DNA of 64,000 nt from Sedimentisphaerales bacterium (GCA_963708075.1 OY970194.1:3648001-3712000), one strand, 5' to 3'. Positions 1-64,000 are shown, numbered from the stretch's first letter. Program-made: numbers and translations. Notes: generated from the sequence alone by a model not told the origin.

Positions 1-618
1 CGCGTGGCAGACGACTGGCAACGAATCGAAGGCAACTGGGGCCAACTGAAAGACCTGGCGGACCAGCCGCCGGGCAAAATGGAGGAGGATTGCCGCAACG
101 GCTACGTAGCCGGACTGATCGCCTACTGCAGGATCGCGGATCATTTGAAGGACAAACAGGCCGTCGAGAAAGCTCTGCCGGCTACACGCAAGGCGCTTCG
201 CGAGCGGTTGATGTATGAGTTCGCCTACACCGAGGGAGGACTCATCACAGAGGTACCGGTCTCGCGGAGCATCTTCGCTCGCTGGCGCCATATGACGGCC
301 GAGGTCGGTCGCCTATTGGCCCGGTACGCAGGGCCAACGCATAAGCACCTCATGGATGTGTACGTGGACTACCATCGGCCGACCTGGTACCTGGCCTGGG
401 GCGTCGAAACGATGTGGCGTAACGAGTCGCCCTTCGCATTCCCAACGATGTCCGCCGAGGTTTTCGCCGCACGTGCGTGGGTCCTGAACGAGCCGGTCGA
501 GACGCTGACGCGTTACCTCGATGTCCCCTGGTGCAATGCCGACCTGTTCTACATCCAGAAGCTGGTCTGGTGCCTCGATGCTCACGGCCAGACCACTTGG
601 AGCAACGAATCACAATGA
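1..618 (+). CDS. Hypothetical protein, C-terminal part (gene starts before the window)
   Basis: Open frame from the window edge to TGA at 618, with protein-like composition; converges on the batE-like gene. No recognisable motif. Confidence 0.6.
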   Translation, partial: RVADDWQRIEGNWGQLKDLADQPPGKMEEDCRNGYVAGLIAYCRIADHLKDKQAVEKALPATRKALRERLMYEFAYTEGGLITEVPVSRSIFARWRHMTAEVGRLLARYAGPTHKHLMDVYVDYHRPTWYLAWGVETMWRNESPFAFPTMSAEVFAARAWVLNEPVETLTRYLDVPWCNADLFYIQKLVWCLDAHGQTTWSNESQ

Positions 619-619
619 A

Positions 620-1438
620 TCACACCAGGCCGGCGGTGTCGTCGGGGATCCAGGCTTCGGAGCCGTTGGACAGGATGATGTGAAGCCAGCCGGGACGCTG
701 CTCGACCAATTGAAACTCTGTGCCCGCGTGCAGCGAGTCCTTGAAGCTGGGCGGATAATTCGGACCGTCGCCCTGGCGGGCCACCACCTCGCTCGCCGTG
801 ATGACGCCATAGCGAGTATTTGCCTGGCGGCTCGTCTCGATAGCAGTCGATGCGAGAAGACAGACCAGGAGCACGCCCGAGAGCAACACGGCTGTGAAAG
901 TGACAGGCCTCCGACCAAACCATACCATCAGGGTCAGCCCTATGCACAGGGCCGCGAAGGACAGACACGCCAGAAGGACTCTCGTCTTGAGCACGAGATC
1001 ATAATGCCAGAAGAACAGCGTCTCCAGCACGCGTTTCTCGGCGCCGACCTCCACGGTATCCACTCTCCTGCTCCGGGCGAACGCGAGGTTCTTCTGGATA
1101 TCCACATCGGCTCCATCGAGCTTCCCTGCCCGGCGATAATTCAGAATCGCCCGACCGATATCCTCCTTGAGCAGGTACGCGTTTGCGAGGTTGTAGTAGA
1201 GTCCGGCATTCTCCACCTTGCCCTGATCGATGATCTTCTCGTATAGCAGAGTCGCCTTCTCATAGAGCTGACGGGCGACATCCGGATGATCGGAGGCGGC
1301 ATTCGCCTGCCGGAACGTGGTGTTCGCCTCGTTGAGCAGCGAGTAGAGTTGCTCGCGAGGCAACTGGGCCGATGCAATGGCGGCCATCCCGAACACGATC
1401 GCACCAGACAGAACGATAAGAAGTGTGTGAATTCTCAT
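620..1438 (-). CDS. batE: BatE-like TPR + TM + SH3b protein
   Basis: Signal peptide, TPR motif (YYNLANAYLL..IGRAILNYRRA), two TM helices and a C-terminal SH3-like LHAGTEF..GWLHI..WIP; last gene of the bat operon. Confidence 0.8.
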   Translation of the reverse strand: MRIHTLLIVLSGAIVFGMAAIASAQLPREQLYSLLNEANTTFRQANAASDHPDVARQLYEKATLLYEKIIDQGKVENAGLYYNLANAYLLKEDIGRAILNYRRAGKLDGADVDIQKNLAFARSRRVDTVEVGAEKRVLETLFFWHYDLVLKTRVLLACLSFAALCIGLTLMVWFGRRPVTFTAVLLSGVLLVCLLASTAIETSRQANTRYGVITASEVVARQGDGPNYPPSFKDSLHAGTEFQLVEQRPGWLHIILSNGSEAWIPDDTAGLV

Positions 1439-3232
1439 TTTCCCGATTTCTTCTCTACCTGTCCAATGAGCTGGATCGCCTCAGTCACATGATCCTCCCC
1501 GACATCAGCACCGACGGACGCATACCGGGCGGCCTCACACGCAGCAACCAGTTCCTTGTAGCGTGTCGCCGCGTTCACGTCGCCGGTGGATTGGGCAATG
1601 ATCTGATAACAGTCGTCGGCCGTGAGGGAGGCGGCGATCCTGTCGAAGCGATCCCCGATGTATCCTTTCATCGCCGCCGCCAGCAATTCATGTCGTTCCT
1701 TCGGATCGGCCGATCCCATACTCTTCAACTGCCGCACCGCCGTGCTGCGAGCCTGTCGCCGTCGTTTGCGGGCGAGCAGTTCGGGGCTGGTCCGCCCGGC
1801 AAACCTTATCACCGCGCTGACAATCAAACCGGTCAGCGGAATCGACCAGAGCGCCACGTATGCGGGGCTGGTGATGACCGCCAACGGCGAGATACTCTGA
1901 TTAATCAGGACCTCCGGCACGTAATAGTTCGCCGAAATGCCCTTTTGAATCGCCTCCACCTCCCGATTGACCGGCGAGGAGCCTGTCCCTTGCACGTCGG
2001 CGCTCGTCAGCACTTTCGTCGGCGCCACTTCCACCTTGATCGGATCGGTCCTGGCTACCACGTACTGGCCCTTCTGCGGATCGAAGTACACCAGCGGAAT
2101 CGCCGGGATTTGGACGACACGGTCGTTGTTGGCCCGGATCGTCTGCGTGAAGACCTTGGCACCGTCCTCGACGACAGGGGATGCCTTCTCGGTGGGGATT
2201 CTGAAGTTGTCCGCCAGTTCCGCAATCTGCTCAAGCTGGGGCCATTGCACAGGCTTGAGATACGGATTGCCCCCAATACGCACAGTCAGGGTAATCGGGT
2301 CGCCGACGCTGACTTTCGTTGGCGCGGCCGACGCGGAGATCGTGTACTGCCCGACCAGACCGTAGAATTGGGGCGGCTTGCCCGCCTCCGGCAGCGGCAG
2401 AATCTCCAGCTCGACAGGATCGGATTGCACGGAGACTCGCTTGTACTGGGTCTGAAAGGGGTTGAAAACATCGCCCGTCCGCACGCGACCTGCCGCCATG
2501 TTCGTCGCAACGGTGACCGGATCAAGCCGGATGGAGCCGGCACGCCTCGGGATAAGGACCTTGCTGAACGAGATGATCTGGGCCTCCATGCCCTTGATGA
2601 GCTGACGGCCTCCGGTGATAGTCACCGGGACGCCGTGAATGGCGACCTGCTGGGCAGCCTGGGTAGCGGCAGGCTCGGACAGATCCTCGATGTAGAAGTC
2701 CTCTGACTTGAAGACCGGCACATCAAACGCCCCGCCTTCCACGCGGGCCGTGATGATCCATTTGACGGTCATCACGATGGGCTGCCCGACATAGCATCGC
2801 GTCTCCGAGACCGTGAATTCCACGGAGATCCGGTCGGTCGTCCCCGGCGGCGAGAACCGGCACTTCCACCGGGTTGGTCGTGTACGTCTGATTCCCCACG
2901 GTCACGGTCACGGCCGGCAGGGTCATCTTCCCGGCCTTGCCCGCCGTGATGACGTAGTTCTCCGAATAGCTGACTGTGGTTCGGTCGTTCACGGTTTGGA
3001 CCGAGGTGCCGCCGCCCGCCCGCTGCGGATTGAATGGGGCCAGTGGTGAGATGTCCACCTTGTTTGGTGGTCCCCCGCCCTCGACCACGATGGAGAGCAC
3101 AAACTGATCGCCGGGGTAGATGGTCGTCCCTGCATCGACCTTGGCATAAACTCGCACCGTGGCCGGGTTGCTCGCCGCGGCTGACTGCGCGAGAAGTGCT
3201 ACCCAGAATATGTATACGAAGAGACGATTCAT
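1435..3232 (-). CDS. batD: BatD family protein, frameshift near 2845
   Basis: N-terminal part (MNRLFVYIF..., ATG at 3232) is in one frame and continues in ORF 1435..2823 with BatD motifs (GLVGQYTI, VGDPITLTV, YFDP). Confidence 0.8.
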
Positions 3233-3233
3233 G

Positions 3234-4052
3234 CTACCAGTCTTTGTCCACCTGCTGATATTGTGCCCTTTGTAGAATCTCGCGATCCCTCTTCTGCCGC
3301 TGTTCCCGATCCAGGATTTCCTGAGCCGTCGCATCCGGGGCCATGCGCTGTTCCTGCTGTTGCTTTTGCTCCTGCGCCTGTTGCTGGTCGGGCTGCTGCT
3401 GATCCTTTGCCTGATTGGGGTCCTTCGGCTGAGCTTCTTTTTGCTGCGCCTGATTTGGATCTTGCGGCTGGTTGGGATCGTTCTGAGACTGCTGCTGTTG
3501 CTGCTTCTGTTGGTCCTGCTGGTTCTGCTGTTGCTTCTGTTGCTCCTGCTGCTTCTTGAGCTGATCCATGATGTCCTTGATGGTCAGCCGGGCCACTTCG
3601 ATGTTTCTCGCCGCCTTTTCGTTCTTCGGGTCGATATCGAGCACCTGCCGCCAATGCGTGATGCTCGTCTTCATGTCATCGACGGCCTTCTGCAGGTCGG
3701 AGTCCCGCTGCTTGGAGCCTCGCTGGAAGAAGCAGTTGCCGAGGTTGTACTTGGCCCTGGCGACCAGCGACATATCCTTGCTGCCCGCCGCCACTTCCTG
3801 GTACAGGTCCATCGCCTCGCCAAGATCGTCCATACGATAGTAGCCGTTGCCCTTGTTGAACTTCGGCTCCAGGGCCTGCGGCTGCTCGACCAGGACCTCG
3901 TTGTACTTGTTGATGGCCTCCGTGTACTTCGAGTCTCCGAAAAGCCGGTTGCCCTGCTGCAACGCCTCCCGCGCAGAGTCCGCCCGCGCCGTCTGGATCG
4001 ACGTCGAAATCAGCACAACCAGGATGCAGCTATGCCACGCGTTTGCGTTCAC
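3234..4052 (-). CDS. batC: BatC-like TPR protein with Gln-rich tail
   Basis: Signal peptide, TPRs (FNKGNGYY, YNLGNCFF, ARNIEVAR), Q-rich linker and terminal KDW typical of BatC. Confidence 0.8.
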   Translation of the reverse strand: MNANAWHSCILVVLISTSIQTARADSAREALQQGNRLFGDSKYTEAINKYNEVLVEQPQALEPKFNKGNGYYRMDDLGEAMDLYQEVAAGSKDMSLVARAKYNLGNCFFQRGSKQRDSDLQKAVDDMKTSITHWRQVLDIDPKNEKAARNIEVARLTIKDIMDQLKKQQEQQKQQQNQQDQQKQQQQQSQNDPNQPQDPNQAQQKEAQPKDPNQAKDQQQPDQQQAQEQKQQQEQRMAPDATAQEILDREQRQKRDREILQRAQYQQVDKDW

Positions 4053-5044
4053 CGATCAGTACCTCACCAATCAACAGGACGATGGCCAGCGCGACGAAGA
4101 CCTGGAACTTCTCATCATACTTCATCATGGTCGTCGATTCGAGCTCGCGTTTCTCCGCCGAGGCGATCTGGCTCTCGTAGATCTGGCCCAAATCCATGTC
4201 CGTCCGGGGTGACACCGACAGATGGACCCCGTTCGTCGCATAGGCAACCTCTCGCAGGGTGTCGCTGTCCAGCTTGGACCACACTTCCTGGCCTTTGTAT
4301 TTCAAGAACGTCTTTTCGCCGTTCGGGCCGGTGATCGGGATTCGCGAGCCGGTGGCGTCGTCGCCCAAACCGATGGCGATAATCCGAATCCCCTCCTCAC
4401 CGGCCTTCTTGGCCGCCTCGACAGGGAAACTGTCGTGGTCCTCGCCGTCTGTGATCAGGATCAGATCCTTGTACTGGCGGCTTTGCTTGTCGAAGACCTC
4501 TTCGGTCGCCTTGCGGATGGCATCGCCGATCATCGTGCCACCCCGGCTGGAGCTCTCCGGCGAGATGTCCGCCAGGACCATCCGAACAAATGCGTAGTCC
4601 TGTGTCAACGGGCATTTCACCGTCGCGTTGCCGGCGAATGTGACAATAGCGATGCGGTCGCCGCGCAGAACCTCCAGCAGGTCGCGGATGGCGAGCTTGG
4701 AGGCGCTCGAGCCGGTTCGGCTTGATGTCCTCGGCGAGCATGGACTTCGACGTGTCCAGGAGAATCGCGATGTCGCGGCCCTGGCGGCGGATTTGCTGCG
4801 GCTGCGGGTTCCACTTTGGCTCGGTCAATGCCAGTACGATGCTGACGAAGGCAAGCAGCAGCAGAGCGGCTTTGAGCATCTGCTTTTGCAGACTGACGCC
4901 GCTGTTGATCTTGCGGAGCATCTCGTTGCTGGCCAGGATGCGAAGTGCCAAGGCCTTGCGCCAGAAGCACCAGGCGTACACCGGGATCAGCACCACCGGC
5001 ACCGCAAACAGCAGCCACAACGCTTTGTCATTGCCAAGATTCAT
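4030..5044 (-). CDS. batB: BatB-like vWA protein, frameshift near 4705
   Basis: MNLGNDK...DTSKSMLAEDIKPNRLER in one frame, then CPLTQDY, GGT.IGDAI, ITDGEDH in ORF 4030..4620 (vWA MIDAS motifs). Confidence 0.8.
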
Positions 5045-6135
5045 GGGATCTTCCGAAACACCGTGCAGCCCGCGAGCATCTCCAGGCCCAGCAGCACCAG
5101 GGCAGGCAGGGTCAGCCAACTGAAGTGCTCCGCGTACTGCATGTACTGCACCGATTTGACTTCGGTCTTCTCCAACTCATCAATCCTCTTCACAACCTTG
5201 CGAAGCGAATCGGCATCGTCGGCCCGGCTGTAGAAACCGCCCGTTTTGTTGGCAATCGCCTTGAGCAACCCTTCGTCCAGTTCCTCCGCCGCAGGCATGC
5301 GGAACGTGCCCAGCGGGGTCTGCATCGTCGTATATGCCTGGCCCGACCCGATACCGATTGTGTAAATCTTGATCCCCCACTGCTTTGCGAGCTCCGCGGC
5401 CTCCAGAGGGTCGTACTGGCCCATGTTGTTGCGGCCATCGGTCAGGAGGATCATGGCCTTGCTCTTGATTTTGAAATTGTCCTTGACGGCTTCCTGCGCC
5501 CTGTCTCCGCCGGCGAACCCCAGGCCGGCATTGCGGCGGTGGAGTTCCTCCTCGGCTTTTCTCAGGCGGGCCGCCGCCAGGGCGATGGCATCGCCGATCG
5601 ACGTGCCGTCCTCGTTTCGCATCGCGACGATTTCCGTCTTCTTCAGGAATTCGGTCAGGACGTTATGGCTGAGCACGAGCGGGCAGGTGGTGTCCGCATA
5701 GCGGGCAAACGTCACCAGTCCGATCAGGTCGCCCGTCCGGCCGCCCAGGCCTTTCTTGTCGCCTTCGATGAAGTCCGCCAGGACCCGCTTGACTGCCTCC
5801 AGCCGGTTCAGGTTCTCGCCATAGTAGTCCATCTCCGCGTTCATGCTGCCGGAGTGGTCCACCACCGCCTCGATGGCGACGCCCTCCGTGGAGATTTCCG
5901 ACAGGACGGTCCCCTTGCGAGGCCGGGCCAGGGCGAGAATCAGCAGCGCCAGGCACAGCAGCCGGGCGACGACCAGCACCGGCCGCAGCCGCAGCCGCCA
6001 TGAAACTGGGCAACGCCGCATGTCCACAAGACTGGGGAACTTCACCGCCGCACCACGCTTCTTGCGCAGCAGCAGGTATCCCAGCACGGGAAGCACAAGC
6101 AACAGCAGCAATGCCCATGGCGAATACAACTGCAT
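5041..6135 (-). CDS. batA: BatA-like vWA protein
   Basis: N-terminal TM and LARP motif, DHSGSM MIDAS, GTSIGDAI, LLTDGRNN, KIYTIGIG. Confidence 0.88.
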   Translation of the reverse strand: MQLYSPWALLLLLVLPVLGYLLLRKKRGAAVKFPSLVDMRRCPVSWRLRLRPVLVVARLLCLALLILALARPRKGTVLSEISTEGVAIEAVVDHSGSMNAEMDYYGENLNRLEAVKRVLADFIEGDKKGLGGRTGDLIGLVTFARYADTTCPLVLSHNVLTEFLKKTEIVAMRNEDGTSIGDAIALAAARLRKAEEELHRRNAGLGFAGGDRAQEAVKDNFKIKSKAMILLTDGRNNMGQYDPLEAAELAKQWGIKIYTIGIGSGQAYTTMQTPLGTFRMPAAEELDEGLLKAIANKTGGFYSRADDADSLRKVVKRIDELEKTEVKSVQYMQYAEHFSWLTLPALVLLGLEMLAGCTVFRKIP

Positions 6136-7226
6136 CTATCTTACTCCGAAGGTCCCACGCCGCCGGTTCTCAGGCACAGTCGTCTCCTGTTCCTGCACCT
6201 TGTCGGTCACATCCACTTTGCGTTCATCAGACCGGGTCTTCTCGATAAAGTCCTTCACCAGGTCGAACGTCTGTTGAACCTGTTCCGTCGTCGGCTCGTG
6301 TTTGGCGAATTTCACCAAGTCGCAATGTGTCAGGAACTCTCCAAGCATTTCCTTGTACGATGAAGAAAGCGCGTCGGCGAATCGCAGCTCCGCCAGGAAT
6401 TCTTCCGTGGTTCGCTCGGCGCGCGCAGATCGAAGCGGTCCTCAATGTAGTGCCTCAGGATGCCGCTGATGCGATCATAGAATTCCTTGATCCTGCCCGC
6501 CTCGACCAGCTCTTCAGCGACAAGGGCCCGCAAGCGTGCGTAGGCAAGCTCGTGCGCAGGCCGGAAGATTCGCACCAGTTCCTTCGCCCGCCGGCTGCGC
6601 AGCAGAAGCCATCCGGCCGGGACCGCCGCGACACCGAGCAGACCCAGTCCCCAGAGCCACCATCGTAAAGGCTTCTTAGGCATCGCGACCACGCCCTCGA
6701 TATCCTCGATCACCAGCTTGGCTCTCTGCTCGCCAAGCAGGGACGTCACCTCCACCGGGACCGGCTCGCTGGCCAATTCGTGTTTGGAGTTGGGGTCGTT
6801 GACATCGTGGAACTCAAACGTGAACACCGGGATTTCGTACTTGCCCGACAGGAAAGGCTCCAGCCGATACTGATACGTCGTCACGACGTTGTTCTTGTCA
6901 TCCAGCTTGTTGCCGAGATTGTCCCAGTCCACAATACCGAAGTTCTCGAGCACCTTGTCCACCTTGGGCATTTGCAGCTCATACCCCTGCTGCACGCTCG
7001 CTTCGAGCTGCAGCAGGACCGTGTCGGCAATGCTCATTTTCGTCTTGTCCAGCCGGACATGGACCGACGCAGGCCCCCGCTCGTAGATCTTATCCACTTC
7101 AAACGCGGTCTTGCCCGCCCGCTCTTTGGAATCCTTTCCGCAGCCCGCGCACATGAGCATCAGACTCGCGCCGGCGAGCAGACATATCTGGAGCCATCGT
7201 CTTATCATCGCGTTCAGTTCACTCAT
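6136..7226 (-). CDS. Membrane-anchored bat-operon hypothetical protein, frameshift near 6420
   Basis: ORF 6330..7226 (lipoprotein-like signal, TM, ILRHYIEDRF) continues in the frame of 6136..6348 (TTEEFL..., DLVKFAK), a motif seen in this operon position. Confidence 0.7.
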
Positions 7227-8611
7227 GGCTTCGGCTGCACGCTGTTCGGGTCTTTCTGCTCGACGGGGGCCAGGACCGCTGTATGGATGATCACGCCATG
7301 CTTGTCCATCATCTCGCGGATGTACTCGCGCTGCACGTCCTCGCGCTTCTGCCGCAATAGCTGCATCGTGACCTGCTGCTGGACTTCGTCAAAGCTCATC
7401 TGTCGCTGCGGATGCTTCTCCTCGACCTTGATCACCTCCCAGCCCTTGTCGGTCTTGAAGGGCTTTTCGAGGACTGCCGGCGCATTGGCGGCGAAGATTG
7501 CATCGTTGATCGCGTTCGAGTCGCCGATGCCGGGGACAGAGGAACCCTTGACGACATCGCCCTGGATCAGTCCGCCGCTGGCCTTCGTGCTCTCATCCTC
7601 GGATGACTGCTTCGCCAATTCCGCGAAATCCTCGCCCTGCTTGAGGCCGTTCAGCAGCGCGTTGGCCCGTGCTTCATCGCTCACGCGGATGTGGCGTATC
7701 CTCGCACGCTCAGGCTCGACGTACTGATCCTTATTGGCCGTGTAATACGTTTGCACGTCCGTGTCCGTAATATGGATGCGCGAGGCGAGCTGCTCATTCA
7801 TCAATTGCTGGCTCAGCGCCCCCCGCGTCAGCTCGTGCATAAGCCGCTTCACCTCAGGCTTCTCGCCCAGTTCCTCCTGCAGTGCCTGACGATACAGGAT
7901 TTCCTGGGCCAGCCAGCCCGGCAGGAATTCCTGCTTCGCTTGCGGATTTCGGGACTGTTCCAGCGCGCGTTTTTTCTGCTCGTTGAACTGCTCCGGCGTC
8001 ATGAATGCCTTCATCGCCGCCAACTGGTTTTCAATGCTCTCCTCGATCAAGGCATCCAACTGCGATTCCGTGATCTTCTCGGCGCCGATTTCCGCGACGA
8101 CCTTGCCGCCGGCAGACTGCGATGGATTGAGACTGGTGCGATCCATCAGCTCGTAGCGCAGGGCGGAGAACTTGCCCAGATTCTCGAAGCATTCCTGCAC
8201 GTGAGCATTGATCTGCGGGCTAAGCTCGCCGACCTTGGCGGCCGCCTCGCTGCGATAGAAATGACCGATGGCCTGGCCGGGGAGCCCCGCTTTCTGCAAC
8301 AGGACACCGATCTGGAAATGAATCCGCGCGCGTTCGGGGCCGTCAAGTCCGGCCGTTGCCAGATAGTCCTGCCATGCAACAGCCGCCTGTTCATACAGGT
8401 TTCGCTGGGCCAGCTTCGACGCCAGGTCCTTGACCTGCTCCGCCGAGAGTCCCTGGCCCGCAGGAGACCCGCCCCGCCTTGAAGATAGCGTGACGACCAG
8501 GTTCACGACTGCCAGGATCACCAAGCCCGTAAGCAGCAGCACTGTGAAAGCGCCTGCCGCCGAGCTGCGTGACTTCTTCTGTGGAAGCGAGAAATCCAGC
8601 TTTTCTGCCAT
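7223..8611 (-). CDS. Parvulin (PpiC-type) peptidyl-prolyl isomerase with N-terminal TM/TPR
   Basis: ARIRHI, GEDFAELAKQSSED, GG and GWEVIKVE rotamase motifs. Confidence 0.85.
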   Translation of the reverse strand: MAEKLDFSLPQKKSRSSAAGAFTVLLLTGLVILAVVNLVVTLSSRRGGSPAGQGLSAEQVKDLASKLAQRNLYEQAAVAWQDYLATAGLDGPERARIHFQIGVLLQKAGLPGQAIGHFYRSEAAAKVGELSPQINAHVQECFENLGKFSALRYELMDRTSLNPSQSAGGKVVAEIGAEKITESQLDALIEESIENQLAAMKAFMTPEQFNEQKKRALEQSRNPQAKQEFLPGWLAQEILYRQALQEELGEKPEVKRLMHELTRGALSQQLMNEQLASRIHITDTDVQTYYTANKDQYVEPERARIRHIRVSDEARANALLNGLKQGEDFAELAKQSSEDESTKASGGLIQGDVVKGSSVPGIGDSNAINDAIFAANAPAVLEKPFKTDKGWEVIKVEEKHPQRQMSFDEVQQQVTMQLLRQKREDVQREYIREMMDKHGVIIHTAVLAPVEQKDPNSVQPKP

Positions 8612-8639
8612 TGTCCTCTATCACCTCACCTGTTTGCCA

Positions 8640-9515
8640 TCAACGTCGCCGATGCCGCATATGGAAAAACTGAATCAGATCGTTCATATATGGCTTGTCT
8701 GTCGCAATCGGGATGAAATCCACGTTGCTGGATCGGAACAAGCCTTTCAGCTCATCGAACCGCCGCGAGCTGCGGTCGTCGTACTGGCTGCGGAACCTGC
8801 GGCTGGAGGTGTCGACGAGCATAATCTCGCCCGTCTCGGCGTCCTGTACCTCGATCAGGCCCACCGAGGGCATGGCGATCTCCACGCGATCGCGGACCGG
8901 CACGGCGACCACGTCGTGACGCTTGCTCAGCAGGCTCAGCGGCTTCTTGAAGCCTGTCTCGATGAAGTCGGAGACCACGAACACGGTGGCGCGCTTGCGC
9001 ATCACCTTCGCCAGGTAGTCCAACGCCAGCGGGATATTCGTCTTACGCTTGGGCATCTTGAAGGCGAGCAGTTCGCGAATCAGCCGCAGGACGTGCCGGC
9101 TGCCCTTCTTCGGCGGGATGAACAGCTCGATCCGGTCTGTGAAGATCATCAGCCCGACTTTATCATTGTTCTTGGCCGCCGCGAACGCCAGGACCGCACA
9201 GAACTCCGCCGCCAGCTCGTTCTTCATCTTGTTGACCGTGCCGAACTCGCCGGAGGCACTGAGGTCCACAGCGAACAGCACCGTCAGCTCCCGCTCCTCG
9301 ACGAATCGCTTGATGAAGGGTTTGCCCGTGCGTGCGGTGACGTTCCAGTCGATGGCCCGGATGTCGTCGCCGGGGGTGTACTCGCGGACCTCGTCGAACT
9401 GCATCCCCCGGCCCCTGAAAACGCTCTCATACTGGCCCGCGAAGCTGGCGTTGACCATGCGGGAGGTGTAAATCTGTATCTGCCGTATTCGCTTGATCAG
9501 GTCTTGTGGAATCAT
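8640..9515 (-). CDS. DUF58 domain protein
   Basis: GRGMQFDEVREYTPGDDIRAIDWNVTAR, FVEERE; directly follows MoxR. Confidence 0.92.
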   Translation of the reverse strand: MIPQDLIKRIRQIQIYTSRMVNASFAGQYESVFRGRGMQFDEVREYTPGDDIRAIDWNVTARTGKPFIKRFVEERELTVLFAVDLSASGEFGTVNKMKNELAAEFCAVLAFAAAKNNDKVGLMIFTDRIELFIPPKKGSRHVLRLIRELLAFKMPKRKTNIPLALDYLAKVMRKRATVFVVSDFIETGFKKPLSLLSKRHDVVAVPVRDRVEIAMPSVGLIEVQDAETGEIMLVDTSSRRFRSQYDDRSSRRFDELKGLFRSSNVDFIPIATDKPYMNDLIQFFHMRHRRR

Positions 9516-9524
9516 AGGGGAATC

Positions 9525-9546
9525 GGTGGGGCAAGCCCCACCCTGC
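9525..9546 (-). repeat. REP-like palindrome (G[CT]AGGGTGGGGCTTGCCCCACC)
   Basis: GGTGGGGCAAGCCCCACC hairpin; identical core at 30380-30401. Confidence 0.7.
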
Positions 9547-9552
9547 CACTTC

Positions 9553-10542
<990 letters not shown>

Positions 10543-10724
10543 AAAGACTTTCCCCAACTAAGTTTACAAAAACCGTAGATCCTCAAACCCTACCCAGTCG
10601 GACGGACTGGTCTTTATGCGCGTCGCACGCAACGCGTGCCCGAAACTACGTCGCAAGCCGCCAAAAGGTTCTCTTGTACAGGAAGGAAGGCCCGCTTTCA
10701 AGAGGCCAACCTGGCTGCCGCCAA

Positions 10725-10753
10725 ATAGGACCAATAGGACAGATCGGACCTAT
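10725..10753 (-). repeat. Short tandem 9-mer repeat (ATAGGTCCT-like)
   Basis: The minus strand reads cataggtccgatctgtcctattggtcctatt and includes the nfi stop codon. Confidence 0.65.
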
Positions 10754-11481
10754 GATTTCAGTCGACTAACGGCCTGATGGGCCAGGCGGGTAGGCTCGGG
10801 AATACGGTATCTCGTTGTGCAGGCAAGGGTTATGCGAATCGCGTCTTCCAGCGTGCACTTATGACCCACGGACACAAAGACCGGCCTGACCCGGCTCCGC
10901 GTCCGGACGACCGCCCCGATCACCTCCCGGCCATCATACAGCAAGCTGTACGCCCCCTTCTGAGGATCGGGCTCTTTATACGTGCCGATCAGGCGGCTCT
11001 TGGCGCAGCCGATGGTAGGCTTATCGAGGAACAAACCCAGGTGCGAGGCCAATCCCAGCCGGCGGGGATGCGCCACCCCCTGCCCATCGATCATGAACAG
11101 ATCCGGCTGCCGACGGAGTCTCCCCACCGCCTCCAAGCACACTGGCGCCTCCCGAAAGGACAACAGCCCGGGAATATAAGGAAAACGTGTCTCCTGCTCT
11201 GCTGCGGCCGTCTCAACATGCTCGAACCCGAAGGCCAAAGGCAATGTGGCACCCCCGCCCTCGGGGGTAATGGTTTCCCAGCCGGGGGCGGCTGGGCTAC
11301 ACACCTTCAGCACAACCACCGCCGCGAAAGTCCGTTTGCCGTCCTTGCTGAACGCACAATCCAGCCCCGCGATGAGCCGGGGCTTCTCCTTCAATGGCAC
11401 GAGCTCTACGCGCCCGGCCAATTCCGTCTGCAACCGTCGGGCCTCGGCATACGAGAGATTCCATTCGTGCAGGTTGCGCAT
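10750..11481 (-). CDS. nfi: Endonuclease V, with an in-frame REP-derived insertion
   Basis: IAGLD, FPYIPGLLSFRE, DGQGVAHPRRLGLASH, IGCAKSRL, PVFVSVGH, RIPEPTRLAH. Confidence 0.95.
   Translation of the reverse strand: MRNLHEWNLSYAEARRLQTELAGRVELVPLKEKPRLIAGLDCAFSKDGKRTFAAVVVLKVCSPAAPGWETITPEGGGATLPLAFGFEHVETAAAEQETRFPYIPGLLSFREAPVCLEAVGRLRRQPDLFMIDGQGVAHPRRLGLASHLGLFLDKPTIGCAKSRLIGTYKEPDPQKGAYSLLYDGREVIGAVVRTRSRVRPVFVSVGHKCTLEDAIRITLACTTRYRIPEPTRLAHQAVSRLKS
11245..11302 (-). repeat. REP doublet inside nfi
   Basis: Minus strand GTAGCCCAGCCGCCCCCGGCTGGG...ACCCCCGAGGGCGGGGGTGCCACA; near-identical element at 41950-42003. Confidence 0.8.
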
Positions 11482-11503
11482 CCGCCCTCCGCAAGCCGGC
11501 CTG

Positions 11504-11740
11504 TTATCTCTTGGTGAACAGGTCCTCGAACAGCTCCTCGGCCCTGGCATATCCCTCTTCCGTGAGAATCACGGACAGGGCTTTGCTCTTGGGGTTGCTG
11601 ATATAGCCCTTTTCATGCAGACGATTCATCGTCTCCCAATCAAAGGATTTCCAGGCCCGAGCCCCGAACTTGTCCTTGGACGTGACCAGGAAAAGGAGGG
11701 CTAACGTGAAGTCGTCGATCTTGTCGTAATCCATGTCCAT
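11504..11740 (-). CDS. DUF6429-like small winged-helix protein
   Basis: IDDFTLALL..., RAWKSFDWETMNRLHEKGYISNPKSKA.SV.LTEEG. Confidence 0.75.
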   Translation of the reverse strand: MDMDYDKIDDFTLALLFLVTSKDKFGARAWKSFDWETMNRLHEKGYISNPKSKALSVILTEEGYARAEELFEDLFTKR

Positions 11741-11744
11741 CGGA

Positions 11745-12099
11745 TCACTCTTTCTGAGCATGAGATTGCCCCCGGGCAAACGTCAGAATATGATCAATCG
11801 CCTCACGCTTGTCTTCGCCCAGACCCTCCAATTCCTTGAGGCTCAGCCAGCCCTCACGAACCAGCCGGGCGAACACAAGGATGAGCACGGAGTATCGGTA
11901 ATCGTATTTCTCATCGACATCCTTCAATGTCCGTCTCAAGAAGTCATGGAGCCTCCACAGGTCGCCGGGCTCCTGCATTCGGTTGGCCATTTCGCGTGTC
12001 TTGTGCAGCAGGTTCTCGATACTCCCTCTCATGCGCAGCATCAAACGCCCGCCGGGCGATTTCCTTCTCCCTCTTGGACCACGACATCTCGAATGTCAT
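11745..12099 (-). CDS. Fluorescence recovery protein (FRP) homologue, frameshift near 12020
   Basis: WSKREKEIARRAFDAAHERE in one frame, then LWRLHDFL..KYDYRYSVLILVFARLVREGWLSLKELEGL in ORF 11745..12044; matches the FRP family pattern. Confidence 0.75.
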
Positions 12100-12393
12100 A
12101 TCAGTTCCCACAAAAGCCAACATGCAAACAGCACCACAATCACTATCGCCAGGAATATGAACGCCCGCTTTCGGCGCTCGCGGAAGTATGATTGAGCGAG
12201 GGTTCTCGTCGAGATAGCACCTGTCGCCGACCTTCTTGATGACGCCCCGGCCGACGAGCCGCCTGTAGTACCATCGATCCGAGTACGGAACCTGCGACTC
12301 TGCAACGGCCGATTCAGGAGAGATTGCCCGTCGCTCCCGCAGGAACGAGAAGATCCGCTTGATTCGTATTACGATAACCGCACCCGCCGACAT
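12096..12393 (-). CDS. Small hypothetical membrane protein, frameshift near 12200
   Basis: AGGAG RBS before the ATG at 12393; the C-terminal TM helix is in ORF 12096..12305; the stop overlaps the FRP-like start (ATGA). Confidence 0.55.
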
Positions 12394-12713
12394 CTCCTTC
12401 TCCTGTTCTGTGATCTTATATCCCTCGGCCAGCCGGGGGCTCCCACGGTCCGATACCGCCTTTCATTGACAGTGATCATCTCCCGGACTCTTTCCATAGC
12501 GTTTCTCCTTGGCCTCTTAGCTTACTATCTATGGTACCTCTCCTGCATCAGAAAACAACCGTATCGGCTGGTTTTCGGGGGAATCCCATGGATAGGCGAT
12601 TTGCCTTTTCCCGGGAGTCTGCTACAATACGTGGTTTGTGCCGCCGTGGAAAAAAGCAGATGCACAACGGGAGGTGGGGAATCGTATAGTTTCGGGGAAG
12701 ACGGACTCAATAG

Positions 12714-12781
12714 GTAGGGTGTGCATCGCACACCGGGAAACAACGACGAGGCCAGGAAATGGTGTGCAGTGCACACCCTGC
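12714..12781. repeat. REP doublet (GTAGGGTGTGCA.CGCACACC family)
   Basis: Inverted pair GTAGGGTGTGCATCGCACACC...GGTGTGCAGTGCACACCCTGC upstream of uvrA; further copies at 45403 and 47396. Confidence 0.75.
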
Positions 12782-12787
12782 AGGACT

Positions 12788-15631
12788 ATGGTTGATCATA
12801 CAGAGAAAGTCATTCGGGTCGAGGGTGCCGCCGAGCACAACCTGAAGAATATCAGTCTGGACATCCCGCGCGACAAGCTCGTGGTCATCACGGGCATCAG
12901 CGGCTCGGGCAAAAGCTCGCTGGCGTTCGACACGATCTACGCCGAGGGCCGGCGCAAGTACGTCGAATCGCTCAGCGCGTATGCGCGGCAGTTCCTGGAG
13001 CAGATGCAAAAGCCCGCGGTCAACGAGATCTCGGGCCTGCCGCCGACGATCGCCATTGAGCAGCGAAGCGCCAGCAGCAACCCGCGCTCGACGGTGGCGA
13101 CGACCACGGAGATCTACGACTACTTCCGGCTGCTCTTCGCCCGGGTAGGTCAGCCTCACTGCTGGGTCTGCGGCCGGGAAATCACCAGCCAGCACTCCTC
13201 GCAGATCGTCGAGTCGATCCTCACCCGGCCGGAAGGGACCAAGATTCAGGTCTGCGCCCCCCTGATCCGAGGCAAGAAGGGCGAGCACAAGGATATCTTC
13301 GCCAACATTCAGCGGGAGGGATTCGTCCGCGTCCGCGTCGATGGCTCCGTATATGACCTGCGAAACGCGCCCACCCTGAACAAGAACAAGAAGCATGACA
13401 TCGCTGCCGTCGTGGACAGGCTGATCATCCGCGAAGGCGTCAGCATCCGCATGGCGGACTCCGTCGAGACCGCGCTGAAGCTGGCCGATGGAATCCTGCT
13501 CGTGCTCCTCCAGGAGCCTGGGGCCGAAAAAGGCGGCGAAGGCGACGGCAAATGGGAAGAGGCGATCTACAGCGAGAAATTCGCCTGTCCTGAGCACCCG
13601 GAGGCGAGCCTGGAAGAGCTCTCGCCGAGACTGTTCAGCTTCAACAGCCCGTATGGAGCGTGCAAAAGCTGCGATGGGCTCGGCACCATCCTGGAGTTCG
13701 ACCCCGATCTCATTGTGCCCGATAAGAGCGTTTCGCTCGAAAGTGGGGCCGTGGACGCCTGGCGCCGTAGCGGCAAGCGAATGAACATCTACTACAACCG
13801 CCTGGTCAAGCGGTTCTGCCGCGATACCGGGATCAGCAAATCCATCCCCTACGAAGAGATCCCGAAGGATGTCCAGCGGATACTGATGTACGGCACGACC
13901 GAGGAGGACGAAGAGAAGCACGGCGTGTGGTTCGAGGGGGTCATCCCCAACCTGGATCGACGCTGGAAGAACACCACGAGCGAGTACGTCAAGACGCGGC
14001 TGCACGGGTACCTGTCGGAGCAACCCTGCCAGGCGTGCCACGGCGCGAGGCTTCGGCCGGAAGCCATCGCCGTGACCGTCGGAGGCATGAACGTCCAGGC
14101 GCTGGCTCGCCTGAGCGTCGAGAATGCCCAGCGGTTCTTCAACGATCTCAAGCTCGACAAGGAGCAGACGATTATCGCCGCCCAGATCCTCAAGGAGATC
14201 AAGGCCCGGCTGCAATTCATGATGGACGTCGGGCTCGGCTACTTGACGCTGGACCGCATGAGCAGCACGCTGGCCGGGGGCGAAGCCCAGCGTATCCGGC
14301 TGGCCACCCAGGTCGGCAGCGGCCTGGTCGGAGTCTGCTATGTGCTCGATGAGCCGACCATCGGCCTGCACAAGCGGGACAACGACCGGCTCCTGGGCAT
14401 CCTGCAAAAGCTCAGCCAGATCGGCAACACGGTGCTGGTCGTCGAGCACGACGAGGACATCATGCGTGCCGCCGACCATATCATCGATATCGGCCCGGCG
14501 GCCGGGGCGCATGGCGGCGAGCTTCTCGTACAAGGCACCATGGAGGACATCATCAAGTGCGAGCGGTCGCTCACCGGCGAGTACCTCAGCGGCAAAAAGA
14601 GTATCGCCGTACCTGCGAAGCGACGCTCGTACAGTCTGAAAAAATGCATCGAAGTCAAGGGGGCCGCAGAGCACAATCTCAAAGAGATCGATGTCAAGTT
14701 CCCACTTGGCGCGTTCATCTGCGTCACCGGCGTCTCCGGCTCCGGCAAGAGCACGCTCGTCAATCACATCCTCGTGCGAGCCCTGAAACGCCACCTGTAC
14801 CAATCCCGCGAGAAGCCGGGCACACACAAGAACGTCCTCGGAATCTCGCAGGTCGACAAGGTCATCGAGATCGACCAGTCGCCCATCGGCAAGACGCCGC
14901 GAAGCAACCCCGCGACCTACACAGGCGCTTTCGATCTGATCCGCAAGCTCTTCGCGATGACGCGCGAGGCCAAGATTCGCGGCTACACCGCCGGTCGGTT
15001 CAGCTTCAACGTCAAGGGCGGCCGCTGCGAGTCCTGCCGCGGCCAGGGCACCAAAAAGATCGAGATGCACTTCTTGCCCGACGTTTACGTCACCTGCCAG
15101 AGCTGCAAGGGCACCCGGTACAACCCGGAGACCCTCCAGATCACGTACAAGGGCAAGAACATCGCCGACGTGCTCGACATGCGGATTGAGGATGCGGTGG
15201 ATTTCTTCGCCAATTTCCCGACGATTGTCCGGGTCCTCAAAACGCTGACCGAGGTCGGGCTGGGCTATATGCAGGTCGGCCAGTCCTCGACGACACTCTC
15301 GGGCGGCGAGGCCCAGCGGGTGAAGCTCTCGGCCGAGTTGGGCAAGGCGGCGACCGGCCACACGCTCTACATCCTCGATGAGCCGACGACCGGCCTGCAC
15401 TTCGCGGACATTCACAACCTTCTGAACGTCTTGCAACGGCTGTGTGACATGGGCAATACCATCATCGTCATCGAACATAACCTTGATGTCGTCAAGACGG
15501 CGGATTATATAATAGACCTCGGTCCCGAGGGTGGTGACGCCGGTGGAACGGTCGTGGCCGCCGGGACGCCTGAGGAAATTGTAAAGAATCCGAAAAGCTA
15601 TACGGGCAGGTTCCTCAAAGCGAAGCTTTGA
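12788..15631 (+). CDS. uvrA: Excinuclease ABC subunit A
   Basis: Two ABC cassettes (GISGSGKSS, GVSGSGKST), zinc fingers, LAGGEAQRIRLATQ, LSGGEAQRVKL. Confidence 0.98.
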   Translation: MVDHTEKVIRVEGAAEHNLKNISLDIPRDKLVVITGISGSGKSSLAFDTIYAEGRRKYVESLSAYARQFLEQMQKPAVNEISGLPPTIAIEQRSASSNPRSTVATTTEIYDYFRLLFARVGQPHCWVCGREITSQHSSQIVESILTRPEGTKIQVCAPLIRGKKGEHKDIFANIQREGFVRVRVDGSVYDLRNAPTLNKNKKHDIAAVVDRLIIREGVSIRMADSVETALKLADGILLVLLQEPGAEKGGEGDGKWEEAIYSEKFACPEHPEASLEELSPRLFSFNSPYGACKSCDGLGTILEFDPDLIVPDKSVSLESGAVDAWRRSGKRMNIYYNRLVKRFCRDTGISKSIPYEEIPKDVQRILMYGTTEEDEEKHGVWFEGVIPNLDRRWKNTTSEYVKTRLHGYLSEQPCQACHGARLRPEAIAVTVGGMNVQALARLSVENAQRFFNDLKLDKEQTIIAAQILKEIKARLQFMMDVGLGYLTLDRMSSTLAGGEAQRIRLATQVGSGLVGVCYVLDEPTIGLHKRDNDRLLGILQKLSQIGNTVLVVEHDEDIMRAADHIIDIGPAAGAHGGELLVQGTMEDIIKCERSLTGEYLSGKKSIAVPAKRRSYSLKKCIEVKGAAEHNLKEIDVKFPLGAFICVTGVSGSGKSTLVNHILVRALKRHLYQSREKPGTHKNVLGISQVDKVIEIDQSPIGKTPRSNPATYTGAFDLIRKLFAMTREAKIRGYTAGRFSFNVKGGRCESCRGQGTKKIEMHFLPDVYVTCQSCKGTRYNPETLQITYKGKNIADVLDMRIEDAVDFFANFPTIVRVLKTLTEVGLGYMQVGQSSTTLSGGEAQRVKLSAELGKAATGHTLYILDEPTTGLHFADIHNLLNVLQRLCDMGNTIIVIEHNLDVVKTADYIIDLGPEGGDAGGTVVAAGTPEEIVKNPKSYTGRFLKAKL

Positions 15632-15746
15632 GATTGATGATTTACGATTGACGATTTACGATTTGGCTTTGCCGGCCGAACGTAGTCACGCGAACCAACG
15701 CGACATGCCTGCAAATCGTAAATGGTAAATCATAATTCGTAAATTC
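15632..15746. repeat. Inverted pair of (GATTTAC)n heptamer tracts
   Basis: gattgatgatttacgattgacgatttacgattt ... aaatcgtaaatggtaaatcataattcgtaaatt; same layout at 52282-52366. Confidence 0.7.
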
Positions 15747-15796
15747 CAGGAGGTGGCAAGATAGAAGCCGCACAGCCCCGACAGTGGGAATTTCAG

Positions 15797-18426
15797 TTGA
15801 GCAGCGTTGAAGACCTCAGAAACCTCAGCGGCAGGCTGGGCGTCTCGGTCGATGCCATTGACGATGTCTCGATTCTCGCCCAACCGGTGCCATTCGCCGG
15901 GCTTACGATCCCCAACTCTCTGGCGGTGCATCCGATGGAAGGCTGTGACGGCGACGCCCTGGGCCGGCCGGACAAGCTCACCTTCCGGCGGTACGAGCGA
16001 TTCGCCGCCGGCGGTGCGGGCCTGATCTGGGCGGAGGCCATCGCCGTCGTGCAGGAGGCCCGGGCCAACCCGCGCCAACTGTGGCTGCATCAGGGCAGCA
16101 AGGAGGCCTTCGCGGCGATGGTCAAGCGGGCGAGGGAGAAGGCCGCCGAGGCCAATGGGGCCGGGCACAGGCCCGTGATGATCGCCCAACTGACCCACTC
16201 GGGCCGGTACAGCAAGCCGGGCCCGGCGCCAAAGCCGATCATTCCGGAGCGTGACCCCTATCGCGACGCGATGACGCCGCAACCGAAGCCCGACACGAAT
16301 CGAAAGAGCAGGATTCCCGAGGACTATCCTCTCGTCACGGATGAGTACCTCGACCAGCTTCAGGAGGCATACGTCGAGGCCGCACGAATTGCCTTCGAAG
16401 TCGGCTTCGATGCGGTGGACATCAAATCATGTCACGGCTACCTCATCAACGAATTGCATGCCTGTCATAATCGGCCCGGCAAGTACGGCGGATCGTTCGA
16501 GAACCGCACGAGATTCATCCTGGAGGTGATCGACAGAATCCGCGGCGAGCTTGGCGACAAGGCCCGGATCGTCACCCGCATGGGCATTTATGATGCCATC
16601 CCGTACCCCTACGGCTGGGGCGTGGACAAGAACGATTACACGAAGCCCGACCTGACCGAGCCCAAGAGGCTCATCGGCCTGCTGCGCCAGCGAGGCGTCA
16701 GGCTCATCAACATCACCATCGCCAATCCTTACTACAATCCCCACGTGGGCCGGCCGTTCAATGAGCCCATCGTCGGTGGGTACCCCGAGCCGGAGCATCC
16801 GCTGGTCGGCGTGGCAAGGCTCGTCAGACTGACGGGTGAAATTCAAAGGGAGTTCCCCGACGTCGCGTTCGTCGGCACAGGCTATAGCTGGCTGCGAACG
16901 CTCTTCGCCAACGTCGGGGCTGCCAACAAAACAAACGGCCTGGTGACCCTGATCGGCGCAGGGCGCATGGGATTCGCCTATCCCGATTTCGCACGCGACA
17001 TCATCAACGACGGCAGGATGTATCCGGAGAAGGTCTGCGTCGGCTGCAGCGCGTGCACACAGATCATGCGGGACAGCGGCAGGACAGGCTGCGTCGTTCG
17101 AGACAATGAGAACCTATGGCCCAATCTTCAGGCACGGCCGGATGAGTGACCGGGAGAACCTGCTGCGTCTGGCCTCGGCCTGCCGCAAGTGCCAGGAGCC
17201 GACCTGTCAACTCGCCTGCCCGGCTGGAGTCCCGATCCCGCAGTTCATCGGCCTGTTCCTCGACGGCAAGGAGCGCGAGGCCTACGAGGCCATCCGCCAG
17301 GCGAACGTGTTCCCCGAGGTCTGTGCCTGGCTGTGCCCGGTGGAGCAGCAGTGCCAGGGCAACTGCCTGCAGAGCTTCATCGGCGACGGCCCCCTGCCGA
17401 TTGCGGATATCCAGAAGTACCTCGCCGTACAAGCGAACAAGAACGGCTGGTCCAGATTGCGCATCCCCGACAAAGCGACGGGAAAGAAGATCGCGATCAT
17501 CGGGGCCGGTCCCGCAGGCTTGGCCTGCGCCGCACGATTGCTCGAAGCCGGCCATACTGCGACAATCTTCGACAAGAGCGCCGCGTTCGGCGGCACAGTC
17601 GAATCCGTCATCCCGCCCGACAGACAATGCAACTCGCTCAAGAACGAGCTATCCGCCATTTTCGCCGACGTGCCCAAGGACCGGATGATTCTGCGTCTTG
17701 GCAAGAAGCTCGACGTCAATCACAATCTTGACACGATTCTGTCCCAGGGATTCGACGCCGCGTTCATCGGGCTGGGCCTGCAGGAATCCGTCAGCATCGA
17801 GAGCCGACGGCTCAGCGGCCTGTGGAATGCGATGGACTTCCTGTCCGCCGCGAAACAACCGGGCGCGATGAGCCTTGCGGACAGGAGCGTTGCCGTCATC
17901 GGCGGCGGCAATACGGCGATGGACGTCGCCGTCACGGCCAGGCAGCTTGGCGCGGGATGTCTATGTGATCTATCGCCGGTCCTTCCAGGAGATGCCCGCG
18001 TGGAGCGCCGAGCGGGACCGCGCCATCCGCGAGGGCGTGCATTTCCTTGTGCTGACCCAGCCACTCGAATACAGCGGCATCAACGGCAGACTCACGGGGA
18101 TCAGGCTCTGTCCCACGCGTCTGGGCGACCCGGATGCAAGCGGCCGCAGGCGACCCACACCGATTGAATCAAGTGTCTACAATCTCAGCATGGACATAGT
18201 CGTCGAAGCTATCGGCCAGACTGCATCGGGCGGTATCCGGGAGATACTTTCGGGCATCGAGTTCGATGGTAATCTCATCCGAACGCGGGACGATACGCTC
18301 GCCACGTCCCGCAAGGGCGTCTTCGCCGGCGGCGATCTCGTCCGGGGACCCTCCACGGTGGTGGCCGCCGTCGCCGACGGCATGAGAGCCGCCAAAGAAG
18401 TAGACCTGTTTCTTCAGAAACGATAG
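15797..18426 (+). CDS. NADH:flavin oxidoreductase (OYE) fused to a GltD/DPD-like Fe-S FAD domain; two frameshifts (about 17110 and 17955)
   Basis: OYE motifs (HPMEGCD, AQLTHSGR, CHGYL, YGGSFENR), then CRKCQEPTCQLACP, IIGAGPAGL, GGGNTAMD, YRRS and GVFAGGD across three overlapping ORFs. Confidence 0.8.
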
Positions 18427-18441
18427 AGAAGGAATTACGCC

Positions 18442-19212
18442 ATGAGAGATCGACCCGTCGCCATCGTCACGGGCGCCAGCCGCGGTATCGGCAGAAGTGT
18501 GGCCATGGAACTCGCCTCCCTGGGCTACGATCTGGTGATCAATCGGGTCCAGGAGCAGCAGCCGGATGTCCTGCAGGAAGCCGGCGGACTGGGCTCGCGT
18601 TGTGAGTTTGCCCCGGGCAGTGTCGCGGAGGCGGAAGTACGAAGACAAATCGTGGAGCTGACGAAGACCACATTCGGCCGATGCGACCTGCTCGTCAATA
18701 ACGCCGGCACCGGCCCGATGAAACGCCTCGACATCCTCGAAGCGACGGAGGAGAGCTACGATCGCGTTCTCAGCATCAACCTCAAAGGCCCTTACTTCCT
18801 CACCCAGATCGTGGCCAACTGGATGATCGAGCAGAGGAAGCAGGACCCGGGCCGGCCCATGCGGATCGTCAATATCGGCTCCATCTCCGCCTATGCCAGC
18901 TCGCCCTCCCGCGGGGAGTACTGCATCAGCAAGGCAGGCATCGCTATGATGACCAAGCTCTACGCCGACCGCCTGGCCGAGTATGGAATCGGGGTCTTCG
19001 AGATCAGTCCCGGCATCATCGAAACCGATATGACGAGCGTCGTGAAAGAGAAATACGACAAGCTCATCGCCGAGGGGCTCACTCCCATCCGCCGCTGGGG
19101 CAAGCCCGGCGATGTGGCCAAGGCCGTCGGCGCGATCGCGGAAGGCCGCCTCGACTTCTCGACAGGCAGTGTCATCAACGTTGACGGCGGATTTCATTTG
19201 AAACGACTGTGA
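18442..19212 (+). CDS. Short-chain dehydrogenase/reductase
   Basis: TGASRGIG, NNAG, YCISK, PGIIETDM. Confidence 0.92.
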   Translation: MRDRPVAIVTGASRGIGRSVAMELASLGYDLVINRVQEQQPDVLQEAGGLGSRCEFAPGSVAEAEVRRQIVELTKTTFGRCDLLVNNAGTGPMKRLDILEATEESYDRVLSINLKGPYFLTQIVANWMIEQRKQDPGRPMRIVNIGSISAYASSPSRGEYCISKAGIAMMTKLYADRLAEYGIGVFEISPGIIETDMTSVVKEKYDKLIAEGLTPIRRWGKPGDVAKAVGAIAEGRLDFSTGSVINVDGGFHLKRL

Positions 19213-19217
19213 GAACG

Positions 19218-19250
19218 CCTATAGGTCCTATGCGTCCTATAGGTCCTATT
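19218..19250 (+). repeat. Short tandem 9-mer repeat (ATAGGTCCT)
   Basis: cctataggtcctatgcgtcctataggtcctatt, just after the SDR stop. Confidence 0.7.
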
Positions 19251-19272
19251 CCACAAATCGCGAGGGACCCTT

Positions 19273-20058
19273 ATGAATATAGATGCCACGCTCACCACGC
19301 TCCTGCGTGATGGTTTCATTCTCGTTTTCAACCAGGACAAGCTCGACATCGTCAAGACGGCCGAGGCCCTGCTGGCGGCGGGGATCAACAACATGGAGGT
19401 CACCTGCCGGATCAGCCGGCCGCTCGAGAAACTCTCGCGGCTCCGCAAGGAGTTGCCCGATTTCGTGGCCGGCTCGGCCAGCCTCATCGATTGGCCCGGC
19501 ATGCTCGCCGTCTACAACGACGCGCACCGCGACGATCCCCTGCCCACTCTTCAGCAGGTGGTCGATGCCGGGGCCTGCTACCTCGTCTCGGCGGTCAATT
19601 TCAGCGACGCGAGTCTCCACAAGTTCGCAGGCAAGGTGCCGATGATCCCGGGCTGCGGCAGCGCCACGGAAGTCGTGACGCAGTTCGGCAAAGGCGCGAA
19701 CCTGTGCAAGGTCTTCCCCGCCCAGGAGTTGGGCGGTCCGGCGTTTGTCAAGGCAATCGATCCGGCCATTCACAAGACGATCAGCCTCGTGCCCACGGGG
19801 GGCACCACCGCGGCGAATATCCCCGACTACATCGACGCCGGCGTCCTCGTCCTCGGCGGCTCGTTCAGCATGATCGACAAGGCAAAGATGCAGAAGATCG
19901 TGGACGAGCAGGACTATAAGCTGCTGGCCGGCGAGCTTACACAGATCAAGCAGCTTATCGACCGGCTGCGCGCGGCCAAGTACCGCGGTCTCGATTTCGC
20001 AAGCGCCTCCATCGAGCAGATCAGCACGAAGACCGGCCGCAACTTCAACGTCGCTTGA
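19273..20058 (+). CDS. eda: KDPG/KHG aldolase family protein
   Basis: MEVT, PGCGSATEV, KVFPAQELGGPAFVKAI, VPTGG. Confidence 0.85.
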   Translation: MNIDATLTTLLRDGFILVFNQDKLDIVKTAEALLAAGINNMEVTCRISRPLEKLSRLRKELPDFVAGSASLIDWPGMLAVYNDAHRDDPLPTLQQVVDAGACYLVSAVNFSDASLHKFAGKVPMIPGCGSATEVVTQFGKGANLCKVFPAQELGGPAFVKAIDPAIHKTISLVPTGGTTAANIPDYIDAGVLVLGGSFSMIDKAKMQKIVDEQDYKLLAGELTQIKQLIDRLRAAKYRGLDFASASIEQISTKTGRNFNVA

Positions 20059-20108
20059 GAACTCATACCAACTACAGTTGAGTTTTTCGTAATACGGAAC
20101 AGCAATCC

Positions 20109-20188
20109 GGGTGGCAGCGTCAAGGCCGAAGGCCTTGGCAATGGCGAATGGGCAAACCATCGCCAAGCTGCGCTTGACGCTGCCACTC
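20109..20188. repeat. 80-bp REP doublet (REPIN) cognate to the RAYT
   Basis: GGGTGGCAGCGTCAAGGCCGAAGGCCTTGGC...GCCAAGCTGCGCTTGACGCTGCCAC; near-exact reverse complement of 31457-31536. Confidence 0.9.
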
Positions 20189-20234
20189 AAGATGCCAAAT
20201 GCTCAGGAGAAATCGGTATCAGGAGTGAAATCTG

Positions 20235-21704
20235 ATGATGGGGTCTCTCTCTGTCCTGGTCGTTTTATCGCTCGCCGCCACCGAGGGCAACCATGAGTCC
20301 GCCCTGACGTTGAATCGCAAAGACACCGGCTACCGCGGCGTCTGGTACATGAACGAGCCGCTCAAGAACGAGTATCGCTTCAAGTACAGCGGCGGGCTGG
20401 GCACGTTCTGTGCCAAGCACAGCCCCTTCGCCGTCTACTGCGACAAGGTCAAAAAGACCTTCTTCTGTTACGGCGGGACTACGGAGGACTCGCATCTCCG
20501 GCACGATCTGACAACCGCCGGCGACTCAAAGGACATGCCCGGCATCCTGCTGCACATGGTCTCGTACTACGACCACACGACCGGCAAGGTCCCGCGTCCC
20601 ACCATCCTGCTCGACAAGCGGACCAAGGACGCACACGACAACCCGGTGATCGCGGTGGATGATAAAGGATACATCTGGATCTTCTCCACATCCCATGGGA
20701 CCTCGCGACCTTCCTACATCCACCGGAGCAGGCAGCCTTACAACATTGATGAGTTCGAGCAAGTCCACGCCACGAAACTCGAGGACGGCCGGGAAGTCCC
20801 CATGACGAACTTCTCGTACATGCAGTCCTGGTTTGTCCCCGGGCAGGGTTTTGCGGCCTTCTTCACGCGTTACAACTACCCGGCCAAGCGCACGGCCTGC
20901 TTCATGACCAGCCCCGACGGCGCGCATTGGTCCGCCTGGCAGAGGCTCGCCGCCATCGACGAGGGACACTACCAGATCAGCACGGCAAACGGGCACAAGG
21001 CCGGCTCGGCTCTCGATTACCACCCGAAGGGCAAAGGCCTCAATTGGCGGACCAATCTCTACTACATGGAGACGACAGACCGCGGACGGTCGTGGCATAG
21101 TGCGGACGGAGCCAGTCTCACGCTGCCTTTGACCGAATCGCGGAACGCCGCGATGGTCCGTGATTACGAGAAAGACGGCCTGCTCGTCTACCTGAAGGAC
21201 ATCTGCTTCGATGAAGCCAACCAGCCCGTGATCCTGTTCATCACGAGCAAGGGATTCCGATCCGGCCCGGAAGATGGTCCCCGCACGTGGACGACCGCTC
21301 GATGGACGGGCAGCGCGTGGGAGATTCGGCCCATCACCACCTCGGGCAACAACTACGACATGGGCTCGCTGTACATCGAAGCCGACGGCCTCTGGCGGAT
21401 CATCGGCCCGACCGAGCAGGGGCCGCAGCCGTACAATCCCGGGGGCGAGATGGCCATGTGGACCAGCGACGATCAAGGCGCCACGTGGAAAAAGGTGCGG
21501 CAGCTTACCAGCAGCAGTCCGTTCAACCACACCTTTGCCAGGCGACCGGTGAACGCCCATGACGACTTCTACGCGTTCTGGGCCGACGGGCACGGCCGGC
21601 AGCCTTCTGCCTCTTCCCTTTACTTCTGCACCAAGGCCGGTACCGTCTTTCGTCTGCCCCAAACCATGACGCAGGATTTCGAAGCACCAGCTCAAGCACA
21701 GTAA
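20235..21704 (+). CDS. Secreted BNR-4 repeat beta-propeller protein
   Basis: Signal peptide, DAHDNP, BNR-like T.D.G.SW and S.D.GATW motifs. Confidence 0.75.
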   Translation: MMGSLSVLVVLSLAATEGNHESALTLNRKDTGYRGVWYMNEPLKNEYRFKYSGGLGTFCAKHSPFAVYCDKVKKTFFCYGGTTEDSHLRHDLTTAGDSKDMPGILLHMVSYYDHTTGKVPRPTILLDKRTKDAHDNPVIAVDDKGYIWIFSTSHGTSRPSYIHRSRQPYNIDEFEQVHATKLEDGREVPMTNFSYMQSWFVPGQGFAAFFTRYNYPAKRTACFMTSPDGAHWSAWQRLAAIDEGHYQISTANGHKAGSALDYHPKGKGLNWRTNLYYMETTDRGRSWHSADGASLTLPLTESRNAAMVRDYEKDGLLVYLKDICFDEANQPVILFITSKGFRSGPEDGPRTWTTARWTGSAWEIRPITTSGNNYDMGSLYIEADGLWRIIGPTEQGPQPYNPGGEMAMWTSDDQGATWKKVRQLTSSSPFNHTFARRPVNAHDDFYAFWADGHGRQPSASSLYFCTKAGTVFRLPQTMTQDFEAPAQAQ

Positions 21705-21877
21705 ACATGAATTTCGAAATTGAATGCCCGTAGGGATTTCCCGACCGCATGGCTGACAGGAGGTTGGCATTCTGGTAAGGTAGAGGCGCAAGATTTTGCG
21801 TCTCCACGGCTTGAGATCGGGATTCGAACTTCGAAATTGACGGCGGGCACCGCCCGCCCCATGGAGTGGTGCCGGAC

Positions 21878-23929
21878 ATGAAACGGGCAAATGCGAGGAC
21901 AAGACAGATCGCCGGCCGAAGGGTTGCGTTTCACCGCTATAACACGGTGATCGTCGGCGCGGGCGCCGCGGGCATGAACTGCGCCGTCCATCTTTATGAG
22001 TTCATGAAGGCCAAGGGGGTCGAGGACGCCGCGGACCGAATCGCCGTGATTGCGAGGGGCATCGGCCTCGGGGCGTCGCGGATGAGCGGCTCGGACAAGC
22101 AGACGTACTACAAGCTCGGCACCAGTCCGGAAGTACCCGACTGCGCCGAGGCGTTTGCCAGAACCCTGACGGCGGCCGGCTGCTGTCACAGCGATCTGGC
22201 GATGGCCGAGGGCATCGGCTCCCTTCGCGAGTTCTACCATCTCGTGGAGGCGGGCGTCGCTTTTCCCACCGACTCGATGGGCTCCTTCATCGGCTACAAG
22301 ACCGACCACGACCCGGCCGAACGAGCCACCAGCGCCGGGCCGAAGACCAGCAGGTTCATGAGCGAATGTCTCCAAAGGCAGGCCGAACAGGCCGGCATCC
22401 GGATATTCGACAACCAGGAGGCGGCGCATCTGCTCACCATCGGCGAGGGCAGATCGAAGCGAATCGCCGGCATTGTGACTATCGAGAATCTGAAATCTGA
22501 AATTCCACATTCGACCTTGCACGTCTTTCTCGCAGTCAACGTGGTGCTCGCTGCCGGCGGGCCGGGCGAGCTGTACAAGACCAGCGTCTATCCGAAGGGC
22601 CAGTTCGGCATTCATGGACTGGCCTTCAAAGCCGGCCTCGCGGCGGAGAACCTCACGGAGTCGCAATTCGGCCTGGCCAGCATCAAATTCCGCTGGAACG
22701 TCTCAGGCACGTACATGCAGGCCATCCCGCGAATCGTCAGCACGGATGCGGACGGCGGGCACGAGCATGAATTTCTCGCTGACTTCTTCCCCTCCATGAA
22801 GTCTATGGCGACGGACATCTTTCTCAAGGGATACCAGTGGCCGTTCGATCCACAGCGGATCGAGAACCTGCAATCGTCGCTGATCGATGTCCTCGTATTC
22901 AACGAGAACCGGAAGGGCCGGCGGGTCTTCCTCGATTTCCGGCAAAATCCCGTCGGCGCCCACGGCATGGGCTCATTCAATATCGACGATCTCGAGCCGG
23001 AAGCCTTCGAGTATCTCCGCGACGCCGGCGCGCTGCAGAAGACCCCGATCGAACGCCTGGCGCACATGAATCCCCTCGCCGTCGAGATTTACCGGGAGAA
23101 CGGCATCGACCTGGCCGGCGAGCCGCTGGAGATCGCCGTCTGCGCCCAGCACAACAACGGGGGCTTCGCTGTGAATAAATGGTGGGAGTCCAGCATCCGC
23201 CACACGTTCGTGATCGGCGAGATGGCGGGCACGCACGGCGTGAAGCGACCGGGCGGCTCGGCCCTCAATGCCGGCCAGGTCGGCGGCCTGCGGGCGGCCG
23301 AGTATATCGTCAACGCCTACGGCAGTGACGCGGCCGACCACCCGGACAACGCCGGGCAGATCGACGAGCAGGTCCGGAGTCTTATCGAGAAGCTCGGCCG
23401 CTGGAGTGAGTCCTCGGGGCCGGCCCCGCACGAGGCAATCGAACAAATCCAGAACCGAATGACCGCTTCGGCCGCTCACATCAGGCAAGAGGAGGACGCC
23501 AACGAGAGCCTCAAGCAGGCCATTCAGCTCTTCAAGGAGATCCAGGACAAGGGTCTGGCAGCCCCGGATGCACGGTCGCTCGTCGCAGCGATCCAGGCCG
23601 AGCACCTGGCCCTCGCGAGCATCGCGTATCTCAAGGCCATCGTCGATCTGCTCACGCAGGACGGCGGCTCGCGGGGCTCGTACCTCGTACTCAGTCCGCA
23701 CGGCAGCCCGATCCACCCGGACATCAAGCATAAGGCCACAGGCGAGCCCCTGGCCTTCCGGCCGGAGAATCAGGCCCTGCGAGATCGGATTCTGCGAACC
23801 GAGTATGACGAGACTTCGGCAGACTTGTTCAAATGCAGTGTGATCACCCTAAGGATGGCGCCGACGGAGAACAAAGCCTTTGAGCCGGCGTGGCAGGAGT
23901 ATCGAAAGGGCAGAATCTATGGGATCTGA
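21878..23929 (+). CDS. FAD-binding protein of the succinate dehydrogenase/fumarate reductase flavoprotein superfamily
   Basis: IVGAGAAG, LAAGG, AQHNNGG, GEMAGTHGVKRPGGSALNAGQVGG. Confidence 0.85.
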   Translation: MKRANARTRQIAGRRVAFHRYNTVIVGAGAAGMNCAVHLYEFMKAKGVEDAADRIAVIARGIGLGASRMSGSDKQTYYKLGTSPEVPDCAEAFARTLTAAGCCHSDLAMAEGIGSLREFYHLVEAGVAFPTDSMGSFIGYKTDHDPAERATSAGPKTSRFMSECLQRQAEQAGIRIFDNQEAAHLLTIGEGRSKRIAGIVTIENLKSEIPHSTLHVFLAVNVVLAAGGPGELYKTSVYPKGQFGIHGLAFKAGLAAENLTESQFGLASIKFRWNVSGTYMQAIPRIVSTDADGGHEHEFLADFFPSMKSMATDIFLKGYQWPFDPQRIENLQSSLIDVLVFNENRKGRRVFLDFRQNPVGAHGMGSFNIDDLEPEAFEYLRDAGALQKTPIERLAHMNPLAVEIYRENGIDLAGEPLEIAVCAQHNNGGFAVNKWWESSIRHTFVIGEMAGTHGVKRPGGSALNAGQVGGLRAAEYIVNAYGSDAADHPDNAGQIDEQVRSLIEKLGRWSESSGPAPHEAIEQIQNRMTASAAHIRQEEDANESLKQAIQLFKEIQDKGLAAPDARSLVAAIQAEHLALASIAYLKAIVDLLTQDGGSRGSYLVLSPHGSPIHPDIKHKATGEPLAFRPENQALRDRILRTEYDETSADLFKCSVITLRMAPTENKAFEPAWQEYRKGRIYGI

Positions 23930-23938
23930 AATGGAGGC

Positions 23939-25042
23939 ATGATGGCGATCCTCAACCTGAAACCGGAATCACAATGCAAGTACGACATTCTATCGCTGGG
24001 CGAGATTATGATCCGGCTCGATCCCGGCGATGAACGCATCCACACGACGCGGTGCTTTCACGTCTGGGAGGGCGGCGGCGAGTACAACGTCGCCCGCGGC
24101 CTGAGACGGACGTTCCGCAAGCGGGCCGCCGTGGTCACGGCCATCGTCGATAATCCCGTGGGCAGGCTGCTCGAAGACCTCCTGCTGCAGGGCGGTGTCA
24201 GTCTGGAATACGTCAAGTGGGTGCCTTTCGACGGCATCGGCAGGAAGGTGCGCGTCGGCCTGAATTTCACCGAGCGGGGCTTCGGCGTGCGCGGCGCCGT
24301 CGGCTGTTCCGACCGCGCCAATAGCGCCGCCTCGCAACTGAAAAAGGGCGACATCGACTGGGAACGGATTTTCGGGCGGGACGGCGTTCGCTGGTTCCAC
24401 ACCGGCGGCATCTTCGCCGGCCTGTCCCCCACCACGCCCGACGTCATCCTGGAGGCTGTGGCGGCGGCAAAGAAGCACGGCACCGTCGTCTCCTATGACC
24501 TGAATTATCGCGATTCGCTCTGGCGTGACATCGGCGGCCAGAAGAAGGCCCGAGAGGTGAATCGCGCCATCGCATCATACGTCGATGTGATGCTCGGCAA
24601 CGAGGAGGATTTTACGGCGGCGCTGGGCTTTGAGGTCACGGGCCTGGACAAGAGCTACTCCACGCTCGATCCGACGAACTTCAAGCGGATGATCGAGACC
24701 GCCGTCAAGGAATTCCCGAACTTCAAAGTCGTGGCGACGACGTTGCGAAACGCCCGGACCGCCACGATCAATGATTGGGGCGCGGTGATGCACGCCGCGG
24801 GGCAGTTCTATGATGCCGTGCCGCGGCCCGGCCTGGAAATCTACGACCGCGTCGGCGGCGGCGACAGTTTCGCCTCCGGCCTGATCTACGCTCTCATGGA
24901 GGGCAAGGACCCCGACCAGGCAGTCAACTACGGGGCCGCACACGGCGCACTGGCCATGACCACGCCGGGCGATACGACCACGGCGACCCTGAAGGAAGTA
25001 GAAAAAGTAATGAAAGGCGGCGGCGCCCGCGTGGAACGATAG
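23939..25042 (+). CDS. kdgK: 2-keto-3-deoxygluconate kinase (PfkB family)
   Basis: GEIMIRL, GGGEYNVA, SYDLNYR, NEED, DRVGGGDSF. Confidence 0.88.
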   Translation: MMAILNLKPESQCKYDILSLGEIMIRLDPGDERIHTTRCFHVWEGGGEYNVARGLRRTFRKRAAVVTAIVDNPVGRLLEDLLLQGGVSLEYVKWVPFDGIGRKVRVGLNFTERGFGVRGAVGCSDRANSAASQLKKGDIDWERIFGRDGVRWFHTGGIFAGLSPTTPDVILEAVAAAKKHGTVVSYDLNYRDSLWRDIGGQKKAREVNRAIASYVDVMLGNEEDFTAALGFEVTGLDKSYSTLDPTNFKRMIETAVKEFPNFKVVATTLRNARTATINDWGAVMHAAGQFYDAVPRPGLEIYDRVGGGDSFASGLIYALMEGKDPDQAVNYGAAHGALAMTTPGDTTTATLKEVEKVMKGGGARVER

Positions 25043-25067
25043 TCTCTCGCGGATGCACCTATCGAGG

Positions 25068-26170
<1,103 letters not shown>

Positions 26171-26174
<4 letters not shown>

Positions 26175-26208
26175 GTCCTATCGGTCCTATTCGTCCAATT
26201 CCGTCCTA
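26171..26208 (+). repeat. Short tandem 9-mer repeat between convergent mtnA and nifU
   Basis: ataggtcctatcggtcctattcgtccaattccgtccta; contains both stop codons. Confidence 0.7.
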
Positions 26209-26493
26209 AGCGACGGCGACGACCTGCTTCACGTCAGGGATGCGCTCCTTCAGGATTCGCTCGATGCCCATTCGCATGGTCATGGTCGCGCCGGGGCAAC
26301 CCCGGCAGGCCCCTTGCAGGCGAACCCGGACGGTCTTATCCTCATCCACACTGATGAACTCTACATCGCCACCGTGGCCCTGCAGCGCCGGCCGGACCAT
26401 CTCGATGACGTCTTTGACCTGATCTTCGAAGCTCTTTTCTGCACCGGCTTCTTTGCCCGTGCTGGTCTCTTTACGACCTTGTGTATCAGACAT
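26206..26493 (-). CDS. NifU/NfuA C-terminal domain protein
   Basis: VRPALQGHGGDVEF, LQGACRGCP, GIERIL. Confidence 0.92.
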   Translation of the reverse strand: MSDTQGRKETSTGKEAGAEKSFEDQVKDVIEMVRPALQGHGGDVEFISVDEDKTVRVRLQGACRGCPGATMTMRMGIERILKERIPDVKQVVAVA

Positions 26494-26573
26494 AGAAATC
26501 TCCAGAAAATGACCGCATACCATTATACGGTCATTGCGGCGATTAGCCAACTACCATTCATACCGTTTTCAGG

Positions 26574-28715
26574 TCAGCGAGTTCGCTCCTTTTTCGACTT
26601 GCCCGGCTGACGGCCGGCTGCCGTTTGTCCGCTCAATTCATCGACGAGGCGGTCGGCTCGATAGACCTTTCGCAGGGCTTCGAGGATCGACGCCGAATGG
26701 ACCGACACGGCCCGGGCCTCCTTCTCCGTATAGGTGAAATCGAGGACCAGCGACTGGATGTTGCCGTCGAAGATGATCCCGACGAACTCTCCCTTGCGAT
26801 TGACGACGGGGCTGCCGGAGTTGCCGCCGATGATGTCCGCCGTCGAGACGAAGTTGAAAGGCGTCTTGAGGTTGAGCTTGCTCTTCTGCTTGAGCCAGAG
26901 CTCGGGCAGCTCGAATGGCGGCTGGTTACCCTGCTCCTGGGCACGCTCGTAAAGGCCGGCAAAAGTCGTCCACGGCGGAATCTGCTTACCCTGCTCCGTG
27001 TAGCCCTTGACCTCCCCGAAGGCCAGCCGCAGCGTGAACGTGGCATCGGGATAGATGTCCGTTCCATAAATGGCGAATCTCGCGTTCGCCAGCTTCGCGT
27101 AAGCCTGGCGCATCGGCTCTTCAACCTGCTCCTCATACGTCTTTCGCAAGTCCCTTGCCGGCTCATTCACGAGCAGGGCCAGTTGGATCATGGGGTCTTT
27201 CGACTGGCGAATCCCTTCCGGTTTCTGCGCCGCCAGCTCCTTGCGGAATGCGACATCCTTGAGCTTCGTGCCATTGATGAGCTCTGCCGCCCGATCCCGC
27301 GGCGACTTGCCTCCGAGCACGTCCTTGACCAGCGGATCGCCCGGCCCTTTCATCTCCACGAATCTCATCAACGAATCGGCCAACAGGATCGTTTCCAAGT
27401 CCTCGTAGATCGGGGCCTCCGAGAACAGCTCGAACTTGAGCGACTCAAGATTCGATTCGCGGTACTCACGCAGCCGCTCGGGATTCGGCTTGGCCGACTC
27501 GTCGGCCAATCGCACCAACGTCCGGGCAATGCCAAAAAGACGGGTGCTGAAGGCGGACCCCTGTTCCAGCAGGTCCCAGTCATAGTAGATCCCGTCCCAG
27601 GTTTTCAGAGCGGCGGCCACATCGGCCCACGGATCGCCGACGGGCTCCTTAAGCTGCGAGCCCTTCTCCTGGATGGCCCCGCGGAGTTTCTCCTCTTCCG
27701 CGCGTTTGCGATCCATGATGGCAGGGTCCTGGAGTCCGGCGAGCATGCCGAGCCGGGCCTTGCGGCTGTTCTGGACGCCGAACAGGTCGTCCTGTGCGCG
27801 GCGGGCGTTCTCCCGGCTCTCGGCACTGTAGGCGGACAACATGACCTCCGCGCGGAACAGCCTTTGCAGCCGGTATGGGAAAACCTTGTCGCGGAGGAAC
27901 TCGATGTGCGCCATGGTGTCGAGCCGGTCGGTCCGACCGGGATGGCCCGAGACGAATACCAGCTCGCCATCGCCCGCGCCCTTCGGGCTCCACTTCAGGT
28001 AGTGCTCGATCCTGGCGGGCTTGCCATCCTCGTACACGCGGAACAGGCAGATATCAAGGTCGTAGCGGGGATACTCGAAGTTGTCCGGATCGCCGCCGAA
28101 GAAAGCGATGTCCTTTTCGGGCGCGAAGACCAGTCGAACGTCGGTGTACTTCTTGAACCGGTAAAGGTGGTACATGCCGCCGTGATAAAGCGTCACGACA
28201 TCGCTCCGCAGCCCTGTCTTATCGAGCGATTCCTTCTCGACGGTGTTCATCGCCGCCCGGCGGGCCTGGTTGGCCTCGGCCGGGGTCATCTCCGGCTTGA
28301 CCGCTGCGTTGATCCGCTCGGTCACGTCCTCGATGTTCTGCAGCACGTTCAGCTCCAGGTCCACGCACCGGACCTCCTCCTGCAAGGTCTTGGCGTAGAA
28401 GCCCAGGGCGATCAAGTCTTTTTCTTTGGTGCTCAGCTTCTGCAGACAGTCGGCGCCGACGTGGTGATTCGTCAGCACCAGCCCATCGGCGGAGACGAAC
28501 GAACCCGACCCGCCGCTATTGAAGCGAACGCTGGACCGCTGCAAGTGGGTATACCACTCCTGCCCCGGGGCGAAATTGTACTTCTCCTTGAGCAGCTTTT
28601 CCGGCGGATTGTTGAACAGCCACATCCCTTCATCCGCCGGCGCCTCGGTCGGGATCAGGCAGATCATCACAGTCATCGGGAGAATCGGACACATCCATCT
28701 GGTCAGGTGATTCAT
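26574..28715 (-). CDS. S46 family dipeptidyl peptidase (DPP7-like)
   Basis: DEGMW, TNHH, FGGDPDNF, YPDATFTLR, GGNSGSP, FDGN; strong AGGAGG RBS. Confidence 0.93.
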   Translation of the reverse strand: MNHLTRWMCPILPMTVMICLIPTEAPADEGMWLFNNPPEKLLKEKYNFAPGQEWYTHLQRSSVRFNSGGSGSFVSADGLVLTNHHVGADCLQKLSTKEKDLIALGFYAKTLQEEVRCVDLELNVLQNIEDVTERINAAVKPEMTPAEANQARRAAMNTVEKESLDKTGLRSDVVTLYHGGMYHLYRFKKYTDVRLVFAPEKDIAFFGGDPDNFEYPRYDLDICLFRVYEDGKPARIEHYLKWSPKGAGDGELVFVSGHPGRTDRLDTMAHIEFLRDKVFPYRLQRLFRAEVMLSAYSAESRENARRAQDDLFGVQNSRKARLGMLAGLQDPAIMDRKRAEEEKLRGAIQEKGSQLKEPVGDPWADVAAALKTWDGIYYDWDLLEQGSAFSTRLFGIARTLVRLADESAKPNPERLREYRESNLESLKFELFSEAPIYEDLETILLADSLMRFVEMKGPGDPLVKDVLGGKSPRDRAAELINGTKLKDVAFRKELAAQKPEGIRQSKDPMIQLALLVNEPARDLRKTYEEQVEEPMRQAYAKLANARFAIYGTDIYPDATFTLRLAFGEVKGYTEQGKQIPPWTTFAGLYERAQEQGNQPPFELPELWLKQKSKLNLKTPFNFVSTADIIGGNSGSPVVNRKGEFVGIIFDGNIQSLVLDFTYTEKEARAVSVHSASILEALRKVYRADRLVDELSGQTAAGRQPGKSKKERTR

Positions 28716-28843
28716 GGTGATTCCTCCTTAACTCACTCAATTGTCAAAGGGGCCTGCGTACCCCCCTATTCCACCCACATTATCATAATCAGCCACCCCA
28801 GTCCACTTTCTCCACGGAAACTCGCCTTCATCCAGCCCCCTGA

Positions 28844-29490
28844 AATTGGCTTTGTTTCGCACGACAGGTTCTTGGCCGTCTTGCAGGGCGGGCCATACCT
28901 ACCATCTGTCCGGCAGAGCAAATTGGCTTTGTTTCGCACAGTCGCGTCCCCACTCACCCGAGGTCGCCTGTCCCGTCCTCGGAATTGGCTTTGTTTCGCA
29001 GACCAGTCCAGCATGTGGAATTGGCTTTGTTTTGCGCGCCCGCCCATGTCCGCCACTGCCGGCATTCGCCCCTATTCCGCATTCCGCACTCCGCATTCTC
29101 AGGTTCCTGGCCCCGAATTGGCTTTGTTTCACAAGATCACCCATGCGGTTCACTCCTACCCGCTGCCCGCTGCCTGTCCCCGCCTTAGCAATTGGCTTTG
29201 TTTGGCGCGACCGGGCCACCCAGGAATTGGGTTTGTTTTGAATACTGCGCGTCGGCTTCCTGCAACCCAGCATTTCCCACTCCCGAACCAGGGTTTCCAT
29301 AAATTGGCTTTGTTTCGCAAGGTAGGGCGAGCGTCCCCGCTCGCCCCCGATTGCCGTCCAGGCCCGACCCCGAAATTGGCTTTGTTTCGCACGCCTGCCC
29401 ATGTTGGTGTTGCCGATATCCGCCTTTCATTCCGCACTCCGCATTCCGCATTCCCACGGCCCCCCGGCCCGTAATTGGCTTTGTTTCGCC
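28844..29490. repeat. Array of ten short direct repeats AATTGGCTTTGTTT(CGCA) with variable spacers; CRISPR-like layout, no cas genes
   Basis: Copies start at 28844, 28921, 28983, 29019, 29116, 29190, 29225, 29302, 29374 and 29473; periods 77, 62, 36, 97, 74, 35, 77, 72, 99 bp. Confidence 0.92.
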
Positions 29491-29769
29491 TAACTTGGCG
29501 CCCACCGGCGGCGGCTTGTGCTCCAGTGGTCACGGAAAGCCCTCCGGGGATTCATGGCTTGTTGATGTTTGATTTTTGATTTGAGCAGGGCCTGGCGGGG
29601 CGCACCGACACCCGATGAAATTTGGTCATCAGACCATATACTAGAGACGCTCCGAGAAGCAAATTGTTGCAGGAATTTATGTTAGATAGTAAAATACCCC
29701 TAAGTCCTCATGGCCCGGAGACTTAAATCGCAATATTCTTGCGCATAAGTGGAAGGCAGGCGTAAGTTC

Positions 29770-29792
29770 GTAGGATGGGCTTTAGCCCATGC
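29770..29792 (+). repeat. REP-like palindrome GTAGGATGGGCTTTAGCCCATGC
   Basis: GTAG tetranucleotide followed by an ATGGGCT/AGCCCAT hairpin. Confidence 0.65.
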
Positions 29793-29934
29793 GGACGGGT
29801 CTGGAATTGCCAAGCCAGGAACTGCATGCGCCCTTCTTCTTCCTGTGACCGCTTCCTTTGCATTCCTGTCGGCCCGCCTATAGAATACGGGCAACGCCGC
29901 GGCCTGTGGTGCTCTTGAGGACAGAGTACGACCT

Positions 29935-30372
29935 ATGGATATGATTGAGCAGATCAATTCGTGTGACTGGTTCTACTTGGCCCAGATTGGTGAACCGAAG
30001 GATAACATGCTGCGTCTTGTCATTGAAGAGGCAGTGCTCGGTACGCCAGAGGATATCAACCTGGGCGGCCTTCCCCTTCCGCAGGCGCAGCGTATCATCT
30101 CAACCGACCAGTGCCTTGCCTATGAAATCATCTTCCGCACGTATATAGCTTATGTAGTCTGCAATGAGTCGTTCGCGAAGTCAGACCCTGGGGATGTCTT
30201 CACGGGGCGACATTTTCGCATGTACAGGAAATCCCAATTTCTCAGCTACGTTCGGGAGACGACTCTTGCCTGCGATCTGCATCCTGGACCCTATAAGCAC
30301 TTTGAAATCATCTGCCTGAATCACGTCGTGGACGTGGCGTCCGTTGATGAGCCCTCCATCAGAATCCTGTAG
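29935..30372 (+). CDS. Hypothetical protein (lower GC)
   Basis: 145-aa ATG ORF with globular composition; no recognisable family. Confidence 0.65.
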   Translation: MDMIEQINSCDWFYLAQIGEPKDNMLRLVIEEAVLGTPEDINLGGLPLPQAQRIISTDQCLAYEIIFRTYIAYVVCNESFAKSDPGDVFTGRHFRMYRKSQFLSYVRETTLACDLHPGPYKHFEIICLNHVVDVASVDEPSIRIL

Positions 30373-30379
30373 GCAGGAC

Positions 30380-30401
30380 GGTGGGGCAAGCCCCACCCTA
30401 C
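30380..30401 (-). repeat. REP-like palindrome GTAGGGTGGGGCTTGCCCCACC
   Basis: Same core as 9525-9546. Confidence 0.75.
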
Positions 30402-30440
30402 GGACATGCTGTCGCAATGAGATCAGACCTCGCAGGCGTG

Positions 30441-33400
30441 CTATGGCAGTGTGGCGACGCGGGGCCAGGCGTCTTCCCAGACCATGGTCGAGATCTTCAG
30501 TTCGGGGCGGCCGGTTTGGCCGTGGTAGGCGTGAAAGACCAGGTAGTCGCCGGTCTTGTCCTGGAGGACGGCTTCGTGGCCGGGACCGCGCCAGTTCGGC
30601 GTTGTCGCTTCGATGACCATCGTGCCGCCGCCTTCTAGCATGGGGACGCCGGCTTTATCCACGTAAGGACCTGTGACATCTTTCGAGCGGCCTACGCGGA
30701 TGTTGTACGTGCTTTTTGCGCCCCGGCAGCAGAAGTCGAAGGAGGCGAACAGGTACCACCAACCGTCGTGGCGGACGATGAACGGGGCTTCGATAGCCCC
30801 TGACTGCGGCGGCGTCTCATGCGGGCCGGTGCGCGGACGCCTCGCCAGGTTGTGCAGCGTCGTGTCGGTGGTCGAGCACTTGCCGGTCTGCGGGTCGATC
30901 CGGCGCATCATGATCCCGCCCCAGAAGCTGCCCCAGCACAGCCACGCGTTCTGCTCATCCTGGATCACCAGATTGCCGTCGATGGCGTTCCAGTCGTCCT
31001 TGCCTTCGGTTGACCGGACGACGAGGCCCTGATCGACCCATTTGTAGTCGGGGCTGTTTGGATCGAGAGTGCCGTTTGTGGCCAGGCCGATGGCCGAGTT
31101 GTTTTTGCCAAACGTGGAGACGGAATAATAGAGATGGTATTTGCCGTTGAAGTAAGAGATATCAGGCGCCCAGGCACCGCGAGTCCCCGGGATTTCCTTC
31201 GGGGCCCATTCCGGCAGCGCACTGAAGACACTGCCGGACCTTGTCCAGTGGCGCATGTCTTTGGATTGCTTAATCGGAACAATCCCCGATCCTCGGCCGG
31301 CGCTCGTGCAGAAGACGTAGAACGTGTCCCCCTGCCGGATGATGACTGGGTCGTGCGCGCCCAGATCGCCCGAAAGCTCAAGCATCTGTGGCGCTCCCGT
31401 GGCCGAAGATGCCGCCCCCTCAGACTGGCCAGATGCGTCCCGACTTGCTGAGTTTTGGGTGGCAGCGTCAAGCGCAGCTTGGCGATGGTCTGCCCGTTCG
31501 CCATCGCCAAGGCCTTCGGCCTTGACGCTGCCACCCATCGCGGCCGGAGTTGCGAGAACCTCCAGCCCGCCTTTGAGCCGGATATCCTCCGACGAGCTGC
31601 CCACCATCACCTCAAACGCACCGGGCTCCACGATGAATCCATGCGTCTTCGTGTCGTAGAAGGAGAGCTTCTCCACCGGCAGTTCCAGCGTCACAGTTTT
31701 CTTCTGGCCCGGCTGAAGGCTGATCCGCTGGAATCCTCGCAGCTCTTTCGCAGGCCGCTTCACGCTGCACTCCAAATCGCGTACATAGAGCTGCACGACC
31801 TCATCGCCCGCGCGCTTGCCGGTGTTCGCCACGTCCGCCATCACCGTGACTTTGCCGTTGGGCGGGACCTGCTTCGGGGAAATCTGAAGGTTGGAGTACG
31901 CAAAGTCTGTGTAGCTCAGGCCGTGGCCGAAGGCGAAAAGCGGCGAGCCGTTGAGGTACATGTACGTGAAGCCTTTGGTGATATCGTACTCATCCTGTGG
32001 CGGAACCTGGCTTTCGGAGGCATAGAAGGTGTAGGGCAGCTTGCCGCCCGGATTCGCGTTGCCGAAGAGGACGTCGGCCATGGCGTTGCCGCCCTCCTCG
32101 CCGGCCCACCAGGCTTCGAGAATCGCCGGCACGTGCTCCTTGATCCAGGGAATCGCCAGCGGACCGGCGTTGAGCAAAACGACCGCCGCACGGGGATTTG
32201 CCGCGAGCACCGTCTTTACCAACTCCTCCTGATTGCCGGGCAGGCTCAGGCTGTCACGGTCGCGCCCCTCCGCCTCCACATTGAGCGTAGTGCCGACGTA
32301 GACGATAGCCACATCGGCCTTCTTCGCGATTTCTGCGGCCTTGCGCAATTCCTCCTCTTTGTTGAAGGGTGTTTGCGGCGTCCTTCTCGGCGGCGAAATC
32401 TGCGCGCCCTTGGCAAAGAAAACTTCCGTTCCTGGAGCGGCCCGATTCTTGATGCCCTGGAGCGGCGTCACGGGGTCTTTGACCTTGCCGCTGTAGCCGC
32501 CGGCGGTGAAGATGTCCGCGTGCGGGCCAATCACGGCGATGCTCCTGAGTTTGCTCCTATCGAGGGGCAGGAAGTGATCTTTGTTGCTCAGTAGCACGAT
32601 GGACTTGTGCGCGGTCCTGAGCGCCAGCCGCCTGTGCTCGGGACTGCAAATCACGCTGGGCGAAATCCTGCTATAGGGCACCATCGCCGGCGGGTCGAAC
32701 TCGCCCAGGCGAAACCGGGCCCGCAGGACTCGCAAGAGCGCGTCATCCAACCTCGATTCCGGCAGCAGGCCCTTGCGGACGGCGACAGGAATGTACTCCA
32801 TGAATTCCTTGTCGGAGAAGTCGCAGCCCGCGATCAGCGATTGCGCGACGGCGTCTTCGAAGGTCATCTTGCCGCCGGCGTGCCCTTTGACCATCGTGTC
32901 CACGCCGCCGAGGTCGGAGACGACGAATCCGCCGAAGCCCCACTGCTCCTTGAGGATGTCGGTCAGCAGCGGCTTGTTGATATTGTTCGGGACGCCGTTG
33001 ATGGCGTTGTAGGAAGCCATGATCGACTGGGCCTGGCCCTCGACGATGCAGTCGCGAAAGTGCGGCAACCAGTACTCGTGCAGCATCCGCTCGCTCACTG
33101 TGGCCGAGAGCTTCTGGCGATCTTCCTCGACGTTGTTGACGGCGTAGTGCTTGAGCGTGGAGACCAGCTTGAGGTACCTGGGATCGTCGCCCTGCAGGCC
33201 CTTGACGAAGGCGACGCCGATACGGCCGGTGAGGAACGGGTCCTCACCGTAACACTCGTTGATCCGGCCCCAGTATGGATTTCGGCTGATGTTGATCACC
33301 GGGGCGCGGTAGATCAGGCCCTTCTTCTCCCCCTGGAAATTCGGGTCCTGGTGCCAGCCGTTGTAGATCGCCCGGGCCTCGTCGGAGATCGTCGTGGCGA

Positions 33401-33728
33401 CTTCGTGAATCAGCTCCGAGTCCCACGTGGCGGCCATGGCGATGGAGATCGGGAACATCGTCGTCGGCCGATCCCACCATACGCCGTGCAGGCACTGGTT
33501 CCACTTGTCGGACTTGATCCCAAGCCGCTCGATGTCCGGCCCGCGGTGGTTCAGTAGAATCGCCTTCTCCTCCAGCGTCAGCCGCGAGATCAAATCCGTC
33601 ACGCGTTTCTCAACCGGCTGGTTCGGATCGAGGTAGATAGCCTTCTCGGAAGCTGCCCGGGCCGGCGAGAGGAGAATACCGACGATCAACAGCAACGCAA
33701 TCTGCAAGACTCGAATTCGCGACTTCAT
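30441..33728 (-). CDS. GH3 beta-glycosidase + Fn3 fused to a GH43 arabinanase-like domain
   Basis: Signal peptide; GH3 motifs (WGRINECYGEDP, KHY, VVSD, FGHGLSYT, ELRGF); GH43 motifs (HDP, WAPD, NAID, GSFW, IEAP, GPGH). Confidence 0.9.
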   Translation of the reverse strand: MKSRIRVLQIALLLIVGILLSPARAASEKAIYLDPNQPVEKRVTDLISRLTLEEKAILLNHRGPDIERLGIKSDKWNQCLHGVWWDRPTTMFPISIAMAATWDSELIHEVATTISDEARAIYNGWHQDPNFQGEKKGLIYRAPVINISRNPYWGRINECYGEDPFLTGRIGVAFVKGLQGDDPRYLKLVSTLKHYAVNNVEEDRQKLSATVSERMLHEYWLPHFRDCIVEGQAQSIMASYNAINGVPNNINKPLLTDILKEQWGFGGFVVSDLGGVDTMVKGHAGGKMTFEDAVAQSLIAGCDFSDKEFMEYIPVAVRKGLLPESRLDDALLRVLRARFRLGEFDPPAMVPYSRISPSVICSPEHRRLALRTAHKSIVLLSNKDHFLPLDRSKLRSIAVIGPHADIFTAGGYSGKVKDPVTPLQGIKNRAAPGTEVFFAKGAQISPPRRTPQTPFNKEEELRKAAEIAKKADVAIVYVGTTLNVEAEGRDRDSLSLPGNQEELVKTVLAANPRAAVVLLNAGPLAIPWIKEHVPAILEAWWAGEEGGNAMADVLFGNANPGGKLPYTFYASESQVPPQDEYDITKGFTYMYLNGSPLFAFGHGLSYTDFAYSNLQISPKQVPPNGKVTVMADVANTGKRAGDEVVQLYVRDLECSVKRPAKELRGFQRISLQPGQKKTVTLELPVEKLSFYDTKTHGFIVEPGAFEVMVGSSSEDIRLKGGLEVLATPAAMGGSVKAEGLGDGERADHRQAALDAATQNSASRDASGQSEGAASSATGAPQMLELSGDLGAHDPVIIRQGDTFYVFCTSAGRGSGIVPIKQSKDMRHWTRSGSVFSALPEWAPKEIPGTRGAWAPDISYFNGKYHLYYSVSTFGKNNSAIGLATNGTLDPNSPDYKWVDQGLVVRSTEGKDDWNAIDGNLVIQDEQNAWLCWGSFWGGIMMRRIDPQTGKCSTTDTTLHNLARRPRTGPHETPPQSGAIEAPFIVRHDGWWYLFASFDFCCRGAKSTYNIRVGRSKDVTGPYVDKAGVPMLEGGGTMVIEATTPNWRGPGHEAVLQDKTGDYLVFHAYHGQTGRPELKISTMVWEDAWPRVATLP
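31457..31536. repeat. 80-bp REPIN inside the GH3-GH43 linker
   Basis: GGGTGGCAGCGTCAAGCGCAGCTTGGCGATGG-12nt-CCATCGCCAAGGCCTTCGGCCTTGACGCTGCCACCC. Confidence 0.92.
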
Positions 33729-33758
33729 ACCGATTCTCTCCGGAAATCTCATATCTCC

Positions 33759-33837
33759 GGGTGGCAGCGTCAAGCGCAGCTTGGCGATGGTTCACCATTC
33801 GCCATCGCCAAGGCCTTCGGCCTTGACGCTGCCACCC
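33759..33837. repeat. 79-bp REPIN upstream of the GH3 gene
   Basis: Same two arms as 31457-31536, with spacer ttcaccattcg. Confidence 0.92.
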
Positions 33838-33920
33838 GGATTGACGCCTTGCGTTGTGAAGGACTCAGGCGCGTGACCTCACAAGTCCTTCTTATAGCCT
33901 TCATGGCCAAGCTTCCCCTC

Positions 33921-33996
33921 ATGTCATTCCCGCGAAGGCGGGAATCCAGTCACGCATCGAATGCTCCTGGCCCCCCCGCCTGCGCGGGGGTGACAT
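33921..33996. repeat. GTCATTCCCGCGAAGGCGGGAATCCAG-type (CGTC-family-like) REP doublet
   Basis: atgtcattcccgcgaaggcgggaatccag...ctggcccccccgcctgcgcgggggtgacat inverted pair. Confidence 0.8.
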
Positions 33997-34022
33997 GGGA
34001 CAGATCGTTCCATTGCAACCGT

Positions 34023-35117
34023 TCACAAGCCCAGGTGCTCCTTCGCATAGGCGAGGCATTTTTTCACGTTCGCATCCTCCAGCGCGAACTGCTCGGACAC
34101 GGGCAACTGGCTCACTTGCGGCAAGGGCTGGTTGCCGCCCCGCGCCCGAACCATCTTCAATGTGCGGGCCAAGTGCGAGCCGGGGATATCGTCCATCGCC
34201 GACCAGTATCCCTCGGTCAAGCACGGGACTTTCAGCGGATCGCGCGTCATCATCTCCAGGGTGAAGTGGACTTCGGGGTGGCGATCGCGCAGAATCCGGA
34301 CGACTTTCGGCAGATCGAGAATTCCCTCGCCCAGCGGCACGTCGGCCAGCAGGAAGCCGTCCTCATACTCCCGAACGGCTGCATCTTTCAGGTGCACCGA
34401 AAACGCCCACGGGGCGTAGGCCTCGATCACCTCCATCGGGTCCTCCAGGAACGCGATATCATTGCCCGTATCGACGCACATGCCGACGTACTCGCTGCTG
34501 ATGCGTTTGAGCGTTTCGAGCTTCTCAGGCACCCGTTCATCCTTGTGGTTCTCGACGGCCAGGCGGATGCGATGGCGAGCCATAATCGGCTCGGCCAGTT
34601 CCAGCATCTTGCGGCCGCGATCACGCGTCTGGCGAAATTCCTCAGCGGATTTGAACGCTTCATACCGCCGGCCCGAGCCCTTACTCGGCAAGACTACTCG
34701 AATCACAGTGGCCCCGGCGTTTTGGGCCGTCACAACCTCAGCCTCGAATCGCTCAAGATCGGCTTGATCTCTCGGCAGACCACCCGTCCCTTCCAGGAAC
34801 ATGCCCCATTCCTCGGCCTGCCGGCGAAGCTGCCTGGCGTAGGTCTCATCCCGTCTGCCCATCCCCACCTGCACGCCGCCGGCCCCCAGATTGTGACAGT
34901 ACGTGAGGAATCTCAGCGGCTCTGTGAAACGCTCTTCGCTCTCGCCCGCATTCCTGTCGGCGCGGCTGCGAAGAGCATACGAATCGGTGCAGACACCCAG
35001 CCGGGACCGGCCGGGCGATTGCGGATTACGGATTGCGGATTGCGGATTCGCGCCGACGGACTTGACTCCCAACCCAAGAGCCCCGGCCCACATTAGAATC
35101 TCTCTGCGATTGTACAT
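34023..35117 (-). CDS. Sugar phosphate isomerase/epimerase (xylose isomerase-like TIM barrel), Tat-like signal
   Basis: NRRE N-terminus; AVENHKD, DTGN, VHLKD, LGEG, TLE metal motifs. Confidence 0.88.
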   Translation of the reverse strand: MYNRREILMWAGALGLGVKSVGANPQSAIRNPQSPGRSRLGVCTDSYALRSRADRNAGESEERFTEPLRFLTYCHNLGAGGVQVGMGRRDETYARQLRRQAEEWGMFLEGTGGLPRDQADLERFEAEVVTAQNAGATVIRVVLPSKGSGRRYEAFKSAEEFRQTRDRGRKMLELAEPIMARHRIRLAVENHKDERVPEKLETLKRISSEYVGMCVDTGNDIAFLEDPMEVIEAYAPWAFSVHLKDAAVREYEDGFLLADVPLGEGILDLPKVVRILRDRHPEVHFTLEMMTRDPLKVPCLTEGYWSAMDDIPGSHLARTLKMVRARGGNQPLPQVSQLPVSEQFALEDANVKKCLAYAKEHLGL

Positions 35118-35120
35118 GGC

Positions 35121-36521
35121 TCATACCACCTTGAGGCTGCGGAGTTCTTTGTCCCAGGGGCTGCGATACGGACGCGTCAGCATCTCGTTGGCCTGCGGAT
35201 CGCCGACAATCTGCTCCTTCTCCGCGTCCCAGGTGATCTTGCGCCCGACCCGCAGGGAGATATTGGCCAGGTGACACGTGGTCGCCACCTGGTGTGCGCT
35301 CTCGATATCGGCGAGCGGCTGCTTGCGGGAGCGGATACATTCCAGGAAATCGCGTGCGTGCGCGACGTAGTCCTGGGTGCCGTTGCCACTGGTGTCCTTG
35401 ACCTTCTCGGTCCAGGTCTGGTCCTTCGGCTCCGGCGTCGGCTGCGGCCCGCCCACGGGATGGCCGCCGAGAATATTGGCCATGGTATTGAACGGGTTGG
35501 CCTTGCGATCCGGGAACACCTCATAGCCGCTGCGGCCGACCGACATCATGCCGCGAGTGCCGTAGAACATGACGCCGCCCATCCCCAGGCCCTCGCGCCC
35601 CGCCGTCGCCTCGCGATAGACGCAGATGCCCGTGAAGCCGGGGTAGTCGATCAGCACGTCCTGGCTGTCGGGCGTCTCCATATTGTCCTTCAGGTAGGTC
35701 CGCCCGCCGGTGCTGTACACCGATTTCGGCGCATTGGCGCCGGTGAACCACTGCACGATGTCCAGCGAGTGCTGGCCGAGGTTGGTCATCTGCCCGCCGG
35801 CGTAGTCCCAGATCCAGCGGAAATGATAGATGCCGCGATTGGGGTTGTACGCCCGCGCGGGGGCCGGCCCGAGCCACATGTCCCAGTCTAATTCCTTGGG
35901 CGGCTCCTGGTCCGGCGGATTGCCGAAGCCGGGCATGAGGTTGCGGCAGTAGGTGTCCTGCACGGCCACGATCTCGCCCAGTTTGCCCTGCTGGATGAAC
36001 TCGCGGGCGCGCTGGAAGTTCGGTCCGGAACGGTTCTGCACACCCACCTGGACCACTCGCTTGTATCGCTTTGCCGCGTCGATCATCCACCGTCCTTCGC
36101 GCACAAACAGCGTGAGTGGTTTCTCGACGTACACGTCCTTGCCCGCCGCACAGGCGAGCATTGTGATCATGGCGTGCCAATGGTCCGGCGTAGAGACCAC
36201 CACGGCGTCGATGTCCTTGTTGTCGAGCAGCCTGCGAAAATCACGGCACTTCGTGACGTTGCCTCCGACGATCTCGGCCCCAACGTCCGCGCGCGGGTCA
36301 TACGGGTCGCAGATGCCGAGGACGGAGACATCCGGTTGCGCTGCGAAGTTACGGGTGTGAATGCGTCCCATCAGGCCGATGCCGATCATGCCGATGCCGA
36401 TCCGTTCGTTGGCGCCGTGGACGCGCGACCAGGAGGCCGCCGTCAGTGCCGTGGCCGCTCCGGCCTTCATCAATGTCCTGCGCGTCATTCCCCCGTCATG
36501 CTGCTTGGGTGCTTGATTCAT
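35121..36521 (-). CDS. Gfo/Idh/MocA family oxidoreductase, Tat signal
   Basis: TRRTLMK, IGIGLMG, TPDHWH, YVEKP, DWDMWLGPAP. Confidence 0.92.
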   Translation of the reverse strand: MNQAPKQHDGGMTRRTLMKAGAATALTAASWSRVHGANERIGIGMIGIGLMGRIHTRNFAAQPDVSVLGICDPYDPRADVGAEIVGGNVTKCRDFRRLLDNKDIDAVVVSTPDHWHAMITMLACAAGKDVYVEKPLTLFVREGRWMIDAAKRYKRVVQVGVQNRSGPNFQRAREFIQQGKLGEIVAVQDTYCRNLMPGFGNPPDQEPPKELDWDMWLGPAPARAYNPNRGIYHFRWIWDYAGGQMTNLGQHSLDIVQWFTGANAPKSVYSTGGRTYLKDNMETPDSQDVLIDYPGFTGICVYREATAGREGLGMGGVMFYGTRGMMSVGRSGYEVFPDRKANPFNTMANILGGHPVGGPQPTPEPKDQTWTEKVKDTSGNGTQDYVAHARDFLECIRSRKQPLADIESAHQVATTCHLANISLRVGRKITWDAEKEQIVGDPQANEMLTRPYRSPWDKELRSLKVV

Positions 36522-37699
36522 CGGTAGGTCTCCTTTGTCTCAATATTGTCACGCACGAATCGCCTGGCGGCCCGGTCGAGGAGCTCCCGGCCGTGCGTGA
36601 TAGCATACTCCAAATCCATCCCGTCCTCCATACAGGAGACGGCAGCCTCAATGCCGGCCCGACGATATTCTCCCGGCGACAAGCGGACCTGTCCAGCGAG
36701 AACCGCGACTTTGGCCCCGGCGGCTTTAGCGACGCGGATGACCCCGGACACGACCTTGCCACGAAGGGACTGCTCGTCAAACGAGCCCTCGCCCGTAATC
36801 ACCCAGTCCGCGCCGGTGATTGTCTCCTGCAGCCGGGTCTGCGCCATGACCGTGTCGATGCCGCAGACCAACCGGGCATCCATGAAGGCAATCGCTCCCG
36901 CCGCCAAGCCCCCAGCCGCTCCCGCCCCCGGCACCTCGGCAACATCCCGGCCAAGCTGCTCCTTGACCACTCGGGCCAGATGCGCCAGAGCTGCGTCCAA
37001 CATCTCCACCATCTCCGGCGTCGCACCCTTTTGCGGGCCGTAGACGCACGCCGCCCCATGCTCGCCGCAGAGCGGATTGTCCACGTCACACAGCACCTCG
37101 ACAGCCGCGCTTGTAGTGACGCCGTAAGGCGTTTCTTCAGATGCCCTCACGGGCACACTACGAACAGGGGCCACGATCCTGGCAATTCGCGGGAGTTCGC
37201 CACCGCCCAAGCCAATTTCCTGCCCATCGGCTGCGAGGAATCTCCAGCCCAGTGCCATAGCGGCACCCACTCCGCCATCGACGGTTGCACTACCCCCGAT
37301 GGCAAGCAGAATCCGCCGCGCTCCGTAATCGACAGCGGCCTTGATGAGCTGTCCCACTCCGTAGGTCGTCGTTTTCAGGGGATTGCGTTGTTCAGGGCGC
37401 AGCAGTTGCAGACCCGCGGCCGTCGCCATTTCTACGACGGCAGTTCCGTCCTCGGCGAGCCAGACGAAACCGGCATCCACTTTCATGTCCGGCAGCGGGC
37501 CCATCACGATTCGACTGATCCACTGTCCGCCGGCGACCGCCATGAGGACCGAGCCGGTTCCTTCGCCGCCGTCGGCCATCGGCTTGGTGACAACCTGGAC
37601 GTGCGGCATCACGGAACGAATCGCCTGAGCCACCGTCTCACACGCCTGCACGGCCGTGAGCGAGCCCTTGAACGAATCGATAGCCACGACAATCTTCAT
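36518..37699 (-). CDS. glxK: Glycerate kinase (GlxK/GarK), with an in-frame REP insertion
   Basis: DSFKGSL, ADGGEGT, IGGSATVDGG, DVDNPL, GPQKGA, TGEG. Confidence 0.93.
   Translation of the reverse strand: MKIVVAIDSFKGSLTAVQACETVAQAIRSVMPHVQVVTKPMADGGEGTGSVLMAVAGGQWISRIVMGPLPDMKVDAGFVWLAEDGTAVVEMATAAGLQLLRPEQRNPLKTTTYGVGQLIKAAVDYGARRILLAIGGSATVDGGVGAAMALGWRFLAADGQEIGLGGGELPRIARIVAPVRSVPVRASEETPYGVTTSAAVEVLCDVDNPLCGEHGAACVYGPQKGATPEMVEMLDAALAHLARVVKEQLGRDVAEVPGAGAAGGLAAGAIAFMDARLVCGIDTVMAQTRLQETITGADWVITGEGSFDEQSLRGKVVSGVIRVAKAAGAKVAVLAGQVRLSPGEYRRAGIEAAVSCMEDGMDLEYAITHGRELLDRAARRFVRDNIETKETYR
37113..37161. repeat. REP doublet inside glycerate kinase
   Basis: GTAGTG-ACGCC-GTAA-GGCGT ... TGCCC-TCAC-GGGCA-CACTAC: two inverted GTAG-headed hairpins. 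Confidence 0.75.
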
Positions 37700-38979
37700 A
37701 GGTTCCGCCCATTCACGACGTACGGAATCGTCTGCGTGCCGTCGGGCAGGATGCAGATGGATGCATCCCGACCGTACGTATGCAGCAGCCGGTCCACGGT
37801 TGCCGCAATATCCCGGCACGGCTTAAGCATGGCACGCTCGATCTCCTCGTCGGCCAGATGACGGCTGAACAGGTACACGTCGTTCTTCCCGCAGACGGCG
37901 GCGTGAATCTGCACCTGCCACGCGTCCTGGCAGCAACAATCGCCGGCCCGAATCATCGCAAGCAGCGAGGCAGGACTGTCCGCCTCGAACAGCAGCCGCT
38001 TGTACCAGCCGTGATCGGGGATACCGTCCTCACACTCCGCGGCCACGATGATCGTCCCGCCTTCCTTGACGATCTGCGAGGCAGCGCTCATCCCCTTCAC
38101 CGATTGGTAAAGGTTCAGATCGAGCGGATAGCCCGAGTTGCTCGCGATCACAATATCGTATCTCTTCTGTACCCCTGCCATGGCGTGTTGCTTCACAAAC
38201 GCGCAGCCCTGCTCGTGTGCACGGTCCAAATCCCCGGCGAAAACCGCGGTGATCTGCTTTTCGCGATTCAGCGCCACATTGAGGAGAAACGTCGATGGCG
38301 CCATCAGGGCGGCGTCTCGAATCCCCTCCCAGACAGGGTTGCCGCGCGTGACGCCCCATGCGGCCCCGGGATCGTCGATGTTCCTCGCGTTGTGGTTCCG
38401 CATGATGGTTTCCAGGCGTGCCATGCCCGGCATGCAGGCCTTGCCCCCGCCGGAAAAGCCGGCGAAGAAGTGCGGCTCGATGAAGCCTGTCAGGATTCGC
38501 ACGTCGCAGCGAAGATATTCTTTGTGAAGCCAGACCTCGTTGCCGCCAGCGGTCGTGCCCACCAGGGCGTGCGCGTCACGGTCTCGCGCATCGTTCTGCA
38601 CGATGCGGAACCGCTTCACCACCTGCTCGCCGAACATCGTTGCAAGTTCCTCCGGGGTGCAAGGCCTGTGCGTCCCCGTGGCAATCAGCAGCACGATGGC
38701 GCTGTCATTGACATGGCTCAGCTCGTCGAGCAGAACCGGCAGAATCGTGCGATACGGCGTCGGACGCGTGATATCGTTGCAGACGATGGCGACCGCGTCC
38801 GAGGGTTTCACCAACTCCCTCAGCGGCGGCAAGCTGATGGGAGCACGCAGGGCATCCCGCACCGCGCCGGCCTGATCGGCAAGAGCCTCCACGTGCTGCC
38901 GCTGGACGACATCCACGTTCAGACCGTCCGGCAGGCTCAGGTCCAGGCCCCTCTTGCCATATGCGAGCTTCATCTTCAC
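37696..38979 (-). CDS. larA: LarA-family nickel-pincer racemase/epimerase
   Basis: DITRPTP, ATGTHR, IEPHFFAGFSGGGK, PG, GYPLDLNLYQSVKG. Confidence 0.88.
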   Translation of the reverse strand: MKMKLAYGKRGLDLSLPDGLNVDVVQRQHVEALADQAGAVRDALRAPISLPPLRELVKPSDAVAIVCNDITRPTPYRTILPVLLDELSHVNDSAIVLLIATGTHRPCTPEELATMFGEQVVKRFRIVQNDARDRDAHALVGTTAGGNEVWLHKEYLRCDVRILTGFIEPHFFAGFSGGGKACMPGMARLETIMRNHNARNIDDPGAAWGVTRGNPVWEGIRDAALMAPSTFLLNVALNREKQITAVFAGDLDRAHEQGCAFVKQHAMAGVQKRYDIVIASNSGYPLDLNLYQSVKGMSAASQIVKEGGTIIVAAECEDGIPDHGWYKRLLFEADSPASLLAMIRAGDCCCQDAWQVQIHAAVCGKNDVYLFSRHLADEEIERAMLKPCRDIAATVDRLLHTYGRDASICILPDGTQTIPYVVNGRNL

Positions 38980-38995
38980 GAGGGCAACACCCTGA

Positions 38996-40282
38996 CTATA
39001 CGTTCCTGATCAGCGACAAATCACCGCTCGCAGCCGCTTCGAGGATCGGCCGCATGTATGTGTCCACCGTCTCCGGTGTCATTGGCACCGGCATGTTCTG
39101 CAGCTTTGATCGCAACTGCGGGTCCCTGGCCGCCGTTAGCGCCCGCTCGATGTGACCCGGTCCAAATCCAGCCACGTCACTCAGCCGTGTCGGAACGCCA
39201 ACCTGACGGGCAAATTCGAGCATCGTCCGAGCAACGGCCACGCCCAGCTCCCTGCTCTTCAGCTTCTCCGGATCCTCCTGCATCAGACCCGCCTCGCGAT
39301 AGATGCGGCTGACGAGCCGCAGCGGCTCTTCAATGGCGGGAGCAAAGAACACCGTATAATACGGATTCATGATGCCGCAGGCCCGTCCGTGCGACAGGAT
39401 GTCCACCAGCGAGAAGCTGGTCAGATGCCCTCCGCTCGTGCCGCCGACCATGATCGCATAGCCGCCCAGGTCCGTCGCCAGGCACAGCGCCTCCCGCGCC
39501 TCTGCATCCTGCGGATCGGCCATCACACGAGGCAGATGAGCCACAACCAGCGAGATACACGCCTCGGCGATGTCACGCGCCTTGTCGTAGTACGGCTTGC
39601 CCACGGCGCCATAGAGGACCTCCAGCGAGTGCGAGAGGCCATCGAGAGCCCCATCCGCCGCCAGTGCTTTCGGCGTGCTAAAGCTCACCTGATAGTCAAA
39701 GACGCAGCGTGCCGGGACGATCGCGTCATCGACGACCAGTTTCTTCTGTGCGGTCGCCACGTCGGTGATATTCGCGTACTTCGTCAGATGCGCCGCCGAG
39801 CTGGCTACTGTCTGAATCGCTACGTGGGGCAGGAGGGATTTCTCTGTTTTGGCCAGAGCCGCCGAGACCAGACCGACGCCGAAGTAGTCGTCGATCCGGC
39901 CGCCAAGCGCATAGAGCACATCGGCGGCTTTGGCCGCGTCGATCGTGCTGCCACCGCCGAAGCTGATGAGCACCTCCGGCTTTGCCTTCCTCACTTCTTC
40001 CGTGATACGCAGGAGGTCTTCACGCGGCGCGTTGGGCCGGGCGCCTTTGATCTCGGCATCAATGAACCCACCCGCCTCAACGACCGCCAATTGTATAATC
40101 CGGGCGAAGTCGTCGCTGTGAGGAAACGTGCCGCGGACCAACGCGGCCCGCGATCCGAGCGACGCGACCATTTCCCCCATCTCAGACAGGACCGTCTTGC
40201 CAAAGAGATAAGCGTCGCCCTTGAACTGACGCAGCAGTTCTCGGGCGTTGTCGAAGTCGGCCTTCGTTCGTCGTTTCATCAT
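38996..40282 (-). CDS. Iron-containing alcohol dehydrogenase family
   Basis: GGGSTIDAAK, DGLSHSLE, GH...SHG metal ligands. Confidence 0.88.
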   Translation of the reverse strand: MMKRRTKADFDNARELLRQFKGDAYLFGKTVLSEMGEMVASLGSRAALVRGTFPHSDDFARIIQLAVVEAGGFIDAEIKGARPNAPREDLLRITEEVRKAKPEVLISFGGGSTIDAAKAADVLYALGGRIDDYFGVGLVSAALAKTEKSLLPHVAIQTVASSAAHLTKYANITDVATAQKKLVVDDAIVPARCVFDYQVSFSTPKALAADGALDGLSHSLEVLYGAVGKPYYDKARDIAEACISLVVAHLPRVMADPQDAEAREALCLATDLGGYAIMVGGTSGGHLTSFSLVDILSHGRACGIMNPYYTVFFAPAIEEPLRLVSRIYREAGLMQEDPEKLKSRELGVAVARTMLEFARQVGVPTRLSDVAGFGPGHIERALTAARDPQLRSKLQNMPVPMTPETVDTYMRPILEAAASGDLSLIRNV

Positions 40283-40288
40283 GCAGCC

Positions 40289-41110
40289 TCAATTCATTTC
40301 GAACCCACCATCGACGTTGAGCGTCTGGCCGGTAATGTAGTCGGCGTCGGCCGAGCAGAGGAAGGCCACCGCCCCGGCCACATCTTCGACGCTGCCCGCC
40401 CGCTGCAGCGGGATCTTCTCAATGAAGGCCTTCATCGCCTCGCCGGGCTGGGCTCCCATGATCCGGCTGCGGTCGCGGTCGATCTGCTCCCACATGGGCG
40501 TCGGGACCACGCCCGGGCAGACGGCGTTCACATTGATATTGTACGGGCTCAGGGCCAGAGCCGCCGATTGCGTGACGCTGATGATGGCTGCCTTGCTCGC
40601 CGCGTAGGCCATCTGCACGCTGCGTCCGCGCCGGCCGGAGATCGAGGAGAAGTTGACGATCTTGCCGTGGCTGCGTTCGGCCCGCCCCTGCGCGATCACC
40701 TCCTGCGGGACCTGCCCGATCATCTGCCGGGCCACCGCCTGCATGCAGAATACCGTCCCCTTGAGATTGACGTCGATCACGCGATCCCACTCCTCCTCTG
40801 TAAGCTCCAGGAAAGGCGTCGTCTGGGCGATCCCCGCCGCGTTGACCAGAATATCGATCCGGCCGAACTCGGCGATCGTGCGCCCAACCATCGACTCAAT
40901 CTCAGCCGGATGCGCCACGTTCAGAGCGTACGACCGAGCCCGCCGATCCAATGCGAGCGCATCACCTGCCGTTTGTTCAGCCGTCTCAGGGTTGATGTCC
41001 ACGACGACGATGTCCGCTCCCTCGCACGCGAGGCGCAGCGCGACGGCTCGGCCAATCCCCCGGCCGGCCCCCGTGACAACCGCCAGCTTGCCTGAAAACC
41101 GTGACTCCAT
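40289..41110 (-). CDS. Short-chain dehydrogenase (polyol dehydrogenase-like)
   Basis: TGAGRGIG, YAASK, CPGVVPTPMW, TGQTLNVDGG. Confidence 0.92.
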   Translation of the reverse strand: MESRFSGKLAVVTGAGRGIGRAVALRLACEGADIVVVDINPETAEQTAGDALALDRRARSYALNVAHPAEIESMVGRTIAEFGRIDILVNAAGIAQTTPFLELTEEEWDRVIDVNLKGTVFCMQAVARQMIGQVPQEVIAQGRAERSHGKIVNFSSISGRRGRSVQMAYAASKAAIISVTQSAALALSPYNINVNAVCPGVVPTPMWEQIDRDRSRIMGAQPGEAMKAFIEKIPLQRAGSVEDVAGAVAFLCSADADYITGQTLNVDGGFEMN

Positions 41111-41188
41111 ATTCTTGTGCCCACATGCGAACCAGGATCGCACCACGTAGTTTACCGCAGACGAGTGATTCTGCCAAACCCTCACTGG

Positions 41189-42825
41189 CTACCGATGACA
41201 AAAGACATCGGCGGCCACATCGCACAGGAATCGTCTGATCCTGTCGTGGTACTGCCGGTAGAACTCCGCCGGGAGGCTGTAGAACATGGGCCGGTTGACG
41301 AACTGGCCGTGCTGATCGCGCCTGCCGACGGAGGCAAAGTTGTAGTGGTGAAATACCGCGTGATGCGGCGAGGGAGCCGGATCGCCGCCGCTCTCGTACT
41401 CGCGGAGGCAGCGCACGGCGAACCCCGATCCGGCCGCCGCCTCGCGGCGCGCGTAGGTCAGGGTGTCGTCCCACCACAACTGGAACCGCTCCCGATCACA
41501 CTCCCACAGCACCTGGCCGAAAATGACCTGCAAGGAGGGCGACACTTTGAAGTGGTTTCGCCCCTCAGTGGCACGGCCTATGGCCTGCCGGGCGGCGGCG
41601 GACAAATCATCGCCGGAGTGGATGTCCAGCATGATGTCGGAGTCCACGGCGATGGCGTGGAGCCGCCGGAGCCGCTCCCCAAATTCGACCAGGCCGGCCG
41701 CATCGTAGTCCTGTCCCTTGACAATGCCAACGTTCGGAGCGATGTGCGTCATGGGAATCCCCCGTCGCCTTAATTCTTCAGCGAGGAAGGTCAGTTCCGC
41801 TTCCGTGGTCAGGCAGGCGGAGGCCGTCATGCCCGGCGGGCACTCATCGATGCTCAACTCGAGATCGAAGGGGGCATCGGCCTTGAGATTCTTGATATGC
41901 GCCGCGAGTTCTGCTACGACATCAAGGGCTGCTCCATACTTCCGATCTATGTAGCCCAGCCGCCCTCGGCTGGGATCACCCCCGGGGGCGGGGGTGCTAC
42001 ATTGTAAAGTCTGCGCTTTATAATCAATGATGTCGGAGACATCGAGCGTAAAGAACGTGTAGTCGCGGGCGGCGTCGATGATGCGCTTGGCTCGTGCCAG
42101 CCCGCCCGGGCCTCGCCGGATCGTGATATGGTCCGCATCCGCCCCATACACGGGGTGCGTGTCCGTCTTCAACGCCTCGATTACGCCGGCCACCCAGAGG
42201 CCCTCGAATGTGCTGCCGGTGTGTCCTTCGTCGAGCGTGCCGAAGCCGTACAGATAGTTGCTCCGTGGCGGCCGGCCCGCCAGCACATCCTCCAGGAGAT
42301 TCAGCTCGCGCACGGAATTCTGGATGGCATTTGACGTAAATTGGCCCTCGTCCATCGCCTGCCAGATGCCCGGCCAGACGGATGTGGACATCCGTGTGCC
42401 GATCCCCAATCTTGGTACGGCCCCCATTGCCCGGGGGCCCTTGTCCGGCCGCAGCGTTCCGATGTAGCGTCGAATCGTCGCCAGATCAGAGGCGTACACT
42501 GCCAGAAACAGCTCCTCAGTCAAAGGCATTTTATGTAGCGTGTCGCCGAGGCAGCCTGTGTTCCGTTCTGGTCCAATCTCGACAAAGACATGCTGGCCGT
42601 CCGACAGTCGAGCGAGGCAGTACACGTTCTGACCGTGCTGCCGCAGGACCCGCGATAAACCTCGCAGGATTTGTGGCCGGCGACGATCCGACCCTCCGTG
42701 ACAGCCTTCCAGTACGAGGGCTCCACAGAAGCAATGACGCGCCACGCCCGTTCCGGGTCCCACGTGACGGTGTCCAGGACAGCGGGGTTGACCGCCGGAT
42801 CGATCTCGAGTTGACCGAATCTCAT
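41189..42825 (-). CDS. Tagaturonate/fructuronate epimerase (UxaE)-like protein, frameshift near 42630
   Basis: GIGTR, QNSVREL, YGADADH, FTLD, ELSIDE, APN, IHSGDD; the N-terminus (MRFGQL..., ATG at 42825) is in another frame. Confidence 0.8.
41950..42003 (+). repeat. REP doublet inside the UxaE-like gene
   Basis: GTAGCCCAGCCGCCCTCGGCTGGGATCACCCCCGGGGGCGGGGGTGCTACA; same family as 11245-11302. Confidence 0.8.
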
Positions 42826-42914
42826 AGTCTGGGCAGCGATGGTAATGTGCCGAGCCCGCACCGTCAATCCAAGAAACCGTTGCCATGCCATCCGCCATCC
42901 CGTATAACTCGGCC

Positions 42915-44472
42915 ATGGCGCGTGACGAACACAACAGGCACAACCCACCGGAGCCCGCGCAGACCGCAGGGATCGAGTCCCCGCCCCGGACGGTTCTGGG
43001 CACGCTGAGCCGGCTCGGGCCGGGCATGATCATCGCCGGCTCCATCGTCGGCTCCGGTGAGCTGATCCTCACGACCAAAGCCGGGGCCGAGGCGGGCTTC
43101 TGGCTGTTGTGGCTGATCATCATTGGATGCGTGATCAAAGTCTCCACGCAAATCGAGTTCGCCCGGCACACGATCACCTGGGGCGAGACGCTCGCTATCG
43201 GCCCTCAACGGCGTGCCCGGCCCCCGGCTGAGGGTCAACTGGCTCCTGTGGTACTGGACCTTCATGACGATCCTCGTCGTCTTCCAACAGGGCGGCATCC
43301 TCGGCGGCGTCGGGCAGACCCTCGCGATCGGCTGCCCCCTGACCCACGACGGAGCCGAGTACAACCGCCTGCAGGATGAGCTGGTCAGGAGCCAGATCGA
43401 GCGCCAATCACTCCTGGCCCAAGGGCACAATGACCCGCAGACCGCGGCGCTGCAGCAGGATATCGACCGGCTCAAAGAGCAGATCGCGGGCCGAAGCGAG
43501 CCCAGCGACCCGTACTTGTGGGCGGCGATCCTGGCCGTCGTGACGTCAATCCTGCTGTACGTCGGCAGGTATCAGCTCATTCAGGTTATCGCAACGGCAC
43601 TCGTGGCGACCTTCACGCTCGTGACCGTCCTCACCGTCGTTGCGCTGCAGATGCGGACCGGATGGGCCATTCGAGTTGAGGAGCTGGCGCAAGGACTCAG
43701 TTTCCACTTGCCGCCCGCCGACCCTGCCAGCGGCGCCAACCCGATGCGCACGGCCTTCGGGGCTTTCGGCATCATCGGCATCGGGGCCGCGGAGCTGATC
43801 ATGTACCCCTACTGGTGCCTGGAGAAGGGGTACGCAAGGTTCACCGGCCCTCGTGACGGCACGGCCGGGTGGATCGTGCGCGCCCGCGGCTGGATTCGCG
43901 TGCTACACATCGATGCCTGGACCTCCATGGTCGTATACACGTTCGCGACGCTGGCCTTCTACCTGCTCGGCGCCGCCGTGCTCGGCCGGATCGGGCTGCA
44001 CCCTGGAGACCGTGACATGGTCCCCACGCTGGCGGCCATGTACATCCCCGTCTTCGGCCCGCTGGCGTATGTGATCTTTCTCTCCGGGGCGTTCGCCGTG
44101 CTGTACTCGACGCTCTTCGTCGCCGCCGCGGGCAATTCGCGGATGGTCGCCGATGCTCTGGGGCTCTATCGCCTCGCGGACGGTTCGGAGGCGGGCAGGA
44201 CCGTGTGGACGCGCCGAATCAGCGCGGTCTGGCCCTTTGCTGCATTGATCCTGTATGTATTCGTGCGAGCGCCGCAGACAATGATCGTGGTCTGCGGTCT
44301 CGCTCAATCCGTCATGCTGCCGTTGCTCGGGGCGGCGGCGCTATACTTCCGCTATCGCCGGAGCGACCCGGCCCTGCGCCCGGGCCGGCTCTGGGACACC
44401 ATGCTCTGGGTTGCTTTCGCGGCTTTCCTGGCCGTCGGCGGCTGGTCGGTCTTCACCGTCCTCGCAAGATAG
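42915..44472 (+). CDS. Nramp-like/APC superfamily transporter, frameshift near 43200
   Basis: LGPGMIIAGSIVGSGELI, AGFWLLW, YPYWCLEKG and many TM helices over two overlapping ORFs. Confidence 0.8.
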
Positions 44473-44499
44473 GTCCCATAGGTCCTATCCGTCCTATCC
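44469..44499 (+). repeat. Short tandem 9-mer repeat between convergent genes
   Basis: ataggtcccataggtcctatccgtcctatcc; contains both stop codons. Confidence 0.7.
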
Positions 44500-45387
44500 T
44501 CTTACCTGCACCTTGGCAAGTTGCTCGTAGAACTCGATGATCCCCCCGTGATCGTTGCCGGCTTTGCCGCCCGCCTTCAGGGCCTGCAGGACCTCCATCA
44601 CCACGCTCGACAGCGGCACGGGCACGCCAAGCTCGTGAGCGGTATCCAACGCGTTGGCCATGTCTTTGATGTGCAGCTCGATCCGGAACCCCGGCTTGAA
44701 ATTGCCCTTGAGAGCCAGCGGCATCTTGGCTTCCAGCACGGCGCTGCCCGCCAGGCCGCCCCGGATCGCCTGGAAGACCTTCTCCGGCTCGACGCCAGCC
44801 TTCGTCGCCAGGACCATCGCCTCGGATACTGCCGCAATGTTCAGGGCTACGATGATCTGGTTGGCGAGCTTGGCGACGTTGCCGCTGCCAATGTCGCCCA
44901 CACGAGTGACGGAAGAGCCCATCGCGGCCAGGATATCCTTGACCTTCTCGAAGACATCCTGCGGCCCCCCCACCATGATCGCCAGCGTCCCGGCAATGGC
45001 CTTGGGCTCGCCGCCGCTGACAGGAGCATCGAGCATGGCGATGCCCTTTTCCTGGACCTTGGCCGCAATCTCGCGGCTGGCTAATGGTGAGATCGAGCTC
45101 ATATCAATCAGGATCGTTTCGCGTCTGGCGCCCTCGAGCACGCCGTTGGGCCCAAGCACGGCCTCGCGCACGTGCGGCGAGTTCGGCAACATCGTGATAA
45201 CGATGTCGCTCTTGGCAGCGACATCTTTGCTCGACGCCCCCTTCCGGGCGCCGACCTTGGCCAGCTCATCCGCCCTCTGAGCGACGATATCATACACGGT
45301 CAGCTCGTGTCCTGCCTTGACAAGATTTTGGGCCATGGGCTTGCCCATGATCCCCAACCCGATGAATCCAATTTTCGCCACGGCCAA
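44494..45387 (-). CDS. garR: 2-hydroxy-3-oxopropionate (tartronate semialdehyde) reductase
   Basis: IGFIGLGIMGKPMA, MLPNSPHV, DAPVSGGEPKAI, KLANQ, FKPGFRIELHIKD. Confidence 0.93.
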   Translation of the reverse strand: MAVAKIGFIGLGIMGKPMAQNLVKAGHELTVYDIVAQRADELAKVGARKGASSKDVAAKSDIVITMLPNSPHVREAVLGPNGVLEGARRETILIDMSSISPLASREIAAKVQEKGIAMLDAPVSGGEPKAIAGTLAIMVGGPQDVFEKVKDILAAMGSSVTRVGDIGSGNVAKLANQIIVALNIAAVSEAMVLATKAGVEPEKVFQAIRGGLAGSAVLEAKMPLALKGNFKPGFRIELHIKDMANALDTAHELGVPVPLSSVVMEVLQALKAGGKAGNDHGGIIEFYEQLAKVQVRG

Positions 45388-45436
45388 TTCCTTAAGAGGG
45401 AAGGTGTGCGGTGCACACCAATAGCACTCGTGTTCT

Positions 45437-46470
45437 TTACAGCCGAAGATTCTCCATCAGCTTCCAGCCGCTCTCGATGAACTGCGAGAGCGTTCTCTGT
45501 GTGACGCCGTAGGTGATGAAGTCGGCCGGTTTCATACCGTCGGGCTCGTACGCACGCACGAAGTCCGGGATCTGCGACAGCCGCTCGATCACATCGGCGG
45601 GAATCTCTCTGTCGATTCGCTCTTCCTGCGGCAGCTCCGGCGCCAGCAGCATCTCCTGAATCGACGGGAAGATCGACATGATGACCTCGGCCCCGGCCAG
45701 TTCCGTCATGTGATGCGTGCCTCGCAAGGCCGCGACCAGCAGGACCGTCTCATAGCCGCGCTGCTTGTAGATGGAATAGGCCCGCTTCGTGACGGCCAAT
45801 CCCGCCTGGCGGATGTCCGACTCGCTGACCTCGGCCCGGCAGTCATGGGCGACCTCCCGCAGATAATCATCCAGCCGACCGATCATGATCACGGCGAAGC
45901 ACTTGCCCGGCGTGACGCCTTTGGCCCTCGCCCGCTGCAGGCCGCGCCGGTACCGCTCCGCAATCGCGATGGTCTGCGGAACCGTGTAGCTGATCGTCAG
46001 CGTGCACGTGATGCCTTCGGCGGCGCAGTCCTCCAGCACGTCGAGCCCCGCCGCCGTCGCGGGCAGCTTCACGGCGATATTCGGGGCCCACCGGGTGAAC
46101 CGCCGGGCCATGGCCAGCATGGTCTCGCGGTCCCCTGCCCGATTCGGATTCACCTGGGCACACACGTGCCCTGTCGCCCAGCGGGTCTTCTCATACTGCG
46201 GCAGCAACTGTTCGGCCACGTGCGCAACCACTATCCGCATCAGCCCTTCCGCGCGATTCTCCGGCTCAGCGCTTTGGGCAAGCACGTTCTTGATTTCGGC
46301 CGCCCATGCGGTCTTGTTGGCCGAAAGTGCAACGCTGGCCAGAAACGGGTTGGTCGTCGCCCCGATGGCCCCGCGCCTGATCCCAGCGCCAGTTCCGCCG
46401 GATCGGCGGAATCATGCCACCAAGTTGTCTTCGTTCTGTCAGTCAACCACTGCAGGTACTGTTGTTTCAT
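45437..46470 (-). CDS. Transaldolase family protein, frameshift near 46380
   Basis: WWHDSAD in the upstream frame; TTNP, NIAVKLPAT, MIGRLDD and AALR in the downstream frame. Confidence 0.85.
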
Positions 46471-46669
46471 GCGGCACTCCTGTCTGATCCGCCATAGAAT
46501 AAGACCCCCCGCCTCTCCGGGCAAGGGGAACCCTGAGAAATCTCAGTCTGACGGGTATCGGCCGAGAAATTGCCGTTGTCTCGTGCGGCAAGCTCCCATT
46601 TGCACTCCCACCGGGCCGTACCTACAATGGCAGCGTGGTCCTAAGATCATTTGGGCATTGCGAGCAAGT

Positions 46670-47317
46670 ATGAAGAAAACGCGATATACAGGCGGGCGTC
46701 CGAATAAGCGTGACCGCAAGCCCCTTGTGGTTGTCGGAATTGATCTTGCCGGATCACCTCGCCGGCCGACGGGAGTATGCGTTCTGCGAGGGATGACGGC
46801 GCGGACACAGATTGCGTTCACGGATGATGAGATACTGAACTCGATAGTACAAGCACAACCCAAGATCGTTCCCATCGATGCACCGCTGAGTCTGCCCGGC
46901 GGACGCAAGACAATCCATGACTCGTCCGGTGAGCACTTTCGGGACTGCGATCTTGAACTGCGCAACCGCGGCATTCGGTTCTTTCCCGTCACACTGGGCC
47001 CGATGCGGATGCTCACGGAACGCGGCATTGCGCTCAAAGCGAAGATAGAAGAGATGGGCTATCGTGCGGTTGAGTGTTATCCCGGCGGCGCACAGGACGT
47101 GTGGGGCATCCCGCGCCAGCACCACGATCTTCAAGGACTCCGCAGGGGTTTGGAGGACCTGGGAGTGAGAGGACTGACAGGGGCGATGACGGGCGACGAG
47201 CTGGATGCAGTGACCGCGGCCCTGGTCGGCCGGCGGTTTCTTTTGGGTAAAGGTGAGACCCTCGGGGGCAAGGGAGGAATCATCATGCCCGTCGCGACCC
47301 GGAAATCCAAAAGGTGA
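46670..47317 (+). CDS. DUF429-like RNase H-fold predicted nuclease
   Basis: VGIDLAG, IDAPLSLP, R.CD.ELR, ECYP, DELDA. Confidence 0.8.
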   Translation: MKKTRYTGGRPNKRDRKPLVVVGIDLAGSPRRPTGVCVLRGMTARTQIAFTDDEILNSIVQAQPKIVPIDAPLSLPGGRKTIHDSSGEHFRDCDLELRNRGIRFFPVTLGPMRMLTERGIALKAKIEEMGYRAVECYPGGAQDVWGIPRQHHDLQGLRRGLEDLGVRGLTGAMTGDELDAVTAALVGRRFLLGKGETLGGKGGIIMPVATRKSKR

Positions 47318-47395
47318 TGAGTTCGTCCGAAGTTCTTGAGTTTTGGGTGGCATGCACAGGCCCGACCTCAAGAATATGGGACAAAGCCAATACTC

Positions 47396-47416
47396 GTAGG
47401 GTGTGCACCGCACACC
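47396..47416 (+). repeat. REP-like palindrome GTAGGGTGTGCACCGCACACC
   Basis: Same family as 12714-12781 and the degenerate copy at 45403-45419. Confidence 0.7.
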
Positions 47417-47443
47417 TTCTCATCTCCACTGGTCACATACTTG

Positions 47444-50400
47444 CTACAATTCGCTGCGCACGTGCACCTGCGGGACGGCGACGATGCCGGCCTCCCAGAG
47501 CTGGTAATCGTTCGACCACTGTCTGCCGCCGGTGATCCAGTGGCCGGGGCCGTAGGCGTCGGAGCGCTTGGGGACCAGGTGCAGCGGGCCGAACGTGTTA
47601 CGCCGCGTCAGGACCACATCCACGGAGATCGTGTCGCTCTCGCGGGCATCCTCCGTGATTTCCGCCTCATACGGTTGCCAGGCGATCATGCGCGGGGCAT
47701 GGCCCTCAGAGGAAACCTTCGCACAGGCGGCCTCAAACTCGGGTAGCTCGATGAAGAAACGCTCGCCCCCGGTCGGTCGCGGTCCCAGCGGGACCTCATA
47801 GCGGATCGTGCCGGAGTAGAACGGCAGGCCCTGCCTGGTGACATCGCCCGCCGCCAGCTTTTCGGGCAGATCGATCAGGACGCTCGATGCGCCTTCGATT
47901 CGTACGCCGAACTTGCCGATGAGATAGACGGCCTCGATGTTCTTGTCCTCGGAGAAGGCCATCTGCAATTCGAGCGAATTATCGCCCTTGATCAAGGCGT
48001 CCCCGGGCAGCGGGATTCTCCTGATGGCTGGGTCGATCCACCAGCCGGCGGGCTCAGAGGCGATCTGCCGGCCATTGAGTCTGATCATGAAGTGCTCCGG
48101 GTGCTCGATGCACAGTGTGACCGGCCCGGCCGGCACCGCCTCCGCGCGGAACGCAAAGGCCATCGTGACCTGGCCTTTGACCGGCGGCTGCGGTGAGTAC
48201 TTCCTGCTGAACCACGGCTGGACCATCTCCCCGCCGCGATGGGCCAGGCCGAACTGGTCCCGCACCGCCTGGTCGATCTTCAGGACCTCTTTCGCCTCCC
48301 GCCAATTGCCTTCGTCAATCCAGTACTTTGCCATATCGAGCACGCACACGTTGTCCTCGTTGAGGCTGTACTCGAACGGCCCGTCGCAGGCCCGTGTCTG
48401 CTTCTGCACGTACCGGGGCTTGGGCGCGATCCCTGCTGGTTTGTTGGCCGAGATCACGTAAGCATGTTCGCCGGAGGGCGGGAAATCCGCCCTGAATTCA
48501 AGGGTCCCGTCCTTCTCCTGCGCATCGATGGCGTACCGCTCGGCAGTCAGGCAGTTCCACTCTGCAACGTATCCCGCACCCGGCACGCGGATCACCGCAT
48601 CCTTGTACCCCTTGTCCCGGTTGACGTTCATGGCTACGAGGATTCTGCGGCCGTCGTCCACGCGCATCTGGCAGAAGATGTCCGTCAGTGACTCGCCGGA
48701 CTTTGCGTCCACGATCTGCACCGGCGGCCGGATGTGCTTCTTGACCTCGGCAATCACGCTTTGTCGGTCGAAGTTGCACTGGCTCACGTGCTTCGCGATC
48801 GCTGACGCAAGCGGGACCTCTTTCGCATCGACATACGCCGGTGGATCGCCCGCGAAGATCACTTTGCCGCCGGCCTTGTAGAACTTGTACAGCGTCATGA
48901 GCGTGTCGACGCGTATCGTGGTCATCTTGCCGACGAGGACCGCACGATAGGGCGCTTGGCCCACCCAGAGCACAGGCTGACCATCGGCGCCCGTCTCGAT
49001 GCGGCACAGGCGGCTCATCATCTCCTCGTCGCCGTAGTCGAAGTCGATCTGGGCCCCGGCCAGCCAGTGGAACAGGTCGAAGTACGCCCGCTCGATCTCT
49101 TGCACGGCGGCGTCCTTCGGTGTGGCTATATTGTGCGTCCAGTCCGCGTGCACCTGGCACCACAGGCTCTCGACGGGATTGATCACGAGCAGGTCGCAGT
49201 AGGGCTTGCCCTGCTGCAGAAGCAGGCCGAGCCGGGCGAAATAGGTCTCCACCGCCGCATAGTCCCGCCACCAGCCGGACTGGTAGAAGATGCTCGCCGG
49301 GTAGTCTCGCTTCGCCTCGCCCTCCATCGTGTACCACGCCAGGTGGGGACATCGCACATTGATCCCGAACAGGGCCTGCCAGTCGCCGATGGCCTTGTGG
49401 CCCTCGAAGTCGAGCTGCCAGCCGGTCACGCCGTCCAGCTCCGACAACAGCCATTTCTGCCCGAGCTGCCGGGCGGCCGAGCTGAGCTGCTTGACGATCC
49501 AGTAGCTACGGTTGCCCTCGGTGAGCACGTCCACGCCGGGACTGTGCATGGACTCGTAGAACCGCATGAGCGAACCCTGCATCGTCGTCTGGGCGGTCAG
49601 CGTGTCCTCATGCAGGACGTGGCCGGTCAATAGCATGTGATTCCGCTCGCACCAGTCGTAGATCGGCTCGGCCCAGTTTTCGAGGAACAACTGCTGGCAG
49701 GTCTCGACATAATAGTACTTCGTCAGGGTGACCGGCTGGCCATCCGGGCGAAGGAACAGCTCCGGCAGAGAATCCACCAGGTCATACCCGATGCGATATT
49801 GGAACTCCTCCGGCAGCTTGTCCGTCCAGGGAGTCATCCAACTGCCATCCGCGTTCGATATGCCGAACCCGCACATGAGGGCCCCGCGGTGCGGCTCGTC
49901 GGTGAAGATCCCTCGGATCGACTTGCCCAGCCGGTCGCCGCAGCGGGCCTTGTACTGCTCGTGCGTGAGCTTCAGGAAGTAGTCCGTCGCCTCGCGGTTC
50001 ATCGTGTCCGCGTACGTGTAGCCGTTATAGAAACTGCTCGGCGCCATCTCCTCAATGGTGAACACGAGAATAGTCTTGCCCGCATAATCCGAGGCCGACG
50101 TGTCACTGGGGATCCGCACGCAGTTGGAGTAGTCGAGCCCTTTCAGGTCGCAGGCAAACGCAGCGTAGATACCGTCTTTCCAGGTGAATTGCTCCGCCGG
50201 CACAGTCCGGAGCTTCATGAACTTGAGCCGGTACTTCGGCTCCTTCGTGACCAGCCCGCCCGCCGTGCCCGAAGGCCAGCGGTCCTCGTCATACAGCCAC
50301 GCCTCCATGCTCAGCTTCTCCGCCTCATCCGCACAGGCGTTGACCAGCGAGAACCACTCGTCCCCCAGGTACTCCGTCGCCAGCCCGGTCCGCGAGTGCA

Positions 50401-50647
50401 TGAAGAACCCGCCAAACCCCATGTCCTTCATGACATGGATCTGTCGGATCAGCTCATCCTTCTTCAGTTCCCCATTCCAAGCCCAAAACGGCTTGCCCCG
50501 ATACTCCGCCGGCGGCTCCCGAAACTGTGCGTATAACTGCCCTGCCGGCTTCGCCCGCCCCGCCCCCCGCAACCCTGCGCAGCCAGCGCCCAATACAACC
50601 ATCAGGACGAACAGCGAGGCGAGAATGAAACGGCATGCATATCGCAT
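47444..50647 (-). CDS. Large secreted glycoside hydrolase (GH106/alpha-L-rhamnosidase-like)
   Basis: Lipoprotein-like signal, PFWAWNG, GFGGFFMH, YDEDRWPSG, FTDEP, PFYSG. Confidence 0.8.
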   Translation of the reverse strand: MRYACRFILASLFVLMVVLGAGCAGLRGAGRAKPAGQLYAQFREPPAEYRGKPFWAWNGELKKDELIRQIHVMKDMGFGGFFMHSRTGLATEYLGDEWFSLVNACADEAEKLSMEAWLYDEDRWPSGTAGGLVTKEPKYRLKFMKLRTVPAEQFTWKDGIYAAFACDLKGLDYSNCVRIPSDTSASDYAGKTILVFTIEEMAPSSFYNGYTYADTMNREATDYFLKLTHEQYKARCGDRLGKSIRGIFTDEPHRGALMCGFGISNADGSWMTPWTDKLPEEFQYRIGYDLVDSLPELFLRPDGQPVTLTKYYYVETCQQLFLENWAEPIYDWCERNHMLLTGHVLHEDTLTAQTTMQGSLMRFYESMHSPGVDVLTEGNRSYWIVKQLSSAARQLGQKWLLSELDGVTGWQLDFEGHKAIGDWQALFGINVRCPHLAWYTMEGEAKRDYPASIFYQSGWWRDYAAVETYFARLGLLLQQGKPYCDLLVINPVESLWCQVHADWTHNIATPKDAAVQEIERAYFDLFHWLAGAQIDFDYGDEEMMSRLCRIETGADGQPVLWVGQAPYRAVLVGKMTTIRVDTLMTLYKFYKAGGKVIFAGDPPAYVDAKEVPLASAIAKHVSQCNFDRQSVIAEVKKHIRPPVQIVDAKSGESLTDIFCQMRVDDGRRILVAMNVNRDKGYKDAVIRVPGAGYVAEWNCLTAERYAIDAQEKDGTLEFRADFPPSGEHAYVISANKPAGIAPKPRYVQKQTRACDGPFEYSLNEDNVCVLDMAKYWIDEGNWREAKEVLKIDQAVRDQFGLAHRGGEMVQPWFSRKYSPQPPVKGQVTMAFAFRAEAVPAGPVTLCIEHPEHFMIRLNGRQIASEPAGWWIDPAIRRIPLPGDALIKGDNSLELQMAFSEDKNIEAVYLIGKFGVRIEGASSVLIDLPEKLAAGDVTRQGLPFYSGTIRYEVPLGPRPTGGERFFIELPEFEAACAKVSSEGHAPRMIAWQPYEAEITEDARESDTISVDVVLTRRNTFGPLHLVPKRSDAYGPGHWITGGRQWSNDYQLWEAGIVAVPQVHVRSEL

Positions 50648-50741
50648 TTCGGTTCTCCAAAGCAGGGATGTGCAACAATGAATCAAAACGCAAAGGACGG
50701 AGGAGAGCGATGTCTCCCCTCCGTCCACTATTTCACAGCTT

Positions 50742-52274
50742 CTACACCTTGTCTGCGGTGGGGCAGACGAAGGGGGGGCGATATTCGCGGTGGAGGAGCT
50801 TGTTGGCGGGTTCGCTGTTGGTGAAGACCTCCTTTTGCGGGTCGAACGTCAGCAGCGGGCCCATGGACATCGGGTACTTGTCGAGATCGACACCGTTGTC
50901 TTTCAAATGCCGCACGGTGCGGTTCAGAGTATCGATGTTGTCGTCGTGGCTTTTGGTCTTTTCAAGGATGGCCTTGGCCTGGTCCACGGAGACCTTGTTC
51001 TTTTCGCCGAGGTAGTAACTGATATTGGCCAAGTGAGCCACGGCGGCGGAGAGGTGGCCCTGGAAGGCGTCGGCGTTGAGGGTCTCGGCCTTGCGGCTGC
51101 GGACAGCGTCGAGGAAGTTGCCGTAGTGATTGCCGCCGCCTTTGAATTCCTTGACCTGGTTGCCCTTGAGGTCGAAGACGACGCAATACGTGTATTCCCT
51201 CTGGACGAGGATGCCTTCGGAGCCGTAGAAGATGACGCCGATCTGGTTGCCCTTGGTGCTGCCAAAGAGCTTGTTGATTTCGTCATCGGCGGAGTTATTG
51301 ACGGACAGGCCGCGGGTCTCGAAGACCATCGTCTTGTCGCCGTAATCGTAGATGCCGACCTCGGTATTGGCCGTGTCGCCGGCGTCGATGTACTTATCGT
51401 CCTTGCGTTCCGCCTGGTATCCCAGCCGGCCGCCGTACGTGATCACACTGTTGGGCTGGCGGTTGATGCCCAGCCCCCAGCGGGCGATGTCGCTCTGGTG
51501 CGGGCCCTGGTTGCCCGAGTCGCCGTTGCCGTACAGACGCTGCCAGTGCCAGTCGTAGTGGAACCGTTGGCGGGTGAGCTTGGGCGTGGTGTACGGGGCC
51601 GGGCCACTCCACAGGTCGAAATCGGCCTCCGCAGGGATTGGATAGTCGCCCAGTGGACCGATCGACGCTCGGCGTTTGTAGCACAGCCCGCGGGCGAGTT
51701 TGACGGTGCCGATGCCGCCGTCGGCGATGAACTTCATGGCGTCCTGGATGGCCCGGTTGGAACGGCATTGCGTGCCCACCTGGCAGATCCGGCCGTACTT
51801 CTTCGCGGCGGCCACGAGCGCGGCCCCTTCGGGGATGTCGTGGCTGATCGGCTTTTCGATGTACGCGTCCTTGCCCGCCTGCATGGCCCACACGCCGCAC
51901 AGCGCATGCCAGTGGTTTGGCGTCGCCGTCGAGATGAAATGGACAGACTTGTCATCAAAGACCTGGCGCATGTCCCGGACCCACTTGGGCCGTCGCCCGG
52001 TCTTCTTCTCGACCGCGTCACAGCCCTTCTGGCCGACTTTCTCGTCAATATCGACGATATAGGCGATCTCGACATCTTTGCGGCCGGAGTAAGCGCCGAT
52101 GTGATCGCCGCCGCGACCGTTACAGCCGATCACGGCACATAGGAGCTTGTCATTTGGGCTCGCGGCCTGTCCCCTGGCCGGACCGCTGAACATCGGGGCC
52201 GCGGATAACACCGCTGCCGCGGACAGGGACTCCCGCAGGAATTGACGACGTGTGTGTTTCATCATGGGTGCCAC
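50742..52274 (-). CDS. Gfo/Idh/MocA family oxidoreductase, Tat signal
   Basis: TRRQFL, IGCNGRG, TPNHWH, YIEKP, HYDWHW, GNQGPH. Confidence 0.92.
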   Translation of the reverse strand: MAPMMKHTRRQFLRESLSAAAVLSAAPMFSGPARGQAASPNDKLLCAVIGCNGRGGDHIGAYSGRKDVEIAYIVDIDEKVGQKGCDAVEKKTGRRPKWVRDMRQVFDDKSVHFISTATPNHWHALCGVWAMQAGKDAYIEKPISHDIPEGAALVAAAKKYGRICQVGTQCRSNRAIQDAMKFIADGGIGTVKLARGLCYKRRASIGPLGDYPIPAEADFDLWSGPAPYTTPKLTRQRFHYDWHWQRLYGNGDSGNQGPHQSDIARWGLGINRQPNSVITYGGRLGYQAERKDDKYIDAGDTANTEVGIYDYGDKTMVFETRGLSVNNSADDEINKLFGSTKGNQIGVIFYGSEGILVQREYTYCVVFDLKGNQVKEFKGGGNHYGNFLDAVRSRKAETLNADAFQGHLSAAVAHLANISYYLGEKNKVSVDQAKAILEKTKSHDDNIDTLNRTVRHLKDNGVDLDKYPMSMGPLLTFDPQKEVFTNSEPANKLLHREYRPPFVCPTADKV

Positions 52275-52281
52275 TCCTTAG

Positions 52282-52366
52282 GATTTATGACTTACGATCT
52301 ACAACTTGGCGCTTCGCGACGAGCCGCAGGCCTCAATTGTAATTCGTAAATCGCAATTCGTAAATC
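52282..52366. repeat. Inverted pair of (GATTTAC)n-like heptamer tracts
   Basis: gatttatgacttacgatctac ... aattgtaattcgtaaatcgcaattcgtaaatc. Confidence 0.65.
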
Positions 52367-52846
52367 TCATTGGTGCCCGCCGCCGCGGAGCATCTCGATG
52401 GCGTGCGGCAGGAGGTCCAGGATCACCTCCAGGCACTCGCGAACGGCCGTGGGGCTGCCGGGGAGATTGATCACAAGCGTGCCGCCGCGAATGCCTGCGA
52501 CAGCCCGCGAGAGCACCGCGCGGGGAGTCTTCTCGAATCCCTTGAGCCTCATCAGCTCACCGAAGCCGGGGACCATGCGGCTGCAGACAGATGCCGTGGC
52601 CTCGGGAGTGACGTCTCTCGGTCCGAATCCCGTTCCGCCCGTCGTCAGCAGCAGCTCGACCTCCCCATCATCCGCGAGTCTCACAAGCTCGGCGGCAATC
52701 GCGTCCCGGTCATCGGGCACGACGGTCCTTTCCGCCACGACAAACTGGTCGCCGGACAGCATCTCCTCAACGGTCCGGCCGCTGACATCTTCGCGCTCGC
52801 CCCACGAGCAACTGTCACTGACGGTTACTATGCCCACTCGAATCAT
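52367..52846 (-). CDS. mogA: Molybdopterin adenylyltransferase MogA/MoaB
   Basis: TVSD, D.SG, TTGGTGFGPRDVTPEA, NLPGSP. Confidence 0.92.
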   Translation of the reverse strand: MIRVGIVTVSDSCSWGEREDVSGRTVEEMLSGDQFVVAERTVVPDDRDAIAAELVRLADDGEVELLLTTGGTGFGPRDVTPEATASVCSRMVPGFGELMRLKGFEKTPRAVLSRAVAGIRGGTLVINLPGSPTAVRECLEVILDLLPHAIEMLRGGGHQ

Positions 52847-52854
52847 AGGCAACC

Positions 52855-53394
52855 TCAATCGTGTCCCCCACTTTGCTCCGGCCTTTTATAGTCGCCACTA
52901 TGCCCACCCGTCTTTTCCAAAAGCCGGATGCCGTGGATAGTCATGCCCTTGCCTGTGTACTTGAGCATATCATAAATGGTCAGGCACGCCGCCGCAACAC
53001 CGTGCAGGGCCTCCATCTCGACGCCGGTCTTGCCCGACGATTTCACCGACACTGTCACAATCACCGATTCATTCGCCTCGTCGAGTGCAAAGTCCACGTC
53101 GATGCCCTCGATAAGGATCGGGTGACACATGGGAATGATGGCAGGCGTGGATTTCACCGCCTGGATCGCCGCCACCTTCGCGGTCGCGAGCACATCGCCC
53201 TTCGGGCACGTCCCGCGACGGAGAGCATCGAACGCCGCCTCGCCCAAGAGAATGGAGCCCCCGGCTTTTGCCGTCCTCACGGTGATTTCCTTGCCACTGA
53301 CATCGACCATGCCCTTCGATTGCGGATTGCGGATTGCAGATTGCGGATTATCGCCGCGACTGGAATCCGAAATTGGCCTGCCTTTTCTTTTCAC
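52855..53394 (-). CDS. moaC: Cyclic pyranopterin monophosphate synthase
   Basis: MVDVSGK, KGDVL, IPMCHP, TGVEMEAL, IYDMLK, LLEKTGG. Confidence 0.95.
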   Translation of the reverse strand: MKRKGRPISDSSRGDNPQSAIRNPQSKGMVDVSGKEITVRTAKAGGSILLGEAAFDALRRGTCPKGDVLATAKVAAIQAVKSTPAIIPMCHPILIEGIDVDFALDEANESVIVTVSVKSSGKTGVEMEALHGVAAACLTIYDMLKYTGKGMTIHGIRLLEKTGGHSGDYKRPEQSGGHD

Positions 53395-53399
53395 CAGCC

Positions 53400-54362
53400 C
53401 TACCCTCCGATCTGCTGCATGAGGAAATCGCCCGCGGCGGCGTTCAGTTTTGTGTGCTGATTCTTCTCTCGCAGCGCTTTTCGCAGCAGGCTCAGGATCG
53501 CGTCATCGCCGGCGCCGCCTCGCAGGAGCTTCTTCACGTCATAAGAGTACCCGTCATACAGACAGGGCTTGATTCTGCCGTCGCTGCTCAGCCGCAGACG
53601 CGTGCACTGCCTGCAGAATACCGAGGACCGTCCACTGATGAACCCGATGGCCCCGGCGGCGTTCTCAATGTTGAAATACACGGCGGGTCCGCCGCTGTCG
53701 GGCACCACGAGGGCCGCGAGCGGTCCGAATCTGGATTCAATGGTGGCGCGGACCTCGCTATTCGGAACGTAGCAGCTTGCCGGCCCGGTGAGTCTGGTCG
53801 TCGGGCAATACTCGATGAATCGGACTGCCACCGGCAGACGAAGGCTCATCTCGGCCAAGGCCTCCACCTGCGACAGGTTCACGTCCCGCATGACAACGCA
53901 GTTGATTCGCACAGGCGCCAGGCCGACATCCAAGGCCCTGTGCATGCCGTCGATCACCCGCGACAGCACATCCGCCCCGGCAATCCGCCGGTAACACTCG
54001 CGATCCAGCGCGTCGAGGCTGATGTTGACCCGCCGTAAGCCTGCCTCTTTGAGCTCGGCAGCCATCGAGGCAAGAAGCACGCCGTTGGTCGTCATGGACA
54101 GGTCATCGACGCTTGGAATCCCCGCGAGCCTCTGCACGAGATCGACGATATCCTCCCGCAGCAATGGCTCGCCCCCCGTCAGGCGGACCCGCCGGATCCC
54201 GCACTGCGAGCAAAGCCCGACCACACGGACGATCTCATCCGTGCCCAGAGTCCCCTGACCCTCTGCGAGATGCGCGTGGCCGAGCGGATTGCAGTAGATG
54301 CACCGCAGGTTGCACCGGTCCGTGACCGAGACTCGCAGATAGTCTATGTTCATTGCCGGCAT
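53400..54362 (-). CDS. moaA: GTP 3',8-cyclase
   Basis: YLRVSVTDRCNLRCIYC, TGGEP, CRQCTRLRL, PCL, C-terminal IGG. Confidence 0.95.
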   Translation of the reverse strand: MPAMNIDYLRVSVTDRCNLRCIYCNPLGHAHLAEGQGTLGTDEIVRVVGLCSQCGIRRVRLTGGEPLLREDIVDLVQRLAGIPSVDDLSMTTNGVLLASMAAELKEAGLRRVNISLDALDRECYRRIAGADVLSRVIDGMHRALDVGLAPVRINCVVMRDVNLSQVEALAEMSLRLPVAVRFIEYCPTTRLTGPASCYVPNSEVRATIESRFGPLAALVVPDSGGPAVYFNIENAAGAIGFISGRSSVFCRQCTRLRLSSDGRIKPCLYDGYSYDVKKLLRGGAGDDAILSLLRKALREKNQHTKLNAAAGDFLMQQIGG

Positions 54363-54366
54363 CAAT

Positions 54367-55557
54367 TCACAATCCTGATCTCGGGAGCAGCCTGACATTC
54401 ACAAACGCTGCCTTCTCGATTCGCTCGACGCCGATTCCCATGCTGATCAGCCCGTCCGCCTGGCACAGAGCAAGGACATGGCCCGAGCCATGATACTCTA
54501 CGGGCCGGACGGTCGTCGCACCCATCAATCTCACCGGGACGAAGCCCTGTCTCTCGGTGTCTTCCCTTGTGATGGCCTCGTCGAGACTCATCTGAACGGT
54601 CGCGGGCAAGTAATCATGCCCCATCAGACGATAAAGGAAGGGCCTCACCAGCAGCTCAAACATGACGAACGTCGCCACGGGATTGCCCGGCAGCCCGAAG
54701 CAGTATGCCCGCTCCGAGCGGCCGAACACTGTGGGCTTTCCAGGCTTGACGGCGATCTTCTCAAAGAGCAATCGGACGTTGTTGCGCTGAAGTATTGCCG
54801 GCACAAAATCGAAGTCGCCGGCCGACACGCCGCCCGAGACAATCACGACGTCGTCTTCGGCCAATGCAGTTCTCAAGGCCGTGTCGATATCGGCCTCGGT
54901 ATCTTTGACGATGCCGTAATCGCGAGCGACTACGCCCATGCTTTCGAGTTGAGCGGCAAGCTGGAGACTGTTTGAATTCCTGATTTGCGACGGCCCCGGC
55001 TTTTTCGCCGGCGCGACAAGCTCGTCGCCGCTGGCGATAACGGCTACCTTCGGCCTGTGTGCCACGAGCGGCCGCACGTGGCCGAAGGAAGCGAGCATCG
55101 CAATCTCCTGCGGACCGATCCGGCTGCCCTTTTGCAGGACAACTTGGCCGCGGCGAACATCCGCCGCCCTTCGGGAGATGTTGTCGCGCGTCTGTCCGCC
55201 CGTAAGACGGATGCTGCCGAGCCCAAGCGTCTGCGTCTGTTCGATCATGACTACGCAGTCGGCCCCCGGCGGAACGACAGCGCCGGTCATGATCTTGGCG
55301 CACTGGTTCGGCCCGATCCTTTTGACCGGGACAGCGCCGGCCGGGATCGTCTCCACCACCGCCAGCGCGTTGGCCAGGTCTTCCCGACGGCATGCATAGC
55401 CATCCATCGTCGCTTTGTCGAACGGCGGCATGTCCGCATCCGCCGCTACATCCTCCGCCAGGATGCGATCCAGCGAATTGCCCAGATCGACGCGCTCGGT
55501 TCCGAGCGGCCGGGCGGCGTCCAGGACAGTCTGCAATGCTTCTTTCAGCTCGATCAT
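54367..55557 (-). CDS. moeA: Molybdopterin molybdenumtransferase
   Basis: PPFD...MDGYA, IMTGA, SGDEL, SGGVSAGDFD, KPGKP, LPGNP. Confidence 0.95.
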   Translation of the reverse strand: MIELKEALQTVLDAARPLGTERVDLGNSLDRILAEDVAADADMPPFDKATMDGYACRREDLANALAVVETIPAGAVPVKRIGPNQCAKIMTGAVVPPGADCVVMIEQTQTLGLGSIRLTGGQTRDNISRRAADVRRGQVVLQKGSRIGPQEIAMLASFGHVRPLVAHRPKVAVIASGDELVAPAKKPGPSQIRNSNSLQLAAQLESMGVVARDYGIVKDTEADIDTALRTALAEDDVVIVSGGVSAGDFDFVPAILQRNNVRLLFEKIAVKPGKPTVFGRSERAYCFGLPGNPVATFVMFELLVRPFLYRLMGHDYLPATVQMSLDEAITREDTERQGFVPVRLMGATTVRPVEYHGSGHVLALCQADGLISMGIGVERIEKAAFVNVRLLPRSGL

Positions 55558-56231
55558 GGCTCTTTGGAGATTATCTGCGGCTCGGCTCCGAAGCACGAGC
55601 GGTAATCCTGCGGCGTGTCGATGCTCATCAGCACGGCACGGTCAGGGACATTCACCTCAAGGACCTGACCCTCATTGGAGGACACGACATGCCGGGCCCC
55701 CTTCTCTACAGGGGCGCTGGTAAGCTCGTCGAAGAGCGATCCTGCAAACAACGCCGGATGACCTCGTCGCTCGTTGAAGACCGGCAGCACGATCGGCCGG
55801 CGTGTCTCTCTGAACGCACCCACAAGCCGGTTGACGATGTCCGTCGTGAGGAACGGATGATCGACCAGGCAAAGGAGCATCGCATCTGTATCACCCGGCA
55901 GGCTCTTCAATCCCTTGATCAAGGATGACAACTGCCCCGCCGGGTAGTCCTCGTTCACCACTACATCCACCCCCGACAAATCGGCCGATGCCCGAACCAT
56001 GTCCGCCCGTGCCCCAAGCACCACCGTGGTCCTACTCACACTGGACTGACGCAGGACTGCGATGATCTGCTCCAGAAACGTCGCGCCGGCGCTCCCCGTA
56101 GGGCGAGCGTCCTCGCTCGCCCAAGGTCGTGCGGGGACGCACGACCTACGAAGAGGGCCAAAGCGCAGGAGAGGCTTGGGCATTCCCATGCGTCTGGATT
56201 CGCCGGCGGCCAGTACAAGGGCGTGGATCAT
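55554..56231 (-). CDS. mocA: Molybdenum cofactor cytidylyltransferase MocA-like, with an in-frame REP insertion
   Basis: LAAGESRRMG.PK, G..SS, VDHP, RGHP, DTPQDY; adjacent to xdhC. Confidence 0.88.
   Translation of the reverse strand: MIHALVLAAGESRRMGMPKPLLRFGPLRRSCVPARPWASEDARPTGSAGATFLEQIIAVLRQSSVSRTTVVLGARADMVRASADLSGVDVVVNEDYPAGQLSSLIKGLKSLPGDTDAMLLCLVDHPFLTTDIVNRLVGAFRETRRPIVLPVFNERRGHPALFAGSLFDELTSAPVEKGARHVVSSNEGQVLEVNVPDRAVLMSIDTPQDYRSCFGAEPQIISKEP
56097..56150. repeat. REP doublet inside mocA
   Basis: GTAGGGCGAGCGTCCTCGCTCGCCC-AA-GGTCGTGCGGGGACGCACGACCTAC. Confidence 0.82.
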
Positions 56232-57115
56232 GGGCAGTCCTCGCGCCGGGACAGCGTCATATGGCCGACGGCCGGCTCGTCGCCCAGCCGTCTGATTTTG
56301 ACCAGCTCGCACACGATGCTCAGGGCGATCTCCTCCGGCGTGACAGCCCCAATGGAAACCCCGATAGGCGAGTACACCCGGTCAAGCTGGCTCTGCGCGA
56401 CGCCCTGTTCTTTGAGCTTCTCCAGGATTGTCAGCGTCTTTCGCCTGCTGCCGATCATCCCGATGTATCGCGCAGGGGTCTTGACTGCTTGTTCGAGGAC
56501 GGTCGTGTCAGACCTGTGGCCTCGCGTGACGATCACGATGTACGAGCTGTCATCGACCCGTACTCTGTCAAACGTGCGCTCGACGTCCTCGACAACGATC
56601 TCATCCACATCGGGAAACCGCTGCGGGTTGGCGTACTCGGATCGGTCATCACAGACTGTCACGCGAAAATGCACGCCCCGGGCATATCGGGCGATGTAAT
56701 AGGACACGTGCCCCGCCCCACATAGAATCAGCATCGGCGCCTGGGTCAAGTCCCCCTCGGCGGCCCGGGCACGCTCTGCAAGCAACGGCAGAGCGGTCGC
56801 GTCGAACGTCTCAACGGCAAGATCGACCGATCCGCCGCAGATTCCCTTCTCGTCCTCGGCCGTCCCGGCCAGCTCGAAGCGAAACGTGCGGCTGGCCGGC
56901 CGGTCGAGCATCCGGGCGGCTTCTTCGATCATCCTCGCTTCGACCAGCCCACCTCCCACGGTCCCGGCGATGCTCCTGCCCCCGTCAAAGACAAGCATCC
57001 TGAAGCCTGTCTTGCCGGGGGTTGAGCCGGTGGTCGCCGTCACCGTGACCAGCGCCACATGTTGCCCGCCGTCGAGCAGCGAAATCGCCTTGCGAAACAG
57101 TTCAAGATCATTCAT
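56228..57115 (-). CDS. xdhC: XdhC/CoxI family Moco insertion chaperone
   Basis: GSTP, GTVGGG, ICGG, GAGHV, YIGMIGSRRK, PEEIALSI. Confidence 0.92.
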   Translation of the reverse strand: MNDLELFRKAISLLDGGQHVALVTVTATTGSTPGKTGFRMLVFDGGRSIAGTVGGGLVEARMIEEAARMLDRPASRTFRFELAGTAEDEKGICGGSVDLAVETFDATALPLLAERARAAEGDLTQAPMLILCGAGHVSYYIARYARGVHFRVTVCDDRSEYANPQRFPDVDEIVVEDVERTFDRVRVDDSSYIVIVTRGHRSDTTVLEQAVKTPARYIGMIGSRRKTLTILEKLKEQGVAQSQLDRVYSPIGVSIGAVTPEEIALSIVCELVKIRRLGDEPAVGHMTLSRREDCP

Positions 57116-57234
57116 ATTTTCTCTACACAATCGTGCCGGACAGATTGTATACTCAAAGCCCGTGACAGGAAATCACCTTTTTCGCGATGTCTGCACTGCA
57201 CAGCTTTTGGCACTTGCGTCAGAAGGGGGTTGAA

Positions 57235-57714
57235 ATGGCAGAAACGATATCGTTCACGCTCAATGGGCAACCGGTGACCCTCACCACGGACGGCCAGCGC
57301 CCGCTCCTGTGGGTCCTGCGGACCGATCTCGGTCTGACCGGCACAAAGTTCGGCTGCGGACAGGCCATTTGCGGCGCATGCACCGTCCTCGTGGACAACA
57401 AGGCGGTGCGATCCTGCGTCCACCCGGTGCGCAACGTCGCCGGCAGGAACGTTCGCACTATCGAAGGGTTATCCACAAACGGCGAGCTGCATCCCTTGCA
57501 GAAGGCCTTCGTCGAGCACGACGCCCTTCAGTGCGGATTCTGCACATCGGGCATGATCCTCACCGCCTACAGCCTGCTCCAGGAGAATCCGGAGCCAACA
57601 CGGGAGGAGATCATCGAGGGCATGGACCAGAACTTATGCCGCTGCGGAGCCCACACCCGCATCATCGACGCCATCCAGGATGCCGCGGCCCAAATGAAGG
57701 GAGGGAAGGCCTGA
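57235..57714 (+). CDS. 2Fe-2S small subunit (IorA/CoxS-like)
   Basis: GTKFGCG..CGACTV, QCGFCTSG, NLCRC. Confidence 0.93.
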   Translation: MAETISFTLNGQPVTLTTDGQRPLLWVLRTDLGLTGTKFGCGQAICGACTVLVDNKAVRSCVHPVRNVAGRNVRTIEGLSTNGELHPLQKAFVEHDALQCGFCTSGMILTAYSLLQENPEPTREEIIEGMDQNLCRCGAHTRIIDAIQDAAAQMKGGKA

Positions 57715-59870
57715 TGAACGAGAACCGCCACATGGAGATTGATTTCCACGATATCGTCACCGATCCCAACCTGTCGCGCCGCGAGTTCCTCAAAACCCTG
57801 GGCGGCGGGATCATCATCTTCTTCTGCATCGGCGACACTTCCGTGCTTGAAGCCCAGCGTCGGGGCGGCCGGGGCTATCCGGAGGACTTCAACGCCTATC
57901 TGCGGATCGGACCCGACGGTCGCGTCACTTGTTTCACGGGCAAAATCGAGCAGGGCCAGGGGGCGATCACGTCGCTGCCCCAGATGCTCGCCGACGAGAT
58001 GGACATCAGTCCGGACATGGTGGATATGGTGATGGGCGATACATCGCAATGCCCCTGGGATATGGGGACATTCGGCTCCATGACGATCCGCTTCTTCGGC
58101 CCGCCGTTGAGGGCGGCCGGAGCGGAGGCAAGGAAAGTCCTGATTGAGCTGGCGACCGAGCAACTCCAGGTGCCCCAGGAACGCCTGGCCGTCGAGAGCG
58201 GCGTCGTGTTCGACAGGGAGAACAAGGACAAGAAGGTCACGTACGCCGACCTGGCCAAAGGCAAAACAATTGAAAGACATGCTAAAGAGAAGCCGCCGGT
58301 GAAGGACCCGTCAGCGTTCAAGGTGATAAACAAGCCATTCCTGCATCGGGACGCGAAGGACAAAGTCACCGGCAAGGCCAAGTACGCGGGCGATATGTGC
58401 CTGCCCGACATGCTCTATGCGAAGATCCTCAGGCCTCCTGCTCACGGCGCCAAGCTCAAACGCGTGGACACCGCCGCCGCAGAGAAGATGGAAGGCGTCT
58501 CCGTTGTCCGCGATGGGGATTTTGTGGCGGTCCTGCACAAGAGCCCTGATGGGGCGGCAGCGGCCTTGGCCAAGATCGATTCCGAATTCGAGGTCCCGCA
58601 GGCGACCGTGGACGACAAGACGATCTTCGAGCATCTCCTGAAAAATGTGGGACGGGAGAACATCGCCGCCCAGGGCGGGCAGCTTGAGGAAGGCGAGAAG
58701 CAGGCCGAAACCGTTGTAGAGCAGACGTACCTTGACGGCTATAAGGCCCACGCGGCCATAGAGACACACACCGCTCTGGCCCAGGTCGAAGGCAGTAAGG
58801 CGACGGTCTGGGCGTCCACCCAAACGCCTTTCCCGCTGAGGGATCAGGTTGCCAATGCGCTTGGCTTCAAACCTGACGATGTCCGCGTCATCACGCCTTT
58901 CGTCGGCGGAGGCTTCGGCGGCAAGAGTGCCGGCCAGCAGGCCGTCGAGGCGGCACGATTGGCGAAAGCCACAGGCAAGCCCGTCCAGGTCATGTGGAGC
59001 CGGGAGGAGGAGTTCTTCTACGACACCTTCCGCCCGGCGGCCGTGGTGAAAATCAAATCCGGGATTACCAAAGAAGGCAAGCTGGCCTTGTGGGACTACC
59101 ACGTGTATTTCGCCGGCGATCGCGGAGCGGCGCAGTTCTATGACATTCCGCACCACCGCACCTCCAGCGTGGGCAGCGCCTTCGGTGGCGGACCCAGCCC
59201 GCATCCTTTTGCCACCGGCGCCTGGCGGGCTCCCGCCAATAACACGAACTCGTTCGCCCGCGAGTCGCAGATCGACATCATGGCCGCCAAAGCGAAGATG
59301 GACCCGATCGAATTTCGCCTCAAGAATCTGCGCGACGAGCGGCCAATCCGCACCCTCAAGGCGGCCGCCGAGAAATTCGGCTGGAAACCCGCCCCTTCGC
59401 CGAGCGGTCGTGGATTGGGCGTGGCAGTCGGCATCGACTCCGATACCTTCGTGGCGGAGATTGCCGAGGTCGAGGTCGATAAGCGCACCGGAAAGGTCCG
59501 GGTCAAGCGAATCGTCTGCGCCCAGGACATGGGTCTGGCGATCAACCCGCAAGGATCCACCATCCAGATGGAAGGCTGCATCACGATGGGTCTGGGCTAC
59601 GCGCTGACTGAGGACATCCGCTTCAAAGGCGGCATGATCCTCGACCGCAACTTCGACACCTATGAGTTGCCGCGATTCTCCTCACTGCCAAAGATCGAGA
59701 CGGTGATTCTGGACTTGCCAAACGAGCCCGCGCACGGCGGCGGCGAGCCGGCCATCATCGTCGTCGGCGCCGTGATCGCCAACGCCATCCACGACGCCAC
59801 CGGCGCCCGACTGCTCCAGTTGCCCATGACCCCCGACCGAGTCCGAAAGGCCATTGCCGCGATTGCATAG
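57714..59870 (+). CDS. Molybdopterin-binding large subunit (IorB-like), Tat signal
   Basis: SRREFL, EQGQG, GGGFGGK, AWRAP, FARES, QMEG, GGEP. Confidence 0.92.
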   Translation: MNENRHMEIDFHDIVTDPNLSRREFLKTLGGGIIIFFCIGDTSVLEAQRRGGRGYPEDFNAYLRIGPDGRVTCFTGKIEQGQGAITSLPQMLADEMDISPDMVDMVMGDTSQCPWDMGTFGSMTIRFFGPPLRAAGAEARKVLIELATEQLQVPQERLAVESGVVFDRENKDKKVTYADLAKGKTIERHAKEKPPVKDPSAFKVINKPFLHRDAKDKVTGKAKYAGDMCLPDMLYAKILRPPAHGAKLKRVDTAAAEKMEGVSVVRDGDFVAVLHKSPDGAAAALAKIDSEFEVPQATVDDKTIFEHLLKNVGRENIAAQGGQLEEGEKQAETVVEQTYLDGYKAHAAIETHTALAQVEGSKATVWASTQTPFPLRDQVANALGFKPDDVRVITPFVGGGFGGKSAGQQAVEAARLAKATGKPVQVMWSREEEFFYDTFRPAAVVKIKSGITKEGKLALWDYHVYFAGDRGAAQFYDIPHHRTSSVGSAFGGGPSPHPFATGAWRAPANNTNSFARESQIDIMAAKAKMDPIEFRLKNLRDERPIRTLKAAAEKFGWKPAPSPSGRGLGVAVGIDSDTFVAEIAEVEVDKRTGKVRVKRIVCAQDMGLAINPQGSTIQMEGCITMGLGYALTEDIRFKGGMILDRNFDTYELPRFSSLPKIETVILDLPNEPAHGGGEPAIIVVGAVIANAIHDATGARLLQLPMTPDRVRKAIAAIA

Positions 59871-59897
59871 TGACTCTGAGATTGGGTGCGACGATCT

Positions 59898-60006
59898 GGG
59901 TGGCAGCGTCAAGCGCAGCTTGGCAATGGCTTGCCTTGAACTGAGGGTGGCTTATACAGAAAAGGGTGAACCATCGCCAAGGCCTTCGGCCTTGACGCTG
60001 CCACCC
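59898..60006. repeat. REP doublet upstream of the RAYT
   Basis: Same arms as the dispersed REPINs, with a longer spacer. Confidence 0.9.
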
Positions 60007-60053
60007 GAGTAGCTGTGCTACACTGTCGGACGTTAGAGAAGTTGAGCACTGCC

Positions 60054-60620
60054 ATGTTGAGCGGGGAGAGATACACAAAACGATGCGAGCGATGGAATAG
60101 AGCGGGTCATGCGCATGAGTTGACATTCAGTTGCCATCAAGGCCATCCGTTTCTCGCCAAAGAGCGGACGTGCCTCTGGTTGGTCGATTCGATCAATAAC
60201 GCCCGGCGCAGGCACGACTTTGATCTCTGGGCGTACGTCTCCATGCCAAACCATGTGCATCTGATTGTCTGTCCAAGAAGAGAACACTATTCCATATCGA
60301 GTATCCTACAATCCATCAAGCAGCCGGCGGCACGCAGGGCGATACAGTACTTGAAGACCGGCAATCCTGAGGGTCTGCGCCTTCTGGCTATGGGCCAGCA
60401 GATTCGCCCCTATGAGTTCTGGCAGAAAGGCGGTGGGTACGACCGGAACATCGTGAACGTCGAGACCCTCATTGAAGTGGTGCGCTACATCCACAATAAC
60501 CCGGTGCGAAAAGGCCTTGTCGAGACGCCTGACCAGTGGCACTACTCCATCGCATCTGAGTGGGACAACAACCGGGCCGGCCCGATCCTCATTGATCGCG
60601 ACACCTTTCCGGCGCACTGA
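60054..60620 (+). mobile_element. rayT: REP-associated tyrosine transposase (RAYT, HUH Y1 family)
   Basis: LTFSC, MPNHVHLI (HUH), FWQ.G.YDRNI, YIHNNPV..GLV..W.YS; flanked on both sides by REPs. Confidence 0.9.
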
Positions 60621-60621
60621 A

Positions 60622-60717
60622 CCATCGCCAAGACCTTCGGTCTTGACGCTGCCACCCATCAAGTCACTCCCATGGCGCAGGTATTGGGTGGCAGCGTCAA
60701 GCGCAGCTTGGCGATGG
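60622..60717. repeat. Two REPs downstream of the RAYT
   Basis: 60622-60657 CCATCGCCAAGACCTTCGGTCTTGACGCTGCCACCC and 60686-60717 GGGTGGCAGCGTCAAGCGCAGCTTGGCGATGG. Confidence 0.9.
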
Positions 60718-61654
60718 CTCGATTTGCGATAGCCTTTGTGCGCGAGAGTTCCAAACTTGACGCTTTACGATAGCCGGTGATGGTCACATTGTGATCCGGC
60801 TGCGCTTCTACGATGGCGTAGGAATTGCTATCCGGGCCGTGACCTTCCACCATAGCCTTGAGGGTGTAGTAGTGAATGTCATGGATATGATTATAGCTGC
60901 CTTCGTGGTGGTGGCCTTGGAAGACGGCGAATACCCTGCCTGATGACTGCAGGACCTTGCGGACCTCGGATGCGTTCTTTACATAGACGGACCCTATGCC
61001 ATCAAGCAACTGGTGGATGAAGATAACAACAGGGCTGCGGGACATGGCAAGGTCCCGCCGGAGCCAGTCGAGCTCATGAGCCGGGATGTTGGCATCGGTC
61101 CAATCGAAATTGCCGTGATCGTAATCACTGCCCTCGGCCTTGTAGTTGGCATCGAGGACGATGCAGTGCAGGTCTTTCGCGTCGAATGAGTAGTAGCTGC
61201 GGGCGATATCAATGCCGGTGTTCTCAATGTGTGAGAGAAACTGCTGTTTCGAGATGCTGTCCATGTCATGGTTGCCGAGGACGTGGTACGTCGGCCCATG
61301 GAATGCCTGAAGCACGGCCTCCACATCTTGGAGGTATCGCAGAGTCCTGCTTTCAATGGGTCGCCTGTCCTGGTCCTTGAGATCGCCGAGTTCGATGAGA
61401 AAGTCCACTCCCTCCGCATCCATTCGGGCCACACACTCGGCCAGCTTGTCCAGCGATTCGCGATAGAACCGCGTGCCCACGGCATCCGCGTCGGCGTAAT
61501 GGCAATCGGTGACGATTCCAAAGCGAATCGACCCTTGGCTGCGGATCGACAGGTTGCCGGGCGAGCAGGAAAGCGACGCAAGGGTTGCTCCTGCCGCAGA
61601 GCGTAGGAATGCCCGGCGGCTGATCATCCAACGCTGTTCATGGGCGCATTGCAT
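60659..61654 (-). CDS. Calcineurin-like metallophosphoesterase, Tat signal
   Basis: SRRAFL, D.H, LGD, GNHD, HQ, GHHH. Confidence 0.9.
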   Translation of the reverse strand: MQCAHEQRWMISRRAFLRSAAGATLASLSCSPGNLSIRSQGSIRFGIVTDCHYADADAVGTRFYRESLDKLAECVARMDAEGVDFLIELGDLKDQDRRPIESRTLRYLQDVEAVLQAFHGPTYHVLGNHDMDSISKQQFLSHIENTGIDIARSYYSFDAKDLHCIVLDANYKAEGSDYDHGNFDWTDANIPAHELDWLRRDLAMSRSPVVIFIHQLLDGIGSVYVKNASEVRKVLQSSGRVFAVFQGHHHEGSYNHIHDIHYYTLKAMVEGHGPDSNSYAIVEAQPDHNVTITGYRKASSLELSRTKAIANRAIAKLRLTLPPNTCAMGVT

Positions 61655-61658
61655 GGCA

Positions 61659-63803
61659 TCAAGCCTGTTTCAGGATCTCGCCGCGCATCGGCATAGAGCG
61701 GATGCGCACGCCTGTGGCGGCGAAGACCGCGTTGCCGATGGCCGGGGCAAGAGCGATGATCGGCGTCTCACCGCCACCGGCGGAGGGGATGTCCGTCTTG
61801 TTGATCAGGTGGACATCGATCTTGGGGACGTCGCGGAATCTTGGCACACGGTATCCGGCGAAGTTGGCGTTCAAAATCTTGCCGTCTTCGAACTGGATTT
61901 CCTCGAACAACGCGCCGCCCAGACCCATGACAATGCAGCCCTGGACCTGAGAAGTCAGGTTGGCGGGGTTGATGATCGGGCCGCACTCGAAGGCCTCGCA
62001 GACCTCGCGCACTTTGATCTCGCCCCGTTTGCGGTCGATGGCTACTTCCACACACGCCGCGACGACGGAATTCTTCTCGGTCCCGCAGGCCAGTCCCACA
62101 CTCAATTCCGGTGTGACCTTCTTCTTACGCTCGGCCCAGTTGAAGTGTTTCGCGGCCGCTTCGAGGACAGTGCGGATACGAGTATTCTCGAGGTGAGCGA
62201 GCCGGAACTCCAGCGGATCGGCGCCTGCCGCCGCGGCCAGTTCGTCCATGAACGATTCTCTGGCGAAGTTGTTGCCCGTCGCTGCCAGGCAGCGGTACGC
62301 ACCCTGAGCCAGGGGAGAGTCGGAGCCCACAGACTGCGCTCGCTTGTTCGGAATATTGTAGGGTGTGTCAACCGCCGAACCGCCGGCATTGATATTGACG
62401 AAATCCCAGGCGATGAGCGAGCCTTTCGCATCAAGCCCGCCTCTGCATTCAATGACCGCCGCCGGCCGGAAATAGGCCCAGGTAAATTCCTCGGCCCGCG
62501 TCCAGTGCACCATGACCGGCCGCCCGGCCGCTTTAGCCAGACGCGCCGCTTCCTGCGCCGCCGGAGCGGCATGTTTTCCGCCGAATCCGCCGCCCATGTC
62601 AGGCACAATGACCCGCACCCGCTCGACGGGCAGGCCGAACATCCGAGCCAGATCGCGCTGCGCCGCCGGAGGGTTGTCGACGCCCGCCCACACGGTCAGC
62701 TTATCGTCCTTCCATTCGGCAACGCCCGCCCGCGGTTCCATCGGCGTGTGCTGGATATAGGCCAGGGTGTACGTCGCGCTGAGCGTCTTGGCCGCCTCGG
62801 CAAGACCCTTTTCAGCGGACGATCCTCCCGCATCCCCCATCCGGGCGTGTTCCTTGAGATACGCATGGACGGTTTTGTTCGATGGCTGCGGGACGGTCTT
62901 CCAGGAGGCCGTTTTGGCCGCGGCTTCGAGAGCCCGGGTCGCGAGAAACACCGACGGGGCCGTGAAACCCACGAATTCGCCGTCCTGCACCACGACGACA
63001 TCCTTCATGGCCTTGGCTTCGGCCAGATCGATGGATTGCAGGGTGGCCTTGTATGAGGGCGGACGCAAGACCCGGCCGTAGAGCATGTTTGGGCGAGTGA
63101 CGTCTGATGGGAACTGATGCGCCCCGGTCACCAGATCGCGGTTGTTGGCCCGGGCAACCGAGGCGCCCATCACTTTCCAGTCACTCACCGCTGTCAGGGC
63201 AATGTTGGACTCAATCGGCTGTTTGAACGCCTCGGCAATTTCCCTGGACTTGGCGAGGTCCGCGTAGGTCAGTTTCTGGCTCGTCGCCTTATTCGTGATG
63301 GCACCGCCGCGCACCTCCAAACCGCTCACATCCACCTGCCATTGCTTAGCCGCGAAACGCGTCAACAGCTCGCGGGCGGTCGCAGCGGCCTGTCGCATCG
63401 GAGGCACGTTCTGCGGCGTCGTCCGGCTGCCGGAGGTCCCGCCGTCATCCGGCACGAAATCCGTGTCTGCCATGACAATGCGAATTCTGTCGAAGGGCAC
63501 CCGCAACTCTTCGGCCGCCGCCTGCGAGAGCTCGGTGCGTGCGCCCTGGCCCTCCTCCACCTTGCCACTCATCACAGCGATGGTGCCGTCTTCGTTGAGA
63601 TGCAGCCTTGCCACCACAGGCATGCTGCCCCCGCCGCCCCCTCCTCCGCGTCGCTGCGCCAGGGAGAGCCCTTCTGTTACGGTAATGAGAAGCCCCGCTC
63701 CCAGCGACTGTATGAACATTCGCCGGTTGAGAGTTGGATTGAGTTCGCCACTCTTGCGCCCAGACTCGGATTTCAAATTTCGAATTTTGAGATTTCGGTT
63801 CAT
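61659..63803 (-). CDS. Second molybdopterin-binding large subunit (IorB-like)
   Basis: NRRMFI, EEGQG, HTPMEP, GGGFGGK, AYR, FARESF, GGET. Confidence 0.92.
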   Translation of the reverse strand: MNRNLKIRNLKSESGRKSGELNPTLNRRMFIQSLGAGLLITVTEGLSLAQRRGGGGGGGSMPVVARLHLNEDGTIAVMSGKVEEGQGARTELSQAAAEELRVPFDRIRIVMADTDFVPDDGGTSGSRTTPQNVPPMRQAAATARELLTRFAAKQWQVDVSGLEVRGGAITNKATSQKLTYADLAKSREIAEAFKQPIESNIALTAVSDWKVMGASVARANNRDLVTGAHQFPSDVTRPNMLYGRVLRPPSYKATLQSIDLAEAKAMKDVVVVQDGEFVGFTAPSVFLATRALEAAAKTASWKTVPQPSNKTVHAYLKEHARMGDAGGSSAEKGLAEAAKTLSATYTLAYIQHTPMEPRAGVAEWKDDKLTVWAGVDNPPAAQRDLARMFGLPVERVRVIVPDMGGGFGGKHAAPAAQEAARLAKAAGRPVMVHWTRAEEFTWAYFRPAAVIECRGGLDAKGSLIAWDFVNINAGGSAVDTPYNIPNKRAQSVGSDSPLAQGAYRCLAATGNNFARESFMDELAAAAGADPLEFRLAHLENTRIRTVLEAAAKHFNWAERKKKVTPELSVGLACGTEKNSVVAACVEVAIDRKRGEIKVREVCEAFECGPIINPANLTSQVQGCIVMGLGGALFEEIQFEDGKILNANFAGYRVPRFRDVPKIDVHLINKTDIPSAGGGETPIIALAPAIGNAVFAATGVRIRSMPMRGEILKQA

Positions 63804-63809
63804 GGGCTC

Positions 63810-64000
63810 TTACCTCCGCATCTTTTCCGCCGCGCGGCGGACGGCGTTCGTGATCTTTACATACCCGTTGCACCGGCATATGTTCCCATTCATCCCCGCG
63901 ACGATCTGCTCGTCCGTCGGGTTCGGATTCTCCTTGAGCAGCGCCACCGCCGACAGGATCATCCCGCCGGTACAGTACCCGCACTGCATCGCCCCTTCTT
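63810..64000 (-). CDS. 2Fe-2S small subunit, C-terminal part (truncated by the window)
   Basis: Manual translation: GAMQCGYCTGGMIL...NPNPTDEQIVAGMNGNICRCNGY...MRR*. Confidence 0.88.
   Translation of the reverse strand, partial: EGAMQCGYCTGGMILSAVALLKENPNPTDEQIVAGMNGNICRCNGYVKITNAVRRAAEKMRR

Follow-up and report, generated by a model that had tools for sequence, protein, structure and literature searches.

The array of short repeats at positions 28844–29490 of the window (the whole 64 000-nt stretch of DNA analysed here) belongs to an element present in many copies, and makes up the repeat tail of one of these. In this genome, a single contig of 7.5 Mb with 60% GC, the full element is ∼1.5 kb in length and is built from a leader, a ribosome binding site, a gene that we term X, one to many cores of 14–18 nt, and a trailer of ∼150 nt. 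The copy in the window is an X-less derivative, in which the leader, the Shine–Dalgarno (SD) sequence and ∼10 codons of X are joined directly to 10 cores.

The core reads as AATTGGCTTTGTTT(CGCA) on the plus strand and as TGCGAAACAAAGCCAATT on the minus strand, which is the gene-sense strand. A search of the window for AATTGGCTTTGTTT allowing ≤2 mismatches gave 10 matches, all on the plus strand, starting at 28844, 28921, 28983, 29019, 29116, 29190, 29225, 29302, 29374 and 29473. Nine of the ten are exact, and the copy at 29225 has a single mismatch (AATTGGGTTTGTTT). The mean number of matches expected from dinucleotide shuffles was 0.10, and none of 100 shuffles reached 10. The start-to-start spacings are 77, 62, 36, 97, 74, 35, 77, 72 and 99 nt, giving spacers of 17–81 nt when counted behind an 18-nt repeat. 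The final 4 nt of the repeat are variable, with CGCA in 6 copies and TGCG, CACA, GGCG, TGAA and CGCC also represented. The core is without self-complementarity; the 10 copies gave no inverted-repeat family.

The array fills most of a 1.2-kb intergenic gap. On one side lies an S46 peptidase gene (26574–28715, minus strand; PF10459, E 2.7e-214), a neighbour outside the element that has an SD and ATG of its own. Upstream of this gene, the array stops 129 nt away and has the same reading direction. On the other side the next gene is a 145-aa ORF (29935–30372, plus strand). An earlier note on this DNA had described ten co-oriented repeats with one mismatch in the seventh, spacers of 17–81 nt and an intergenic location, and the measured counts and spacings bear this out. 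The same note took the array to be non-coding and to act at the level of DNA or RNA. Its non-coding character too is upheld, the core falling into each of the three frames among the ORFs crossing the window array. A coding reading is rejected on these grounds, and also from comparison of arrays elsewhere in the genome that are built of 87-nt units, where the strand of the ORFs with respect to the core is not constant (arrays 6 and 17).

The spacers contain recognizable modules. Spacer 8 holds a REP-like module at 29322–29346, comprising a GTAG tag and a 9-bp GC hairpin with its stem at 29325–29333 and 29338–29346 and a TCCC loop (fold z = −4.4, unit a28_u7). Similar GTAG-plus-hairpin modules are found in other arrays and elsewhere in the genome. 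A run of ATTCCGC-type heptamers (family D4) lies within spacer 4 at 29074–29101, and a second heptamer run within spacer 9 at 29429–29456. Contigs from one short-read run match 28616–28944 and 29287–29447 exactly, and one contig of another run, X3, has an additional 7-nt heptamer unit at 29082. None of the short-read contigs spans the full array; they are short, and cross-match other arrays.

The window array is not a lone locus. The genome contains 263 copies of the core (≤1 mismatch) in 48 places, where a reversed control pattern gave 1, and 37 of these places hold 3–13 copies. In all 48 the cores are confined to one strand. The logo of the repeat has its informative part in 14 nt followed by a weaker CGCA, and the surrounding strand is C-rich. 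Start-to-start spacings range from 32 to 375 nt across the genome, with recurring unit lengths of 87 nt (25 times) and of 34, 53–56 and 63 nt, and the units contain no ORFs. They fall into sequence families, with the same families shared by several arrays. The fillers include GTAG-tagged GC hairpins of REP type, runs of heptamers and octamers, and an 87-nt hairpin unit. Most copies of the fillers are located away from cores, including all but 14 of 114 copies of the 87-nt hairpin and ∼80% of the ∼95 heptamer runs in the genome, and a filler that is near a core has a fixed orientation. Enrichment of hairpins in the spacers is weak overall (mean z −0.41, with 10% of 180 spacers below −2). The genome is also crowded with other repeat families.

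A crude codon-usage gene caller placed 27 of the 37 arrays upstream of where the adjacent gene starts, on the gene-sense strand of TGCGAAACAAAGCCAATT. The 74 ORFs flanking the arrays are mostly unrelated housekeeping genes by Pfam, and the idea of a regulon was rejected for this reason. A bias with respect to the replication strand was likewise rejected, as the orientation of the arrays does not switch along the chromosome.

The earlier note had suggested spacer acquisition among other functions, and had proposed a search of the spacers against phages and plasmids. A blastn search with the array gave no match in 50 697 phage and 72 556 plasmid records. Cas1 (PF01867), the cas family that was searched, has no match in the single-contig genome (marker completeness 92.8%); the same profile detected Cas1 in 7 of 14 genomes as a positive control. 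There is no Rfam match at E ≤ 1 over 27500–31000. Taken with the recurrence of the fillers, which are repeat families mostly found outside arrays as well, these results rule out a CRISPR-like reading and acquisition of spacers. The note had itself set the array apart from CRISPR, and the 18-nt repeat, the irregular spacers and the lack of a Cas1 match agree with that. A processed non-coding RNA array, another of its suggestions, finds no support from Rfam or from consensus folding, whereas a set of protein-binding sites and a recombination locus, which it had also suggested, are both kept as candidates.

Twenty-one of the 37 arrays have one of two conserved leader types, always reading into the array (11 of type 1 and 10 of type 2), and the other 16 have neither. 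The type-1 signature GAGCGTCTCTAGTATATGGTC occurs 11 times in the genome (≤3 mismatches), in every case 125–1595 nt upstream of an array and directed towards it. The 11 type-1 leaders have ∼110 nt of conserved upstream sequence, then GGAGG followed by ATG or GTG, and all 11 when aligned retain TGnAAC-N16/17-CGTC, a pattern that we take to be an ECF-sigma type of promoter. The type-2 signature lies beside an array in 5 of its 6 genome occurrences; the 10 aligned type-2 leaders have a sigma-70-type promoter-like motif, TTGACA-N17-TATGAT, together with the same SD-plus-start segment as type 1. This type-2 promoter form, with 11 of 12 consensus matches, is also found ahead of an X homologue in a genome of 44% GC.

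The leader in the window (∼29534–29750, minus strand) is of type 1, and corresponds to the AT-rich stretch that the earlier note had thought might be a leader or promoter; the GC content between 29600 and 29780 is 0.43–0.46. Starting at its distal end, where the boundary is approximate, the leader begins with the upstream part at 29653–29750 (..GTAAGTC.C.GGGCCACAAGGGCTT..TTCACTATCTAACAGAAATTC..). Then comes the ECF-sigma-type promoter-like motif at 29646–29671, reading into the array, with TGCAAC at 29671–29666 and CGTC at 29649–29646 separated by 16 nt. This overlaps the signature GAGCGTCTCTAGTATATGGTC at 29632–29652, and is followed by a hairpin TGGTC-TGAT-GACCA at 29623–29636. Most of the 11 leaders retain this 5-bp hairpin, one copy (C1:5762098) with a compensatory pair TGGGC/GCCCA. 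A run of AT-rich AAATCAA-type heptamers occupies 29558–29584; nine of the 11 type-1 leaders have this run, and in the other two (C1:482174 and C1:3463255) it is degenerate or missing. The SD-like GGAGG at 29541–29545 is conserved in both leader types and lies 7 nt before a GTG start codon at 29533–29531. This opens the remnant of X (29491–29533), with ∼10 X-homologous codons and then ∼20 nt leading into the first core. A sigma-70 scan of the window, in which promoters of ECF type are out of scope, gave three sites on the plus strand and none on the minus strand. Transcription from the leader promoter probably continues across the array in the direction of the adjacent S46 gene.

The junction between leader, X remnant and core is common to at least five arrays (a11, a16, a21, a25 and a28, the last being that of the window), and an X-bearing copy parts from the X-less ones after ...GTCGCCGCC. 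In the X-less arrays the ORF is reduced to its N-terminal codons. As the same X-less junction recurs in several places, the window copy is taken to be an internally deleted derivative of the element.

Two of the type-1 leaders have a start codon from which a real ORF extends, and X is defined by the first ∼175 residues of this ORF. This is a gene consistently linked to the arrays, for which the earlier note had proposed a search. Searching the genome for X gave 10 matches, which represent 9 loci, and behind X at every one of the nine an array with the same direction begins within ∼50–220 nt (arrays 6, 14, 15, 17, 18, 22, 24, 32 and 41). The sequence shared between copies extends from ∼220 nt before the start codon of X to ∼145 nt after the last core. 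At all 9 loci the ORF continues into the array without a stop codon, so that a protein tail encoded by the repeats is conceivable where the units are multiples of 3, as with those of 87 nt. The trailer ends in a tRNA T-arm-like sequence at six loci, with no tRNA detected by ARAGORN in the trailers of 7 loci, and its fold has 3 covarying pairs only, among 4 close copies. In a comparison of occupied sites, neither terminal inverted repeats (TIR) nor target-site duplications (TSD) were found at the element boundaries inspected. Mobility is therefore argued only from the copy number, the shared junctions and the absence of the array from orthologous loci described below.

X resembles no named family in the collections searched. 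Nothing was found in Pfam, NCBIfam or PHROGs at E < 0.2, and no family in PADLOC, where a Cas1 match (E 0.005, for one of four homologues) was dismissed as noise. An HMM search of PDB sequences gave MazF at E 0.26 as the sole match, and the ESM Atlas returned unnamed clusters only. The AlphaFold model is all-helical (pLDDT 71.2, pTM 0.61). The N-terminal 40 residues are basic and highly conserved, and are modelled at pLDDT 51–57. Foldseek found no match to the fold at E ≤ 0.001, and VIA gave generic helical hairpins (best Z 7.8). Judged from a model of moderate quality, X would appear to have no recognizable DNA-binding, nuclease or recombinase fold.

The family has a great many members. The X profile matches 39 021 clusters (50% identity) at E ≤ 0.001 and 23 140 at E ≤ 1e-10; since the profile took in some columns of the tail, the 1772 clusters at E ≤ 1e-30 provide a safer floor. 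There are 620 homologues of near-equal length and 133 longer ones, all 'hypothetical' or unnamed, and no domain fusions are present among the 133. In the tails of the homologues the core is translated in different frames. Many homologues are on contigs of 1–3 kb, so the arrays probably break short-read assemblies. A full-text literature search for the core string and motifs of X found no paper.

Could the core be a recombination site for an enzyme encoded elsewhere, with X as a passenger or accessory? As in integrons or NIME arrays, the core would then be the crossover point of a site-specific recombinase or a single-strand transposase, and the units would be tiny shuffled cassettes. The sharing of unit families between arrays is consistent with this, as are the strict co-orientation of the cores within arrays and the bases immediately 3′ of the 14-mer, which go with whichever body follows. 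The T-arm-like end of the trailer is presumably a kind of sequence that integrases use. There is also a potential enzyme, the Y1 (IS200/RAYT-type) transposase, with 13 PF01797 matches in the genome. Pfam analysis of the flanking ORFs revealed a second, truncated Y1 copy beside an array, and the two truncated genes (92% identical) are placed in the same configuration beside arrays a3 and a16. However, a core lies within 2.5 kb of only one of the 13 Y1 loci, and a RAYT link of the cores was rejected on the basis of this single association. Moreover, no recombinase recurs among the 74 ORFs beside the arrays, and neither a recombinase nor any other recurrent neighbour was found among 53 ORFs beside X in other phyla. 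The unit bodies occur mostly outside arrays without cores, as exemplified by the 87-nt hairpin, and the core lacks the palindromic character of attC or dRS3 sites. An enzyme acting from elsewhere is thus improbable in our assessment. A site that belongs to X itself is the reading that we prefer.

The association of X with the core extends far beyond this genome. Of 23 other genomes in the genus, 21 contain X, with 1–21 copies each. At 24 of 28 loci in these genomes a gene-sense core lies 100–550 nt downstream of X, and the other 4 have ≤409 nt of downstream DNA. At some loci a long hairpin of octamer repeats has a forward core before it and a reverse core after it. Scanning species-representative genomes with a profile provided 80 X loci with GC contents of 41–73%, drawn from Planctomycetota, Acidobacteriota, Alphaproteobacteria, Actinomycetota, Ignavibacteriales and others. 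A 12-nt core (≤1 mismatch) was found at 71 of the 80 loci, in a stretch running from approximately residue 100 of X to +900 nt, compared with 4 of 80 upstream control stretches. The exact 18-mer is present in acidobacterial MAGs directly behind X homologues that are 36–43% identical, in the opposite orientation. Rfam scans of X loci gave unrelated matches only.

X diverges to 31–43% identity while the core paired with it is kept. The core remains identical as X diverges and GC content shifts by 30 points, which indicates constraint at the nucleotide level. Its orientation relative to X varies by lineage, with inverted pairs at some loci, and we infer that this favours recognition of DNA over RNA. 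From these sequence comparisons, the pairing of X and core is ancient, and has been kept at the nucleotide level across phyla.

The commonest form across phyla has two cores ∼90 nt apart. An alignment of 50 of these '92-nt modules' (GC 41–65%) is invariant only at the two cores, an AA and a TTATG, with fixed spacing between them. RNAalifold gave 0 pairs for the consensus fold of the 50 modules on the minus (gene-sense) strand. A coding role for the module was rejected, as the ATG is followed by stops in loci L016, L025 and L030, and the TTATG could not act as a start so near to the GGAG.

The invariant positions admit another interpretation, in which the module carries a promoter on the AATTGG strand that fires back into the 3′ end of X, thereby exerting antisense-RNA control. 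A −35 box (TTGccc or TTAccc) would be separated by 17 nt from a −10 box (nAAATT) formed by the start of the core; the core would be conserved as −10 box and start of transcription, and the arrays would be amplified promoter or antisense units. X and the module would then be comparable to a type I toxin–antitoxin or another cis-antisense system. The invariant AA would be the TT of the putative −35 box, the fixed spacing is as required, and the failure to find a consensus RNA fold is what promoter-type DNA signals would give. Promoter-like sites on the AATTGG strand are present at or near cores in two AT-rich loci, and X stands alone among unrelated genes, in the source genome too, as addiction modules do. 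On the other hand, the logo of the arrays in the window genome has no −35 signal over positions −25 to −20 relative to the cores, and most cores are therefore unable to act as promoters. In addition the acidobacterial cores are reversed, and would point away from X. Furthermore X is helical and ∼175 aa in length, unlike type I toxins, which to our knowledge are small. We regard antisense control as an outside chance. Recognition of the core as DNA by X remains the reading that we favour.

The position of the array is not conserved. S46 orthologues in 21 congeneric genomes are 57–81% identical, and the core is absent within 1.5 kb on each side of all 21. The array is also absent from the S46 locus of 80 metagenomic relatives. 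One of these array-less metagenomic contigs is 93% identical over the first 309 residues of the S46 gene, and its proximal upstream ∼100 nt resembles that of the window when compared by eye. Elsewhere in the genome an IS4-type element has split one array. The absence from orthologous loci, together with the split array, indicates that the location of the window array is recent and lineage-specific. The motif as such is found in all 23 other genomes of the genus, with between 6 and 1084 copies each. Among 301 genomes sampled evenly from the phylum, an exact match to the degenerate 14-mer is present in 30, and four or more copies in only 6.

Such variability might be expected of functionless debris, where one or two cores behind X had seeded a neutral expansion of minisatellite type, and the copy in the window was a dead relic. 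The range of copy number within one genus, the unconserved position, the array broken by an IS element, the abundance of repeats in the genome and the heptamer run that varies between samples are all consistent with this. Yet 9 of the 10 cores in the window match exactly across 14 nt despite free variation of the spacers, the X-less copies keep their promoter-like boxes, hairpin and SD, and 27 of 37 arrays point to the start of the adjacent gene, as judged by the crude gene caller. Exact cores, retained leaders and array polarity are not obviously expected of decaying debris, and we consider this the least probable of the alternatives.

Our preferred explanation is therefore a leader–X–core element in which the core serves X as a cis site at the DNA level, and the arrays represent amplified relics; as a whole we hold this to be probable, though by no means secure. 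X is predicted to bind the core, and could possibly recombine or mobilize it. The arrays may arise by unequal recombination or slippage between cores, together with insertion of other repeats, and X-less copies like that in the window would persist or spread as non-autonomous relics that are possibly mobile. In a stronger form of the proposal, X and its 14–18-nt core would be a previously undescribed, self-contained protein–DNA-site system with a mechanism unrelated to the transposase, recombinase and Cas families. The basic N-terminal arm of the helical protein would recognize the asymmetric motif, and so drive amplification of arrays or mobility of cassettes. This stronger form is put forward tentatively, and we would sooner doubt it than not. 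The undescribed array system suggested by the earlier note stands in part: the non-coding and non-CRISPR character, the leader and the linked gene are retained, and spacer acquisition is not.

The pairing with the core gives a first testable handle on a very large protein family, as a candidate protein–DNA recognition pair whose motif is constant across phyla and in genomes from 41% to 70% GC. The element also explains a class of 'Cas-less repeat-spacer arrays' in the genomes of Planctomycetota. If X is a sequence-specific binder or a new mobility protein, it would join REP-RAYT, dRS3/NTS-Ssn and CRISPR-Cas as a system of a repeat and its cognate protein.

Several known systems have features in common with the element. 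The arrays resemble CRISPR in having a leader with promoter-like motifs at one end, co-oriented repeats with variable intervening sequence, and several arrays in a genome. CRISPR direct repeats are ∼23–47 nt in length with spacers of near-uniform size, whereas the core is 14–18 nt and the spacers range from 17 to several hundred nt. In contrast to CRISPR, the spacers are repeated in the genome and have no phage or plasmid match, Cas1 was not detected, and the linked gene, situated between leader and array, has no relationship to Cas proteins. Type III toxin–antitoxin systems like ToxIN have uniform tandem RNA repeats upstream of the gene for an endoribonuclease toxin, whereas here the repeats are irregular and downstream of X, which is predicted to be all-helical. 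Nor does the array behave as a structured non-coding RNA, given the lack of Rfam matches and of RNAalifold pairs. The core differs from the attC sites of integrons in not being palindromic, a comparison confined to the check for palindromic sites.

Partition loci of the F sopB–sopC type have a centromeric repeat array behind the gene for its binding protein, and a gene directly followed by tandem short sites, an order sometimes seen for a protein and the DNA sites cognate to it, is likewise found here. However, the loci described here are chromosomal, number in the tens and lack a partner of ParA type; their spacers are irregular, and their repeat is not an inverted one. Insertion sequences have non-autonomous derivatives of MITE type, and the element is similar in having gene-bearing and internally deleted copies with common ends and a shared deletion junction (5 arrays), in its many copies, and in the presence or absence of an insertion between relatives. 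It differs in that neither TIR nor TSD were detected at the boundaries inspected, no known transposase fold is recognizable in X, and one 'end' is an expandable array.

REP sequences are described as imperfect palindromes of 20–40 nt with a GTAG or CGTC tag (PMC3733652), and BIME mosaics as having repeats that alternate in orientation (PMC2817692). The likeness lies in high-copy extragenic repeats, composite mosaics, a dedicated protein gene, and a copy number that varies strongly between relatives. GTAG hairpins are also present here, as fillers only. The core is neither palindromic nor alternating, being on one strand in 48 of 48 places, and the linked gene encodes the all-helical X rather than a Y1/HUH transposase.

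The nearest described analogue, by comparison of their organization, is the neisserial NIME array. In this a short dRS3 repeat of ∼20 nt separates many families of 19–214-nt 'RS' filler; the arrays are intergenic, vary in repeat number and length, and may contain other repeats and IS elements (PMC1797815). The dRS3 repeat is there described as a 20-bp inverted repeat with 6-nt arms around 8 nt (PMC1797815). It was proposed to be the binding site of a site-specific protein, and the Ssn nuclease was later shown to recognize an extended form (PMC1797815, PMC11893778). A short conserved repeat between filler families in dynamic intergenic arrays, which typifies NIME arrays, is found here too. The core differs from the dRS3 inverted repeat as described there in being asymmetric and strictly co-oriented. 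NIME arrays keep their chromosomal position between strains, whereas the window array is absent from orthologous loci. NIMEs are not known to have a leader or an adjacent cognate gene; here a leader and X, or its remnant, precede arrays. The pairing of gene and motif also spans several phyla, in which it differs from NIMEs. We therefore see the leader–X–core system as a variant on the theme of a dispersed repeat plus cognate gene, and give the idea that its mechanism is categorically new a real but minor chance.

The X-linked arrays, in which core repeats follow the gene for the ~175-aa all-helical protein X, have a ~150-nt trailer behind them, terminating in a tRNA T-arm-like GCGG(T/C)TCGAATCCGCC and an acceptor-like stretch. 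One such trailer is located at C1:942041-942188 of G000, the genome of the window (L327:2621-2768 in the fetched locus), and others at five further X-element ends. The trailer is confined to the X-bearing copies (6 loci), and ARAGORN called no tRNA in it. It could be an att-type site or the 3′ end of an RNA.

Matches to known RNAs are found near two X elements. An nhaA-I riboswitch match (L327:848-903, corresponding to G000:C1:940268-940323, minus strand) scores 49.2 bits, above the gathering score of 37 bits, with the X element ~400 nt downstream. The Acido-Lenti-1 RNA is matched twice, once on each strand (L333:3384-3429 on the plus strand and 3534-3577 on the minus strand, within G000:C1:1878842-1879035), ~500 nt upstream of another X element; the scores of 36.4 and 38.3 bits are at or near the gathering score of 37 bits.

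The gene-sense core CGAAACAAAGCCAATTAC is similar to the DNA for the best-conserved motif in the N-terminal part of X, CGTAACGCCGCCAAATCC: the two agree at ~12 of 18 positions. The likeness was read from the alignment of X-less junctions with an X-bearing copy, and falls at X codons ~11-17. It could be due to chance, could provide a second site for X within its own gene, or could be the microhomology behind the X-less deletion.

An IS4-family (DDE_Tnp_1-like) transposase gene (G000:C1:4779102-4780283) sits within an X-linked array, whose two parts are arrays 32 and 33; the joints show inverted ends and what is probably a direct duplication. Arrays a3 and a16 are each preceded, at a distance of ~450-570 nt and in an identical configuration, by a truncated Y1 transposase ORF (C1:481667-482125 and 2287239-2287626 respectively); these two ORFs share 92% identity. 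No core occurs within 2.5 kb of their full-length paralogue (C1:6907075-6907410). The window itself contains a weak Y1_Tnp (IS200/RAYT-type) match at 60180-60350 on the plus strand (G000:C1:3708180-3708350; 26.1 bits, E = 4.2e-5), one of 13 genome-wide.

A 949-aa open frame (window 26625-29474, plus strand) runs antisense to the S46 peptidase gene and extends across the array as well. Most likely the frame is artefactual, since this strand is C-rich and has few stops.

Unrelated families of intergenic repeats are unusually abundant in this genome. A 41-47-nt repeat of >90% identity is present at >80 sites, including C1:481987-482037, and a 185-nt repeat at ~10 places. The fillers include repeated hairpins with the layout GTCATTCC-stem-loop-stem-GGAATCC, at loci L118, L126 and L388 and near C1:6490300 of G000. 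These GTCATTCC...GGAATCC hairpins closely resemble the NTS/dRS3-type motif of Neisseria, described in the paper on the nuclease Ssn (PMC11893778).
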